A stretch of DNA of 64,000 nucleotides from Oopsacas minuta (lineage: Eukaryota > Animalia > Porifera). Positions within the stretch are counted from its first letter, which is position 1. Each line of letters begins with the position of its first letter. Under the pieces are notes generated by a model that was given only the letters and a program-made list of their open reading frames with translations, was not told the origin of the DNA and searched no databases. Position numbers and translations under genes: made by a program. The stretch spans positions 62,001 to 126,000 of the forward strand of contig JAKMXF010000006.1 in assembly GCA_024704765.1 (NCBI GenBank), read 5' to 3'. Positions 1 to 64,000 of this stretch are shown one piece after another.

Positions 1-2339
1 ATTGCACAGGACCAATATAGATGTTAAGCTCTATGTGTATCAGATTAATATATTTGTAATCCATGATCCATACAAAATATTAGCATGGGCTCCTATCATG
101 ATAGAGCCACGCAGGAGCTAAAAGATTTGCAGTATTCTATCAAATTGATTTGGTTATCACAATAATGTTATAAAATATGTGCAATATTAGAGAACACAAT
201 GATATTCTTGCCCCTTTATTGACATTGGGAGCGCTTGCCCCCAGAATCGAGGCTTTGTACGTGTATACCTTGTGTGTCCTACCCAGAGGCTGCGCCAGTC
301 GGAGAAATTAGTGAACTAGATGGGTTATACAAAACTCAGAGTGCGATGAAAACAACGATATTTATAGTGCCGACTATACTTTAGTATAAAGCTCAGATTG
401 ATCTTAGTCCCTATATTTTTAACCGTAGACGGTGCACAGTCAAAAGTATTATAGATTAAGGGCTGAAATTGTCAGGGTAGATCGATTATTACCAATCACA
501 GAATTTATCTAAATAATACCAATGGAATGATTAAAAATGCACCGTATATGTAGTGTTCACGTTACAAATTTCCTTAATTCTACAAACCCCGATATCTCCT
601 AAACTTAAATACTGTGTAATAATAGAAGATGTTTAATAATACGTATCAAGTAGTAAATTTCCGCAAAAACGAATGGCTGAGTAAGATGGTTCTATTTTGC
701 TAGAATTCATACATTCAAGCATAAAGGGGCTTACTAATAAGTGAGGGTAACGAGCGAGAAGTAATTTATTAGTTTGAATAGTTTAACTTTGAATTCTACA
801 TTTGAATTAGCTTCTAACACTTCATCCAGTAGATCCACTACTGTGTCCACAACTCTTCAATATTTCCCTGACACAAGGAAATATCCTGGGGTCTGACTAC
901 ACCACGGCCCAAACTCCGTCACTGGTCCTACATGAGATATGTTACGTCCTATTTGTAACTCACCTATGGTGGTGAGCTAACCCTGCCTCTGGAAATCTAT
1001 TCTTGTAAGGGATAAACTTAATTGGAAGTAATAGAGGAAAAATTTGAATCTACTAGATTATACAATATGGCAGATCAATAGTATTTCTATTTTATTATGC
1101 ACTTGTTGCATACTTACTGTATATTTGATATATCAGTTTATCCATCGATATCTAGTTACCAATAATTATATTTGTATTTATGAAGGAATTGAGTATACTT
1201 TGTATACTATCCAGTTAATGAACAACCCTTGTAATTGTATGTAGTATTTGTAAATTCTGAGGTTACCATACGTCCCTTTGGTATTATGTCAAGATCTCAT
1301 TATATATATAGGGCTGTAGGACATCATTCCTCACCACATTTAACTTTCCTGGAAATTTTACTGTTTCAATTAATTCTGTCAGTGTCCCAGATCATATCAT
1401 TCTGACCATTCAGAGGGTGGAATAACTCGAAAGGAGGGAGAGTTGTCTGAGAAAACCAAATACGCCATTCATTAATCATATAGGAAGTTATCCACTTCTA
1501 ATTTGCTACACGGCCTCGGAGACCCTTGCTAATTCCAGAAATAATGCCAGCATACCACCATGCAAGCAGAGGCGTAGCCTATAGACCCCAACCTATCATT
1601 TTCCATATACTGGTGGTCATCATACCGTTTTTACGGTTTATTGCAAAATATAGATAAGTGAGGATAATAGTTTCTACGAAAAATATGACGCTAACATAAC
1701 ATAATTTTCATGAATAATTGGAATTTTTACAATTTCGTAATACTAGCTATCGCTACAAATGCTGGCCAAACCACCATTTGGCTGGTCACTTGGGGTGTAT
1801 TGTAGCCAAGTGCCTTCCAGGGCCTGCAGTAGCGCCTAATATTAAAGTCTGAAAGTATTCGTGGGCCTACAGAAGGCCCGCAGCCAAACCTGGCAGGGCC
1901 CTCGTATAAACTGTAGACTTGACTTTAAATTATATGCTCAGTAGTGAGCATGCTCTCAGTCCTTGTGAGCACAGGTACGTCGCCACGGGCGCAGTAGCGT
2001 AACGATCGGGGGCAATGGGGGCCCGTACCCCCCAGCGGCACATTCTGGGGGGCGGCATTTTGACATATTGGTCCACACAAATATGATAAATCTCATGTGA
2101 TCCCATGATAAGTTATATCCGTTCTAACCAGGGTTGTCTCTTTAAATTTTTAACCCACCCCTCTGGTTTAAACTATTGTTTAAACCGGTTAGAGGTCTTA
2201 CTGAGGCAACTGACTTCACCCATGTGTTCGATAAGTTTGCGAGACTTAAAGCACGAAGATCAGGCTGTGAAGAAGAGCTACTAACGACCCGAAGCGGTAG
2301 TATTATTGTATTTTCGGTTAAAGGTTTCAAACATACAGA

Positions 2340-3628
2340 CAGGGTGACCCATAAATACTGTTACCAAGATATTCATATACCATAGTCTATTTTTATGAAT
2401 GTTACTAGTACTCGTTTGATGTTGTCTTACTCCAACATGCCTATATATTCATTCTACTTTAGATATTTTTGTATTTTGCCTACTTTTACCAATGGAGTCC
2501 AAAAGATCAGCTGTTATCCAACTTTTTGAAGCAGGAAACACCAAGAGCCAAATTGTTAGATTGCTCAAAACGAACAAAATGTTCATATCTCGCACTCTGT
2601 CCCGTTACAATGATACAGGAAGCATTGCTGACAGAACTCGACCTGGCCGACCTCGAACTGTAAGGACATTTTCTGTGACCAAAAATGTTTCGCAGAGAAT
2701 CCGCCGAAATCCATCCAGGAGCATCAGGAAGATGGCTAAGGAAATGAATACGAACAGGGAATCGATGCGTAGACTAGTTCGTAATGATCTAGGGATGAAA
2801 GCATACAAGTTACGCAAACGTCAGTTCCTCACTCAGCTAAACAAACAAAAAAGGCTGAAAAGATGCAAAGCCAAGATATTCCGTTTCACTGATGGACGTC
2901 ACAAACAAATTTTCTTCAGTGATGAGAAATTATTCACAGTAAACAGGTTATAAACAAACAAAACAACAGAATTCTCGCTACTGATAGGAATAGACTAGCT
3001 CAGGCCACTTTTCGAGTTTCTAGGACCCAAAAGCCAGCTTCTGTGATGGTTTGGGCGGGGGTGATTTCAGATGGTCGGACACTGCTGATTTTTATCCCCC
3101 ATGGGGTGTTAATTAATCAGAAAATTTATCGTAACACAATTCTCGAAACTGTAGTAAAGCCATGAGCCAAAAATCACTTTGGTAATAGAGCACGGACCTT
3201 CCAATAGGATTCTGCTCATGCCCATAAGGCTAAAGACACACAGGCTTGGTGCAGCGCCAATTTTGTGGGGTTAATTTCATCCGAAGAATGGCCCCCGTGT
3301 TCGCCAGACCTCAATCCTCTTGACTTTTCAATCTGGTCGATATTGGAGGACAAGGTTAACTCGAAAAATATCAGAGTATTGAAGAGTTAAAGAGAACCTT
3401 GACTCGAGAAAGGGAAAGAATTCCTGAGGATCACCTACGTGCTATCATAGACTCGTTTATCAGACGTCTTAGGAGCTGTGTCAGTGCAAAGGGTGATATA
3501 TTTGAATGATGAATTATTTATGCTTAGAGTATTTATCAAACAACGTATAGTGAAAATTTCAAAGCATTTACAACAATATTATGGTATTAGAGTAAAATCA
3601 ATGAGTAACAGTATTTATGGGTCACCTG
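2340..3628 (+). mobile_element. Tc1/mariner superfamily DD37D (maT-type) transposon, ~1.29 kb, decayed
   Basis: TIRs CAGG(G)TGACCCATAAATACTGTTAC at 2340-2364 and its inverse at 3605-3628; TA follows the right TIR; internal transposase. Confidence 0.9.
2492..3509 (+). pseudogene. DD37D transposase pseudogene
   Basis: HTH region with GRPR, then FSDEK, SVMVWAG and FQ*DSAHAH...WPPCSPDLNPLDF, with 37 residues between the 2nd and 3rd Asp. Frameshifts near 2950 and 3365, plus in-frame stops. Confidence 0.9.
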
Positions 3629-3841
3629 TATATGCGTAATCACATATTATGTAAACAATAACTAAACATGGTATCTAATGAACCAGGGCAGGGGCAAGGG
3701 AATTTTCAAACAACACCCTTCCCAGGAGTTGTTAAAGATAACTACTCATAATGTTACGTTTTAGGGGGCGGCGTTTAGAGCATGTGCCCCCAGCGGTACT
3801 AGACATCGTTACGCCACTACTAGAGGGATATGTCTAGACTG

Positions 3842-4676
3842 ATGGCTACAACTAATCCTATTAAAGAATACTTTTTTGAAAATTTGTAGACAAGAGATAG
3901 GTAGAATTGATTATGCGAGGAAGAAACAACCTCTAGTGAAGGCTTATAAGAAAGGAACTGGAAATGAACTTAAATTTACATAGGGTGTTATAATAGATTA
4001 TCAAACAGGAAATATTTATAAAGCAGATCTATCTAATGACTGTGTTAAGGTATTTGACAGTACTTCTAAATATTTGTTTAAATTTGGAGATGGCATGACG
4101 AAAGAAAGATATACAGACCAATAGGTTTAGTTATTTATAGAAATAGAATTCTTATTTCTCATGGTAATTATTTTATACTAAACTATCAGCTAGATGGAGA
4201 GTTTATTTCCCAAATTGGTAAGTATGGAAATGGAGAATTAGAGTTTAATGATCCTTGAGGTCTAGCAATCGATGAATATAATGAAGATGTTTACTTTGTG
4301 ATCATCTTAACTTCAAATACTTCTTGGTAAAGATATTTCAAAATGCCTTTGGACATTATAATCAATAAAGAGAATATTATTATTCTGGCTCAATCAAATC
4401 CTTGTTAATCACATTTTCAACAAAGATCTAGTTCTACAGAAGAGTATCATTTCTATAGGAGAAGGACAACAAGTGATTCCCTGTTTATTCTTTATAGACA
4501 ACTCTGATAATATTCTAATCTCAGATACTGGTTCAGATTATATCCTTATTTTCAGTTCTAAATTCGTATTTGTCCACAAAATCTATATTTTTAAACAAAT
4601 AGGAATTACAGTAGATGATAAAGATAGAATTATTGTTGTGAGTTATGCTAGAGAGAATTGTTTACAGATTTTCTAA
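3842..4676 (+). pseudogene. NHL-repeat (beta-propeller) protein pseudogene
   Basis: Frame pieces GRIDYARKKQPLVKAYKKG..GNIYKADLSNDCVKVFD..YLFKFG and FFIDNSDNILISDTGSDYILIF..GITVDDKDRIIVV..NCLQIF*, with many stops and frameshifts. Confidence 0.75.
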
Positions 4677-6526
4677 GTCTATTAATTATTTACTAATTTG
4701 AATTGTCAAATTTTCTTTTGTACGAGCTTTGACTCGTTGCTTAGAAATTATCTTCGCTCCGTTCCTCAAGTTTTCCCATGCGTAGGGAGACTATGAAAAG
4801 AGGGTCAGCTATAGTTTGCATGGTAATATAAAGTGGTGCGGCCATACATATGTCAATGTATCTTTGTGATTGCAAAAGTCAAAATACCCCACTGAAAATT
4901 AACAGCAATTCTGTATACCATATTTCCTTGAATAGTAACTGGTGCGATTTTGGGCGAAGTTACTATTGAAAGAAATACGGTTGATATTATGAGGCTGGGT
5001 AGAACTCGGATAATACGTACCCCTTGGGAAACAAATTAGTAAGTACAAACTGAAGTACATCCGAATATTTTCCCTGTAAAGTTAGTTCAAGAATGCATAA
5101 TCAGTTTCAGAGAAAAGTACGTACAATAGAATACTAATTTAGTGAGTTCTACTGTAGATTTGACGTACTAGTATCCATGGTTCAGGGAATACAGTTAGTC
5201 GCTCCTGCTCCGAAAAAGGAACTATACATTGATTACATTCGGGAAATTACTAAATGTGCAATGTCAACCATTTCCATAAATTGTGGATTATATATAAGCA
5301 TCCACTTTGCATAGCAAAATACTGAATTTTATAAAGAATAACAATGAAATTTGTAAATTGGATTTTATTATAATATAGTAATTCGAGGTACTAATTACTG
5401 AGAACAGTGCGAACACAAAGTATTTGCAAGCTTCGCAGCGCGAACAAGCGAAACGTGCTCGTTTACTTGAAATCTATGCAATAAGAATCGAGTATCTGGC
5501 TCCTTAAAACAGAAATATTTTCAATATATTTAGTTAGATATACACTGGTGACATAAATCTCGTGACTAAGTGTAAATAAAGTAATTATAAGGTAGTCCCG
5601 CCCCAAGGGGCAGACCCAGGCATGAGGCCCTAAGGTGCGGCCCATTCTGCCCCCTGTTCTTTGGCACCCATGTTGACTATTGCACTAATTTACCAGGATA
5701 TGCATGTATTATTTTTGTCCTTTATTCAGGCTTGGGACTATCGCTCAATAAATCGTATGTTTTTCTCGCATTAGGCCCTAGAATCTGCTTACCAACATAC
5801 TAGTATGTGTAGTGAATTTCAGATAATTCCAAGCGTGAAAAATGTTTGCTATGGCGTTTGATTGAAATTTTGTATTAATTTTACAGATATATCGTCCTAT
5901 TTTAGTCAATTGCGAGGACTGGAGATAATCTTTTGTGCAGATAGCCAAAATGTGGGTAAGTTGCAACATACGTATAAATGCAGCAGTGTAGCAGCAATCC
6001 TACAGTGTTTTAATTTCTATTGGGAATTGTTGTGACATACAATTTGTATACACACAACAAATCATGGGTGAAAACGAAATATATATTTATTGTGTCTGTG
6101 TTAATGGCAATTTAATGGGAATACTATTTATCTGGGTGGATTATTGTCAATGAGCCAGCATTGCTAAAATGGTCTATAGCACTCAGGGCTCGTTTGGAGT
6201 CAATAAATTAGATCTAATAACTTTACCTACTGAGAAACTTGATTCCTAAACAATTTTTGCATATAGTCTCAAAATTATCGCTAATGATGCGAATGGCCAA
6301 CTAACACTCGTGCAAAGTTCCAGTTTCACATGGATCCTTTGAAGTGAAGTGCAACTGTTAGCAATTGACAAATCCATATATTTGCTATTTTTTTTAGATT
6401 TCCTTGGAATTGGTAAATGGAAGTATTCCAATTAGAGGAAATTATGCAAATCTGAGAAGATATTTTTCCCTTATTATAAATTAGCTGATTACCGCACAGG
6501 TTTAATCAAGTCTTCTAAATCTATTA

Positions 6527-6990
6527 TCTATACTATTAAATCTCAATTGTTGTCTGTTTGTTTGTCCGTTGTCAAGGAAAGAATTTACGTTATACAATTT
6601 TGAAATTATCACATAACTATGTATTTATCGTATTTATCAAGGAAGTAAAGAGAATTCGATAAAACTTTACCAAATATATCGAACATGATGAATCCGATTT
6701 TCATACTTTTGGATTATCTTATATAAATTTATTGTTGTTTTTATCAATTAAAGTAAACAAATTGTCCAAATCTCAAATTACACACACATGCTTGCTCTAA
6801 ACGTCTACAAAAGGGGTTGATCTTACAAAATAATTAAATAATATATATGCCATCTACGTATATTTGTGAATTACATTGTTCTAAATATATCTATATCATA
6901 ATACACAATGGGGCCGTCAATTTGGAGAATAATGGATACCTCGAGGCGCAATGCCCCGAGTTCATCGCGAAGCGAAGAGCCAAAAGCTCG
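6527..6990 (+). mobile_element. Helitron-like non-autonomous element, family A, full copy (464 bp)
   Basis: A|TC start, (TGTT)n near the 5' end, 3' GC-rich hairpin ending CTCG|T, no TSD. Homologous to 27621-28082. Confidence 0.65.
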
Positions 6991-7136
6991 TTCAGTTACA
7001 ATTGATTAGAAATTACAAACAAAAATCTCTCTTTGACCTTCAATGATGGTATTACTCCAAAACAACTCGCAGCATATCCTAAACACATATCTTTCAACCC
7101 TCAGTATTTCCGACTGTTTGCCTTTGGACAGTTCAG

Positions 7137-7819
7137 CAGAGATGGAACCGGTCAGCTTTTTCATGACCCGACCCGACCAGCCGGTCGACCGGTCGACTGG
7201 TAACTTTGACTATACACTGCCTGGCCAAGAGTATTGGAACACCCTGCCACTTGTGACACAAGTGGCACACGGCGAGAATATGTTGAATATTCTATGGATA
7301 TAGCAGAAAGTAGAAAATCTGTTTTGCTCAAGGTTGATGAATTAATATTTATTCAAAAATGTATTAAATAATTCTCAATAATTTGTCTATAACTAATGTG
7401 GCATTTATATTGGTGCCATGTGCTAATTGTGGCCCTGGCGTTCGAATACTTTTGGCCAGGCAGTATATAATAGATGATTATACACATAAATCCTATTAAA
7501 TACAGAAATGTAGAAAAGATAGAAATATTGAAATGTAAACTAATAAAGAAATTTTGAATATATAGAATATGTAAGGAATTTTACGGCTAAAGTCCGTTTA
7601 ACGCTGCCTCCTTTAGCACAACTAGACTTTCAACGGTAGATCCGGCCAAATTACTCCTCTTAGAGTCCAGGGTAGCACCACCAATACTCAAATGGCGTTC
7701 GCTTATTTTGGTAAATTTGATTACGATATCAAATTCAGATTTACCATATTCAGAAATTATGACCGGCCGGTCGAAATCTTCGACCGGTACCCGACTCGAC
7801 CCGACCAGTTCCATCTCTG
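7137..7819. mobile_element. hAT-type MITE
   Basis: 17-bp TIR CAGAGATGGAAC(C/T)GGTC; perfect 8-bp TSD CAGTTCAG at 7129-7136 and 7820-7827; subterminal GACCG/CCGAC repeats. Confidence 0.85.
7215..7465. mobile_element. Tc1-like MITE nested in the hAT MITE
   Basis: TIR CACTGCCTGGCCAA..AGTATT and its inverse; TA flanks; second copy at 22631-22863. Confidence 0.75.
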
Positions 7820-8398
7820 CAGTTCAGTAATGAAGCAATCTACAAATAATGTGAGAATATCTTTCGCTATCAAAATTATTCTCATTGTTGGCTGAAATGA
7901 AGACGATCTGGTCAAATGAAACCTCTTTACATCACCATGATTCCTGGATTTTGCTGCAATACACAGGAGCAAACTTTAGGCTTTTTTCATTTTATGAATT
8001 AACTCTGCGAATATCAGTAATAGGTAAGCGATTCAGGATTACTGAAATTCGTTTGCTACCAAGTACCAACTGTAAACTATCTCCCAAATCCAGTGGCGAG
8101 GCTAGGACCACACGAAGTTGCCGTAATGCCGCATCTGTAATATATTTTTATGTAAATTTTGGTGGGCACAATAAAATTTGTTAGGGAATGTGCCGCATGT
8201 GCCGTATCTACCATTCATTCAGATTCCACCATAATTTCCTTTTCCTTTAGATTCCACTAGTTTCTACCATTCAGTCAACTTCCTATATATTTCCTTAATA
8301 TATGGGCTGTGTTCTGCAATCTTGGTCTAGTATGTTCGTAGTCTTAAAGTTTGTACAGGTCATTTGAGGCAAATATTGAAATGGTACAATGTTCCAAT

Positions 8399-8563
8399 CA
8401 GTGTTTCCCCCAAAGCGCGTTAAGCGGGTCAATTAACGCGCTTAGAGTATCTAGCAGCGTTAAAATAAAGACTCCATGCATTGGGCTTAGTATGCGTATA
8501 TGTGACAGAGGCCCCACATAATGATATCATTAGCGCTTTCCCAATCTTCAGTGGGAAACACTG
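8399..8563. mobile_element. hAT-type MITE (165 bp)
   Basis: TIR CAGTGTTTCCC / GGGAAACACTG; TSD GTTCCAAT / GTTCCAAC. Confidence 0.8.
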
Positions 8564-8863
8564 GTTCCAACACACCCCATGTCATCCCTATGCCTTACAT
8601 AGTCATAACGAAACAGAAATATATACTGATTAAACAGTCAAACTCAACATTGTACCCCTATTTAGATATCAGTATAATCAATAACATCGCTACAAAGTGA
8701 ATATTCTACAAATTCAATAGCATATTTAGACTTCAGAGTAATGTCTTGCTTATTGAGCTATATATTTGAGCCTAAATTGGTTTGAGCTCATAAACTTATC
8801 TAGTGCTTGAGAAATACAAATTCAGCGGTGAATAATAAATCCATCTGTTTAAATTCACAGTAA

Positions 8864-9940
8864 TTACTGGCAATTCCAGTTTCCAATTCCGTATAAAGCG
8901 TTTACCAGCGTTCCCATCATAACAGTATCGGATGGTGCTTGGAAGTCAAACACCATCAAACCCTCATAGCCATTATCTTTTATCCATTGGACATCTTTCT
9001 CTGGGTTGGGAGAAATTTGCCCAAACCAAAACCCAAGTGACAACCTGTCTTTACCCATACCCTTATCAACATATTGAGGAAGTCTGAATATAGGATTTCC
9101 ACCGTAAGTCATTTCCCAACCATAATCTAACGTATCAGAAAGTTTTTTTCCTTTATAAATGGTGTCAAAATTATGTATATCATTAAACAGAGCTTTTGAG
9201 ATAATTTTATCTGGCATTAACTGCTGCATTATTGACGTTACCATAACAAGAGATGTCTGGTTTGGAATTCCAATGCTATATTCATCATCAATATCGATAC
9301 CATCCAATCCATATTTATCTACTATGTCTGTCTTTAAATAGTTAACAAAAGCCGTCGCTACAATTTCTGATGTAAATTGAGACCAACCTACTGCTGAATG
9401 ACCATTCAGAATAGTCAGCAATACTGTAATGCCCTTATCCTGTAGAGCCTTAACAACCCCGCTATCAAGAACTTCCTGAATATTTGGATTAAACTGATTT
9501 AACGTGGGTGGATTGTTATTGTTTGCCCTTAGAGAAGGCAGTTCATTTGTACAATAATTACCTCCAAAGATACAAACCACATCAACAGCCGGGCTTCCAT
9601 CGGCAAGAGTATAAGAAGCAATATTTAGAAATTGTTGAGAATCATCTGGAGTAGTATACGCGACTGTCATATGATTCTTATTGTAGGCATCACATTGAGG
9701 TGCGACACCATACCAAGGTATTCCACTGAAAAACACGGCATCACCTGGGTTAAACATCCTCAGTTGTCCTTGGTTGTTAATTACTATATATTGACGACAG
9801 AGAAAAAAGAAAGTGATGTTAGGGTTCTTGATGGCAATTCGTTTTGCTTTCACTGGTGTACAATTCCGAACTGTCTTGATGAGATTATCCCAATTAGCTC
9901 CTCCGTACATTGCAACATTAGTTGATTTTATCCAACCCAT
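8864..9940 (-). CDS. GH18 endo-beta-N-acetylglucosaminidase (Endo H-like) with an extra ~88-aa N-terminal module; intronless
   Basis: 358-aa open frame. VKALQDKGITVLLTILNGH and KYGLDGIDIDDEY match the Endo H pattern (VRPLQQQGIKVLLSVLGNH ... KYGLDGVDFDDEY), with the DxDxE catalytic motif intact. No signal peptide. Confidence 0.9.
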   Translation of the reverse strand: MGWIKSTNVAMYGGANWDNLIKTVRNCTPVKAKRIAIKNPNITFFFLCRQYIVINNQGQLRMFNPGDAVFFSGIPWYGVAPQCDAYNKNHMTVAYTTPDDSQQFLNIASYTLADGSPAVDVVCIFGGNYCTNELPSLRANNNNPPTLNQFNPNIQEVLDSGVVKALQDKGITVLLTILNGHSAVGWSQFTSEIVATAFVNYLKTDIVDKYGLDGIDIDDEYSIGIPNQTSLVMVTSIMQQLMPDKIISKALFNDIHNFDTIYKGKKLSDTLDYGWEMTYGGNPIFRLPQYVDKGMGKDRLSLGFWFGQISPNPEKDVQWIKDNGYEGLMVFDFQAPSDTVMMGTLVNALYGIGNWNCQ

Positions 9941-9950
9941 AGTATACCCA

Positions 9951-9957
9951 CTCCTTT
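9951..9957 (-). promoter_or_regulatory. Shine-Dalgarno-like motif upstream of the GH18 ATG
   Basis: Minus strand reads TAAAGGAGTGGGTATACT-ATG; AAAGGAG ends 10 nt before the start codon. Confidence 0.55.
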
Positions 9958-11218
9958 AATTATGTGTTGTTACCACCTGAGTTACCTAACCATATGTAAA
10001 AGGAAAAAATAATATTGCATTGAATACAGTGCATTAATTTACAACCGTCTCTTCAACATAATGTTATTATCACATATTGCACTTCTTACCAATACCTAGC
10101 AGTTATTTGCTGTATAAGGCTGTTTGTTTATACGTATGTTTTTTTTCTTAGAATAAACTCCTGGTGTAACAAACCTGGTGTCGTTATAGTGGTGAATGTT
10201 ATATTCAGAGAGTATATGCCTCTCTGGAGCTCTGTCAAGGACCAGACCAGTATTGGGAACGATTGCGAGTGTATGTATTAAATATGTAAGGTTTGCCGCA
10301 ACTATAGTTTTTTAATGAAGGAATCACTTTAATAACTCAATAGAGAGTTATTCTACATTGATTTTATTTTTATAGCATATTAGAGATAACTTGTGATACA
10401 TTAGCATCAATCAACCGTTTTTGTGGGAAACCTCCAATTATGTATTTTATTACATTTACAGAGACTATTAGACTATGTAAATGATGTTAAAAATGTGGAG
10501 TTGTATCTAAAATACTTTATGAAATTGTGACAGATCATGAAATCTAATTGAAACCCCGTGTTATAAGGGGACAGTCAACGAAAGAATGCTTGTTTTATTG
10601 ATCACGTTATTCATTATATCATGATTTATCGTCAGTTAATCTTAGTACTCTGGCTCTATATTGCATAATTTCTGGCCCCATTTACATCAAAGGGGAATTT
10701 CTCCTATTTATGTCAGACTTTGTCATCTTATATACTTGCAAGTTGCAATTATCTTTATTTTTTGTATTTGCTATACCAATTGCATTATTAACAGATATAC
10801 AGCTTCTAGATTACGTATTCAATATATTCACTTAAGTAAGTCGGTGATGAAAGATGCGAATGTGGTGATGAAACGTTCATTCTCCTGGACAACTCGCCAT
10901 ATCTCCAAATCATGACAACTAATCTAGAATTCAAAGAGACAATAAGTCACCAAACCATGAGGTCACCATACCGTATGATATTAAGTTTTTAACAATGAAA
11001 TGTTTGTGTTAAGTTATCTTGATGCATTCATGTATTTAATGTCTCAGGAGAGAAGTGACGTTCCTTAACTTTCCATACGAGCATTGTTCTTCTGTTTGGA
11101 TGCACACAATAACTTTATCATTTGAACCAAATGTCGAACAAAATCGAAGTATTTTCTCTAGAAGGATCCTCCTATATAATAAGATAAGAGTAAACGTGAA
11201 ACTGGAATCAGTTACAAA

Positions 11219-11901
11219 TAGGGGTTACAATCCCGGGATTTCTGGATTGAAATTTACCTAATCCCGGGATTTTTCGGGATTGTATCTTACGTACCAAATT
11301 TTGTGAATGTCAATTTGGGAAGTTTAGAGAAGAAAAATATGTCTGATGGCTCGACTTGAGATGAACATGTAATCCTTTGGTTGGCCCACCATCACATCAC
11401 ACTTTAATACTTTTTACATAATTTGCATTGCGCAAATTTGCCACATAAAGATCAAAGAAAATGTTTCAAGATTTCAGCACCAACAAAATCTTGAAAAATA
11501 GGTGATGTAGTTTCTGCCATAATAATTTAAGAGAGAATGCGAGTATCTAACATTTGATTATTGGAGAAAACCTATTTATAGATTAATGACACTAGTACTT
11601 GTAATCATCGTATTTTCTTGTTGTTATTTAGGACTGAATATTGGAATACATACAATTCGTGTCATGATTATTGATTTAAATAAGACTATGTATTTGTAAG
11701 TTACCATCGTAAATAGAATATTGATTCCAGGTAGTGTTATTATACAATAGATAAATTATTAGGAAATTGCTATTGTTAAACATAGAGTAAGATAGAGATA
11801 ACACAAAAATTTCGGTATCCCGGGATTGCAAGACTGGATTCGGGATTTGAGAAACAATCCCGGAATGAACACACATCGGGATCCCGGGATTGTAACCCCT
11901 A
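11219..11901. mobile_element. hAT-type MITE (683 bp)
   Basis: 21-bp perfect TIR TAGGGGTTACAATCCCGGGAT; subterminal CCCGGGAT repeats; degenerate flanking duplication (TTACAAA). Confidence 0.75.
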
Positions 11902-11914
11902 GACTTACAAACCT

Positions 11915-12153
11915 CAAGCAGTGCTTTATATTCATAAAAACGATAAATTTACATATGATTAATCCAAAAGTGTGAAAATCGGATTCAGCATGTTCGATAT
12001 ATTTAGTAAAGTTTATTGAATTCTTTACTTCCTTGATAAACACGATAAATACATAGTTATCAACATTTTCATAATTGCATACCGTAGATCCTTTCCTTGA
12101 CAACGGACAAACAAACAAACAAACAAACAGACAACAATTGAGATTTAAGCATA
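11915..12153 (-). mobile_element. Helitron-like family A, partial 5' half
   Basis: Reverse-complement match to 6530-6760, including the (TGTT)n tract. Confidence 0.6.
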
Positions 12154-12448
12154 AGCTATTTGTAAGCCGTATTATGGGCATTCAGATAATCAAATTAGTC
12201 TACATTTGTGTATGGCAAGCAAATTAACCAAATCTTAAAATATAGGTACAGCCTTGCTCTAAACGGCTACCCAGTGGTAAGTAAGTACGCTGAATCCGAA
12301 TTTCGCATTTTAAGTTTCTCATCTGTAAATCTATTGTTGTTTTTATGAATATAAAGTAAACAAATTTCAAAATTGTTATAGAATCATACTTTCAATGACT
12401 GTACTGGTATACTCGAGTATGCTGAGTCTGAATATTGTAAACAACATT

Positions 12449-12551
12449 AATATTATTAAATCTCAGTTGTTGTTTGTCTGTTTATTTGTCCGTTGATTAC
12501 CTTGAGGCGCAATGCGCCGAGTTCATCGCGAAGCAACGAGCCAAAGGCTCG
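12449..12551 (+). mobile_element. Helitron-like family A, internally deleted mini-copy
   Basis: 5' motif TTAAATCTCAGTTGTTG joined directly to the 3' motif GAGGCGCAATGCGCCGAG...GGCTCG|T. Confidence 0.6.
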
Positions 12552-13021
12552 TTACCATTAAAATTGATAATTGTAAAATCATTTCACAAATTCTGATAAA
12601 CATGGACTCACATCCCCAATGACCACCCTTGCTCTTTAGGCATTAGGCTACTGAATCTAGTTAATATACCGTATACATATAGCCTGGAAAGTGTAAAAGT
12701 GTGTCAATATATATATTTAAGATAAATATACAATTGAATCTACAAAATTTTGTTGAGAATAATTGGGTAATTGTTTTGCATTCATTTTCAGTTATTAATC
12801 TTTATATGGATGCCGGTTATATGAACACCTGATATAACAATAAGCCGGATATGAGCAGCATCTTATCGAAAACAGTTATCATATAATCTTGTATATTTTA
12901 TGCTGGTTATAAGCCTATGTAAAGCTACCGCCAGGTTTATATTTAACCTGTAGTGCACAATGTTATGCTGTTTCTACAGTTAGAATCTTATGCAATCTAC
13001 GTAGAAAAATTTGATAAGTTA

Positions 13022-14164
13022 ATGGCTACTAACACTATCGATTGTCATCACAAAGTGGTGATTGACAATGGTTCTGAAAGGATGAAGGTAGGCTTCCATG
13101 GGGCAGATACACCCTCTTACATATTCCCGACTCTTCTTGGCCGAATCCGATATTTATTTCTTCTTCAAATGAATTATAAGGAAACTTATGTTGGAACAGA
13201 AGCACAAGCAAAACGTGGTATCCTTGCTCTACAGTATCCGGTAGAATATGGTATAATCACAAACTGGGATGCTATGGAGAAAATATGGCATCACACATTC
13301 ACTAATGAATTACGTGTAGCATCAGAGGAATGCACAGTTCTATTGACAGAACCACCTCTTAACCTTGGAGCTAACAGAGAGAAAACTATTCAGATAATGT
13401 TTGAAACATTCGGTATCAATTCTCTCTATTTGTGCAACAGTTCTATACTATCTCTGTATGCTTCTAGTCGTACTACTGGAATTGTGATAGAATCAGGAGC
13501 AGGGGTGTCACACATTGTACCTATCTTCAAGCAACGTACACTTACTAACGGTATACCACGTCAAGATGGTGTTGCTGGCAAAGATCTGACTGAAATCTTG
13601 ATGAAAATGATGTGTGAACGTGGCTACTCATTCACCACAACAGCCGAAAGAATGATTGTTAACGAAATGAAGGAACAGTTATGTTATGTAGCTTTAGACT
13701 ATAAGCAAGAGATGATAAGATCACAATCAGATTCCAGTCTGGAGAAGAATTATGAATTACCAGATGGTGGCATGTTGAATGTTGGTAGTGAGAGATTTCG
13801 TTGTCCGGAAGCTCTTTTCGATCCTTCTCTGATAGGAGTGAGTACACACCGTTTGCAAGATCTAGTGTATAACTCCATTATGAAGTGTGACAATGAGATA
13901 CATAAGTATCTCGCTAGCAATATTGTATTATCTGGAGGTAACACAATGTTTCCTGGTTTCTCAGAGCGTATTGAGAAGGAAGTAATCAAGCTACTTAGTC
14001 CGGATATGAGAGTTAAAGTTATTTCTCCTTCAAATAGAGAGTACAGTGCATGGATAGGAGGATCTGTTCTAGCTTCTATGAATGATTTCAATAACGTTTG
14101 CTTATCTAAAGCTGAGTATGATGAATATGGACCTTGTATTGCGTATAGAAAATATGTACATTGA
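13022..14164 (+). CDS. Divergent actin / actin-related protein, intronless, 380 aa
   Basis: Colinear with actin (DNGS, YPVEYGIITNWDAMEKIWHHTF, ELPDG, ERFRCPEALF, NIVLSGGNTMFPG, WIGGSVLAS). Likely start is the ATG at 13022, not the GTG at 12953. Confidence 0.9.
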   Translation: MATNTIDCHHKVVIDNGSERMKVGFHGADTPSYIFPTLLGRIRYLFLLQMNYKETYVGTEAQAKRGILALQYPVEYGIITNWDAMEKIWHHTFTNELRVASEECTVLLTEPPLNLGANREKTIQIMFETFGINSLYLCNSSILSLYASSRTTGIVIESGAGVSHIVPIFKQRTLTNGIPRQDGVAGKDLTEILMKMMCERGYSFTTTAERMIVNEMKEQLCYVALDYKQEMIRSQSDSSLEKNYELPDGGMLNVGSERFRCPEALFDPSLIGVSTHRLQDLVYNSIMKCDNEIHKYLASNIVLSGGNTMFPGFSERIEKEVIKLLSPDMRVKVISPSNREYSAWIGGSVLASMNDFNNVCLSKAEYDEYGPCIAYRKYVH

Positions 14165-16534
14165 AATATGATTGAATGATATTTATTATATAAATTGCCA
14201 TTCTAATGAATAAATGTATATTTTAGTTATAAAGGAGTTTTCTTTAGGTAATTGAATTTATTACACAAATGAAAACAGCCATACAGATATGATTCCATGT
14301 ACAGATGATTTATTGATATGATGGATTCTTATAAGAAATGTTTTTAATGTAATTATTGTATGTCACTAAATTATTTCATTCGCATCAACAGACAGGGCCC
14401 GGGATAGAAACATTCACACAACCAGAAGCATGCAATAAGGATTTTGTGCATGCTTCTGGTAGTACGAATGTAGAAAATTGAGCTTCTTCATTGTTGGACC
14501 TGTTTACCATTATTGATAATTCAGATATTCATTTCCAGATGTTTCGAGTGTATTTGCCTCATAGACTACCATAATGAAGGAATGTGGACTGCCAGCTCGG
14601 GTCCTGGAACTTGGTCCATTGTATTCTCTTGATATCTCCTAATCCGCTAAAGTTAGACTACGAAAATGTATTATTGTTCGATAGGATCTCATATGTTGGG
14701 TGTCGATTGATCATATTGCCTTACCTAAAATGTTTGTGGAATGTGAGTTATGTGGTTTTCACACCTTCCCATATTATGTTGGTAAGATAAAAATATCGCT
14801 TCCAATGTGAGTTAGACATAAGAAATCTGTTATTATACAATAGAGGTCCATAGGTAATGACTCCTTTTTAGATTTTCTTACCTGATAGCCAACTATACAT
14901 AAGAACACATTGTAAATTGTGACTTTTGGACTAGAGATGTTGTTTTCGGCCGAGGGATTTATTCCGTGGTCTGTATTGCAGAAACGGTGCATTTTTGTCC
15001 GATTAAATGTATGGCACTTTTGTGGAACAACAAATTATCAACCATAAAATATTTCAGGAATTTGCCAAATTATTTGAGAGCTTGTAATAACCCGTGTAAC
15101 GTAACCTAAAATATTGCATCTTTCATTTACTAATTGTTGTATGGAATGTTTTGTATAAATCTTTATGCATTATAAAAATTGTCTTCATAAAGTTGGCTCG
15201 TTCTTGAGTTTTCGTAGGGGCATTGGATGACACAATTTTGTGAATATCTAATTATAATTCAATAATCGTGAATTTATTGTTAACTTGATTCTCCCATCAG
15301 TGACTCAACACGTGTAAACAATATTAGTGCGCTTCCCGTGTATGATGTAAGCTAGCCCAGAATATAGTATTATAGATTAATGTTATTTATTGAGGGTAAT
15401 TATAGCATCTGGCCCTTTGGACACAATTAGCCAGTGAATAGTTGACATCAAAGGTCATTAAAATCGTTTTCCACTTTATGATGCTACGAGGAAGCATTGA
15501 GAGCCAGAGAATTATACTTATGAGAGATGTAGAAATTTACAAACTCCACAGGTACAGAGATTAGAATTAGTGCATGCTTGCAACCGAATAGTTCAATATT
15601 TGGTTCCCGAATATTCGTACTGTCAACATCCGGTTACTCGAATGGCGGTTAACTCGAACACATACAATTCCAATCATTGTACTTTTAATTATTATCGCAT
15701 TCGTTAACTTGAACATACGCTATCTCGAACAGATTTTCAGGGTTCAAGTTCCCGGGATATTAACTGTTTAGATATTAGTTAAGAATATTTTGAATACTTT
15801 TGATATGAAAGATTTGTATTGCATTTTTTGATTTTTCTAGATTGATAGCATACGTTAGCGTCTAACAAATTTGATTTATCCAAGGCAAAACGAGGAAATG
15901 TCTACGCGGCAAAGTAAAGGTCAGTCAAAATATCTGCCATTCCATCAAAATAGATTATGTGTGTACATGTTGTAATTACCAATCAGTCTAAGTTGAGTAG
16001 ATTTGATGCAAACCTTAGATTTGAATTACTTTAATTCTTAGGCGAGACTATAAAAGAAAGATGAATTTATCATAGCTGAGTATTACATTGGATAATATTG
16101 AAAGAAAATCACAGAAAAACGACCAATTCATCTGCAATTAAATAAATACTGGGTAATTATAGTTATTAATCACATTTTTATGCTCAATTAATAATTATAT
16201 ATTTCTGGCAACCAAGCCGTGAGAATTGGCATTACAGTAGCATCAAATTGTACAGTGAAGAACATAGATTTCACTTTTGACAATTGGAAAAGCGTGGGAC
16301 TCACGTCTAAGGCATCAAGATTGGCACCTCTGCACTATACATAAGTGGTCTCGCTCCCAGGGTCGGGACGTTTTATCTGTAGTTGATATAGCATTCCTTA
16401 TTAAAATGACGCCGGTATCTACCTTCTGTAATTCTTGAAATTGGCAACCTCGTTTTTCAAATCCTGGGACCACCCCGCTATATATTTTTATAGAGTGTAG
16501 AATTTATCTATTTATCACATTTAGGATCACAAAA

Positions 16535-19500
16535 ATGAAGTCAATTTGTTGCTTATAATATGCTGTCTCATAATCATTTCTACACAGTTAGAGGGTGATA
16601 GTGTTACAGTGGATCTACCATTCGGATCTATTAAGGGATATTCTAACGGAGATTCCTGACAGTTTTACGGAATACCATTTGCAGCTCCTCCAGTAGGAGA
16701 TCTACGTTGGCAGCCTCCTACTGACTTCACCCCTTGGGCTGGATCTACACTAGGTGCTAATATCCCACCACCTGCTTGTATTCAAAATTGTGAAGGTGCA
16801 ATATTTGGTTGTATGACCAATAGTGAAGATTGTCTCTATTTGAATATTTTCATACCTCTCCCCTGGACACCTGGTTCAAACATAACGTATGATGTATTAC
16901 TGTTCATATATGGGGGCTCATTCATACAAGGGTCATCTGATAGTTTGATCTACGATTCCAAGTAAGAGTAATGAATAATTATCATATGAGTACTTAACTG
17001 GGTTTGAGTACGCTTGGTTTGATAAGCATACTAGATTACAGCAGATATATAGTAAGTCATGAACTAAATGCTTCGGGAATCATTTTATACAAGGATGCTC
17101 AATTGTTCTTATACGCGGGCCTTACTGTATATCTACTATAATATATTTTGCTTCTCAATTCCACGACAATCTCTAGAGACATTGGGGGAGATTGCTAATT
17201 TACGATGTTGGGGGATCAAATGAACATTTTCCACCGTTTTCATAGATCAGCCATTAGTAGTTATCCAATGGGATGCGGAAAAAGTTTGAAAGTCGAAGTA
17301 AGAATTAGTCCGAAAAATAAAGTACGGATAAGATCGAAAACGTATGAAGTGGGAATAAGATCAAAAGGATTGTAAGGCTTAGAATATTTCAACTATCGCT
17401 CGGAAACTCAGCTTGCATTGGTGTACATCTTGGCCCTACCCTGAGTCAGCAGAGAATTGTTCTATCTTCTAACAGAGCAGCCATACAATATCCAATGTAG
17501 TGTTCCTATTACAGCCTTTAGAGAGAGTATGGAGATAGAGATTCCTATAGCTGCTTGTGTGCTAGTGGCATGCAAACACGTGTCAGATGGATAAATGACG
17601 AAAAAGAAAGAAGTTCCTAAAGAATGGCTCTGTCCCACCTGTGATGTTCGGATCTTTTTCAGCCCTCCAAGTGAATTAGATTCTTTGGTATCGCTAGGAG
17701 CGTGCTGATTGGCATTTATCGGATGGATTGATTGCATTGCATTTCTAAGAGACTATTGCATTTAAGTTCACGATTGCGATTGCCACTCCGAGTTTCAGCT
17801 CGCTTGATCGCAGGTCTACTTCGTACTTCGAAAATATTTCGAGTCTCATTCCTTTTTGAGAGATATTTCGAACTTAGTTCTACTTAAAATTATTCCGACG
17901 ACTAGTTATTCAACATTAGTGATTACATACTCAACTTCGAATGGTATGCAATATTTCGAACGCTTCTTTTGCACTTGGCACTATGCTGCTGGGATCTGTG
18001 AGGGTATACGTATTATGGCCTTAATTACATATCATATTTTACTTCTAAATAGGTTCTTCTCAAACTTCACTAATACCATCATAATAACGTTCAATTATCG
18101 CCTTGGAGTACTAGGTTTCCTAAGGAATCCGTTATATGGTATAGATGGGAATATGGGATTTATAGATCAACGTATGGCTATGCTATGGGTTAACGCCTAT
18201 ATTTCATATTTCGGAGGGAATGGGAAGATTACCCTGTTTGGGGAAAGTGCTGGAGCTATCTCTGTCGGAGCACACTTAGCATCCCCTCTATCCACGGGAC
18301 TATTTGATAACGCTATCATTGAGAGCGACCCCTGGACTGCCCCATTAAGAAATACAGTTGATGCAGACGTATTGGGAGAGGACTTCTTTTTGGTAAGTAG
18401 TTATATAAATATTACCGCACTTCATGAAGCACTGCATAATGAACATTTCGCAAAACCGGATCGACACTCTGATTTCTACCCAAAGTACAAACTTGGAAAT
18501 TTGCAAATGGTTTGGTTGCTTCTGTGAAACAATGTTGGCAATAATAACTTAGAAATAAAATAAAATTTGTCCCAATTTAACAAAATTTTGGCTATCAATC
18601 TAGCTTAATAAAATTTGCTCAGATCAATAGGGATTTCCAATTTCGATTTACGAATCTTTACCACTAGGTTAGTGGAGGTTGTCCATTTTTCTCCACAACT
18701 AGTGTCTCAATTAAGTGGAGTTAACTAAATGTTCCATTTAGCAAATCTCGCTAAAGTGATTTGTTTACCTAATCAACCTTAGTCTTATTGTAAAATAGTC
18801 TAGCCATAGCGCACAAGTGCAGATTATTCCACCATTTATATTTCTATCTTAATGAATCCAAGTACAACTGATTAAAGTGTAATTTCATAACTATATGCAC
18901 GTGTTCCGAATTGAGCACTAAATATACAGTCGTCTCCGTACAGATTTTTCATGGATTACCCTCTTTAAGCTTAAGTCATTCTAGTATGCTTAACAACAAT
19001 GTGTGTGTTGGGTTAAGATTTTTGTTGTTTTGGCTGTATTTTCTAGCATTCATTGTAGCTTGACTTTCTTTTACTGCTGCAGGGGCCTTTTCTGGGCTAA
19101 CCCAGCTAATATTCATGGTTGTATACTCTGGTTTATCCGAACATATTACAGGACAGGGGATAGTCTGGGATTTTCCCAGGCCTAATCTATGTTAGCCTGG
19201 GTATTAATTAAGCTAGTCAATAATATTTCCCCTAGCACTGTAAAAGATACTCCTGGCAGCCTGAGTCAACATTAGGGCTAGAAATAGGCCTGACTCAACG
19301 AAAATGAGTACATATTTCCCAATTATTGTCATGATAATTCGATGAAATATAGATATGGAGGCCCCGGACCAAATGCATACTTACCAATCCTTTCTAACAA
19401 AATCCTTAGATATTTATCTCGAAATCCCTGGATTTTCAAAATTTTACTTGCAGATAATATGATTTTTTCACTATTTTATCAGAAAATTGAGAGAAATATC

Positions 19501-21468
19501 CTAATATTTCCCCTGTATTTAGTAATTTTCCCCTTGGATATCATGTCAAATCCGGGGATTATCCAGTGGCCCTGGAAAGATTGGCAAGTATTCAAATGGC
19601 CGTCCTGATACCATCTCAGATACTGTACCTGATTATGTATTAGAGAGGATAGTTATAATCTCATCCACATACCAAAATATACACAAACTTCACGAATCTA
19701 ATAATTGGATTAAATTCTATTAGTACAGTAGAACACGAATAATAGGTACACCCTCGGCAAAAAAGATATAGTAAGTACCAACTAAGCTTGCACGCCTTAA
19801 GCCGAGCGCCCTACCAAATTCTAATGTACTTAGCTGACTATATCTGAAATTTCATTTACACGACAATTAACTCACAATACTCGATATTATCTGAGTTCGA
19901 TAAGCCACAAGATCAATGCAACATCATGTTCGATATTACTGAGATTTACTTTATATATAATATATAGGAACTTGATTGCTTCACAAAAGGTTGCATCCTT
20001 AACAAAAAGTCAGAAGAAATATTAATGGCTCAAACAAAGTTTAGCTTACCGTTTCCTTTTTCGCTCAATATCCTCGCAGATTTTCTTCCTTGGGCTCCGA
20101 TCGTTGACAACATAAACTTACTTGATCAGCCATTAGCAACACTGCTTGAAAAAGCAAAAACTTCTGCTTTTCTACCTGTGATAATAGGTACCACTACCAA
20201 CGAAGGATTCTTTTTCATAGAGGAGTTAAATATGGTATCACCAGTTAAAGGAGAAGCTTTATATGACGCCATGTTGCCATTAATCTTTCCATTGCATTTC
20301 GAATCTGTAGTTAATACATACAATTCATTGTACGGAGTACCAACGAACTATGTAGATAGGTTATCATTGATAGCAGGAGATTACTTGTTCCTCTGCCCGA
20401 CAAGGAAATTGTTAGCTACGATATCCGATGGTCAACAAAACACTTGGGGTTATCTTTGGAATAGAGGTGAAACATACAACGCATCAAGTACTTTCTGTTA
20501 TAATATACCATGTCATGGATCAGAACTCCCCTACGTATTCGGTACTCCTAGTCTATGGGGCCAACAGTTCACTCCTAATGACTTAAATCTATCCAGACAG
20601 ATACAGACTTACTGGAGAAACATGGCCTATAGTAGTGATCCTAACATGGGGCCGGGTGGGACTGGAGTATATCCAGCCTGGTCGAGATACGAAACAAAGA
20701 CTCGAGTAGAGATGTTTTTCGACGAACCAATTGGTAGACTGTCGTACAACTACAGTGATAGGGTATGTGACTTTCTAGACACCATAGGGTATGATCGTTC
20801 AGATATATTCGGAAATTCCTCAGTAATTAGGAGCTCTCTATTGATGGTAGTTGTAGGTGAGTTAATTACTATATATTCATATACACGTATATACTACAGT
20901 GGTATATTTTAACCTTTTACACAAAATATAACCTAAAAGTGGGCATTCCTTCTATCTAAATTTCTTTTAATTCGGTTATTATCATCATGATGGATAACTT
21001 GTACTAAGTTGGTAAAAAAGTACGGCTTAGAAAGGAAACGATGTCAGGCATGTTGGGGGCCGTTCAAACGTTGTGTAACACTACAAGGCAAAAGGGAGTG
21101 GTATGCGAAGTGTGACACCCCATTCTTTTTGTATTACAAAACGATGAAAAAGCGTGATATAGAGGAAGTGAATTTTGCGATTCTTAACGTTTGAACGGCA
21201 CCTTAGTGAGTAAGGAAGTTAGTGCAACAATTGTGCCTGCTTAATGATACCATCGTGCGGACGCAATAATTGTTATGTATTCGAGAGCGATACAGTAGAA
21301 ACCGACAAAATATAATCCTCCGATGAATTACATAAATATGACGCATTTTGACATTTCTCTATTACATCCCATAGTGTTCAATAGGATTTATCATATGATA
21401 TAGATTTATATTGTTTTCGTCTTATAGCAGTTATTGTGATTGGATTGATCAACAGTATCTCCTCCTAA
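16535..21468 (+). pseudogene. Type-B carboxylesterase paralogue 1 (exons 16535-16961, 18053-18392, 19968-20856, 21428-21468)
   Basis: Motifs SEDCLYLN, YGGSF, GESAG, GTTTNEG and CHGSELPYVF; GT-AG junctions with compatible phases. Exon 1 has a 1-nt frameshift just after the start and TGG>TGA at 16657-16659. Confidence 0.85.
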
Positions 21469-22630
21469 TAACAAACAATTGTTCATATATCTCCGTGTGC
21501 TATCAAAATTTTCACCAAATTTACTTTATTCCATGAATTATTCTCTACTTTGTAATATAGATCACAAATAATGTTTCATAGGAAATTATTTTCTTTTGTG
21601 ATTGTCAAGAATTATAATTCATTTGAAGATTTACAATGAACTATATTGCTTATAGAATTAGTTGGTATTTAGAATAGAAGTAATTTCAAACATATTTCTT
21701 TAGTCCAGTGCATCTTTGATTTCACCTGGAGAAATTGTATCAATAATAGGTTATATTTATTTTTGACATCAAAAAGCACATACAAAAGTCCGACAAAGGT
21801 AATTAAAAGTGTAATATAGACATAACTTCCAGAATTGAAGCATAAATCAAATTTTATGCCGATTTTCGTCATCTGTGCAAAATTCCTGCATTTGTGTAGT
21901 TACTTGAATATATTGGAGAATATTTTCCCTAGAAATGTAATAACTGGTCTGGGGACTAGTTATGGTCAACCATAACAGGTCTAGTCTGGCTATAACCGAT
22001 CCGGAAGTGGAACAATCATGGCCCGACATTAATTATATGCTTTATTCTTAACTAATCCTATCAAAATGCAATTCACCAAATAGATATCGATCCCAAAGAC
22101 CCAATCAAACAACCAAGAGGTAGTTAGACATCCGGACAGTGCTGTCAAGTGAGTTCATACAAATTCCTGGAGATTAAGAATAATATTTACGGATATCTAG
22201 AATTTTTGCGAAGCATTCAAATCTCACCTTACTTATTCTTCTATAGCGAAATCACTTGAGACTATTAGTCAGGCTTGTAGGTTGAAGCAATATTCTAATT
22301 CAATGATTGGTTAGCCTTTAGGGACTCCAGTTTACAAAGCTGAGTCCATAAAGGCTAACCCATTATTGAAATAGAATATAGCTTCAACCGTTCCCATCCG
22401 AAATTGAGGTAACAGGATATAATTACTACTCAATGAATTTGAGAGCACAAGGACAAGTCTTTCTTCAAAGTTATTGGCCTATATGGCAAAGGTTAGTCTC
22501 ATTATCGTCTTCTTAGTCACACCTTCCCTTCTTCTTATACTCTTCCTCGGTTTTGCTGATTTCTATCACTAAAGAATAATTCAATGGTGTGATAATATCA
22601 ATTTACAACAGTGGTCATTTAAGGCAATTT

Positions 22631-22863
22631 AAGTATTGGAACACTGTACCACTTGTGGCATAAGTGACACACGGTGAGAATACATTGAAAGATTCTATGG
22701 ATATAGCAGCTAGCAGAAAGTAGAGCAATAACTCGTTGTTTATGATATATTTATGTGCAAAATTGTTCGAAATCATCTTACATCGATACAATTATGGTGG
22801 CATGTCTATTGGTGCCATGAGCACACTGTGGCAGGATGTTCCAATACTTTTGGCGAGGCAGTG
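22631..22863. mobile_element. Tc1-like MITE, left-truncated copy of 7215-7465
   Basis: Shared internal sequence and right TIR ...TTTTGGCGAGGCAGTG|TA. Confidence 0.7.
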
Positions 22864-23472
22864 TATATATACTGTAGACTCCAGTTAATCGGGTCACATC
22901 GGGACCATACCATTTTGACTCGATTAAGCTGAATAGAGGTGTTGACCCGATTAACCGGAGAAAATTAACTCTAATTGTATCGTTCTGTTTCTGGCCAAGT
23001 GAGTCTACTGTATGTGTGTATATATTATATAAATATGTTAGTATTTCAAGAATTGATTGAAGAAACTAGAGGATCCGCAGTGCTGATTTTTGGCATATAG
23101 GGTTTTTACATGCCTCAGACTAGTTCGAGTCTTTACGCCTATGGCCATATTATGACGTAATATTTACCTTTTCGGATTTGGATAATCACATTATTCGCCA
23201 CTGCTCAGCCAATATACATAATATATGGTTAAAATTTGAATCTGAGGTACCCTTCAATATGCCAAATGTCCTGACGTCATGATTTTGACCAAAGCCAAAC
23301 TCATCAAGGAATAATTACATCATGACTGTACTATGTACAAACATTGAAAATTTCTCCAGTTTGGCATTTTATGATAATCTGATATTCATTGTAGTATGTA
23401 GCACCTAGATTCATATCGAAAACTATCGTAGCTTCGATGGAAGGTCGTGATTAAGATAAATCCTAGTCACAA

Positions 23473-23510
23473 AGCTGTCGCACAGCGAAGTAGTAAGCGA
23501 ACCGCGCTAG
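23473..23510 (+). mobile_element. Helitron-like family B, 3' terminus
   Basis: AGCTGTCGCACAGCGAAG...CGCGCTAG|T; homologous reverse copy at 63915-64000. Confidence 0.5.
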
Positions 23511-23737
23511 TTATTATTCTTATTATTTATGCATCAACTATTATATTACTTTGTTATCCAGGTCGCATAATTATCAGAGTTTGTGGATTAGAATAACAAA
23601 TTGAAAATGTTTAGAAATAGAAAGAAACTGTAACTTTGGTTACAAATCATGGTAACTAGTAACCGAAATTTTTTCATTCTCTTCAGTTTTTCATAGCAGG
23701 TTTAGAGTTTACTGTCTGGAAAAGTAAACGCTATCCA

Positions 23738-23983
23738 AGTAGGATAGACAGTACCGCACCTTCTTTCAGATTTGGATACGTGCGAGGGACTTCTCGATAA
23801 AGGTACTCAAAATGTATACGCCATTTCTTCCTCTCTGAAATGCTTGGGACACACGATGGTGAGCCCGCGCCCGAAGTCAAGAGTATCTGCGTTCATCGGG
23901 TTTGTGTGGCATCGTAAATACTGCTAGTTGTTCCTCGTTATCATAGTTCCTGAACAAGCGGAGGCAGAACAGCGACTGAGCAT
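23738..23983 (-). pseudogene. THAP domain remnant (P-element/THAP9-like transposase N-terminus)
   Basis: Frame pieces MLSRCSASAC.GNYDNEEQLAVFTMP, IVCPKHFREEE and PNLKEGAVLSI reproduce the C2CH THAP pattern and the AVP-like box, across frameshifts. Confidence 0.65.
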
Positions 23984-24784
23984 TGTAGCATTTGCAGAAT
24001 TATATGTATGAAGCTGGAAATATATGCAGAAAATTGCAAATTCGCATTAAAGTTCAATACAATTATATATTACAAGTAAATACTACCATGTATGGGTTAA
24101 TGCGTTTGGGTGCTAATAATACTTGTTCATACGGTTAGAGATCAAAACAAGGTATTTACCTGATAATTTAGTGATATAACATTATATTGAAGGTAAGATG
24201 AGAAGGAAGCGCGGGGTGATATTTTACTGTTTGTAATTTAGTGCTTTAATGTAATGATTCAATACTACGATAATTTCTGCCCTTGTAGAGAGGGATACAA
24301 TTCTATCCAACTTATAGGATAGAAATGTATCCCTCAGCCATAAATGGGATAGTCACCCTAGGACTATCTCATCTATGGCGAAAATTAAGAAGCATACTAC
24401 AATCCCGCGTTTAACCCATAAGCAATTGAACAAGTTGGAAACGTCTTGCTAGAAACAAATGCAAAGTCTCTATCAATTCACGTGGTCAATTGAATTCTGT
24501 AAATTTGTTGTTCTATAGAAATCGCTCAATTAATAATAAATAGCCTGTTTTAATACGTATTGTATTGCTATGTGGATACTTTAAATACATTTGACTTGTT
24601 AATATTATCCCTAAATTATATATGTTAGATTCACCAATCTGTTTAGAGCTTTATTGTTATTATGAAAATGTTCTAAACATGTTCAGTCTACTGTTTACAT
24701 CCTATAACTAGCACACACAAGTACAAAACTAGAGCTGGTAAATAACAAAGAGAAGTCTACAAATCAACCAGCTGTAGAATGTTT

Positions 24785-25090
24785 TCACACAGGGTAGTGT
24801 GAACGGACTTGAAAATGACTAGTATCACTGCCCAGATTGTGCATAACAAGATCTATCACATACAGACCTGCACTCTCATCTCCCGTTTTTATAGTCCCAT
24901 CGAACCAATAGTAACCGCCAGAAAAAAGAAATTGAATATATGCTGTAGTGTCATGCTCTGCAAATACATCGATTTTACCTTTTAAAGCAGATAGTGAGTG
25001 ATTTCCTTCGCTATCATGGTCCCATTGCCAGTAAGCGAGAGCAGGATTATTCTCAGCTATTCCTTGGGGAATACTAGTGTAATCATGCAA
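24785..25090 (-). CDS. Unidentified coding segment (W/Y/G-rich, probably a terminal exon or pseudo-exon)
   Basis: 101-codon open frame with protein-like composition and AATAAA about 130 nt past the stop (24650-24655). An in-frame TGA lies upstream and no secure start was found. Confidence 0.4.
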   Translation of the reverse strand: MHDYTSIPQGIAENNPALAYWQWDHDSEGNHSLSALKGKIDVFAEHDTTAYIQFLFSGGYYWFDGTIKTGDESAGLYVIDLVMHNLGSDTSHFQVRSHYPV

Positions 25091-26623
25091 TCCTTCGCTT
25101 ATTCAAACCAGTTGAATGTTCCATAGAATGTTACACACTGGTCTCCTTAAATGTCCATTTTCGCCATCAATTCTAAAATATGTGCGATTAGCTACTCAGA
25201 GAATATAGCAGAGTAAAATTATGCATTCGGAGTCGCATATTGTAACCCCCAACAAACAAAATATTGTTCCTAATGTAGAGACTTAATATTTAGCAAACTT
25301 AATTAATACAAATCCTATGGAAATGAATATACGACCAACGGGATTCATGATATGCGACCCTGACTGTATATGTCTAAAACTATAGTATAACTAGCTCTCT
25401 GGTGATGTACGGACAAAAATATTCCTCAAGCATTACCAGTATATTTTGAGTTGTTTCTAAACTCTACAATCAGAAAATATATGAAAATTATTTCAAAAAA
25501 TTTGATTGGTAACTATATACTCCTTAAGTCTTGACAATAGAGTGGGACTATGGTAGAAGGATCAGAATACAGGAGGACATTTGACACTAGCAAGTACCTC
25601 GAATCCTGAAGGACCGTTGGCCCTCCGACATTGGCCACAACAACAACAACAACAACATGTACCGTAATTTTATTTCTATTTCTATACGTATTCCAATAAA
25701 ATAGTGTGATGTTATGAAATGTGATTAATATGTACCTCTTTGGTGTATTTCTGATGCTGATGAGATTAAGTCTTCTGTACTCACTTGAGTAAGATCTACA
25801 TAACAAACACAGTTACTCTATACAAGTACGTATCGCTTCCTAGGTCGCTGTTCGACAGCTTGGTGCCACCAAATTTGTGGTCTAGCCATTAGTTTGATTC
25901 ATTTTATTGTGGTCAGATTATATATTGCCTTACAACCTCCCTGTTTGTATGTATTTAAAATACCTTCTGGTCCCGGTTCATATTATATATACTTAATTCG
26001 AATATCTAAAAGGTCAAAATTGGTCAATATTTTGTCGAATATATATTGATTTTCGTTCGAGACTTGTCCGAGGCAGTAGAAAAACTCTTCTTGTCTGGTA
26101 CCACCCATGGCTCAACAGTTTATGCCAAACTAGTTAGATAGAATATAGCCAGCAAATTCTTCCTAGATGTTTTTCGCATACTGTTAGGCATATTAGTACA
26201 GCAGAACTTCTGAAATGCGGAAAGCCTCTTCGGAGAGTGTCCGAATCTTAGAATTACAATAAGTCTATGGGAGATCCAATTTGGACCTAAGTAATATAAA
26301 CCTTGAGATGAATTCGGATTGGCGAATCTAATTGTTTGAACGGTATGTGATTACTAAGAAACGTGTTAGACATTAAGTACAACTAATGACAGCTCCAATA
26401 TAAGAAAAATTAGCTGACAATATTTAAATGAATTTATAAATTTATGGAAAAGTAGTACCGAGTTTGTAAGGTGTTAAAGGTTCGACTGTACTCTAAACCA
26501 TTTGCAGTATTTATCGTACACTACTGTTTATCAGTATTGTATATTTATACATTCTCCTAAGTAGTCGAAATTAGATTTTGCTATCTATTCAACACCCACA
26601 TATCAACAGATTCGTTATCCTTT

Positions 26624-26660
26624 TTTTCAAATACTAGCCTGTCAGGCTAGTATTTGAAAA
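26624..26660. repeat. Perfect 37-bp palindrome (18-bp arms, 1-nt centre)
   Basis: TTTTCAAATACTAGCCTG-T-CAGGCTAGTATTTGAAAA. Confidence 0.9.
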
Positions 26661-27620
26661 GCACGGCCAGTTGATTTTGCAGAAATTATTGCTTGAATAA
26701 TCAGAGGTGAATTTCTCTCCTTTTTGCAACGGGCATAAGCTATATGTAATTAATCAAATTCGCTGCGTGCATTATACTCATGAACAACATTTGAAACGAA
26801 TCTTGCCCAATTTTGAAATATATGTATGCAATAAGAGGTGAAATACGATTAATCATGATAAATCATTTAGATATGGATTTGAAATGTCAAAAATTGGAAT
26901 CTACATAGTCCCTCACCTCTGACACATAGTTGAAAAGAAATCTCAAGCATCAATTTGAATAATATGCAAAAATGTGTAAATATGATAATTTATATCATTA
27001 ATCATGTATATATAGATTTGTACATATCTACATACCCCGATTATCCCTAACTAAACTAGCCATTGAAATGAAAGGTCTAACATCATCTTAAGAGGTGCAG
27101 GTCTCTCAACCTTTGAGGTTCCCAAATGGTGAGAGTTTTTACTATCTCGCCGTGAGATAGTAAGAAGGCTGTCGTGAGACCGTGAGGTTTTCTCAAAATA
27201 GTGAGACTTGAGAGGCCTGCCTGAGGTGTCATCATGTATGTACAAGCACATAACTACAGTAGACGGATACGTATTACCATAATAATGTTGTCAAATCGTC
27301 GAGTGTATTACTAACTACCTTGACCTATTTGATGCTAACCATACCGACTTTGAGCTCCCTCATTCATTTAGAGATCTCCGTACTTTCAAAATTTTGTTAT
27401 TGTAGGGGGATTGCACATACAGTCATAAATTATGTATTATGTTTTATATCTATGAGTTACTCAACAATAGACAATATACTACTTAGCTATAAACTATCAG
27501 CAATCCGAGCAAATTCAAATTCAGGGATTTTTAGTGAAATATTCCTCGAAATTGAATTATACCGATGCATCAACTTGTGAACTCTGTTTTGTAAATACCA
27601 GATTGTACTATTTATAATAA

Positions 27621-28082
27621 CGAGCTTGTGGCTCGTTGCTTCGCGATGAACTCGGCGCATTGCGCTTCGAGGTTTCCATTATTCTCCAAATTGACAGCCC
27701 CTTTGAGTAGTGTAATATAGATATATTTAGGACCGTTTAGTCCACAAATATACCTGGCATATATGTTATTGAATTATTTTGTAAGATCAACCCCCTTTGT
27801 AGCCGTTGAGGGCAAGTATCTAGGTAAATTTTGAAATTTGGCTGGCTTGTTTACTTTATATTCACAAAAACAACAAAAAATTTACATATGATTAATCCAA
27901 AAGTGTGAAAATCGGATTCAGCATGTTCGATATATTTAGTGAAGTTTTATTGAATTATATTTGCTTCCTTGATAAACACGATAAATACATAGTTATGCGA
28001 CAATTTCAAAATTGGATACCGTATATCCTTTCCTTGATAACGGACAAGCAAACAATCAACAATTGAGATTTAGTAGTATAGA
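27621..28082 (-). mobile_element. Helitron-like family A, full copy (462 bp)
   Basis: On the minus strand, A|TCTATAC start and ACGAGC-cacaa-GCTCG|T end; colinear with 6527-6990. Confidence 0.65.
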
Positions 28083-28963
28083 TTGTACCTGCTTATACAT
28101 GGGACTGTAATTCTAATTGTAAACATATGGTTAGTAGTGTAAGTTGAATTTAAAAAACTGCATTATACTTAGAAGAATTATAACATATAATGAAAATGAG
28201 AATATACATAACGGCAGAGCTATAATTCATAGGTTGTTTCATACTAAACTTCCAGCAGCCTAGGTTGCTGTTTAGTAATCCCCAATACGGTATATCAATT
28301 TCACATCGGTTAAAGTATTAACATATCACGATATTGCATCATAATTGTCAGGGATATCTTAACAAAATTTATTATTAGGATATGGAAATTCGGGTATATG
28401 CTATATATTTTCAAGATGATTAGCCATAACATTAATGGTTGTCAAGTTATAGGTGAATATTAGCAGAAATATGTTATCCATGGTCACTACTATAACTCTG
28501 GAACCTGAGAACTTTGTTATGGCAATTTTTTGATATTTTGTATGAAAACATCCTTGGATAAATTGGTGTTAATTCCAGAGTTGACAAAGCGATATATATT
28601 GATCATTGACAGAACTTGAAAAATGGCGCAGTTTCACAACATGTTCTCGTTTTAGCAAATCAGATGGCGTCATTTTGACCTGGGACTCGTCGGATGACAT
28701 AGCTTTTGTTAATTATTAACTAACAATAATACATTTATTCGGGCCAAAATGAACCAATTTTGTATTATCGTGAATAATATTATTGCCTATCAAATTTAAT
28801 GGACTTCAAGTAATCAATGGTTTCGAATAGTAGTAAGGCCATATATAGCGAAGGTTACATTTGACCTTAAGAATTTGGCTATCGACATATACGTATTTGG
28901 GCTTGGTAAAATCACAATGCCATATTTTAACATTCACATAGTAATTGAATATATGTAATCTGT

Positions 28964-29125
28964 GAACTTGATTATGCAAGTAATGTTTGTGGAGATATTA
29001 CTAGCCTATACAAAGATTTATAGGCGATAGAATATAAATTATCTAGGAACTTGACTATACAAGTAATGTTTGTGGAGATATTACTAGCCTAGACAAAGAT
29101 TTAGAATCTGATAGTGTATATCTAA
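28964..29125. repeat. Tandem duplication, 83-bp unit x2
   Basis: GAACTTGA..CAAGTAATGTTTGTGGAGATATTACTAGCCTA..CAAAGATTTA starts at 28964 and again at 29047. Confidence 0.8.
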
Positions 29126-30356
29126 GCAAGTGATAATGTTACCCTAGAATAAACGTAGTATTATACATATATATTGCGGACAGAGGCCTATCTAGGGTCG
29201 CTCATAGGGTCCGCTAAGTTGGAAACGAACTAAGAAATTTATTGTAATAAAGAAATACGTAATAGAGATTTTTGAAGTGAGCTAGGGGCTCCAGAATGGG
29301 ATGAAACTTTGATTTAGGAATACAAATAAATTTACAAGTGGGTTTAACCTTAATATTTTGTCAGGAATCTACTACAGTAGAACTCAGATCAGACTTAACC
29401 CCTCGAGAAACAAAATTAGCACATGAGGAATTGAAAATCCGTTTTGGAGAAAAATACAAACTAACAGAGTTCTACTGTACCTACCAATCTGTGGTGTGAG
29501 GTAGAACATAAAGTCCAAGAGCATTAAGGTTTAACCTGGACATAAAGGGTACTATTTTTGTAGAATAGTTGAGAACCCCATTCAGCAACTCTGAAAGCCA
29601 AATTTCTTTGTGCAACTAAACATGTCTTTTTTCGCATTTGTATTTTCATTTTCTCATTAGGGCGTAGCCGTTCAAATGTTAAGTAACGCAAAATTCTGTA
29701 AATTTTGACCGGGCTCCTTTCTGTGTCACGCTTTTTGAAATTTGTAATACCATTAGAATGGGGCTTTCACGCTTTGATATTCCGTTGGTAGCATTACGTG
29801 ACGTTTGAACAGTCCCTTCTGGAAAAGTCAAGATGTATAACTTTTTTCAATGAAATCTAACTATTTTTCAATGTGATATTCTTAAATAGTGAAAAATTTC
29901 CCGTCGTTTAAGTGATCACTTGACCAAGCGATTTTCCCTAGTAGCACAAGAATGCTTCAAGAATGTGATAACATTCCAATCTTGTTTTAACCCCATCTGG
30001 TGATCTGTCGTTAGTTGCCGCTAGGCTAGCTGAGTAATACACATATCGAACTTCGGAAATCTAAATGTTCATAAAAACACGATAATACTTAAGGGGTGTG
30101 GTTAGAACCTTCCTAATATTACTAATTAACGGGTTAACAGCTGCGATTATTTCAGGGCTCTCAATTTGGAAACCTTCAAAATCGTGAGATTCATCAAAAA
30201 TCTCACGAAAGAATCGTGAGATGTGCAATTTAGTATTAGTATTCAATGAAAAGACCAGGCATACTGTAGTAATTTTAGTTCCTAAGTCATGAGAGGTGAG
30301 AGACCTGTTATTTTATAATACAATGTTTTGTGGTTACAATTGAAAACACCAATACA

Positions 30357-30704
30357 CAAAGTTGTGGATTTGATTGATAATTCATTCAAATCCAAATCAA
30401 ATCACTCGGTAATATGAATTCCGGATATTATAAGATGTACAAATATAATCGAGCCCTACCCTGATATACGTAAAACGAAAGTCTACTGCAAGTACTCATG
30501 TGTGATAATAATGATTACAGGCTGTGGTACATTAATATATTTCTGGGTTACCCTGTTCCCATGTCAATAATTATGCAACAGTGTACTTTATTTTATTGAC
30601 AGATCCTAGCAACAGATGAAATATATGCGTACTTAAAGCTAAATTAAATTTTCAAAAGGATTTGCTCAGACATTAAATCAAATCAAATCAAATCCACAAC
30701 TCTG
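30357..30704. mobile_element. hAT-type MITE family C, copy 1
   Basis: TIR CA(A/G)AGTTGTGGATTTGATT; TSD CCAATACA / TCAATACA; colinear with 35646-36033. Confidence 0.8.
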
Positions 30705-32116
30705 TCAATACATAGCTAGCATATACGTATGTTATTTTGATGCGATTTTAGCATACAAAACTATTGAAATTCTGAACTACCTATCTAAGAATACTTCTCA
30801 AAGGTTCTTAACTAGCAGAATTCGTGTATTTATATTTTCGTACCTCATAAAACCTTACAAACACTAAATATTTGTCGGAAATGAGACTATTCAGTTAACC
30901 GAATATATTATATCCTAGTAGTTAACTGGATATGTTTCTGGTAATGCGAATGAAGGAAGATATGTAGGGTTGAGTAACTTGCATGCAACCGAAAATCATT
31001 CTTTCAATTACCATAAATAACGATCATGCAACACACATTATCTATCGTTCTTCTTCATTTTTCTATAAAACAAGGAAACACTGTTTAAGCCAAGTAAAAA
31101 TTAAGAATTGAGAGAATTCTGTCAGAAAATCGAGCAGAGGTGAGCGAAGAATTTGAACCTAGTGTTGGAATTTGGAAGCATGTTTTAAATCAGAAAAAAT
31201 TCAAAGTGCTGTAACGATGTATGAAGTTTTGGATGCCACGAAACTCCTGAAATTTCGAATTCTGAGTTTAAAATGAATACTTTTGTACCAGGCCCCAAAC
31301 CTTAACTACGCCACTGCCGAACAGTACTGTTCCAATTACAAAATAACTCGTTCGTATTATAAAATACATTGAAATAATACAATATGAATATCGGGGTAAG
31401 TATATTTATCGAATTAATACTAATGCTGAAAAGGATGGTAATATGTGTGATAGTATAATGTATTTGACCATATTATTATTGGATATAATTGTCTTTTGAA
31501 CACTTTAGAATGGTTATAAATCGTCATATAAGCTTTAAGTTTAGTTGGATTATCGAGGGTTCGAATTAACGAGGTTTGGAATATGAAAATGATTGCAAAT
31601 CAGTCTAGGTTTGTGGAGTTGACTTGGTACATATTTTCTTTCAATTCTACTACCATTCTTAGGAGAAGACTATAAAAGAAACATCAATATGTAGAAAGCA
31701 ATGTATTACAGTCCATATTATTGAAAGAAAGTCACTACAATCTCATCTGATTTTGAGGAAAACATTATACCAGGTAAATATTATTAATACTTATTAATTC
31801 ATGACAATAAATAAATAACTAAATTTAATATTGTGCACTTTTGTCGTTTTGTGATTGAGTCGATTGAATAACTTGTGAGATATGTACAATTATTTTGGAT
31901 AATGTAAAGTGGATTTAACGCAATTTTATGTCTTAATTGCGTTAAATGACGCGTTAACGTGCTTTTCAGGAAACACTGCTGGCATGTATTCCAAGAACAG
32001 GGCACTTTCGCCAGAATTAATGTACAGTGGAACCTGTGTTAATCCGACAGTGTTTTGGTTATGAAATGATAGAGTGTAGAATTTATCTACGTTGTATAAT
32101 ATTTAGGACCACTAAA

Positions 32117-35100
32117 ATGAAGTCAGTACTGTTGTTGCAGATATTCTGCTGCGTTATAGCCATTTCTACACAATTAGAGGGTGCTAGTGTTACGGTAGAC
32201 CTTCCATTCGGATCGATTAAGGGATATTCTAACGGAGATTCCTGGCAGTTTTACGGGATACCATTTGCAGCTCCTCCAGTAGGAGATTTACGTTGGCAGC
32301 CTCCTACTGACTTCATTCCTTGGACTGGATCTACACTAGATGCAAATTACCCACCACCTGCTTGTATTCAAAATTGTCAACTAGGAATGCCTGCTTGTGC
32401 TGCCAATATGAGTGAGGATTGCCTTTATTTGAATATATTCATACCCATCTCCTGGACACCCGGATCTAACATGACATATGATGTATTACTGTTCATATAC
32501 GGAGGATCATTCATAGAAGGAACATCTGGTTGTTTACTCTACGATTCCAAGTAAGGGTAAAAAATAATTATCATTTAATTACTTAACTTGGTAGGAATAC
32601 ACTATGCAGTATGTAAAATTCCCGGACCGAATTTTCAGATTTTTTTGTTCCTTATTGACCTAATACGTAGACATTTTCGGTTATTTCAAATATGGCTAAC
32701 ATAATGATAGAATGAAGCCCTGCATTTCACAAAAGTGTTGTATTACCTATTGGTAAGTTATGCAACATCTGTGATTATATACTCAAAATTGTTTCAATAG
32801 CAGTCCCAATTCTGAACCCTTCTTTGGCAATTGGTAAAATGCTGCTCGGATTAGCAATGGTACAGGTACAACTGATACATTGTAGTCATATATACAAATC
32901 ATACTTTACTCCCAAATAGGTTCTTCACAAAGTTCACTGATACAATCATTGTAACGTTTAACTATCGCGTCGGAGCACTAGGTTTCCTGAGGAATCCGGC
33001 ATATAATATCGATGGAAACATGGGTTTTATAGATCAACGTGTGGCTATGCAATGGGTTAACAACTACATTTCATATTTCGGAGGGAATGGGAAGATAACC
33101 CTGTTTGGAGAAAGTGCTGGTGCTATCTCTGTCGGTGCTCACTTAGCATCCCCTCTCTCTACAGGCCTCTTTCGTAATGCTATCGTTGAGAGCGATCCCT
33201 GGACAATCCCATTGAGAAGTACAATTAATGCGGATGTATTAGGAGAAGAGTTCTTTTTGGTATGAAATTTTAAATATTATCGCACTTCGCGAAACGCTGC
33301 ATTCGGACCGCCCCGAAATTGTGTTATAATAGTCTCTCTTACCATCTACATTCAGTATCCGGTAATCCGAACCCTCTGAGGACATCTAAATCCGTTCCAG
33401 ATAGAGATTGTTCGAGTTAGCTGATGTTGACTGTGTAAATAGCGCTGTTTATACTTAACACTGTAATTTTCTGTTGATTAATTTTTCAGTAGTTACTAAG
33501 ATTAGTGTTCGCCTCTTTGGAATAAAGAATTTACTTAGCACTCAACTCGCTAGTGCAGATTTATTCCCATAGCCACATGTAATATTATAGTACAGTTGTG
33601 GGCACATATTTCTCCTCGAGGTCGACTTTTCGCATTGGAAAATTACCCCAACCTAAACAAAATATTTTCTTTTGCTGTATAACACGATTTCATTGGCTAG
33701 TGAATCAATATTATTCAAATTCTGGGCTAATCGCAGTTTGGGAGATTCGAAACAAGTTCCATCAGTCATCTGTGAGCTTAGTGCTTAAAAGAACAGCAAC
33801 GTATTCACTTTCAATGTGTACTCGGAGATATATGCCCATTCATAGCCTACTAAACATAAGGCCTGTTTGATCGTAACTTGACACAAACCATGGATATGCT
33901 AGACTCGCTGCTTACTGATACAATAGGGCCACCGAAGGTACTGACCAAAAGTTGCCGTTATATACAGGTTGCCGCTATGAGGGGTTGGCAGTTAGAGACT
34001 AGTGTGGAATTATGTATATCTTAATAGTGGTGGTGTAGAGAAATTATAATTTTAGATAAGTGATCGATTTACAAGAAATACAGTGGAAGTAGGTAATATG
34101 GCCACCCAATGGACTTGTCAAATGTAGACATAATGTGAGTCGACACTATATAAAGTGGCCGTTATAACCAGGTTTAGCCCTAGCAAAGGACCAAAAATGA
34201 TGGCCGCGTTGAGCAGGTGGAAGCTATACAGAGGTTATTATAATGGGAATTCGGAGGGCACTTGTGAATGGTGGCCGTGTATGTAACCGTTATACAGATG
34301 TGGCCGTTAAGCAGGTTTGACTGTATACTGAAATAGATGTGACATCATCCCAACAGTAAAGCACGAAAACTACAAACTTTGAGTGTTGTCTGAGATTGTT
34401 GTCAACTCAAAATGATTTGATACAGCCCTATTAAATAATTTATTAAAGACTACTGCAGCGAATTTATTCACATATTCTCAATTTCAAATACATATCACCA
34501 ATTATAGCATAATAACGATTACGATTACGATTGTAATCATTATCAGCTCCAACCCTGACGTATATCCAATATTTGTATTATTAAACCCAATAATACGCGT
34601 ATTTCTAATCGATCAGGACACTTCGAGCGATCTTGTTCCATATTTTGGGATTAACTTTATTGTAATTATTTAGGAACTGGATTGCATTACCAAAAGATGC
34701 ATCTTTGACAAGACATCGGAAGAAATATTATCGGTTCAGACAAAGTTACACTTAGCGCTTTCATTTTCACTCGATATCCTCGGAAATTTTCTTCCTTAGG
34801 CTCCGATCATTGACAACATAAACTTACTTGATCAGCCATTAGCAACACTGCTTGAAAAAGCAAAAACTTCTGCTTTTCTACCTGTGATAATAGGTACCAC
34901 TACCAATGAAGGACTCCTTTTCATAGAGAGGTTAAATAGGATATCACCAGTTAAAGGAGAAGCTTTATACAACGCCATGTTGTTATTCGTCTTCCCATAC
35001 CACTTTGAATCTGTAGTTAATACATACAATTCATTGTACGGAGTACCAACGAACTATGTAGATAGGTTATCATTGATAGCAGGAGATTACGTGTTCCTCT

Positions 35101-37471
35101 GCCCGACAAGGAAATTGTTAGCTACGATATCCGATGGTGAACAATACGCTTGGGGTTATCTTTGGAATAGAGGTGAAACATACAACGCATCAAGTACTTT
35201 CTGTTATAATATACCATGTCATGGATCAGAACTCCCCTACGTATTCGGTACTCCTAGTCTATGGGACCAACAGTTCACTCCTAATGACTTAAATCTATCC
35301 AGACAGATACAGACTTACTGGAGAAACATGGCCTATAGTAGTGATCCTAACATGGGGTCGGGTGGGACTGGAGTATATCCAGCCTGGCCGAGATACGAAA
35401 CAAGGACTGGAGTAGAGATGTTTTTCGACGAACCAATTGGTAGACTGTCGTACAACTACAGTGATAGGGTATGTGACTTTCTAGACACCATAGGGTATGA
35501 TCGTTCAGATATATTCGGAAATTCTTCAGTCATTAGGAGCTTTCTATTGATGGTAGTTGTAGGTGAGTTATTATAAATTTATGTACGTATTTACAGTGGT
35601 ATTCTCTTAACTGTATATGCTGTATATGCTGTAATGCTGTATATGCAGAGTTGTGGATTTGATTGATATTTCATTCAAACCCAAATCAAATCACTCGGTA
35701 ATATGAATTCCGGATGTTATAAGACGGACAAATATAATCGAGCCCTGCCCTGATATACCTAATACGAGAGTCTACTGCAAGTACTCATGTGTGATAATAA
35801 TGATTGCAGACTGGTACATTATTATATTTTTGGGTTACCCTGTTCCCATGTCAATAATTAAGCAACAGTGTACTTTATTTTGTAGACAGATCCTAGCAAC
35901 AGATTAACTATATGCGTACTTAAAGCTAAATTATATTTTAAAAAGGATTTGACTCAAACATTAAATCAAATCAAATCATTTTCCATTCAAAATGCACCAA
36001 ATCCATCCAAATCAAATCGAAACCACAACTCTATGTATATGTAAGTTTTTCAATGCATTTGGTGTATATCTTAACGCAAGGTAGCTTATTGGGAATGAAT
36101 TTCTTACAAATCACAACCTCGTAATAGGTCAAGTTCGTATAAAATATTTGTAATACATTACAAGCCTTTACATACATCCCAACAAAAAAGCAGGACTTTT
36201 AGTGATTTGTCCTTCGTCCTCGCTTAAACTCGAGGCCTGTCACGGATCAATCGTATGGGAAAAACTGGACAACACGTCTTAAATATTATTTATTTACTTA
36301 TGACTACTGCTATGTTCTGATCAAGCATAATATTTCCAACTGCAGATCACCACGTAGTTCATAAGCTCGGTGAGTTTCTCAATGATAAATCTATCGTTCC
36401 GATTTTCCCGGACGCCCGACAAATGGCCAAATATCCCGCGAAATTGCATGGTTCTGTACCTCGACGATGGTGTACATTTTGGCATGTATGATTTGGCTTA
36501 TCGCTTCGCGAAAATTTTCGTCACTCTGCTCATCGATGAGTATATACTATATACCATGAATATAGGCAGAGCATGAATAGAGGAACTACCATTCCCTTCA
36601 CCGTATAGAGTAAAGTGGGTAGCCATCGTTTCCCATTTGTTGTTTATATGAAAATATTATGTATATGAACAATTTATTGAAAATACACAGGAGTAAAAAA
36701 GTGAACTGAATCTGAATTTCGCATAATCAACAGTGCTGTGAACAGCAAATGTTCATTTAGGCCGGATAATATATTTAACTGGCCTAAATGAATACAACGG
36801 ACTAGATTTCCACATGTGAATTATTTTTGTTCAACAGGGATGTAATCAACGAAAGAGTATACTTCTAATTCTTTTAACTTCTTGATGAGCAGTATTTGCT
36901 CATTAGTCACGATACCATAAGGTCTTTATTAAAGAACATTTGCAACCTCTTATTTACTGATAGAACTGGAAACTGCTGTTATAGTTAACAGTAACTAAGT
37001 TGCTTTGGTAGTTTCATTTGTTAAAAGCAACTAACAAATGTGATTTTAGAGAGAAAAGATTTGCTGTTAACAATGCTGTTAACAGCATTTCTTTCATCCC
37101 TGATTATCAAGATTCTTATATGTGAAGCTGGCATGATTTTATGATAAAATTCATTTAAACTTTTTTGAATTGCGTAAATACGACTGGAAGTGTCCGCATT
37201 ATGACGAAATGTTTCAAAGCGATGAGCCCGTTAAAGACTCATTAACAACTATAAGTAAGAATTATCAATGGGATTTCGTGATTACTATCATTACAGTGTT
37301 TATCAACCTTTTTCGATCGGCGGAACATGTATTTCCCTTAGAATTTAGCCACACCTGTCATGGGTGAATTCAAATTTGAAAATATCTCATAGTATTCATG
37401 AGTACTTATATATTTTTCATCTTATAGCAGTTGTTTTGATTGGATTGATCAACAGTATCTCCTCCTACTAA
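32117..37471 (+). CDS. Type-B carboxylesterase paralogue 2 (exons 32117-32550, 32920-33259, 34674-35562, 37428-37471); premature TAG in exon 3
   Basis: Signal peptide MKSVLLLQIFCCVIAIST; SEDCLYLN, GESAG, GTTTNEG and CHGSEL intact; hydrophobic C-terminus. TGG>TAG at 34797-34799, possibly skipped by alternative splicing. Confidence 0.7.
35646..36033. mobile_element. hAT-type MITE family C, copy 2 (intron 3 of esterase 2)
   Basis: TIR CAGAGTTGTGG..; perfect 8-bp TSD TGTATATG at 35638-35645 and 36034-36041. Confidence 0.85.
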
Positions 37472-37916
37472 CCAACAGTCATCTATTTATCAGTGTGTGT
37501 ATGTGTATGCTAATATAACTTTTCAACAATATTTACTATATCTCATGTATTGTTCTCTACTTTGTAGCATATTATATATAGCGTGTTATAGGAAATGATT
37601 TTCAGTTCTTTTGGGATTGTGGCTAACACGGGAATAGGGATTAGCCTTTATTTCGTGTTGCTCTTAGGCATATTCTTGTGACAAATGAGGCAACCCCGCA
37701 TTAATAGCAACGACTTTGCTTCTTCTACACAACGTCCTTCATGTTATCCCGAATTGATTCTTAAACCTAGGTGATCATGTTTTTTTCCTAGAGTTGTTCG
37801 ATAATTGACGATACAGGTTGATTCACGAGTAATCTGGTATATGCGTCTTGAAAATATTCATGCTCGTCGTTTACCTCAGATTTGAGTTGACCATTTAAAT
37901 CCCCTTTACATATTTA

Positions 37917-38330
37917 TTATATTGGACAATAATCTTGGACTTGTTTTGAAGTAGGATAGTTCATAATCAAACAATAAAACGCTGTGGTCGCTACCTCTAA
38001 GAGGGGGTCTAGCAAATAGGTAACTAATTTTGCCATATTATTGGTGGATAAAATATCTAACATGCCACATCCAGATCCCGAAGCAATATGTCTTGTAAAA
38101 TGGGTGACATGGTGTAAGAATAAATCATCTACGAATTCCAGGAATAATGTAGATTCCAGGGCATGATGGAGAGACGCTAATCTATGGGAGGTCCAATCAA
38201 TACCTCCTAGATTAAAATCACCTAATAGAATAATGTTTGTATCTGTTAGAGGTCGAATAGTGTCACACAAGATTGATGTATCATGTAAATAAAGATTTGG
38301 CGGACGGCAAATACCGCTATATACAGAAAT
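37917..38330 (-). mobile_element. Non-LTR retrotransposon APE-endonuclease remnant (CR1-like)
   Basis: GICRPPN...IILLGDFNLGGIDW...FLEFVDDLFL.HVTHFTR...LDIL. Confidence 0.75.
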
Positions 38331-41300
38331 TTAGAGGGATAAACAACTTAAGTAAAACAACTTCCAAACAATGATCAGAGCTTGAGTAAATAAGCTCAGT
38401 TTGACACACAACATTTCTTTTCAATATAAATATACACTGCAACACCACTTCCCATTCGGTTGGAGTGCTTTCAACCTTGGTTCTAGTCGGGAATTAAATA
38501 GAATGCTATTATAACTAATGTGAGACTCACGACAAATCAGGGCCGTAGCCATGAAAATAAAAGTAGTCCGGTTTAATACAGCACAAACAAGACAAAGTAG
38601 ACAGGTTAACTTGTACAATTGAACCAGTTGGTGAATTATTGGAAAATTTGGTAGCAAAATCAGTCTGGTTGAAATGTGACAAACCGGACCGATGGCTACG
38701 GCCCTGATATATAATATAAAAGTGTGACTCTAGCCAGGGCTATAAATCTAAGTCAATAATATTTGTAATTATTCTTCCAGAGGTGGGTTAAACTCCAGAA
38801 GGATCTAAATCGATCTCGGATAGTACTTACTTGTTGAGATCAGGTCAATAGTAAGTCGGAATATAATCATACGTATGTTGCAAAGAAATACAAGAAAAAG
38901 CTTGTAAACTAAGAGCTTACTACATTCCTATGCTCGGGACTGGTTGAATACCGTTAATAACAATTAGATGAAATCCGACCATAACCTGACCAACCTGACT
39001 GAGTGGTTGGGTTAAGCTAAAAAACCTGACCGAGTGGTGCCATATTGGGGAAATTCAGTAACCAAAAGTGGTCAGGTTGAAACCTGACCAATGGCTAAGG
39101 CCCTGTCAGTGCGTAATAATTGATATGCTTGTATACAGATTCATGTACAAAACTCACAAATCCACTAAATAATCAACTAAAATAGGCTCTTCATTTACCA
39201 CGTTCCACTGGCAGCTGGTTCAGATGATAAGTACCCTCAAAGTACCACATGTCGTGATGTCATTGATTGCACCAAATTGCTAACATATAGCGAGATTGTT
39301 TTGTTATCAATATTCTATAAAACACATTAAAAGTAGTAATTAATTTAAGAATATTCGAATTCTACCTATCCAGCTTTGTCAGGATACTAGGAATTTCCTT
39401 TAATGCTGAAATAAGTGAATCCTCGTTATGCGAACTTGTAAAATCACTGTGAAGATCTAGCCATCAAGGATTGCACCCCCTCATCCTTTGACAGGGCAGT
39501 CGCATTGTCACTAATTCAGAGATAGAAACAGGAGTAAAGTTTGTAAACATAATGGTTGATATACCAAACTTACTGCTCGGGTAATATACTCATACTTAGT
39601 TACAACCATTGGCGGGACTCTCAACCTGGGGAATTGGAGTCTATTATTACAACACAAAATCTAGATTGATTACATAAATTACTAAATTATCGCTTAAATT
39701 CATAGACTTCTTAGCTCTTAAGAGTGAGTAAGGACTCGACTGTACAACTCAGGTCCATTGTTATCTCTAAAACTATTCACTATTTTGGCATAAAATGTAT
39801 TATTGTTGAATAGGAATTTGTAGCATGTTTAGTCAGTCATCATCCACATAGGGATGTCTATTAGTTGCAAACTATTTCCAAGTCGAAAGGACGTAATCTG
39901 ATTGCTTACTTAGCAAATATGTTAACAAAATGCTCCGATTTACAACATCTCATTTGTAAGAAAAAAGGACAAACTACAATTATAATGAATTATGACTCAA
40001 TATATTATTTTGTCTATAAATTGGTTGATACTGTACAATATTTGCCCACTTACTAACCAACCTACCATTACGTATATGTAATACAGAATGTGCTATCTGG
40101 CAATGTAGGATAGTTTACTATACTGAAGTATTATAAAATAGTAGGTTCTAAGTGCATATATATGTGTGTGAGTGCTCATTTATGTAATTGGAAATTATAA
40201 TTAGTGAGTGAATAATGTTAAGAGGAGTTCTTGTATACCTTTTGATCGTTGTATTACTCGAAAAGACTGAAACTCAGACAGGTTTGTTAGAGCAACTTTC
40301 TAAACTTAATATGAAAGGTTGAACAATTGTGAAATTGTTCAGATATATTTGCTATTCAATGACAAATTATGGGATGATGTCTTTTAGTTCATGGACTGTT
40401 CGCGATGAGGCGATTGGTGGCTAGGGCAGGAACCAATAATTCACCAAGGATTATCCGAAACAGTGCCATGGTCATACGTTGGATATTTAGTGATTCAATA
40501 GAGTCTCAAATACGAACCCTATTAAGTTTAGTGGTATCATCTCATCTCAATTCTTCCTTCATTATACTCAACAGGGATTCTATCATTGTTAGTACCGAAT
40601 TTCGCATTTACAAGTTTCTCATTTGTAATTTATTGTGTTTTATGAATATAAAGTAAACAAATAATTAAATGTCAAAATATCCTTAGAGACTTGCTCTCTA
40701 CAGAGCGGGCAACATTGCCCATCCCGTTACGTAGCCTGACGTCAAGTTACGTAACTAAACTTCCAATCAGGCATATCGCCAAGGGAGGCTAGGGAGCTGA
40801 GACCCATGGAGAATTTTGAGCCTTCTTGTGAATTAGTTAACTTTACCTTTTCCTAATGATCATATTAGTAGTCTAAGGCCGATGACAGAAGTTCAGTTTC
40901 TCATAACTGAAGGACTTGAATTCTTCTAAGTAATTACTTCTAATTCCTCGTAAAAAGTTGTGCACGGTTCAATTTTGATTTAAAACTTAGGGCTTAGTTT
41001 GGCTAGCATGGCACCTTGACGGTGATCCGATAGATTTCTATAATCTTGTTTGAGTTATTCAATTCGACCTGTTGGTGTTGATTAATTGGTTCAACTTTTT
41101 GTTGATTTCTTCAAATATGCTCCCAGGATCCAGAACCAGATAATTCTCATGTGTATTGTAATTTCCAAGGCAATCCTGATGCCATCCACGGTGCAGTTTT
41201 TACGCTCGCTTCGCTAGTAACTGTAATATATAGGCTAGAGCCAGTGGCGTCGTGTGACTTTGAATTCTGGGTGGGGGTCAATTCAATTATGCAACAAGTT

Positions 41301-41730
41301 CTGGATGAGGGTCTATGTGCGGTGTGAACAATCAATAAGGTACAGAACCGAAACCCATTGCAAGAAATAACGTTTGATTGTCAATTAACCAAGAAAGTTG
41401 ACTTTTTCTAGCCCCTTGGAGTAATGATGTGGCAAGTAAGGAGAATATTTGGAGAGTCCCGGGGCCCCCATGCACATATAGCACAATACCTCTGATTTCG
41501 AGTAATGCTGAAATAATTTATCAACCTATAAGGTTTGAATATATATACTGTCGTGACAAGTTCCAGAAATATTCCTCTCTTGACTTTCGATATGCACCTC
41601 TACTTTTACCAAAAATTCTATACCTACCAAGCGTATATACTTGAATCGGGTGGCTCAAACATAAAATTGTTTTTCCCTTGTGTTACAGCCAAGATTATAT
41701 TTAAATACCTGGCCACTATACTAAAGTATA

Positions 41731-42390
41731 GTTGACACAGTAAAAAGTATCAACAGCATTAAATATGTCTTCGCCTGTGGTTGTGGTTGTTAGATTTACT
41801 GAGAAGAAAAGATCATTTCGAAGTATGTATTTAGTAGTATATCGAGCGTATACAAGAGAAGTACTTCAGAAGTGATTGTGGTGCTCTCATCTAACTGAAT
41901 TGAGAAGTTATCAGACGCTCGAATTTCATTTAATAATTGTTAGCTATGCCGTCGATTCTTCTCTTTACTGTATCCGCTCATAATAGTATCACTTGTATCT
42001 TCTTGGCTGCTTCATCGCCTTGGAGTATGGATACCATTTCGATACAACAAGGCTCTATCCGCTCTTCCCCAATATTATGGGGTTTTTAGTCTTGGTAATA
42101 TTGAAACTGACATGATAGGAATCCTTGGTAGCTAGTTCGAGATCTTTATTTGTCATACTAAAAGAATCCTTAATTGTAGGCTGTCTGTTTGATACATACA
42201 GTAACCTTTTCCGCTCAAAAACTTGAATCTCCAGGTTCAATGTACTTGGGTGTTTTGTTTGTTGGTGACGTTTGAGTTTGGATGGTTTCATCGCATCATT
42301 AGCAAGTATATTACCCCAGATTACACATTCTGGTTTCGAAACATCAACTCTTGATTCAATAAAACCAAATTTGATATATGTTGGATACTG
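41731..42390 (-). mobile_element. hAT (Buster/Charlie/ZBED5-like) transposase remnant
   Basis: YIKFGF..PECVI.GNILANDAMKPSKLKRHQQTKH..FERK; downstream frames DTVKRRI and FSIQLDEST..TTTGEDIF; frameshifts and stops. Confidence 0.85.
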
Positions 42391-42473
42391 TTCACCCATT
42401 TACTATTCCGACTACTCTCCTGGTTATTGTTCTGTCCATGAACATGTTTACATTTCATGTGCTCCCTATATTG
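42386..42473 (+). pseudogene. Truncated 3' end of a duplicated SRCR exon
   Basis: Near-copy of 42815-42902 (YYSDYSPGYCSVHEHVYISCAPYI) with its own GTGAGT donor; the 5' part is replaced by hAT sequence. Confidence 0.8.
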
Positions 42474-42584
42474 GTGAGTTCATTACCTTCCTTTCCCTTC
42501 TTCTTTTTCCTTTCTACCCTACCTTATCTATATTCACCATTTACTTACCTTTACCTACTGCAAATCATTTGTTTTTCTTTGCAG

Positions 42585-42902
42585 AGAGCGGTACAGTGCG
42601 ACTAACTGAAGGCGACAATGGCCTGGTTGAGGTTTATCTCAACGGTGGCTGGGGCTTTATCTGTGACGATGGATGGGATGGGACTGATGCTGATGTAACC
42701 TGTCAGATATTAGGCTATCATTCAGCTACACAAAGTGATGTTGGACGCTATCATCCAGACACTGACTACAATCTACTCTACCTGAACTGTGTTGGTAGTG
42801 AGACTAGTCTACTCGACTGTACACCCAGTTACTATTCCGACTACTCTCCTAGTTATTGCTCTGCTCATGAACATGTTTACATTTCATGTGCTCCCTATAT
42901 TG
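42585..42902 (+). CDS. Exon: SRCR domain 1
   Basis: VRL..G.VEVY.NGGWG.ICDDGWD..DA.V.CQ.LG...L.C.GSE.SL.DC; TTTGCAG acceptor and GTGAGT donor. Confidence 0.85.
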
Positions 42903-45900
42903 GTGAGTTTCATTTCCTTCTCTTACCTTTTTCATTTTTCTTTTCCCTTATCCTATCTGTATATACGGGATTTAATATGAAAAAAAAATGTTTTTCCGCT
43001 TGAGGCCATCTCAATTTAATTACAGTATATTAATGGAAGCTGGCAATTAGTGTATTCCTGATACGGTGGTCCGGCCGGACTAAATATCTTGTGACAGTGC
43101 ATACAGGCTACAGCATACAGTCTATAGTCTATACTCTATACACTTGTAACACATATACAAGTAGTTCATAAAGTGCATATATGTTCCGCGGCAAGTAGGA
43201 GTGTGAGCAAAGTAGGAATTAAATGCATTCTGAATTTTTACCGGTTGTATTTCCAACATATTTGGAAAAATGATAATTATGAATCAAATGGGGAGCGCTT
43301 CAATAGTTCGAATTTGTATGTCGTCATTTGTTCGACAAGTCTTTCCCATGTTGTAATTTGTTCGGCAAGTATTTTTGATGGTACCATTTGTACATCTTTG
43401 CCCTGAGCGTTGGCCGGAAGTTTCATTGACCCCTACTTGTTGCTATGTGTGTTTATAACTCACTAAGAGGGTGATTGAATGGGAATTTTCTTTGACTATC
43501 TAACTAGATTGCATTTGTAGATTATATGTGCATTTCTATCTCAATATTTGAATAACAGTTGTGGATTTTCATGGTATTATTGTTGGATCTTGGCCTTGAG
43601 AGTGGGTCGTAATATCTCCTCTGTTCCGCAATTCATAAGTCGTCTCGAGTACCAAAAGAAAGAGTTTAATTGCACAATTGCTACCAAGTGACAAATGGAC
43701 TCAAACATAGTTCCGCTACCCGAAACACATAAATGCAATCTAGTTAGATGCGGTACATCACTTCAAAAAGTGGTAACGTACATCGAAGCTGGCCTTGTAT
43801 AGCCGATCTCGATCACCATCCAGTAATTTATCAATCGACGATCCCTTCTAAATTCTCCTCATCAAAGGATATCGATCCTGATCATACAATTTCTGATAGA
43901 CAGTATAATCCGGTTCTTCCATTAGTTCCTAACTCAGAAACAAGAAGGAATCATAGCTATGCTTTATGCGTACACACGCACGATTAACCGAATTCTGTCG
44001 GAAAATGTGGAATTTTATGACGTCAAAAAGATGATAAAATCTCGATTTGGGTGCGGGAATTAGTTAAAACGAAGTGGTAAATTTTAGTGCCCCTTTTCGT
44101 TAAGAAAGTAACACTTCGATCGTAATTGGTTAAGAATCTATATATAAATTCTCACAAGTTAATTAACCCGCCGACTAGATGTACAAGTCCGGAAACGGTT
44201 ACAAAACGAGACTCCGCTTATGTAACCGAACAGGTTGGGCATCCGCAGGGTGACCATATGTCCTGTTATTGCTACATGTCTAAGTTCTCTTTCGTCCTAT
44301 ATTCAGAATTCAAACCGAGACTAGCACTCATAAATCGTATGTTTTTCTCGCTTTAGACTCTAGAATCTGCTTATAAGTATATACGCACTATTATTTGCAA
44401 TGAATTTCTGACATTTCTGAGCGTCAAAATGTTTTCTATGACCGTTGATTCATATTTTAATGTAAATTTTAATGAAATTTTGCCCAATTTGGTCTGGCAA
44501 GAAATATTTGATCCTGCCGGACCAAATATTTTAAACTTCCGGGATAGTTTCGGTTCTACCTGACCATATACATCAGTATATTTTGTCATGCCGCTGCCTG
44601 GCTGAATATTCCCCATCTAATGATACATTGTTCCCTTAATCATTTAGGGGAAGATGTTCTGGGAATATTATCCATGTCCACTAGGGATTTGTGGTCCCCG
44701 AACATTATACAATAGGGAAGATGCTTCTAAGAGCTATCAAAATGTGAATCTGCATGCAAAATATGTAAATCTAAGCGGATTACGTCATTACACAAGAGGA
44801 ATTGGTACAAATTTAACGAGTTCCAACATCAAAGTATAACACGTATCATAAATGCTATAGACTCTGATCTCCTATGGCATATATAGAAAGTGATTTAACT
44901 AGTGCGAACAAACAGTTCCCAACATCAGATTCCTTAGAGAGAACATTACAAGACTGGCAAAATTCAGAATATTTTCGTAATAATTTTATCACTAAATAAT
45001 TGTAATATATCAAATATCTGATTTGTCCGCGAATATAAAATGCAACACAGCCAACATTACGTCATAATTCCAATATATGTAATATATAATTTGTTTCAAA
45101 TACTCTTTAGGATTTCGTTGGTTGAGCGTAAGTTATATATTCAGTGAGTATCAAGGTTGCCAACCTTAAGTCGTTCGTTACCGTTTCAAAATTCGATATA
45201 GTTACAGGTTACCCCCTAGATATATTAGCTTCCGCAGTCACTGAAAACAGGATCTGTGTATCTTGATAGAATTTTTTGTAGAACTTTGATCAAATTTTCT
45301 TATGTCGAACTTTGATCGAATGATGAAAAAGGCAAATTTTGATCAAAGTTCTACTAAAATGTCTCCAGTCGAATTTTGATCGAAATGAGAACTTTCATCG
45401 AAAATGGATAAAATACAACAAAAAATCCAACGATACGCCATTTTACAAAGATTAATAATAATCAATCCAAAGAACTCCATCCAATCATAAAATTAGCATA
45501 GATTCCACACTCCCGTCCTTTAGTAGCTAATAACCAACACAAATAAATACTCCCAGAGCCATAAGGTAGCGAAGTAAATCCCTAATCCCCTCCCAATGGT
45601 ACTCTTTCTAACTAATAAAATATAAAGGGAGTGTGAGATTTATGCTAATTTTATGATTGGATGAAGTTTTGTTGGATTGATTATTATTAATCTTTGTAAA
45701 ATGGCGTATCGTTGGATTTTTTTGTTGTATTTTCTCCATTTTCGATGAAAGTTCTCATTTTCGATCAAAATTCTACAACTTTTCGATCAAAGTTCGACTG
45801 GAGACATTTTGGTAGAACTTTGATCAAAATTTGCCTTTTTCATCACTCGATCAAAGTTCGACATAAGAAAATTTGATCAAAGTTCTACAAAAATTCTATT

Positions 45901-48900
45901 AAAATATACAGATGCTGAAAACAGCAGTGGCATTTTGTTATTACAGTCTGTTATTATAGCACCTTCATATGGTTGTGATGCTATAACAAATGGTGGCACT
46001 TGTTTCAGTTACTTTACTACAAGTAGTGGAGTTAGCTGGGAAAATGCTAGACAACGATGTAACTCATGGGGTTATGATCTAGCTACAGTGACAAGTTCAC
46101 AAGAGAATTCTCTACTGTATAATACAAGATCTAGCTCAAGCTCAGCTGATTGTTGGATTGGACTTCATGATTTACACAGTGAAGGATCATATGTTTGGTC
46201 TGGTGGTAGCTATAGTTCGTATAGAAATTGGAATGATGGTGAACCTAATAATTTATACGATGAAGATTGTGTGCACTTCTTTGATAGTATATATTGGAAT
46301 GATCTCCTCTGTACTCTCACACTTAACTGTTACTTTTGTAGTGCTAATGGTAAGAACACAATATAGATAGTTACGTAACTTAGCGGTTATGTCTGTAATG
46401 CCAATTCCGAATATAATATTTTCAACAACAATGCGATACTTTGTTGGTTTTCTTGTGTGAATGGAATAAGTACTCAAATTTCTGATTTCCTAGGCAAAGG
46501 TGGGCACAGTAAATTTAACTCAGATGTTCGTTAATATGGAAGTGATAGTTAAAGCGTTAACGTTAACATATATTATATAAATGTAGCGGGGTTCAAATAG
46601 GACTTAACTGAAATAGACGATTGTTAGTTAGTAATAATAATATCCGAGGTTACCTAGTACAAGATTTGTAATATATCTAACTACCAATATCATTGTGGGA
46701 ATCCGATGAATCTACAATTACAGGTATAATCAAAGAGTTACTATAAATACTAATTAATGTGATACTGTCATCAGGGCCCAGCAGAGTAGCGATATTACAA
46801 GATTATTATCTATAGACTAAATCACTGTAAGCTACTAAGTTGAATCCGCTATACAAACAACAAAAATGCTGTCTTTTTTTGCTCTAAAACACCTATAAAA
46901 TGAGGATTTGTTGGTTATTTTAGATATGTCTGCTCGCACAACTTTGATATGGAATATTTATTATTTACTGAATAATACGGGATAAGAGATTGTTAAAAGG
47001 AAAGCAAACTTGAATTAACATATTGAAATAAGTCTGATATTAAATTGAAACTGAAAGTTTTAATGAAAATTCGAATCCGGTAATTAACGGATGAACGGTT
47101 TAGTGTCCAGCTTTTGATCCTATGTATTTTAAAGGTGGAGGCACGTTTGTGGACACGATGTGTAAGCAACCGTTGTAGTGTTAGCAAATTGCACTTTTGC
47201 ACTGTGTATATAATATGAGATGTATAGTATTATTTAAATGATTGTTCTTGTGTGTTTTAGTGAACCAATTTGGGCGAATCCAATATTCAAGAAACTACCT
47301 ACCATTACTTGACGATACAGTTCTAACATCAGACACTACTCTATTCTGTATTACAGAGAATAAGTACACTCCACAAGTTGTATGGAGTTATCAGGATCTA
47401 GCTAAGAGTACTACATCTACTCTCACAAGTTATACATCTAGTACTACAGGTGTTAGTTCTCTACGAGTATACATCAGTAGACCAGGATACTATTCTTGTA
47501 GAGTTAAGGTGAATGGAGGGAGTTATAAAACTTATACTGCTCTTATAGCTGATGATCTATCCACAGGTATTTCGAATATTCATAATCTTTTAAGAATCTT
47601 GTGCATATATGTCTTTCAAAATGAAGCTGAGTCGTTTCAATGACCAGCAGGTTCAAGGGTGGCACCAGATCCACTGAGAGGGGGAGCGGGACAAATTCGA
47701 GGGGCCCTTTAAGAACTTGTAATAGGCTGACTAGCAAACCTAAATGGAATTCACAAACTTTCATAGTCTATTGCCACAATTAGTGTAAAATTGTGTATCA
47801 TGACCACACTTGAGCCTGCATTAGGGCTAAGTTTGGTCATGGTTATTGGTTAAGTTTGCTCAAAGTGGTGACAGAATATCAACTTGTGCATAGATTGCTG
47901 TAATATCTCTCTGTCACCAAATTATGGGTAAGTTTGATGATAAGACATCAAGTTGAGAAACCCTCTTATTATATAATATATCGAGATGTATTTGACTTGG
48001 TTAATCTATATGTTTTGACGGTTGTATCAACAAAATTGCAAAGATGTCAACTCTCACTGCAAATTCGTGAGTCCGACAGATTTTAATGGCTCTAAATCTA
48101 AAGGGTATAATTCCTATAATCTATGCTAGCCTAGATTATATTCGGGTTAAACTGGGTCTGGAGGTAATTCTAGGCTGTTACACCGACACTTTTTGGAATG
48201 GTAACTAATGATCCTATACAAATTTAGCCTCACGTCCGACATATATGTCGTTCAAGGCTTCTGGATTACCACTATTACGTGCACGTCCAGATCTCAGAGG
48301 CTCCACTGTATGAGATATTGCATCATATACTCTCCTATTGACATGCAGTAAAAAAAGAAATTGAGATTCGTGGTCAAGTAGAAGACTTCAGTCGCTACAA
48401 ATTCGGTCGTCCCAGTTCCCAAATTTTAACTCAGCTGCCTTGAGTGGCACGTACCGACAAAAAATGGCCCTGGTTGAGCATATCATGTTTTTGTTTTGTA
48501 TTTGCATCAATCAATTGTTATAAAGCAACACTTACACATGCACATGCATATACATATATTTTCTACTAGCTGATGGTACTCTTCGTCTGTACGATGGATC
48601 CACAGAAAATGAAGGTATACTAGAAATCTTTCACGATAATCGCTGGGGTTCTATTTGTGATCACAGTTGGGACTCAAGAGATAGCAAAGTTGCTTGTAAA
48701 CAGATGGGTTTTCCAGGATATAATACGTATTATACTTCATGGAGAATAACAAACATCTACTGGCTGGATCATATTAGATGTAGTGGAAATGAAGCATCTA
48801 TAGCTGATTGTTCTCATTATGGATGGAGAGATGGTCATTGTTCAAGTAATGAAGGTGTTTATCTTAAATGCTATCCTGCAGGTATGTTCAGACAAATAGA

Positions 48901-51900
48901 CAACAAATATGGATTCGTATATATCAATTCGATAACCAGAATATAGAATAATGAAATTAGCAAATATCATTTGGTAAAGCAATATTTGAATATAAATATT
49001 CTCAGTTACTTACTGTTTCCAAATAATTCTCGATTCAATCTATAATATTCATTATTTATACCTACTTTAGTAACCTTCGGAAGAATGGTCGGTGAAGCGG
49101 TAGATCCATTAGACAATTTCCAAACTCTACAACAAAGTACTACACTCTATTGTTCGACAGATGTCAACACCAACACAGTAAGAATAGGATGGAGCTTCAC
49201 AGCATTCGGACAAGAAATAGAAGAGTCGTTGACTTATTCAGCTGAATGGGAATTAGCTTATGGTATGAGCAAGTTGGATATCAGTACATCAAAGTTAGGA
49301 TACTACTCTTGTTATACAAGTAAAGGGGATGTTTCAAAGAAATATACTATTAAGCTAACTCAACCATCTTTGGAAAAAGGTAATGTAACATTATTTCTGG
49401 TAATAAATGAATATGGTTACTACAGTATATATCGATTATACATATTATAACATTCTAGGTTGTCAAGGAGGATACTGTTTCGGAGTATTCAGAACAGATA
49501 CAGCAATCAATTGGGCTACTGCTCAATCAAACTGTATGTCATGGGGAGGAGATCTAGCTTCCGTCCGGTCCATAGGAGAAGAGAAATACATTCTGAGTCT
49601 AGGAGACTCAGATTATGGATCTTGTTGGATAGGACATCATGATAGATACAATGAAGCTGGTAATAATGCTAGTCTATTCGTGTCTGTAGGAGGGAGTAAC
49701 AGTTTCTACAGGAACTTCTATACAAATGAACCTAATGAGAATGATAACGAAGATTGTGTTATGTTAAGAGATTGGAATGAAGGAGGATGGAATGTTACAT
49801 CTTGTGACAGAACACTTAGTTGTTATGTTTGTGGGAAACCAAGTATGTTACATAAATCTAGACAATAAAATGTGATCAGAAATTCCATACTCTATGTGTT
49901 TGCATACTCAGACACATTATTTGGATCTCAATGAGTGTCTGTTTACCCAGATTCAATTTCATTCACTGGGGCGTAACTAGAGATCCCAGATTGAGGAGGC
50001 AAGGATGAATATTTGCCTCAATATAATGGCGATTAACAATAGGAAGATGAGGCAACGCCCGAAGAGGCGAGGAGCCAATTGCTTCCTCTGTCTCAATTGT
50101 AGTTACGCCCTAGATTCATAATACATTTGGGTAAATAAGCCAAATACGCAATCTACATTTAGTAATTCATTTATGTATGCAATTTGTAGATTGCAAAGAT
50201 GGATCTTGCTTTGAAGTATTAACACATAATACATCAATAAACTGGTATTCAGCACTAAATCAGTGTGAACAAAAAGGAGGTTCTCTTGCTTCAATAAGAT
50301 CAGAACCTGAAGAAAAGTTCATACTAAATTTGATGACAGAATCTAGTAGTCAATGTTGGATAGGATTGAATGATCGTAACAGTGAAGCTAACACAAATCC
50401 AAACATGTTTGTTTGGGAAGATGGTAACCAAGCAGTTTATAGACATTTTAGGAATGAGACAGTAAACTCCATTACAGATTGTGTGGTATTATCTCGTGAT
50501 GATGGTACTTGGTTGAGTACTAACTGTGATGTTAATCAATCTTGCTCAATTTGTAAAGGAGCAGGTTAGTTCAAATTCATTATTAATTCAATAAATTTTA
50601 CATCAATAGAAATTTGTTATAGGTTGTGGGGAAATTACAGTGTATATTCTGAGGTTTGTAAGAATATGAGGTTATATTTCTGACATACACACATTATAGT
50701 AGTTATAGCAATCATTCCAAAACTGACCCACGATAGCAGGGGTGGGCAAAAAGGTTAGCTTTCAGGCAGCAGTGAAATTAGGAGCCGACTTGGAGGGCCA
50801 CAAAACTTGAGGATGTTTTCTATACCATGATTATATCCAGGTGAACTTGCAAGTTGTTTTCAGTTTATTACAAAAAACATTCCCATTCTAAGTCACCGAA
50901 ATACGTAGTTTTTTTATATATTGCCTCGAATTAGAAAGCCGTTATAGAAAGGTAGGGTTATATATGGAAGAATATAATATACCTCAAGTCAATGAAGGCT
51001 AAGAGTGTCAGAATAATTCTTTGGGTCGCATTCATGCCCTTTTCAAACTAACCCTGATGGCCGCATAAATTTAGCGAGCGGGCTTCATGCAGCCGCACTT
51101 TGCCCATATGTGCACTATAGTATAATCAACATGTTACTTTGGATACCATATTTGTAGATATCTGTACAACTGGATATGAATTCATCACTGAACAATACGA
51201 TTGTTTGGATATCAATGAGTGTAATGTAGCAAATGATTGTGAACAGATTTGTACCAATACAGAAGGAAATTACTTCTGTTCATGTAGAGAGAGATACTAT
51301 CTGTCTAACTTCACTTCATGCGAGCTTATCTATCTGAATATAGATCTGAATGGTATTAGTAGATCTCAAAGTTCTATTGAACTCTCTTGGAATACAATAT
51401 ATCGTCCTATTCAAAGATTGAGTGAGATTGTGTATCAGGTGTGGATGAGAGATGTTACTTTTGAAAACGACAAAATTTTTCACTTAGTAGGAACCACCAT
51501 CAGACAACAGTTCCAGATATTGAACCTACTACCTTACAGAACTAATGAAATATACATTGTAGCTATTGATAATGATACAACTAACAAATCTAATACAATT
51601 ACAGTACAGACACTAACTGGTATACCCAGTACATCTCCTTCATTGACCGCAATAAGTACAAATCCAATAACGATAAGGTTGAATCTAACTCTCCCAAGTA
51701 GAGAGACACGAAATGGAATAATAACCGGATATAGCATTATGTACACTAGAGTAGAAGAGCTCACCTACAACCATGTACAGACAAATGGCCTAGTACAGAC
51801 ATTTGACATTATTGATCTATCTCCATACTCTATGTACAAGTTTAGAGCAGCAGCCATGACATCAGCCGGTACAGGTGTTTACACAGAATATGTGTATGCC

Positions 51901-53418
51901 CGAACTATGGAGAGCATTCCTACAGGAACTCCAGATATCATATTCCTAGGAAAGTCTGAGAGTTCGCTCTTTCTCCAAATGTTACCACCTGATGTATCAG
52001 AAGAAATCAATGGAGTAATCACATTCTACACGGTAACATACAAAGGAACAGTGATTGATACAGATCTCAATGTCAAAGAAGTATTAGTTGAATCAACAGA
52101 TTTCTTAACTCCCATCAAAGTAAACCTAACTGGCCTTGAAGAAGGAGTTGAGTACCAAATACAAGCTAGGATTAGTACATCTGTAGGAGGGGGTCCATAC
52201 TCTTCTGCTGTTACAGTAACAACAATAGAAACTGCTCCTACAGGTCCTCCTCTACAATTCAGGATTATTCTACAACTACCAACCATACTAACTCTGTATT
52301 GGACTCCTCCTGAACTAGAATTACAGAATGGTGTCATCACTGGATATTACATACATTATCATGGTGTATATATTGATACTCAAGAGATTTCCTTCACAAC
52401 TCAATCTTTGTATGTGAATCTGACTAATTTGGAAGAAGGAGCTCTCTATGAGATATCAGTATGTGCTCTAAGTGCAGCTGGAGAGGGACCTTGTGTGGAA
52501 TCAACTAATCGTACAAGAGAGATACCCCTAGGACAACCTCCACAGAATGTACAGGTAGAAGTGAATGGAGCTACTTCCATCCTCGTTTGTTGGGATAATT
52601 TGTTGAAAAGTGAAGAGAATGGAATAATATTGAACTATGTGATTACTGCTGAAGGACAAAGTCATGACAAAAGAGTTTATGAGCGGACTGCTAACTCTAC
52701 TGCTAGATGTTATACTTGTAATAATCTACAAGAAGCCAATGAATATAGAATAAGTATGACTGCAGAGAATAGTGCTGGTACAAGTCCGTCCTCACCAGTT
52801 ATTGTGGTCATTACTGAAGAAGATATACCTTCTGCAGCTCCAATTAACATCTTTGGTATTGGGAATCAAAATGTCATTGTTCTTCTGTGGGCACCACCTC
52901 TCCTATCAGATCAGAATGGTATTATCATAAAGTATGAAATTTGTTATTTTGGTATGATTATTGATAAAACTAAGTATCATATTCAATCAACGGCTGCTAG
53001 TGCCATTATTTCAGGTCTTGATGAAGGAGAGACTTATCACATTAAAGTACGTGCTTATACATTAAAGGGGCCTGGACCCTATTCTCTTATCATTAACATA
53101 AATACCATTGAAACTCCTCCGTCTGCTCCTCCTACTAATGTTACTCTAATTCCAACCTCTTCTACACAGCTTCTTGTTACTTGGGAAGAACCTCCTTTAG
53201 CAGATAAGAATGGAGTTATTACAAATTATGATATTACTATCTCTCCTTCTAACCGACAACTTATTCGGGTAGAAGCCTCAGTAAGGGCTTATACTTTTAG
53301 GGATCTTGATCATGTGACTAACTACTCTGTTAGAGTTAGAGCTAGAACTCTACCAGGACCTGGTCCTTACTGTGATCTTGTTACAGCTACCACGCTAGGG
53401 AAGTCACCTGTATATTAG
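42585..53418 (+). CDS. Mosaic extracellular protein SRCR-CTLD-Ig-SRCR-Ig-CTLD-CTLD-EGF-cbEGF-7xFN3 (5'-incomplete gene model)
   Basis: Eight exons on the same strand with GT-AG junctions that join in phase 1 and give one open frame. That they form a single transcript is inferred. Confidence 0.7.
45250..45915. mobile_element. Foldback-type element with ~265-290-bp arms
   Basis: Arms 45250-45514 and 45627-45915 built from AACTTTGATC(A/G)AA subrepeats; 8-bp TSD TGAAAACA; second copy at 56491-57208. Confidence 0.85.
45960..46349 (+). CDS. Exon: C-type lectin domain 1 (EPN + WND intact)
   Basis: SWENARQRC..LAT..CWIGL..W..GEPNN..EDCV...WNDLLC..YFC. Confidence 0.9.
47261..47566 (+). CDS. Exon: Ig-like domain 1
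   Basis: TLFC...VVW...GYYSCRV pattern; TTTTAG acceptor and GTATTT donor, phase 1. Confidence 0.7.
48570..48881 (+). CDS. Exon: SRCR domain 2
   Basis: LRLYDG..NEGILEIFHDNRWGSICDHSWD..DSKVACKQMGF..WLDHIRCSGNEASIADC..C..EGVYLKC. Confidence 0.9.
49071..49379 (+). CDS. Exon: Ig-like domain 2
   Basis: TLYC...IGW...GYYSCY; paralogous to Ig-like domain 1; phase 1. Confidence 0.7.
49459..49842 (+). CDS. Exon: C-type lectin domain 2
   Basis: NWATAQSNC..GGDLAS..CWIG..EPNE..EDCV..WNVTSC. Confidence 0.85.
50190..50564 (+). CDS. Exon: C-type lectin-like domain 3
   Basis: NWYSALNQC..GGSLAS..CWIGLND..FVW..DCVV..W...C; sugar-binding motifs absent. Confidence 0.85.
50737..51112. mobile_element. hAT-type MITE in the last intron
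   Basis: CAGGGGTGGGCAAA / TTTGCCCATATGTG ends; TSD CACGATAG / CACTATAG. Confidence 0.7.
51158..53418 (+). CDS. Giant exon: EGF tail + Ca-binding EGF + seven FN3 repeats
   Basis: DINEC..CEQICTNTEGNYFCSC, then seven repeats with the P..PP..W..P..NG.I..Y..L....Y...A.T..G.G pattern, ending at TAG 53416-53418. Confidence 0.9.
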
Positions 53419-55122
53419 TCGTATTTCTCTGTATTTCAAAAACTAACACCCCTATATCTTGTATATACTTATGTAGTATTCTAGTATATTGTTAGAAATA
53501 GGTATTTGGTGTGGTAATTATTTTTGTGTTAACTATATGATTACACATACACACGTGTAAGATACGTATATTCCCTTGTTCTGTTCCGTAACTACAACCA
53601 CATCCTTGAGGATCAGTTCAATACTATATATTATATGGTCAATACTATTCGTAAAGACCTGGGCAGCAAAAAACACCACCTTTTCTGATTATTGCCATTA
53701 TTTCTAGCTGGCCATAATACATAATATATCCTAGCATAACGTAAAGCAGCTTATATTTGCGGGTTTCATGTAGTGAATGTCTCCCTATAGCAGTTTTCCT
53801 TGGAGAAATACTATATAGTCAACATAATATTCTTTTCACAATTCTCAGTAGCCCTGGGGTTGTCGGCAATCCCTAGCGACGCCTATGATTTCCTGTTTGG
53901 TATTCCATTATAACATCATGTGTAAATATAAGTTGTTCATTTTCAGTTCCTTTCTCACAAGCCTTTATCAGAGGTTGATTCTTCCTCAATTCTACTTCTC
54001 TCTTTGTTTACGATTTTTACCAAAATTGTCTTCGCCGATAAGATAAACTGTCACCATCACCTTGTGAATATGTATGTTATCTATAATTATAAATCCAAAC
54101 AATGAAGTTATATAAGTATCTGGATATCTGTATATATGTAAATGAGGCCTCAATAAAATTATCAGTGTAACCATGGCTGCCTCTAATGACCAAAAGGCGG
54201 GATCTCGGGAGGTTAGCCATTTTTGGCGGGAAATTGAATAAAAGCCTTATAATGAAAGTACTAAGAGCGTGCTCACACAGGGACGTCGCCAGGATTCTTT
54301 ACCTAAGAAGACAGGACGAGGGGCAATGTGCTTTCAAGAGTTTAGCAGGAGACATGCCAAGTGGCTGATCTATAAATTTCTAGTTGGGTATAACCATCCA
54401 ACTAGTTAGCGTCGTCGTGTGGCCTTGAAACCTGGGAGAGCACAAGTTCAATCTATTGAGCAATAAGTTCTAGATGAGGGATCCTGTAAACAATCAGTAA
54501 AGACTGTCCAAGAACGAAACCTATCTTAAGAAATAACGTTTGGTTTGCAATTTGCCCAGAAAGTTGAGATTTTTCTGGACGAAAATCCAATCAAACATCA
54601 CGCAAGTTTGTGTTCCCTATCTTACTATTCGAAAAGGAACACGATAATTTTACTTCCTTTTAACCATCCTTTTTCACGTCATAAAATGGTATATTTTCCC
54701 GGCCGTATTCGGTTAATGCAGTACGCGACAAGTAATTCTCACTGATATCATATACATATTCTCTACAGGAAGTATGTCCATTAATTGACAGAGATACAGA
54801 CAATTGGGAGATTAACAATTTACTGTATTGGAGAGGGGCAAATAAACTATAATCTGACCAATCCTTATCAGATATTTATGATTAATGTGAAACATTTCAT
54901 GTTGTTATTCATTATTGCTTTGATTTGTATTAATTATATTTTATACAAAGTTTATCAAATTAGTTTTGTAACATAACTAAAGTGATTATCTGTCAAATTT
55001 CGAAATTCTATCTATAGGATTATATTGACAGATGGTTAGAAGCAATACAATTCTATCCAATCGATTAGGTATAAAATGAAATGTATAATGAATAAGTTAT
55101 TTATGAATAAACAAATTGTACA

Positions 55123-55686
55123 ATGGGAAAAGCAGTAAGCAAGTCTAATAAGAAATCGCATAAGGCAGCAAGCAAGCAAAACGTGTTATTGCTGGGACTT
55201 AGTAGGAGCGGGAAGAGCACGTTAGTAGCGCGGTTGCTGTCTGAGAAGATATCAGAGTATAATCCAACAGAAGGGTTTAATCTAGTCAACTATTCTAGAG
55301 AAGATGATACAGGGTCATGTTTAAATTTATGGGATTTAGGTGGGAGTAAGCTGGATAGAATTGGCTGGCAGTTCTTCTACCCTGTTACAGATGGGATTAT
55401 GTACATAATAGATAGCGAAGATAGATATCATTTAGAGGAAAACAAAAGACAACTAAACCTTATACTTAATAATAATATATTACAGAAAGTCCCACTTGTG
55501 ATTGTAGCAAACAAACAGGATATAGAGGGAGCAATAGATGAGACAGAAATAAAGAGTCTGTTAGAATTGAATAATGCATCGAATATGCTTTGTGGGATAT
55601 TCGGCACAAGTCAGTCTATTGAGAGTTCAATAGCTTCATGTCTGCATACACTAGTCAATGAAATGGAAACAAAACACATTCGTTAA
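55123..55686 (+). CDS. Arf-like (ARL) small GTPase, intronless, 187 aa
   Basis: MGKAVS myristoylation-type start, G1 GLSRSGKS, G2 PTEGFN, G3 WDLGGS, G4 NKQD. Confidence 0.9.
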   Translation: MGKAVSKSNKKSHKAASKQNVLLLGLSRSGKSTLVARLLSEKISEYNPTEGFNLVNYSREDDTGSCLNLWDLGGSKLDRIGWQFFYPVTDGIMYIIDSEDRYHLEENKRQLNLILNNNILQKVPLVIVANKQDIEGAIDETEIKSLLELNNASNMLCGIFGTSQSIESSIASCLHTLVNEMETKHIR

Positions 55687-56490
55687 TTCCAACTTGGAGA
55701 AATCATTAATAATTGAGATAATTTCATTTATATATATGCATTATGTTGTTGATACTAATTTACATACAAACAATATACAATAACAATATAGTGAATTAAC
55801 CTTAGCTAAATTTGGTAAATTTATGTAGACGAAGTAGTATGTACTGATTAGACATAAACTTTATTCATGTCTAATCAGTACAAGTGCTACAAGTATAATT
55901 TCTTGTCTCGTTTTATGGAAAAGAATTTTGAGAACTTCAAGAATTAATATATGCAACTAATATGAACTATTACAATACGAATATCCTATATCATTAAACA
56001 CGGAATATTAGTCATTTGGAAATTGTAGAAAAGTAAGGGTTGTAGAAACTTATAAGGCACTGACGTATGAATACATCTATCGCCTAAGTAGCCATGCAAA
56101 AATCTGGCAAAAACTCCCATATTCTAATAGCAATGGCATCGATCTAAAGTGTTAAAAAAGAGAATTATAATATAGACGTATGATTCAGCTTGATAACCCT
56201 GAGAAAACCCTTAAAGTAGTTGAGTCTTATAGTATCTCTCATACGTGTGTATAGTCGGGTGTGTATTACAAATTATCAGTTTCTATATAATTAGTTTATG
56301 TTACACCACAATTGTGAAATCGTCCATTCATCAAATATACAATTACTATTACTCATCTCATCAATTGGATCCTTCAATTATCCAATTCATGAAATGGTAG
56401 GATATGGTGATCCAATTCATGTAATGAAAATTAGTATGATATTAATTGGGGAAAGAAATATATTTTCTAATTGAGGGCGTTGCAAATAAT

Positions 56491-57208
56491 GCATCTGTGT
56501 ATTTTGATAGAATTTTTTGTAGAACTTTGATCAAAATTTCTTATGTCGAACTTTGATCGAATAATGAAAAAGGCAAATTTTGATCAAAGTTCTACTTAAA
56601 TATCTTCAGTCGAACTTTGATCGAAAAACGAGAACTTTGATCGAAACATTTTCGTGCTCCACGACACCACAATATTCAGGGTGGCACCCTGATCCCCCAT
56701 GTACTGCCACAATGCACCAGAGACTCGACTGATTTCAATCTAGGACGTGCTAGCACTTTATATCTTATTAATTAGAAAGAGTACCATTGGTAGGGGATTA
56801 GGGATTTATTTCGCTACCTTATGGCTCTGGGAGTATTTATTTTTGTTCGTTATTAGTTACTAAAGGACAGGAGTGTGGAATTTATGCTAATTTTATGATT
56901 GGATTGAGTTTTGTTGGATTGATTATTGTAAATCTTTGTAAAATAGGCGGATCGTTAGATTTTTTGTTTATTTTCTCCATTTTCTATCAAAGTTCTCACT
57001 TTTCGATCAAAGTTCTCATTTTCGCTCAAAGTTTTCGTTTTTCGATCAACGTTCTCATTTTAGATCAAAATTCGACAATTTTTCGATCAAAGTTCGACTT
57101 TGGACATTTTAGTAGGACTTTGATCAAAATTTGCCTTTTTCATCATTCGATCAAAGTTCTACATAAGAAAATTTGATCAAAGTTCTACAAAAAATTCGAT
57201 CAAAATAA
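56491..57208. mobile_element. Foldback element copy 2, opposite orientation to 45250-45915
   Basis: Same arms and subrepeats; central spacer reverse-complemented; right terminus deleted into the presumed CAAATAAT TSD. Confidence 0.8.
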
Positions 57209-59371
57209 TCAACTTGGAATTTTTGTAATCGGTCAACTTTGGTGGTTTATAAATGATCAACGAACATATGCATTTGGTAAATAATTGTAACTTTGTGGCT
57301 GATCATTTGACAATACTATCTAGGGTTTCCAAAATACGTATTGACATCATAGCGTACCACACATGTTATCAACAACAGTAGCCAGTCCTAGGGTGCCATG
57401 ACAGATCCCAAAATTCGCATACTCAACTTGGACACGGAGTAAGCGAGATTTCCAATCCTCATTCCTGATATTGAATACAATTCACAAACACAACAGTAAT
57501 CGCTTGTTCTTTCATTAATTCGATAAAAACAACACATCTTCTGCCATTAAAGTTTCAAAATACTCAAATGAAAAGGACTGGGGGGCAAGATCAGATCCCC
57601 AACTAGGCTACTCCAGATGGACACAAATCCACTTAGCAACATTTCCAATCTTCATTCCTTATCAAGTGATCAACAACACACATAGTTTCTTATGTCGGTA
57701 TCAATAGCCATTTTAATGATTATTTTTAAGTATTGTGTGTTTGAACAGATCATTAGTGACCCATGCCCATGAGCCATATAACCCATTTGACCCATTACCC
57801 GTCAAATGGGTAGATGATAAGAAGTAGGTTGCAATCAGTGGGTTGGTTGATACACTTGATTGTTATGCACTTACGTATGTGTATTTCTGAAAATTTTTGT
57901 AATGATACTCAAAGCTGGACAACAGAGTTGATCATCTATCAATGGATTATGGCTCATGAGTCGTAGGTTATGCATTCATAAGATGGTCGATGGGTCATTC
58001 GATTGAGATGAATCATAGTCTAGTGGGTCAAAGAACCGTCATCAAAGACCAACTGGCTCATCTGCCATTCTGAATGGACACATCCCTATCATCCAACATT
58101 TTCCACAGGCGAGGAGTATTTGGCGACTGATGTTCCGTTAATATTGGTGAAGATGCCTCATAATTCTGGTTGCCCCGAGGACTCACAATCCCTTAATCCG
58201 TCCCTGACATCCAGTACAGTGGTCCAATTATGTACTGATTATTTAGATATAATATAAATCTAACGTAACTCTGGATGAATGAAAAGGACCACAATTGGAG
58301 TCAGCTCCATTATCAAGGCTGGAGTGCAATCCTTTTCTGTATAAAGAGCGGAGGCGGGAGCACCGCTCCAAATAATGAAGTGCCCTTAATGCTCTATAAT
58401 TCATGGAGATTTTGCATTACAATTACTTAAGGTATGAAAGAACCAAAATAAAGTTAAGTAAGCACTCATCCGTACTTCAGCTGATAGGACTCTAACTTGG
58501 GCATCCTATTTGGCTCAGGATCTTCGGTTAAACTTAAAATTCCTCAATCAATTATCCTCGTTCATGTGCATTAAATGTATAAATTTAGCTTGTAATCTTC
58601 AGTCCGTATTCCCTATCCACAATACTGACTCTGCTTTGAAAGTTCAATGGCAGCCTGAAATCCGTCACAAACTAATACTGAAGTTATTGCTTAATTAACT
58701 GTTATCCTTGCATTTAGTAATTCATAACTATATGACACATTTTTTCGTCCATTATTATAGATTGATATCTTATTAGTCATCTACTTTATTTACAAAAACT
58801 AGATAACTTACTATCACGTCAGATTGCATAATATCTTTTGTGATAAAATATCACAAATGATATTATGCTATCTGAATAATAGTTTAGACAATTATTAAGT
58901 TTTGAACTCAGAGATTACTCTGATTGTGATTAGAACCAATAATCTCCCTATTTGTAATATGTAATGTTACTCTCAAATAACTTTACTATATATTTCAGTC
59001 AGCTAAATAAAAGAAATTTGTGTAAATCAGCTAAATGCAAGATGTATTTCCCTTGAAATATTTCTGTAAGCTAACTAAATTTCAACTCAGTTGCGTTGCT
59101 TTCAGATAAGTACACATATATCAATATGAATAAATATGTTTATTGTTATTTTGGTTTTCCTTTTTTCAGGTTGCGAAATATTGGTTTGCGAAAATAATAC
59201 GGCACCTAAAATACTATATGCATTGCTGTTATTCTTTCTGCAAGTGAGCTGAAAATCACTTGAAATGACTTGATTTAACTGACCGACTTGACCGAATCCA
59301 TTATATTAATGAAACGTGACTCTATGGCGGGAGCTTTAGACACATTAGTATTAGCTAAAGGAATTCGTATA

Positions 59372-59527
59372 CAGTGGAACCTGCATAAACTGACATTTGT
59401 ATAATCCGAAAACCCTCTATAATCCGGTGTGTTTCTGATCTGAAATAGGTTCCGAAGATACAAATTCACCTGTATAATCTAACAAAATGTTCATATCCCA
59501 ATGGATCAGTTAATACAGATTCCACTG
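59372..59527. mobile_element. pogo/Tc1-like MITE
   Basis: TA|CAGTGGAACCTG ... CAGATTCCACTG|TA. Confidence 0.65.
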
Positions 59528-60140
59528 TATAAACATATAATATAAGGATTATATACGAATATGAAAAAAATATGCTATGATGACGTGACAGGGGCGTAAA
59601 CACGGCTTAGGCCTAGATCTAGCATAGATGAGAGCACAGGCATCGATTTATCCAGCAAATTGCATATACGAGTAATTTTGGTTGCTAAAATACTAGACTT
59701 AGCCCTATCTTTTGTATTTAAGAACTGACTTGATCCTGACCAGGCTATGTGAGAAATTTTGTAACCTGTATCAGCACTACAATTGCACCACAAGCAACTG
59801 GCCTCCCTGAAAGGGGAACATAAACGGGGGTGAATAAGGTTAATTAATTAAACAACATATATTTCAAAGCAAACGAACCTATAAAAGCGGAGACTGGGGG
59901 ACTCAAGCCTGGAGTCCAATCTCCCTGATTTGGGAGGTTCCACTGCATTAGGTAAAAATATTCGTATATTATCAGATATTCTAATAAAAAATTCATACAA
60001 ATCCAAAAAATATCCGCTAGGATAAATATCAATTATTTTTAGCAAAATCACTGCCAATATAGTTAAACATAAATGTAAGAATAGATGAAAGAAGGAATTT
60101 AACCATTGAATAGATACAGGTAATAGATATATCGAAAAGT

Positions 60141-61270
60141 TTACGAGATGAGAGGTTTCCTGAGAGGATTAGGGAAATGAGTCACATAACCAGTTTTACC
60201 TTGGATACGAAGCCATATAAAAACTGACATCGTATAGAATCCACTGATGATGTAAGGAATGAAAATAAGTGCGAATCCCATTACAGTACAGAAATACTCT
60301 AGAGTTGCGAAACATGTTAGGATGTAACTAGGAATATAGCTCTTTTGCAAGCTGCATAAGGAGTAGTAATTGAAATTATCATTTGAGTTTACCAGTAACA
60401 AAATTTGGGTCCAAATTTCAATATCGTCTATTAGTAATGAAACTAATAGGAAAAATGCACCTAACCATAAAATTAGAAATAATATCCTCAGCTGTTTGTT
60501 CTCTCGTTTGAATTTATTCAATAATCTCCGATTATTTTGACTAATCTGTAGATCAACAATTGTCCAGTTAATCACCATTTTGAGTCTTCTATATTGTTGT
60601 ATTCCTAATACTAGTAACATCATCGATATAATCCAGTATAAAAATTTCATAATCAGGGCTAAGATACATACTAGCGTTGAGAGATGAGTTAATATTAGAA
60701 ATAATATAGTGAGGACGATGAAGTAAGGAATTTTGTTATGTTTAATCCAACTCTTTCTAGCGTATCTTGCTGTGAGATAATTGCAGAGACAAGCCACTAA
60801 CGTTAAACTCAAAAAGAACATGTCATGTCTCAAATGATACATGTTTATGTAAATTTGGGAGTTTACTTGGAAGATACTGGAAGGAGATTCGATGCAATCA
60901 ATGGAATGATTATTCGCCCTCATTGATTTGCTCTCAGAAATATAAGTAGGAATTTTTCGGTCACAAATTACAAAAATACTCACGTTAAGATATGCAATTG
61001 CTGTGGTAGCAAATGTAACAGCGAACCATTCTACGATATTGATGGAGAATAAGAATATGCTTTTGACATATTCCGTCTCTGCCAAATAATTTACTTCCTG
61101 TTGAAATTGATCATTAGATTCATGAATCCTTTCATGTCAGATTTGTAGCATACTCTCCTCTTGATGACATTTTCCAACAAATAAATAGACCAGAATATGA
61201 ATACAAATGTGAAAACTGTAAAAAATATTGCTATAAATATAATTGAGATAATGAATTGATATTCAAACAT
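60141..61270 (-). pseudogene. Intronless seven-transmembrane protein with one frameshift (or an assembly indel)
   Basis: ATG at 61270 gives TM1 (QFIISIIFIAIFFTVFTFVFIFWSIYLL); the frame shifts near 61136-61143 into the 314-aa ORF with six more hydrophobic helices. Confidence 0.65.
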
Positions 61271-61312
61271 TATAGTATAGAATTGATAGTTAAAGTATTA
61301 ATTTATACTTAT

Positions 61313-61534
61313 CCATAGCCTACTCTACTATAAAGCCTTCTGACCTCTTGTGAATTTAGGATCAGGGACGCAGTCGGAGATGAAGGTATTTTACGTGTAG
61401 ATTCAATATTGCAAAAATGATGCATTTTTACCCGAATATATGTATTGTACACGTAAAATACCTTCATCTCCGACTGCGTCCCTGATCCAAAATTCACAAG
61501 AGGTCGGCAGGCCGTATAGTAGAGTAGGTTATGG
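61313..61534. mobile_element. Small foldback MITE, ~88-bp arms
   Basis: CCATAGCCTACTCTACTATA...GAAGGTATTTTACGTGTA is mirrored at ~61447-61534; flanks CTTAT / CTTAC. Confidence 0.8.
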
Positions 61535-62319
61535 CTTACCGATTTATAATGCGATTTCTGCATCTGCTAGCATATGATTCCTTCAGTTTGCATATCAACT
61601 GTACAAATCCATTTTCCTATTAGGAATGTATTCACCACAAAATGTTATAAGCCATAGGTATGGGTATTCTTACCACTTTTTTGCAATTTTGAGATTTGTA
61701 CTTTACTATTAAGACATTATTAATCTATCTATATGTATGAATGTATGTTAAGCTGACAAGGAGTAATATCGTAATAAATAATGAATAGAAATACAGGTAA
61801 GTATAGGCCACACAATAACTAAGACTATCTACTAAGCTGAATAAATGTAGCTATACGTAGCGTTTAGAAGCCCTATCGGTCTAATATTTGAGACCACCTA
61901 CCCAAAGTGCGTTAGTGCTAACATATTCATAACACCATTCCCCTTCTCTCTACTTGCTTGTGTGGCGCTGTCCTTCTTTTCAAACTGCATAGTAGGTGTA
62001 GCGTGACCGTTTCTATTCTCGGAATGAGTAACGTCTCTTCTTCATTCTTGTATCGCTTGTTGTTAGCCAGTTTTCATCGGTATATGTATCCGGTAAGACC
62101 TCCTAAGGGAGTATAGATGCTTTCATGTTGTTCACACCCTTCGCTGCAGCCATTCGATTCAGACGACTCTACCACATATATATCCTGACAGTTCTCGTCT
62201 CCTACAGCTGCATCTTGACCCCCTGTTTTATGACGTGTACAGGGTACCGCAGTTAGGGCTGCCTGGATGAAAACAGGTTCTGCACCATCGCACTTCTTAG
62301 TGATTGAGGTGGACCCATT

Positions 62320-63800
62320 TATCCTGAGTATTTAGGGGTAGTTTTACATCTGATCTTCGATAGGTTTGATCTTCCTTGCCCTTTATCCCTTTGTCCAAGT
62401 ACCGCTCCAATTCTTGTCCCACAGCGTCTGTTTCTATGTGGAACTCTTGTTCCCAATTTGGAAAGGCTGGCGTCACTGGCTCTTCTAGTAAACACAGTCT
62501 CAATCTGTCGAAGGCATGTTCGCAGGATTGTCTCTATAATCATCTTGTTCCCGTCTTCGTAGGAGCGTAGAGAGGTTCTGCTATCGTCGAGAAATTCCTT
62601 ATGTAGCATCTATAATAGTTTACCATACCTAATTAGCTCTGTAGCTCCTGTGCGTTCTCTAGTCGGGGAAATTTATGAATCCTTTGTGAGTAACTATCCA
62701 ATGGGCCTTTACCCTTTCTAGATATTCAGTGCCCTAGGAACTCAACGCAGTGGTAAGCAATCCCCGCAATTCAACTATTTCTAAGCAACTCAAAGCCTTG
62801 CCAAGATGTACCGAATGCTCCTCCAAGGTTTGAGAGTATACTACGATATCATCCACGTAACTTTCTGTATTGGTTGCGTCCTTCAAGGCTTGGTCCATCA
62901 GCCGCTGGAAGCTGGCTTGGCTATTACAGGTAAAGGACATCACCATCATCTCGAAAGTCGACGTAGTGTGGAATGCTGTTTTTCAATGTCTCGTTCTAGA
63001 ATGGGTACTGTTCAATAGGCGCTCGCGATGTGCAATTTAGAGAAAAAACGGTTCCCTTCGAGTTTATCGAAAATGAACTGTTGGTTAGGTAGCTTATATT
63101 CCTGTCCCTATGATAGGCTATGTGAATGTGGAGATATTCGGACATGACGAACTTAATTAGATACACGCTACGTTATATGACCAGAGATGGACTCCCGAAA
63201 GCTGCCAGACCACGAAGAATACTGCCGAAATGTGAGCCGGTGATAAATCGCCAACTTGGAGAGATGGTTGAAGTGGTTCCACCCATCTGCCGTCGATGTA
63301 ATTCCCCATGGAGTTCAGACGTAGTTCTGGTGAAGAAAAAGGACTGCAGCCTCAGACTTGCAGTGGATTATAGGCATTTGAACGCTGTCACGAAACGTGA
63401 CGATTACTACAGAGTCCGTATACTCTACCAGGTGCTTTCACCATTCTATCAATGAGTTTCGTCTTTCTCGCCTTGTTCATATCTATTACGCACGGATTCG
63501 CACCCGTATCGAGCATGACGGCTAGCTCTTTCACATTTGTCCAGACATGGGCTGTTACGGCGTCCTCTCTAGCTGGCAATGGGTAAACTCGATCTTTCCG
63601 TCTCCAGTTCGATTCTTTTCTGCTGATCCCATGTTCCCATTTTGTGCGACAATTATTCGAAAGATGACTATTCCTCCTGTAAACACCACACTTCTTGTTT
63701 GGGCAATTTCTGACAAGATGCCGTATGGTCACAACCGTAGCACTTGAATTTCAAGCCCTCTCACCCAAATCATATTCTTCTGGCGGGAAGGGTCTCTTTT
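62320..63800 (-). mobile_element. Ty3/Gypsy LTR-retrotransposon relic (gag knuckle, protease, RT, RNase H) with an internal inversion
   Basis: Cys/His knuckle, MLDTGA, SPWSS.VVLVKKKD.SLRL.VDYR.LN (on +), FSKL, FQRLMD, YVDDI, FHIETDA, IGAVLGQ. Confidence 0.9.
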
Positions 63801-63914
63801 TATCTGGACTGTGTTCACGTAATTATCCTCAAAGTCTGATTCTTGAATCTCTGTAAGATAACCTGGCAACTAAGCAGAAAATTTGGAATGTGGATTTGTC
63901 ATTGTTATAATATA

Positions 63915-64000
63915 CTAGTGCGCTTCGCATACTAGCTCGCTGTGCGACAGCTTAGCGCTCAGGTTAGATTAAGTATAAAACAGATAAATTTTTGATGCTT
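63915..64000 (-). mobile_element. Helitron-like family B, 3' terminus (runs off the window)
   Basis: Minus strand AGCTGTCGCACAGCGAGCTAGTATGCGAAGCGCACTAG|T, matching 23473-23510. Confidence 0.55.

What the first reader, a model, noticed from the sequence alone, without database searches (positions are those of the whole stretch)
8864..9940. Bacterial-type Endo H-like glycosidase embedded in an animal genome: candidate horizontal transfer
Seen: an intact, intronless 358-aa ORF among host MITEs and animal genes, with KYGLDGIDIDDEY and the preceding strands matching Streptomyces Endo H-type GH18 enzymes. Known: animals usually release N-glycans with cytosolic GH85 ENGase, and Endo H/F-type GH18 ENGases are mainly bacterial and fungal. 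Inferred: an acquired, still-functional enzyme for high-mannose N-glycans. With no signal peptide it may be cytosolic, acting on free glycans or ingested microbes. The frame is intact while many neighbours are decayed, which suggests selection.
Basis: partly seen in the sequence, partly recalled or inferred. Interest (0 to 1): 0.85.

Follow-up and report, generated by a model that had tools for sequence, protein, structure and literature searches.

The report
Bacterial sugar-trimming enzyme gene in glass sponges
The glass sponge Oopsacas minuta carries an intact gene of bacterial origin for an enzyme that probably clips sugar trees off proteins; other glass sponges share, multiply and express it, so it is an old, kept gene transfer and not contamination.

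Summary
Window 8864-9940 (-) is an intact, intronless 358-aa ORF with an invariant LDGIDIDDE catalytic block. Its nearest solved relatives are Endo H, Endo F1 and BT1285.

The horizontal-transfer reading is supported.
- The window is Oopsacas minuta contig JAKMXF010000006.1 (126.8 kb). The gene lies between an actin gene and other host genes.
- Its GC3 (0.32) matches the host, against 0.54-0.74 in the bacterial relatives.
- Intact copies, often in tandem or inverted arrays, sit on long host contigs of other glass sponges.
- All nine sponge sequences form one clade (100/99) nested deep inside bacteria. The AU test rejects the alternative (p = 7e-10).
- A relic of the bacterial ribosome-binding site survives upstream.
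- An Aphrocallistes beatrix metatranscriptome contig is a GT-AG-spliced mRNA of one copy, with a 3.3-kb 5'-UTR intron.
- Between species dN/dS is 0.26-0.42.

New points:
- Residues 1-88 are a PAN/Apple-like binding module with no Pfam match, shared with the bacterial subfamily.
- The protein is leaderless in both bacteria and sponges.
- It is not an Endo H orthologue: it scores 124 bits against the 300-bit cutoff.

Enzyme activity, cellular location and expression in O. minuta itself remain untested. The scan noted this same stretch twice (s1-277115). I found no paper reporting it.

The parts
8864..9940 (-). Complete CDS (358 codons plus stop) of the PAN-like + GH18 endoglycosidase gene. It is a single coding exon.
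   Evidence: ORF list. It aligns full length with bacterial and sponge homologues from the same Met. NCBI's gene call on this contig is the same ORF started at M11.
9677..9940 (-). Residues 1-88: an N-terminal PAN/Apple-like beta-sheet plus one-helix module, probably for ligand or carbohydrate binding.
   Evidence: AF2 models have pLDDT 96 (whole protein) and 88 (domain alone). Foldseek matches are the HGF N-domain, factor XI apple domain, the SML-2 galactose-binding PAN domain and AFDB 'Apple domain' proteins, TM 0.62-0.71. There is no Pfam match. The module occurs in 221 representative clusters, fused to other secreted hydrolases.
8867..9676 (-). Residues 89-358: a GH18 (beta/alpha)8 barrel of the Endo H / Endo F1 type.
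9281..9307 (-). Catalytic block L212-E220 (LDGIDIDDE). D218/E220 correspond to Endo H D130/E132.
   Evidence: The alignment to Endo H. The block is invariant in all 15 aligned sponge and bacterial sequences.
9941..9956 (-). Relic of the bacterial ribosome-binding site: AAGGAG at 9951-9956, 10 nt before the ATG.
   Evidence: Acidobacteriota-type relatives have AAGGAGTTTCCTATG. Sponge copies keep GAGGAGTTTACTATG (L005), AAGGATTTTACCATG (L001) and AAGGAG..TATACTATG (O. minuta).
9985..10012 (-). Putative 3' splice acceptor of a 5'-UTR intron: a pyrimidine tract followed by TTAG|GTAACTCA, about 45-49 nt upstream of the ATG.
   Evidence: It is homologous to the acceptor ...CTACAG|AGTTAGCTGAGTCA, which the spliced A. 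beatrix mRNA L092 is proven to use. Read depth drops, and one unitig ends (9987), at this place. Its use in O. minuta is not demonstrated.
8795..8814 (-). Short 3'-flank element conserved between the O. minuta and A. beatrix copies (TTTCTCAAGC[A/G]CTAG..).
   Evidence: Its function is unknown.
6530..6992 (.). A copy of the genome's high-copy repeat (MITE-like), inverted relative to the copy at 11924-12553. The two copies bracket the gene.
   Evidence: Inverted arms 6536-6716 against 11960-12148 are 89-97% complementary. Depth is about 2,000-2,900 times the flank depth.
11924..12553 (.). The second copy or copies of the same high-copy repeat, between the GH18 gene and the actin gene.
   Evidence: The same family lies 0.5 kb from the L005 copy in another sponge.

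Best explanation
This is a bacterial gene that entered the genome of an ancestor of hexasterophoran glass sponges as DNA, ribosome-binding site included, and became a eukaryotic gene. The coding sequence stayed intronless and keeps the bacterial start codon. Upstream it gained a host promoter and a 5'-UTR intron. Its base composition drifted to that of the host, and it was duplicated into tandem and inverted arrays in some species. The product is a two-module, leaderless protein. A PAN/Apple-like binding module (residues 1-88) is followed by a GH18 barrel of the Endo H / Endo F1 type with an intact D-x-D-x-D-D-E centre. It most likely cuts the GlcNAc-beta1,4-GlcNAc core of high-mannose or hybrid N-glycans by substrate-assisted catalysis, with the PAN-like module holding the glycan or glycoprotein target. 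Shown here: bacterial origin, host integration, single acquisition, selection, fold, and splicing and expression in A. beatrix. Inferred: enzyme activity and specificity, an intracellular site, and the physiological role. That role could be cytosolic deglycosylation as in filamentous fungi, or processing of glycoproteins from engulfed microbes.
For: Identity and context:
- The window is O. minuta contig JAKMXF010000006.1, 126,794 bp, with Actin, a multi-exon COesterase gene and a PAX-like gene called around the gene.
- Unitigs from four runs bridge both ORF ends into the flanks.
- GC3 is 0.32-0.38 in sponge copies, close to the host flank GC of 0.36, against 0.54 and 0.74 in the nearest bacterial genes.

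Relatives:
- The best hits (65-69% identity) lie on gene-sparse 48 kb to 1.19 Mb contigs with C-lectin, NHL, Tc1/pogo, RRM and Tim44 genes.
- The RRM neighbour is 77% identical over its full length to O. minuta SRSF3-like.
- The next-closest hits sit in dense bacterial neighbourhoods.
- All named relatives are bacterial.

Phylogeny:
- In the IQ-TREE LG+C20 tree the nine sponge rows are one clade (100/99).
- That clade lies inside nested bacterial clades supported at 100/99, 99/93 and 100/99, rooted on signal-peptide forms.
- The AU test rejects bacterial monophyly (dlnL 99, p = 7e-10).

Other evidence:
- An RBS relic is retained upstream.
- Selection: omega is 0.26-0.42 between species at dS 0.5-0.84, and all eight full copies are intact.
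- Expression: Logan contig L092 comes from SRR29297749, an A. beatrix metatranscriptome (PMC11525543). It joins a 103-nt exon to the gene across a 3,287-nt GT..AG intron.
- Fold: pLDDT 96. Endo H, Endo F1, BT1285 and EndoBT-3987 are the top matches, well ahead of chitinases.
- The catalytic block is invariant.
- Precedent for a leaderless GH18 ENGase working in a eukaryotic cytosol: bioRxiv 10.64898/2026.03.25.714127.
Against: - No enzymatic data exist for any member of this PAN+GH18 subfamily.
- It fails the NCBIfam Endo H equivalog cutoff (124 against 300 bits) and Pfam GH18 gathering (25.3 against 29.6), so specificity cannot be carried over from Endo H.
- Expression is shown in A. beatrix, not in O. 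minuta. The O. minuta runs were of unknown kind and gave ambiguous depth.
- Omega of 0.3-0.4, and 0.5-0.84 among tandem copies, is relaxed compared with bacteria at 0.03-0.09.
- Copies in the species closest to O. minuta carry frameshifts.
- A leaderless protein with a PAN-type module, a fold that is usually extracellular, is odd, and its cellular location is unknown.
- The donor phylum is unresolved: the sponge clade sits in a polytomy in the careful tree.
Confidence: 0.82

Rival explanations
1. The gene is integrated and of bacterial origin, but in O. minuta it is no longer functional, or is on its way to decay. On this reading the intact frame is a leftover and not evidence of present use.
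For: Copies in the nearest relative carry frameshifts at codon ~76 (L088-L091) and codon ~265 (L086, L089, L090). An O. minuta variant unitig at high depth has a 1-nt deletion in the same A-run at 9143. Omega is relaxed. No O. minuta transcript was shown.
Against: The window copy is intact over 358 codons while dS to other species is 0.6-0.84 and omega is 0.26-0.41, well below 1. The catalytic block and all family-invariant residues are kept. The splice-acceptor region is conserved. The A. beatrix orthologue family is transcribed and spliced.
Confidence: 0.1
2. The protein is a GH18 enzyme or lectin with another specificity, such as chitin or chito-oligosaccharides, or another beta-GlcNAc glycan including peptidoglycan. 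It could also be a non-catalytic binder. On this reading it is not an N-glycan endoglycosidase.
For: It scores below the curated Endo H and Endo F3 equivalog cutoffs. Pfam places it only marginally in PF23916 and below the GH18 gathering score. No member has been characterised. The PAN-like module is fused elsewhere to beta-1,3-glucanase, phospholipase C and a metalloprotease, so it marks targeting and not a glycan class.
Against: All top structural and sequence neighbours are N-glycan ENGases, namely Endo H, F1, BT1285 and BT-3987, with TM up to 0.84 and 30% identity. Chitinases trail by more than 10 orders of magnitude in E-value. The full DxDxDDE centre argues against a pure lectin. The compact barrel of about 270 aa lacks the chitinase insertion domain.
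Confidence: 0.15
3. The ORF comes from contamination or a chimeric assembly: a bacterial fragment wrongly joined to sponge DNA.
For: Sponge samples are metagenomes. The O. minuta assembly was binned from a holobiont by best-hit taxonomy. The runs laid here are from the project that produced the assembly, so they are not independent.
Against: Composition matches the host. Independent unitig assemblies cross both junctions. Homologous copies lie on long host contigs in at least three other assemblies made by other groups and methods, next to sponge genes. There is a GT-AG-spliced mRNA. In-frame stops and non-bacterial flanks start within 5-100 bp of the ORF.
Confidence: 0.02
4. The family is anciently eukaryotic or originated in sponges, and bacteria acquired it from sponges. 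That is the reverse direction of transfer.
For: Bacterial holders are patchy across phyla, so the gene moves easily between bacteria.
Against: The sponge clade is nested several supported nodes inside a bacterial radiation that spans more than 8 phyla and includes soil and freshwater taxa. The AU test rejects sponges lying outside. The PAN-like module and the GH18 core have a wide bacterial distribution in many architectures. The sponge genes retain a Shine-Dalgarno relic, which has no use in a eukaryote. No other eukaryote appears among the named hits.
Confidence: 0.02

Closest known systems
Endo-beta-N-acetylglucosaminidase H (Streptomyces plicatus; PDB 1EDT, 6VE1), GH18
   Same: It shares the (beta/alpha)8 barrel (TM 0.82-0.84 on Endo H, about 30% identity) and the same catalytic block with the D130/E132 equivalents. 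The barrel is compact and lacks the chitinase insertion.
   Different: Endo H is secreted through a signal peptide and has a single domain. The sponge protein is leaderless and has an extra 88-aa PAN-like N-domain. It scores 124 bits against the 300-bit equivalog cutoff, so it belongs to a different subfamily and its specificity is untested.
The uncharacterised bacterial leaderless 'PAN-like + GH18' subfamily (annotated EndoS/ChiA family endoglycosidase or GH18 protein; for example Pyrinomonadaceae and Blastocatellia MAGs, Mucilaginibacter sp. X4EP1, Fodinibius saliphilus, Flavobacterium spp.)
   Same: The architecture is identical from the same start Met to the C-terminus, at 50-63% identity. 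It also lacks a signal peptide and has the same invariant residues. This is the family the sponge gene belongs to.
   Different: The bacterial genes are GC-richer, have a functional SD box (in Acidobacteriota), are single-copy in unrelated neighbourhoods, and evolve under much stronger constraint, with omega 0.03-0.09. The sponge genes have a spliced 5' UTR and occur in arrays.
Cytosolic GH18 ENGases of filamentous fungi (N. crassa gh18-10, Trichoderma Eng18B)
   Same: These are leaderless GH18 ENGases working inside a eukaryotic cell, where they deglycosylate ERAD substrates. They fall in the same high-mannose loop group as Endo H, F1 and BT-3987 (PMC8374693).
   Different: Fungal Endo T (4AC1) is only a distant structural match (E = 5e-9, 13% identity). 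The fungal enzymes have no PAN-like module. This is an analogy of cellular setting, not shared descent.
Animal cytosolic ENGase (GH85) and lysosomal di-N-acetylchitobiase (GH18 CTBS)
   Same: These are the usual animal enzymes that cut the chitobiose core of N-glycans (general knowledge; GH18 against GH85 mechanisms in PMC8374693).
   Different: They belong to different families or subfamilies, and no sequence relationship was detected here. I could not test whether glass sponges still have them.
PAN/Apple domains (HGF N-domain, factor XI apple, apicomplexan microneme PAN lectins, oomycete CBEL)
   Same: The same beta-sheet plus one-helix fold (TM 0.62-0.71). Several of these bind carbohydrates or proteins.
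   Different: There is no sequence-level match to Pfam PAN families. Only one Cys pair is present (C48/C83), and it is missing in many members of the wider module family.

Membership tests
Glycoside hydrolase family 18 | DxxDxDxE catalytic motif at the end of strand beta4 | tested here: met
   L212-DGIDIDDE-220 aligns to Endo H LDGVDFDDE. It is invariant in 15 sponge and bacterial sequences.
Glycoside hydrolase family 18 | (beta/alpha)8 TIM-barrel fold | tested here: met
   The AF2 model has pLDDT 96.1 and pTM 0.93. Foldseek returned 500 PDB matches at E <= 0.001 (its counting limit); all 50 listed are GH18 or GH18-like structures.
Glycoside hydrolase family 18 | Pfam PF00704 gathering score | tested here: not met
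   25.3 bits against a cutoff of 29.6. The sister model PF23916 (EndoS TIM barrel) passes narrowly, 27.8 against 27. This is a matter of model sensitivity, because fold and motif are met.
Endo H (NCBIfam NF045482 equivalog) | Whole-protein score at or above the curated equivalog cutoff | tested here: not met
   123.9 bits against 300. It is a relative of Endo H, not an orthologue.
Endo-beta-N-acetylglucosaminidase (EC 3.2.1.96), high-mannose type | Hydrolysis of the chitobiose core of high-mannose or hybrid N-glycans | not testable with these tools
   This is inferred only from the nearest neighbours Endo H, Endo F1, BT1285 and EndoBT-3987 and their grouping in PMC8374693.
PAN/Apple domain superfamily | Five-stranded sheet packed on one helix | tested here: met
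   The domain model has pLDDT 88. TM is 0.62-0.71 to HGF-N, factor XI apple, SML-2 and AFDB Apple proteins. Foldseek E-values are weak (0.01-0.1).
PAN/Apple domain superfamily | Sequence match to Pfam PAN models and the conserved disulfide pattern | tested here: not met
   There is no Pfam hit at E <= 10. The single Cys pair is absent from many homologues.
Bacterium-to-animal horizontal gene transfer | The recipient clade is nested within the donor-domain phylogeny with support | tested here: met
   (AU p = 7e-10).
Bacterium-to-animal horizontal gene transfer | Physical linkage to bona fide host genes, and host-like composition | tested here: met
   and for the orthologous loci.
Bacterium-to-animal horizontal gene transfer | Presence in several related host species (vertical inheritance after transfer) | tested here: met
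   The holders are O. minuta (Lyssacinosida), A. beatrix-type contigs (Sceptrulophora), and at least two further hexactinellid-like assemblies.
Bacterium-to-animal horizontal gene transfer | Eukaryotic-type expression (spliced or polyadenylated mRNA) | tested here: met
   This is met for A. beatrix, with a GT-AG-spliced metatranscriptome contig. It is inconclusive for O. minuta.
Bacterium-to-animal horizontal gene transfer | Absence from other animals | tested here: inconclusive
   No non-sponge eukaryote appears among the 120 listed hits or the nearest Atlas clusters. Most hits are unnamed, and demosponge, calcarean and amphidiscophoran genomes were not searched directly.

The most novel reading that the evidence does not exclude
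Glass sponges may have turned this bacterial 'PAN-lectin + ENGase' into an amplified, fast-evolving, leaderless effector aimed at microbes and not at their own glycoproteins. In particular it could strip chitobiose-core N-glycans from the S-layer glycoproteins of the ammonia-oxidising archaea that dominate both the O. minuta and A. beatrix holobionts, or from engulfed eukaryotic prey. That would serve symbiont control or harvesting inside the syncytium. Three observations are compatible with this reading but do not demonstrate it: the gene arrays, the raised omega among paralogues, and the fusion of the same PAN-like module in bacteria to phospholipase C, a reprolysin protease and a beta-1,3-glucanase.
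Probability: 0.1. Interest if true: 0.8.

Novelty: new member of a known kind. Interest (0 to 1): 0.6.

Why it matters
Well-supported bacterium-to-animal transfers that are old, shared by several species, expressed and amplified are few. I found none described for glass sponges: neither hexactinellid genome paper mentions HGT or this enzyme, and no searched paper links ENGases with sponge HGT.

This case is unusually clean, because several independent lines agree:
- the bacterial start codon is kept;
- a ribosome-binding-site relic survives;
- a 5'-UTR intron was added later;
- the base composition has shifted to that of the host;
- the gene occurs in arrays.

It therefore gives a worked example of how a prokaryotic gene becomes an animal gene.

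It also points to an uncharacterised, widespread bacterial enzyme subfamily and to a new PAN-like binding module (221 representative clusters, no Pfam model). Both could be of practical interest, because Endo H-type enzymes are standard glyco-engineering tools.

Biologically, it raises a testable question. Do glass sponges use a GH18 enzyme for cytosolic deglycosylation, as filamentous fungi do, or for dealing with microbes?

Tried and rejected
- **Contamination or chimera:** rejected (see rivals).
- **Other copies in the window:** tblastn found only one.
- **Bacterial promoter and terminator relics:** the scan around the gene gave counts equal to shuffled sequence. Rfam found nothing in 5-14.5 kb.
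- **Bacterial gene neighbourhoods as a clue to function:** the neighbours are unrelated (two-component system, P450, SDR, GlnRS, PS decarboxylase, VWA) and there is no polysaccharide-utilisation locus, so there is no clue.
- **Read depth as evidence of expression in O. minuta:**
  - The four runs are of unknown kind and come from different adults.
  - The repeat-to-flank depth ratio is constant, as expected for DNA.
  - The ORF-to-flank ratio varies from 2 to 22 times, with variant contigs 1-2% different.
- **Synteny between the window and the other sponge loci:** none beyond the gene. Homology stops 5-100 bp from the ORF ends, apart from shared repeat and lectin-exon similarity.
- **Poly(A) signals:** no AATAAA or ATTAAA within 500 nt downstream in any copy. 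This is uninformative.
- **Naming the species behind SRR11455650, SAMN144229xx and ERZ25069837/ERZ25071281:** the accessions appear in no searchable paper.
- **Loss of GH85 ENGase or NGLY1 in glass sponges:** not testable, because no tool gave me a query sequence and the genome paper does not mention them.
Full report
**1. The observation**

Window 8864-9940 (minus strand) holds an uninterrupted 358-codon ORF. The similarity to Endo H-type GH18 enzymes is real.
- phmmer against all PDB chains gives Streptomyces Endo H at E = 4e-28 over residues 87-282.
- NCBIfam Endoglyc_H matches residues 91-351 at E = 6e-36.
- The scores are below curated cutoffs: 124 against 300 bits for NCBIfam, and 25.3 against 29.6 for Pfam GH18. 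PF23916 passes narrowly at 27.8 against 27.

So this is a relative of Endo H, not an orthologue.

**2. Whose genome and what context**

The identical protein, called from M11, is annotated on NCBI contig JAKMXF010000006.1 of assembly GCA_024704765.1, which is 126,794 bp long. The prefix JAKMXF is the Oopsacas minuta (Hexactinellida) genome project.

Called neighbours are an actin gene (window about 12965-14164), a multi-exon carboxylesterase gene, and a PAX/HTH-like fragment. The gene lies between two inverted copies of a repeat whose depth is about 2,000-2,900 times that of unique flank.

Logan unitigs of four runs from the O. minuta project cross both ORF ends. Examples are 9869-11577 with no differences, and 7790-8981. 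These runs are not independent of the assembly, but they were assembled by a different method.

**3. Relatives**

A search of 5.8 billion proteins found full-length homologues (97-100% coverage) at 47-69% identity. The groups below are defined by the first, quick tree.

| Group | Members | Context |
|---|---|---|
| Closest six | P0002, P0003, P0007, P0011, P0013, P0021 | The four looked up lie on gene-sparse, transposon-rich contigs of 48 kb to 1.19 Mb with C-type lectin, NHL, RRM, Tim44, Tc1/pogo and integrase genes. P0013 shares P0007's 1.19-Mb contig. P0021 is on a 1.2-kb Logan contig with no neighbours |
| Next-closest | P0014, P0005 | Dense bacterial neighbourhoods with a TonB receptor, BACON, an IS1595 transposase and GH25 |

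Copies are often clustered. There are four intact copies within 16 kb of L002. At least six or seven lie on that 1.19-Mb contig, with more on 858-kb and 72-kb contigs.

The RRM gene next to the L005 copy is 77% identical over its whole length to O. minuta 'SRSF3-like'. Other animals match only its RRM. L001 lectin exons and an L005 repeat match window sequences at about 70% DNA identity. These contigs therefore come from other glass sponges.

Every named relative is bacterial:

| Relative | Identity |
|---|---|
| Pyrinomonadaceae | 63% |
| Blastocatellia | 62% |
| Acidobacteriaceae | 59% |
| Mucilaginibacter | 59% |
| Owenweeksia | 58% |
| Planctomycetaceae, Flavobacterium, Proteobacteria and others | lower |

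The nearest ESM Atlas clusters are 92-100% Bacteria.

**4. Phylogeny and direction of transfer**

The tree has 77 rows and was built with IQ-TREE under LG+C20+F+G4. It was rooted on the more distant, signal-peptide-bearing Endo H-like proteins (Puia, Zooshikella and others).
- The nine sponge sequences form one clade (100/99).
- That clade lies inside a 45-row bacterial clade (100/99), inside a 52-row clade (99/93), inside a 64-row clade (100/99).
- Forcing all ingroup bacteria into one clade with the sponges outside costs 99 log-likelihood units (AU p = 7e-10).

The immediate sister is unresolved in the careful tree. The quick tree and the upstream relic both point to an Acidobacteriota-like group.

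**5. Marks of domestication**

(a) Composition. Sponge copies have GC3 of 0.32-0.38, close to the flank GC of 0.36. The nearest bacterial genes have GC3 of 0.54 and 0.74.

(b) Start codon. Bacterial and sponge proteins start at the same Met (M-[GASP]-W-x-K...).

(c) Ribosome-binding-site relic. Acidobacteriota-type relatives carry AAGGAGTTTCCTATG directly upstream. Sponge copies keep GAGGAGTTTACTATG (L005), AAGGATTTTACCATG (L001) and AAGGAG..TATACTATG (O. minuta). Bacteroidota relatives have no such box. This agrees with the separate first-stage note s1-221536.

(d) A spliced mRNA. Logan contig L092 (1,289 nt) comes from SRR29297749, one of the Aphrocallistes beatrix metatranscriptomes (PMC11525543).
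- It matches L002 copy d at 99.7% over the gene body.
- Its first 103 nt match a segment 3.3 kb upstream at 100%.
- The genome shows GTGAGT after that exon, and ...TTTTCTATATCTACAG before the second exon, 58 nt upstream of the ATG.

So the gene is transcribed from a host promoter and has a 5'-UTR intron.

The acceptor region is the conserved upstream element of all sponge copies. In O. minuta a pyrimidine tract plus TTAG|GTAACTCA lies 45-49 nt before the ATG (about window 9985-10012). Read depth falls there and one unitig ends at 9987.

(e) No added signal peptide. In every copy an in-frame stop lies 2-16 codons upstream of the ATG, inside exon 2, so the upstream exon cannot add a signal peptide.

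A. beatrix is in Sceptrulophora and O. minuta is in Lyssacinosida. A single acquisition therefore predates the split of these two orders.

**6. Selection**

| Comparison | dN/dS (NG86) | Notes |
|---|---|---|
| O. minuta against other species | 0.26-0.41 | dS 0.6-0.84 |
| Between other sponge species | 0.37-0.42 | |
| A. beatrix-type tandem paralogues | 0.50-0.84 | |
| Bacterial pair (L003 against L004) | 0.03 | one sponge-bacterium pair gave 0.09; the rest were saturated |

Both modules are constrained: 0.26-0.57 for the PAN part and 0.22-0.43 for the GH18 part. All eight full-length copies examined are intact.

In the species closest to O. minuta (about 81% DNA identity) the picture differs. 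Copies carry a frameshift at codon ~76 in four independent assemblies, and some carry another at codon ~265 in an A-run. So the family is kept overall but individual copies decay.

**7. The protein**

AlphaFold with 67 homologues gives pLDDT 96.1 and pTM 0.93.

*GH18 barrel.* Residues 89-358 form a compact (beta/alpha)8 barrel. The best solved matches are Endo H (TM 0.82-0.84), Endo F1, BT1285 and EndoBT-3987, ahead of all chitinases. These enzymes form the high-mannose-type loop group of GH18 ENGases (PMC8374693). The block LDGIDIDDE is invariant.

*N-terminal module.* Residues 1-88 fold separately as a sheet plus one helix. Modelled alone (pLDDT 88), the module matches PAN/Apple domains at TM 0.62-0.71: the HGF N-domain, factor XI apple, a galactose-binding microneme PAN domain, and AFDB 'Apple domain' proteins. 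It has no Pfam match.

An exhaustive search with this module found 221 representative clusters. They include:
- proteins made of two or three tandem repeats of the module;
- many small proteins of 130-155 aa with clear signal peptides;
- fusions to zinc phospholipase C + PLAT, a reprolysin metalloprotease, a GH64 beta-1,3-glucanase, Laminin_G_3 + NAGPA, and T9SS-sorted surface proteins.

It is therefore a portable binding module attached to outward-acting hydrolases. Its one Cys pair (C48/C83) is not conserved across that wider family, so a reducing compartment is not excluded.

The PAN+GH18 subfamily is leaderless in bacteria too. The more distant Endo H-like proteins have classical signal peptides.

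**8. Most likely working**

Shown:
- a bacterial gene integrated in glass sponge genomes;
- inherited across orders;
- expressed as a spliced mRNA in A. beatrix;
- encoding a folded two-module GH18 protein with an intact active centre.

Inferred:
- It cleaves the chitobiose core of high-mannose or hybrid N-glycans by the GH18 substrate-assisted mechanism, with the PAN-like module supplying target binding (about 0.65).
- It acts inside the cell, because no signal peptide can be added (about 0.5). Unconventional export cannot be excluded.

For the physiological role I see two candidates.
- Cytosolic deglycosylation of misfolded glycoproteins or free glycans, as done by the leaderless GH18 ENGase of filamentous fungi.
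- Processing of glycoproteins from engulfed microbes or symbionts.

The arrays, the raised omega among paralogues and the module's company in bacteria lean towards the second. Nothing here tests either.

**9. Unexplained**

In the four O. minuta runs the unique flanks have depths of 84, 48, 43 and 25, and the repeat-to-flank ratio is constant. The ORF, however, has 4.8, 2.1, 2.8 and about 22 times the flank depth. The contigs responsible differ by 1-2% from the window. One carries a divergent stretch at codons 252-266 and a 1-nt deletion in the A-run at 9143.

Each library came from a different adult, and the project includes RNA-seq. Unassembled near-identical paralogues with copy-number variation, or transcripts, would both fit.

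**10. Novelty and verdict**

Neither glass-sponge genome paper mentions HGT, GH18 or chitinase. A recent sponge decontamination preprint does not mention Oopsacas. No paper in the library links ENGases to sponge HGT.

The kind of event, a bacterial glycoside hydrolase acquired by an animal, is known. This instance and the PAN+GH18 subfamily appear undescribed.

There are three corrections:
- the donor family is not Endo H proper;
- the transfer is ancient and shared among glass sponges;
- the protein has an additional binding module.

Interest is moderate to high (0.6).

Noticed in passing
window 6530-6992 and 11924-12553; L005:4754-4970: Two inverted copies of the genome's very high-copy repeat bracket a 5.2-kb segment holding the GH18 gene. 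A copy of the same repeat family lies 0.5 kb from the gene in another glass sponge. This might have helped the gene to move or duplicate as a composite element. It could also be chance, given that the repeat's depth is about 2,000-2,900 times that of unique flank.
   Followed up: partly
window 8950-9990 (reads): ORF-specific excess depth (2-22 times the unique flanks) differs between libraries made from different adults. The variant unitigs are 1-2% divergent. One has a divergent stretch at codons 252-266 and a 1-nt deletion in the A7 run at 9143. This means either unassembled paralogues with copy-number variation, or transcripts.
   Followed up: partly
L086:1021; L089, L090 (codon ~265); L088-L091 (codon ~76): In the species closest to O. 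minuta the gene carries frameshifts in different combinations on different contigs. One is in the same homopolymer A-run that varies in O. minuta. L088 also holds a second, inverted copy at 14804-15250.
   Followed up: partly
L002:20004-20106 (exon 1 of the A. beatrix mRNA L092): The 103-nt 5' exon contains a short upstream ORF, ATG AGT TGG ATC CAG AAT TAA (MSWIQN*). Its first three residues equal the start of the main protein (MSWTK). It may be a remnant of a decayed upstream gene copy whose promoter is now used.
   Followed up: no
P0190-P0337: The PAN-like N-domain is a widespread module with no Pfam model, present in 221 representative clusters. It occurs as small secreted single-domain proteins, as 2-3 tandem repeats, and fused to phospholipase C, a reprolysin protease, GH64 glucanase, NAGPA and T9SS cargo.
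   Followed up: partly
L005:3096-4265 (P0003; also P0123): This copy has lost the family's usual stop and runs on for about 35 extra residues (389-390 aa). A sister member, P0122, is truncated to 307 aa.
   Followed up: no
window 10239-10369 and 8187: There is a 129-bp presence/absence polymorphism upstream of the gene. It is not an intron: on the gene strand the ends are not GT..AG. There is also a 9-bp insertion polymorphism (ATGTGCCGC) downstream, seen in three of the four runs.
   Followed up: no
window 45957-47523 vs L001:224-1594: C-type lectin exons of the window's large mosaic gene match lectin genes next to the GH18 copy of another glass sponge at 69-72% DNA identity. This is a conserved hexactinellid lectin family.
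   Followed up: no
L006:4711-5628, 15634-16863; L088:8387-8881: NHL-repeat genes flank the GH18 copies in two other glass sponge assemblies. The scan had noted a large NHL propeller family in O. minuta elsewhere.
   Followed up: no

Follow-up and report, generated by a model that had tools for sequence, protein, structure and literature searches.

A probable relic of a bacterial ribosome-binding site in the leader of a GH18 gene of the glass sponge Oopsacas minuta

Genes of bacterial descent that settle in an animal genome must be started by the machinery of the new host, and the GH18 gene of Oopsacas minuta raises the question of whether any of the donor's own start signals came with it. The window analysed here is a 64,000-nt stretch of assembly GCA_024704765.1 (contig JAKMXF010000006.1, positions 62,001 to 126,000). 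A preliminary description had read the 71 bases upstream of the start codon as the relic of a Shine-Dalgarno (SD) site preceded by eukaryotic splice acceptors, and had taken the locus for a snapshot of domestication, in which co-transferred bacterial leader DNA is connected to a host promoter by a 5'-UTR intron. The pyrimidine tract, TAG, CAG, AAAGGAG and ATG were all found on the minus strand where that description had placed them (Table 1). When an animal genome is said to contain bacterial genes, the claim is often disputed as contamination, and the origin of the gene is dealt with before its leader. On balance, an ancestor of several glass sponges is likely to have acquired a bacterial Endo H-like GH18 gene horizontally, the 71 bases representing its 5' leader.

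Table 1. Features in and around the GH18 leader. Positions are those of the window; negative numbers count from the start codon.
Feature	Position	Strand	Basis or remark
Intronless Endo H-like GH18 endo-beta-N-acetylglucosaminidase gene, bacterial origin	8864..9940	-	ORF, homology, tree
Spacer, 10 nt, relic to ATG	9941..9950	-	6 nt in bacterial relatives and L003
AAAGGAG, very probable relic of donor SD	9951..9957	-	sequence and bacterial leader comparison
Leader segment aligning to bacterial L090 leader (62% protein identity)	9950..9974 (-34 to -10)	-	local alignment
CAG, candidate 3' splice site	9977..9979 (-37)	-	36-nt leader without upstream ATGs if used
TAG, candidate 3' splice site	9986..9988 (-46)	-	45-nt leader if used
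Pyrimidine-rich tract before TAG	9996..10011	-	75% pyrimidine
Actin paralogue, intronless	12953-14164	+	Pfam Actin E 2e-115; start probably 13023

A GH18 gene of bacterial ancestry in sponge DNA

The GH18 ORF is uninterrupted (358 codons, 358 aa; ATG at 9940-9938). Its product matches the Endo H structures 6ve1 and 1edt (E 4e-28, residues 87-282) and retains an intact catalytic DGIDIDDE motif (D-x-x-D-x-D-x-E), which is invariant across the homologue alignment. The score obtained with Pfam PF23916 (EndoS TIM-barrel) was 27.8 bits, above the cut-off of 27. The NCBIfam Endoglyc_H score, 123.9 bits, falls below the equivalog cut-off of 300, and the product is therefore a relative of Endo H rather than an equivalog. 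Like Endo H of Streptomyces plicatus, it is a TIM-barrel GH18 protein with the same catalytic motif; unlike Endo H, it carries a conserved N-terminal extension of 90 residues, which is also present in its bacterial relatives. The N-terminus does not appear hydrophobic by eye, and there is no obvious signal peptide. Since the first residues, M-x-W-x-K, are common to the sponge product and the full-length homologues, the ancestral start codon is the one at 9940. A database protein, P0001 (348 aa), begins at Met11 (9910); as bacterial homology extends from Met1, this gene call is 10 residues short. An intron-split, eukaryote-type GH85 endo-beta-N-acetylglucosaminidase gene is kept in O. minuta (contig 144, 311727-312878), and its persistence led us to reject the idea that the acquired GH18 gene replaced a lost cytosolic GH85 enzyme.

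A maximum-likelihood tree was built from 86 rows, corresponding to six full-length sponge copies and 80 bacterial rows. The sponge copies form one clade (SH-aLRT 99) within a broad bacterial radiation, in which no sister group is singled out. By protein identity, the nearest homologues are found in metagenomic bacteria (65-67%), on contigs featuring a dense bacterial gene order, and in Pyrinomonadaceae/Blastocatellia MAGs (62-63%). The gene is thus nested in the diversity of its donors, is integrated in host DNA and is present in related hosts. This pattern points to a single transfer from a bacterium to a sponge, after which the gene was duplicated and relocated.

The bacterial ancestry of the protein is the one observation that would speak for contamination or a chimeric assembly, in which case the ribosome-binding site would be a live bacterial one. 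This explanation has next to no probability, as the gene is embedded in sponge DNA. Its GC3 (0.32) is similar to that of adjacent host ORFs, whereas GC3 ranges from 0.54 to 0.74 in the bacterial relatives. Read-derived unitigs span both ends of the coding sequence into the flanks (X1, 9869-11577, with 0 differences; X4, 8300-8981), and an actin ORF lies 3 kb away. Five more sponge copies (65-69% protein identity) come from other assemblies, where their contigs are low in GC, reach 1.19 Mb and also carry transposase, NHL, RRM and Tim44 genes nearby. The products of two genes beside L003, one of these copies, share 84% and 91% identity with O. minuta proteins, which identifies those contigs as DNA of related glass sponges. 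A seventh copy (L007, 1-1162), found in a separate public run, is the nearest to the gene in the window, with 81% nucleotide identity to its coding sequence, and is frameshifted near codon 268.

Copy number varies among the sponges. At least four or five GH18 copies are present in a related sponge assembly, including L002 and L005 on one 1.19-Mb contig and L004; some of them have opposite orientation, lie a few kb apart and adjoin Tc3-type transposase ORFs. Copy L003 extends beyond the usual stop, to 389 aa. In O. minuta, four sequencing runs cover the intergenic DNA at the locus evenly and therefore behave as DNA. Between positions 8952 and 9987, the summed unitig depth in these runs is 2-40 times that of the flanks over the coding sequence, and in run X4 it reaches 530-1010 over 9185-9875, vs about 25 in the flanks. 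Unitig ends fall at 9941 and 9987, and differences cluster, together with a 1-nt deletion, at 9140-9184. The excess depth hints at extra copies or divergent alleles that are absent from the assembly, where the gene is single-copy. A very high-copy repeat with many loose ends was noticed at 11846-12633, where summed contig depth ranges from 10,000 to 270,000, vs about 50-200 elsewhere.

Divergence between sponge copies is considerable. Values of dS range from 0.5 to 0.8, and dN/dS values of 0.2-0.4 mark the coding region as being under purifying selection. Together, these figures suggest that the gene is old, functional and fairly fast-evolving rather than a recent arrival; the same dN/dS values and the intact ORF lend indirect support to its expression in the host. 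The notion of a snapshot of domestication is consequently not supported: the transfer is old, base composition is ameliorated, and the copies are shared among sponges, duplicated and selected. In several respects the gene resembles glycoside hydrolases and other genes acquired horizontally by bdelloid rotifers, nematodes and insects, as it is intronless, bacterial in type and nested among bacterial sequences, and shares with them a host-like composition, flanking host genes and duplication within the host lineage. It differs from those cases in that the host is a glass sponge, and in that the untranslated leader of the donor can still be recognised over a few dozen bases. In the full text of the O. 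minuta genome preprint, horizontal transfer and trans-splicing both go unmentioned.

Homology of the proximal leader to bacterial leaders

We compared the 80 nt located 5' of the start codon in about 50 bacterial homologues. All eight of the closest bacterial leaders compared feature AGGAG about 6 nt before the orthologous M-x-W-x-K start, the commonest forms in the bacterial relatives nearest the sponge clade being AAAGGAGTTTCCT, GAAGGAGTTTCTT and AAAGGAGTGCGCT. The sponge AAAGGAG contains the same anti-SD-complementary purine core (AGGAG/GGAGG) at a position homologous to the SD sites of the bacterial orthologues. Flavobacterial relatives have no SD, and the argument for a relic therefore depends on which bacteria were the donors. 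An additional frameshifted homologue (65% identity) was noticed on a low-GC (36%) bacterial contig (L097, 1501-2594); TAGGAGG precedes its start codon at a distance of 7 nt.

The spacing had been described as that of an SD site. It does lie within the usual range (about 5-10 nt), at its long end, since the sponge spacer exceeds the 6 nt of the bacterial relatives; the difference looks like a 4-nt insertion relative to the bacterial and L003 spacers. We then asked how often such a motif occurs before other start codons, using 264 kb of O. minuta DNA as the background sample and counting AGGAG ending 4-12 nt before an ATG. AGGAG at this spacing is found at 0.67% of 9,788 ATGs, and AAGGAG at 0.16%. 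Among 42 ORFs of at least 150 aa, the GH18 gene alone has AGGAG at SD spacing.

The resemblance is not confined to the motif. In an anchored, ungapped test, the last 13 nt before the ATG were matched to the best of the eight bacterial leaders, and all 9,799 ATGs in the same 264 kb served as background. Four of the six other sponge copies have 10-11 matches: L003 (GAGGAGTTTACT) matches at 11/13 positions (background P 0.0001), and L001 (AAAGGATTTTACC) and L002 and L005 (both AAAGAAGTTTGCC) match at 10/13 (P 0.0014). The values are lower for L007 (TTATTAGTTTATT; 9/13, P 0.007), for the window (AAAGGAGTGGGTATACT; 8/13, P 0.04) and for L004 (6/13, P 0.34). A 4-nt shift lifts the match of the window to the bacterial 13-mers from 8/13 to 10/13. 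Moreover, the 9-mer AAAGGAGTG of the window is identical in 9/9 positions to a 9-mer in the leader of the bacterial homologue L009 (P 0.0005, shifts of 0-6 nt being allowed).

Farther upstream, the window aligns locally to the leader of another bacterial homologue, L090, with a score of 33 that was reached by 3 of 20,000 shuffles; when the SD is left out, P is 0.046. A nhmmer profile of the eight bacterial leaders, which is diffuse, found no significant match in 319 kb of sponge DNA and missed the sponge leaders, and homology upstream of the SD thus rests on the single pairwise match to L090. No similarity to bacterial flanks was detected beyond -47 or 3' of the stop codon. Taken together, the L090 alignment, the L009 9-mer and the 13-nt matches of the sponge copies bear out the proposal that bacterial leader DNA was co-transferred. 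The SD and spacer of the donor appear to have come with the gene, as did, probably, some 35-47 nt of leader. Counts of sigma-70 promoters and terminators around the GH18 gene equal the shuffle expectation, and such signals were rejected. A sigma-70-like TTGACA-16-TATACT (11/12) occurs at 10211-10238 on the minus strand, about 270 nt 5' of the GH18 start, where there is no bacterial homology.

AAAGGAG could instead have no tie to the donor and be a run of purines that arose by chance, the 5' leader being rich in A. The motif is short, the ungapped match of the window has a P of only 0.04 and requires a 4-nt indel to reach 10/13, and the profile search was not significant. These points are outweighed by the low background rate (0.16-0.67%), by the retention of the SD and a bacterial spacer in independent sponge lineages, each with a P of 0.0001-0.0014, and by the rank of the L090 alignment among shuffles. 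Already disfavoured, a chance origin is improbable, and AAAGGAG is very probably the relic of the ribosome-binding site of the donor. Pairing of an SD with 16S rRNA is not expected to play a part where 80S ribosomes translate a nuclear gene; given the nuclear location of the gene, AAAGGAG can only be the relic of such a site. It resembles a bacterial SD in having an AGGAG core upstream of the orthologous start codon, and differs from a working one in belonging to a eukaryotic nuclear gene and in having a spacer that has grown to 10 nt.

Decay of the motif among sponge copies

The seven sponge copies differ in the state of the motif, which is intact in two (the window and one other), one substitution away in four and lost in one. 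The loss occurred in L007, where the SD is gone and TTATTAG ends 6 nt short of the start codon. Sponge lineages are identical at 0.44-0.63 of upstream positions and at 0.6-0.7 of four-fold sites. According to our own arithmetic, the neutral identity expected at a dS of about 0.65 is approximately 0.56. These values fit a relic that decays at a roughly neutral rate, selection being unneeded to account for what remains.

Alternatively, the purine-rich leader may have been kept by selection, for instance as a splicing enhancer downstream of an acceptor that is weak, or as an element acting in translation. In line with this, a purine-rich run (AAAGGAG, GAAGAGGAG or AAAGAAG) occupies the homologous place in every copy except L007. 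However, identity upstream of the gene is no higher than at four-fold sites, and the loss or truncation of the run in L007 and L004 fits neutral decay. We regard selection on the leader as very improbable, and keep to neutral decay of a donor relic. A purine gained at the Kozak -3 position in sponge copies carries no meaning, as 21 of 43 native long ORFs have a purine there.

Candidate acceptors and the capping of a foreign transcript

The two AGs upstream of the relic differ in quality. The 20 nt before the TAG are 75% pyrimidine, which corresponds to the 99th percentile of 15,153 YAGs in the 264 kb sample, and the 20 nt before the CAG are 50% pyrimidine, which is average. The last upstream ATG is at -53; both AGs lie just downstream of it, and no other ATG occurs before the start. 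Six of the seven sponge copies (the window, L001, L002, L004, L005 and L007) have a YAG between -34 and -40. The individual triplets change, as L007 has TAA in place of the TAG of the window and L003 has AAG in place of its CAG. Additional YAGs are nearer the ATG in L007 (-7), in L002 and L005 (-14, CAG) and in L004 (-9, CAG), those of L007 and L004 being located at the former SD place. Alignments of the upstream region of the window with those of the other sponge copies were not significant. We rejected conservation of the AGs as a sign of constraint, because upstream identity does not rise above that of four-fold sites and neutral ancestry suffices. The end of an X4 unitig at 9987 is ambiguous. 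A search for sequencing runs containing the locus yielded the four DNA-like runs and none of RNA, and a contig search found no transcript contig encoding exactly the GH18 product. Use of either AG as an acceptor is possible, and we lean slightly against it; both are listed as candidates.

Two kinds of acceptor can be envisaged. In the preliminary description, a cis-spliced 5'-UTR intron ending at 9986 or 9977 connected the bacterial leader with an exon close to a host promoter. The canonical and unusually strong pyrimidine tract of the TAG agrees with such an intron, as does the location of both AGs downstream of the last upstream ATG. Against it, no donor exon was identified upstream, the four DNA-like runs yielded neither spliced reads nor spliced contigs, and start codons in O. 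minuta are typically served by acceptors of the leader type. Moreover, about 60% of O. minuta transcripts (9,872/16,340) are single-exon (PMC10282587). A cis intron has accordingly little probability.

Spliced-leader trans-splicing has been reported for glass sponges (PMC10282587, PMC7986045). In the sequence at hand, 5 of 28 ORFs of at least 200 aa have a YAG directly adjoining the ATG, vs 3.1% of all ATGs (binomial P about 0.0015, own arithmetic), and a YAG is found within 10 nt of the ATG in 57% of these 28 ORFs, vs 29% of all ATGs. This enrichment fits trans-splicing and makes a leader acceptor likelier than a 5'-UTR intron. The nearest YAG of the GH18 gene is 36 nt away; in 24 of the 28 long ORFs the distance is 36 nt or less, with a median of 9.5 nt. 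As with the spliced-leader acceptors of glass sponges, no further ATG separates the upstream YAG of the GH18 gene from its start codon, and the genome is one in which such acceptors are enriched at start codons. Unlike typical ones, which lie at a median of about 10 nt, the GH18 YAGs are 36-45 nt off and are candidate acceptors. That the candidate AG serves as a spliced-leader acceptor is a tentative proposal, still rather unlikely in itself but given about three times the probability of a cis 5'-UTR intron.

Upstream of the actin ATG at 13023, CAG, TAG and TAG occur at 47, 43 and 18 nt. The similarity of a TCTACAG..TTAG sequence before this gene prompted the idea that the block TAG-G-T-G/A-A-G/C-TCA is the relic of a spliced leader from a retroposed trans-spliced mRNA. 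Genome counts led to its rejection, as the actin motif is found three times in the genome, vs once for a reversed control, and the GH18 leader motif is found once.

The history that we propose starts with an ancestor of several glass sponges, which would have acquired a bacterial Endo H-like GH18 gene horizontally. The 5' end of the insert would have been no less than about 13 nt, and probably 35-47 nt, away from the start codon, and the ribosome-binding site and spacer of the donor would have been included. In the sponge cytoplasm AAAGGAG would have had no SD function, and the relic would have decayed neutrally. No bacterial counterpart is detectable for the T-rich tract that carries the TAG and CAG at 37-46 nt upstream. 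If used, this tract would most likely receive the sponge spliced leader, an upstream cis exon being less likely. The spliced leader would provide the mRNA with a cap and with a leader of 36 or 45 nt free of upstream ATGs.

More doubtful is the full sequence of events, in which a host 3' splice site beside the insertion let a spliced leader cap a transcript still bearing the ribosome-binding site of the donor, and sister copies then evolved nearer acceptors, some of which overwrote the SD. To see progressive remodelling of the leader in the near-ATG YAGs of L007, L002, L005 and L004 is speculation. An easing of the expression of transferred genes by trans-splicing has been discussed for Paulinella and rotifers (PMC6053224), and the present locus offers a concrete test case for spliced-leader trans-splicing as an aid to foreign-gene expression.

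The reading of AAAGGAG as a relic is supported, and the GH18 relic adds a well-documented example to a phenomenon already known; a shallow literature search brought up no earlier case of an SD preserved in front of an animal gene that came from bacteria. A donor leader that remains recognisable, and that decays about neutrally while the coding sequence is selected, constitutes evidence for transfer at the DNA level that is independent of the protein tree, and its homology to bacterial leaders shows how far upstream the insert must at least have reached. If the fuller sequence of events is true, the GH18 copies of glass sponges would hold a stepwise record of how the 5' end of a promoter-less bacterial gene was domesticated by trans-splicing in an early-branching animal.

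Follow-up and report, generated by a model that had tools for sequence, protein, structure and literature searches.

A probable nine-exon gene for a predicted secreted SRCR, CTLD, Ig and FN3 mosaic protein in the glass sponge Oopsacas minuta

Exon structure of the locus

The window is the whole 64,000-nt stretch of Oopsacas minuta DNA that was analyzed (contig JAKMXF010000006.1, positions 62,001 to 126,000), and coordinates given without a contig name are positions within it. The region at 42585–53418 is best read as the 3′ 11 kb of a single intact nine-exon gene, with a probability put at roughly 75%. Its product is in GenBank as KAI6661817.1 (database record P0192), a protein of 1573 aa misnamed "PTPRQ-like". 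Each of the nine exons translates to an exact segment of this protein, with a single split-codon residue between neighbors. The public O. minuta gene models were made by BRAKER1/Augustus with RNA-seq hints (PMC10280926).

Exon 1 (40215–40281, + strand) was located by scanning for an ATG and then a phase-1 donor (gtttgt). It holds the start codon, a signal peptide (MLRGVLVYLLIVVLLEKTETQT) and the first base of a split codon, and corresponds to residues 1–22 of KAI6661817.1. It weakly resembles the first exon of a paralog described below, and both end in CAG followed by GTTTGTT. The gene thus starts 2.4 kb upstream of the first exon recognized in the first-pass annotation, whose eight exons are real but which missed the one for the signal peptide.

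Those eight exons, all on the + strand, have canonical AG acceptors and GT donors throughout. Each of the seven small ones is phase 1-1, a multiple of three in length, and encodes one domain: SRCR1 at 42585–42902 (318 nt, residues 24–128 of KAI6661817.1), CTLD1 at 45960–46349 (390 nt), Ig1 at 47261–47566 (306 nt), SRCR2 at 48570–48881 (312 nt), Ig2 at 49071–49379 (309 nt), CTLD2 at 49459–49842 (384 nt), and CTLD3 at 50190–50564 (375 nt). Exon 9 (51158–53418) encodes a calcium-binding EGF (cbEGF) domain and seven FN3 domains, with the stop codon at 53416–53418. For CTLD3 the acceptor is at 50190 rather than at an upstream AG at 50163, as set by the paralog, a Vazella pourtalesii transcript and the GenBank protein; the records used were P0006, P0013, and P0192. 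Every junction is in phase 1; for eight of eight introns this has a chance probability of about 1.5e-4, assuming the three phases to be equally likely. The phases, splice borders and domain matches confirm the exon arrangement first described, and the single open frame claimed for it is borne out by the identity of the nine phase-1 exons to the RNA-seq-hinted protein. The junctions of the SRCR1, CTLD1, and Ig1 exons are predicted only from the public gene model and from splice-site and phase logic.

At its 5′ end the gene has long, repeat-bearing introns (2.3, 3.1, 0.9, and 1.0 kb), unlike its compact core. Intron 1 has a remnant of a duplicated SRCR exon at 42388–42533 (+), recognized from a direct repeat (D1) and by alignment. 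Its exon part is the last 86 nt, which match the 3′ end of SRCR1 at 93% identity; a gtgagt donor and some 60 nt of intron follow. Adjoining it is an ORF fragment on the opposite strand (42058–42399, −) with a Spin-doc-type zinc finger (Pfam zf-C2H2_12, E 0.0017, sub-threshold), probably of transposon origin. A tblastn search (E<5) found no second SRCR exon half upstream of this fragment. Intron 2 is enlarged by a foldback (palindromic) repeat element of ~670 nt at 45248–45917, delimited by inverted repeats I1–I4, with many copies genome-wide at 83–93% identity.

Domain content

The domain order is signal peptide, SRCR, CTLD, Ig, SRCR, Ig, CTLD, CTLD, cbEGF, and seven FN3. Exons were queried individually; two full-length searches used database records P0013 and P0192. 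Both SRCR domains, all three CTLDs and six of the FN3 domains passed the Pfam threshold. The SRCR exons (Pfam SRCR E 3e-17 for SRCR1 and 6e-24 for SRCR2) score 63 and 85 bits with PF00530, against a cut-off of 26.1, and have six cysteines per domain, as members of the SRCR superfamily. The CTLD fold is recognized in all three CTLD exons by PF00059 at 51–65 bits, against a cut-off of 22.6 (Pfam Lectin_C E 7e-14, 3e-13, and 1e-17 for CTLD1, CTLD2, and CTLD3). In exon 9 the Pfam fn3 match (E 3.5e-70) comprises six stretches; the first FN3 matches only weakly (E 7e-4), and EGF_CA scores slightly below threshold. Pfam gives weak matches for the two Ig exons (E 0.001–0.05, the former for Ig1 with Ig_3). 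The assignment is supported by a profile match of Ig1 to MuSK Ig3 (E 1.7e-6), an AlphaFold model of Ig2 with pLDDT 89.4, and Foldseek matches that are all to Ig domains, with modest TM-scores (0.5–0.6).

The motifs of calcium site 2 differ among the CTLDs. CTLD1 has both EPN and WND, CTLD2 has EPN with WNV instead of WND, and CTLD3 has neither. In alignments with PDB entries, the EPN and WND motifs fall at the calcium-site positions of known CTLDs; the PDB matches of CTLD1 are to the mannose-receptor family and DC-SIGN.

Relatives in glass sponges

A paralog in O. minuta (KAI6654365.1, on contig C222) has signal peptide, SRCR, Ig, two CTLDs, EGF, and seven FN3 only. It shares the core exon junctions and the stop with the gene studied here, as does the V. 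pourtalesii transcript EP00800_P016553, at 60–63% identity for the paralog and 70% for the Vazella sequence. The latter runs from CTLD2, inside which its 5′ end is cut off, through FN3-7 and on to the shared stop. The core therefore belongs to an uncharacterized family common to at least two glass-sponge species. Over the first three shared exons, amino acid identity to the paralog is 57% for SRCR2 (71% at the nucleotide level), 64% for Ig2, and 80% for CTLD2. Of the five exons in common, four have dN/dS values of 0.21–0.32, and the synonymous sites of Ig2 are saturated. Purifying selection acts on the core.

Among the searched databases the architecture is confined to glass sponges, in agreement with the first-pass suggestion of a lineage-specific molecule; in particular, the combination of SRCR, three CTLDs and a seven-FN3 rod had no match outside them. 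The accompanying claim that the architecture was unrecognized needs qualification: nothing like it was found outside glass sponges in these databases, but the protein was already annotated, under a wrong name, and has a paralog and a Vazella relative. A search of JGI metagenome contigs for the DNA upstream of the ENA orthologs P0001–P0012 found nothing.

The paralog lacks the SRCR1-CTLD1-Ig1 block, and its alignment starts at SRCR2, with nothing before. It also has its own signal exon ~0.5 kb before its SRCR, which, together with the far greater length of the 5′ introns than of the core ones, would fit two genes merged by the predictor, a short 5′ one (signal peptide, SRCR1, CTLD1, Ig1) and a paralog-like core starting just before SRCR2. 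A weak candidate for the second start, Met-initiated and hydrophobic with a phase-1 donor, lies at 47800–47848. However, it is short, has no charged N-region and is unlike exon 1 of the paralog, which the exon at 40215 does resemble. Beyond Ig1 there is neither a stop codon nor a terminal exon; instead, Ig1 ends in a good phase-1 donor compatible with the SRCR2 acceptor, and the RNA-hinted public model connects all nine exons. A merger of two genes is thus considered unlikely.

Origin of the additional exons

The SRCR1-CTLD1-Ig1 block, placed after the signal exon and ahead of the core, is found in this copy only, when compared with the paralog; it may have been gained here or lost from the paralog. 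Relatives of all three exons can be traced in the same genome. The relative of SRCR1 is an exon of equal length (318 nt) on another contig (C311:20218–20535), with 89.6% nucleotide identity in the exon and 85–87% in the intron flanks. For this pair dS is 0.21, against about 1 for the paralog split, and dN/dS is 0.41. The C311 exon belongs to an adhesion-GPCR gene encoding an SRCR-Ig-GPS-7tm_2 protein (KAI6650378.1). This locus was considered as a full paralog and rejected, the SRCR exon alone being in common and the signal peptide different.

CTLD1 and Ig1 have their relatives in the lectin/Ig arrays of glass sponges, in which CTLD and Ig exons alternate. CTLD1 is 58–63% identical in amino acids to array CTLD exons, Ig1 is 50–58% identical to more than 120 array Ig exons, and the CTLD1-Ig1 pair is 52–63% identical to the alternating exons. 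By a heuristic boundary check, applied to the C343 array, the array exon borders are also compatible with phase 1-1; the lectin/Ig protein KAI6647376.1 is the product of a different array. With traceable relatives for all three additional exons, the exon shuffling first proposed from the phases is supported.

At the other end of the gene, the EGF-7FN3 exon aligns from end to end, at 36–37% identity, with ORFs that have 12–13 FN3 domains, HRM or hEGF, and GAIN and/or GPS. In these adhesion-GPCR-like giants (C22, from 535214; C333, from 49570) the cbEGF and first seven FN3 domains are colinear with those here and also in one large exon. They differ in being preceded by a DSL domain and in continuing with more FN3, HRM or hEGF, GAIN, and GPS, whereas the gene studied here ends after FN3-7. 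A reading of the gene as a mere truncated copy of such a giant was rejected, because the upstream exons of the giants encode the DSL domain and not SRCR or CTLD. By sequence similarity, these relationships show a gene of composite origin.

The broken SRCR copy and transposon-like fragment in intron 1, and the foldback element in intron 2, are what might be expected if the SRCR1, CTLD1, and Ig1 exons were decaying passengers, the working product being a paralog-like isoform with 40281 spliced to 48570. Such skipping would be frame-neutral because all the exons are phase 1-1. On the other hand, the three exons are open, with cysteines and EPN/WND motifs kept and splice sites canonical, and a dN/dS of 0.41 at a dS of 0.21 between SRCR1 and its C311 relative is not that of neutral decay. 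This account appears quite improbable.

Predicted product and comparison with known systems

Hydropathy in 19-residue windows nowhere exceeded 1.5 except in the signal peptide, indicating no membrane span, and no Y_phosphatase, GPS, or 7tm domain was found in the gene, either by Pfam on the exons or among the precomputed hits of P0192. With neither membrane span nor phosphatase domain, KAI6661817.1 is predicted to be secreted. The stop in exon 9 comes directly after FN3-7, at the same position in the paralog and the Vazella transcript. A membrane receptor with missed 3′ exons, either a receptor tyrosine phosphatase or an adhesion GPCR, would suit the GenBank name, the homology of the FN3 exon to adhesion-GPCR-like ectodomains, and the phosphatase domain present in other O. 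minuta lectin proteins (P0194), but can be dismissed as very improbable given this shared in-frame stop, a next downstream open frame that encodes an unrelated Arf-family GTPase, and the lack of any detected Y_phosphatase, GPS, 7tm, or hydrophobic span. The absence of a membrane anchor, like the composite origin of the gene, had been overlooked in the first-pass annotation.

In its general make-up the single-gene product resembles the SRCR mosaics of sponges and sea urchins, such as DMBT1-like proteins and the "multiadhesive protein" of Geodia cydonium, which has FN3, SRCR, and CCP modules. These are secreted or surface proteins that combine SRCR with other extracellular modules, and they have been expanded and reshuffled in sponges. 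EGF, fibronectin, and Ig are among 123 listed SRCR partner domains (PMC10855680). The gene here differs in having no CUB, ZP, or CCP and just two SRCR domains. Each of these is encoded by one exon, as against the three exons per SRCR domain reported for Amphimedon. It is neither of the DMBT1 type (SRCR with CUB and ZP) nor an aggregation factor (Calx-beta, Wreath), no CUB, ZP, or Calx-beta being found in Pfam; the comparison covers these three domains, as no Pfam model exists for Wreath.

Among solved structures, CTLD1 and CTLD2 best match the macrophage mannose receptor family (MRC1, MRC2, PLA2R, DEC-205; E 1e-35 to 1e-15), which likewise has serial CTLDs with the sugar site kept in only some. 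The CTLDs are all that the two have in common. That family has N-terminal ricin-type and FNII domains, 8–10 CTLDs, and a membrane span; here there are three CTLDs and no ricin-type domain, FNII, span, or cytoplasmic tail. The lectin/Ig membrane receptor arrays of glass sponges (e.g., KAI6647376.1) are long, with a membrane stalk and tyrosine motifs or phosphatase domains. The present gene shares exons with them, in one homologous CTLD-Ig unit, but with no span or tail it is not a member of that family. Nor is it an adhesion GPCR, having none of the GAIN/GPS and 7tm_2 domains of that class, although the homologous giants do carry GAIN and/or GPS. It also has neither the membrane span nor the PF00102 domain of receptor tyrosine phosphatases, and stops after FN3-7. 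In the literature, the O. minuta genome paper makes no mention of lectins, scavenger receptors, or fibronectin, and no paper was found on glass-sponge lectin/Ig genes.

Possible function and significance

Judging from motifs, the product would be a secreted mosaic glycoprotein acting as a soluble, multivalent, calcium-dependent glycan binder. Its predicted sugar sites would be a complete one in CTLD1 (EPN...WND) and a partial one in CTLD2. Further surfaces for binding could come from the SRCR and Ig modules, with the FN3 rod serving as spacer or docking arm, and the protein might cross-link or coat glycosylated surfaces, whether of microbes, cells, or matrix. Two features count against a glycan binder: CTLD3 has no sugar-site motifs, and the Asp of WND has been lost from CTLD2. 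Sugar binding, secretion, and an immune or adhesive role are all suggested by motifs only. A more specific and doubtful proposal is a soluble, glass-sponge-specific adaptor that has recently captured receptor exons, SRCR from an adhesion GPCR and the CTLD-Ig unit from the lectin/Ig paired-receptor family. Once secreted, it might then bind the ligands of those receptors as a decoy or bridging opsonin, with frame-neutral skipping of phase 1-1 exons tuning the modules displayed.

The gene adds to the already familiar mosaic SRCR/lectin proteins, and GenBank already has its sequence, wrongly named. The names "PTPRQ-like" and "RPTP delta-like" are both incorrect and would mislead phosphatase censuses. 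What the gene offers is a clean, datable case of shuffled domain exons in an animal of an early-branching lineage, with every module a phase 1-1 exon and relatives of all parts nameable inside one 61-Mb genome. SRCR1, presented here as a captured exon, still has ~450 nt, including intron flanks, that are 85–90% identical to its relative in another gene. As a predicted secreted glass-sponge counterpart using lectin/Ig receptor modules, the protein may be a soluble partner for an undescribed receptor family.

Exon structure and public annotation

Between 42.2 and 53.4 kb of the window, on the forward strand, Pfam finds open stretches encoding, in order, an SRCR domain, a CTLD, a weak Ig_3, a second SRCR, a stretch blank in Pfam, and two further CTLDs, followed by a last stretch of 765 codons with EGF_CA and six fn3 stretches. 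Seven FN3 repeats can be read straight from the translation of this last exon, the first being divergent (E 7e-4 when searched alone). The domain exons are SRCR1 (42585-42902), CTLD1 (45960-46349), Ig1 (47261-47566), SRCR2 (48570-48881), Ig2 (49071-49379), CTLD2 (49459-49842), CTLD3 (50190-50564), and EGF+7FN3 (51158-53418), which has a phase 1 AG acceptor and ends the gene. AG acceptors and GT donors are present at all borders of these eight exons, the small exons are all multiples of 3 nt in length, and each junction cuts a codon after its first base (phase 1). The CTLD3 acceptor was set at 50190 rather than 50163 by comparison with relatives. The Ig1 and Ig2 exons are mutually homologous (E 8e-8), and a profile of 11 Ig sequences best matches MuSK Ig3 (E 1.7e-6), with NCAM2, DSCAM, and antibody domains next. 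The AlphaFold model of Ig2 has a pLDDT of 89.4, and all of its Foldseek matches are Ig domains, with modest TM-scores (0.5-0.6). Together with the Pfam domains and phase 1 splice borders, these results confirm the first-pass annotation of an eight-exon mosaic, SRCR-CTLD-Ig-SRCR-Ig-CTLD-CTLD-EGF-7xFN3.

A scan for Met-initiated hydrophobic exons with a phase 1 donor identified a signal-peptide exon at 40215-40281, encoding MLRGVLVYLLIVVLLEKTETQT. The gene is already annotated in GenBank, wrongly named: its record, found via that of a paralogue (KAI6654365.1), is KAI6661817.1 (1573 aa), “Phosphatidylinositol phosphatase PTPRQ-like isoform X2”, which contains all nine exon translations exactly and in order, with single split-codon residues between them. 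The O. minuta annotation was made with BRAKER1/Augustus using RNA-seq intron hints (PMC10280926). It is possible that two genes have been merged in this public model, but the same scan found no convincing second signal exon. No hydrophobic span beyond the signal peptide was found in KAI6661817.1 by hydropathy scan, and no phosphatase, GPS, or 7TM domain was found in the gene by Pfam. PTPRQ-like is thus a misnomer; KAI6654365.1 is likewise named RPTP delta-like, yet both proteins are without a phosphatase domain or membrane span, and the names derive from FN3 similarity only.

Relatives of the core

The assembly of the glass sponge O. minuta (61.46 Mb) comprises 365 contigs, as given in the genome paper (PMC10280926). 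It contains one close paralogue of the last exon, at 437329-439602 of contig C222 (61% identity), in a locus whose order of SRCR, Ig, CTLD, CTLD, and EGF-7FN3 matches that of the core of the window gene; the DNA of the two loci aligns only from SRCR2 onward. The paralogue, KAI6654365.1, has 1244 aa and its own signal exon. In the glass sponge Vazella pourtalesii, a transcript of 70% identity (EP00800_P016553) links CTLD2, CTLD3, EGF, and seven FN3, and the residues at the junctions are the same; it is cut short at the 5′ end and ends where the window gene ends. The stop codon after FN3-7 is at the identical point in the window gene and paralogue, and a missed membrane tail downstream is unlikely because this stop is shared by relatives.

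Several ENA assemblies hold exon-sized ORFs of 67-75% identity, in some cases three to a contig. Homology searches used the exons one at a time and, at full length, two database records (P0192, that of KAI6661817.1, and P0013). The same architecture was not found outside O. minuta and Vazella in searches of 5.8 billion sequences that covered set length windows, nor elsewhere among the best 150 matches of a full HMMER scan, which supports the lineage restriction proposed earlier.

Window gene and paralogue are both under purifying selection: of the five exons they share, four have dN/dS of 0.21-0.32, and in the fifth, Ig2, synonymous sites are saturated. Elsewhere dS is near 1, apart from CTLD2 (49459-49842 versus C222:435751-436146), where 0.42 suggests either gene conversion between the loci or synonymous-site constraint. 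A partial inverted copy of the paralogue lies head-to-head with it (C222:426441-431010, minus strand). In this copy, a TAA stop and an insertion rich in Tyr and Ser occur in an Ig exon, stops also occur in an FN3 fragment, and two CTLD exons are intact, resembling the window gene as closely as those of the forward copy do.

Origin of the additional exons

The block found only in the window copy, SRCR1-CTLD1-Ig1, is just 31-41% identical to SRCR2, CTLD2, and Ig2. SRCR1 is far closer to an exon at C311:20218-20535, also 318 nt (84% protein and 89.6% DNA identity, dS 0.21), and similarity extends into the flanks (85% over 75 nt upstream, 87% over 60 nt downstream). In KAI6650378.1 (SRCR-Ig-GPS-7tm_2-VWA), whose signal peptide differs from that of the window gene, the C311 exon codes for the first domain. 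The similar stretch was copied or converted at the DNA level after the paralogue split, and either locus could be the donor. More than 130 CTLD exons of the genome share 58-63% identity with CTLD1, and more than 120 Ig exons share 50-58% with Ig1. Such exons alternate with a period of ~1 kb on contigs C343, C44, C14, C16, and C188, with borders that fit phase 1-1 by a heuristic assignment; others occur on C11, C277, C312, C111, C345, and C99. Lectins are unmentioned in the genome paper (PMC10280926). Pfam scans of KAI6647376.1 and KAI6658178.1 agree with a view of these arrays as membrane receptors of the lectin/Ig type, whose tails carry a phosphatase or tyrosine motifs. The additional exons are unlikely to be decaying passengers, since their motifs are intact and dN/dS is 0.41 between SRCR1 and the C311 exon.

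Over its full length, the EGF-7FN3 exon shares 36-37% identity with the first part of single exons that have 1,800-3,600 codons, follow a DSL domain, and go on to encode further FN3 and then HRM or hEGF, GAIN and/or GPS. Because SRCR1, CTLD1-Ig1, and EGF-7FN3 all have relatives in other genes, the window gene is a composite of exons common to three other extracellular gene families, which supports the exon shuffling first proposed.

In two of the giant genes (C22:534212-541000 and C333:47503-54999), upstream exons encode DSL (Delta/Serrate ligand; E 3e-14 and 6e-11), and the first also gives a weak MNNL match. Their giant exons, of at least 1,800-1,900 codons, run past the stretches examined and contain cbEGF, 12-13 FN3, and hEGF, followed in C22 by HRM, GAIN, and GPS; in C333 only GPS was found. 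The combination of a Notch-ligand-like head and an adhesion-GPCR-like body is unusual.

Introns and downstream neighbor

In intron 1, another copy of an SRCR exon survives as 86 nt together with its gtgagt donor. It adjoins a 114-codon ORF fragment on the minus strand that shows a weak Spin-doc-type zinc finger and probably derives from a transposase (together 42058-42533). The forward frame is open from 42269 into SRCR1, and a cryptic in-frame exon with an acceptor at 42303 is conceivable. In intron 2, a 670-nt element (45248-45917) with nested, nearly perfect inverted arms has at least 20 near-full-length copies across the genome (83-93% identity), pointing to a transposon of the MITE or foldback type; a second, fragmented copy is at 56491-57207. 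An intronless Arf-family GTPase ORF (55111-55683, 191 codons, Pfam Arf E 6e-37) lies on the same strand, 1.7 kb 3′ of the stop codon.

Predicted function

CTLD1 has EPN and WND motifs aligned with the calcium-site positions of known CTLDs, CTLD2 keeps EPN with WNV at the WND position, and CTLD3 has neither; the closest solved CTLDs are from the mannose-receptor family, DC-SIGN, and CD23. Given the signal peptide, lack of an anchor, 15 N-glycosylation sequons, and seven-FN3 rod, the product is most likely a soluble, multivalent, calcium-dependent glycan-binding protein, which would coat or cross-link surfaces. At the level of sequence, this role could be in either defense or adhesion, and the gene adds to a known sort of mosaic SRCR/lectin proteins.
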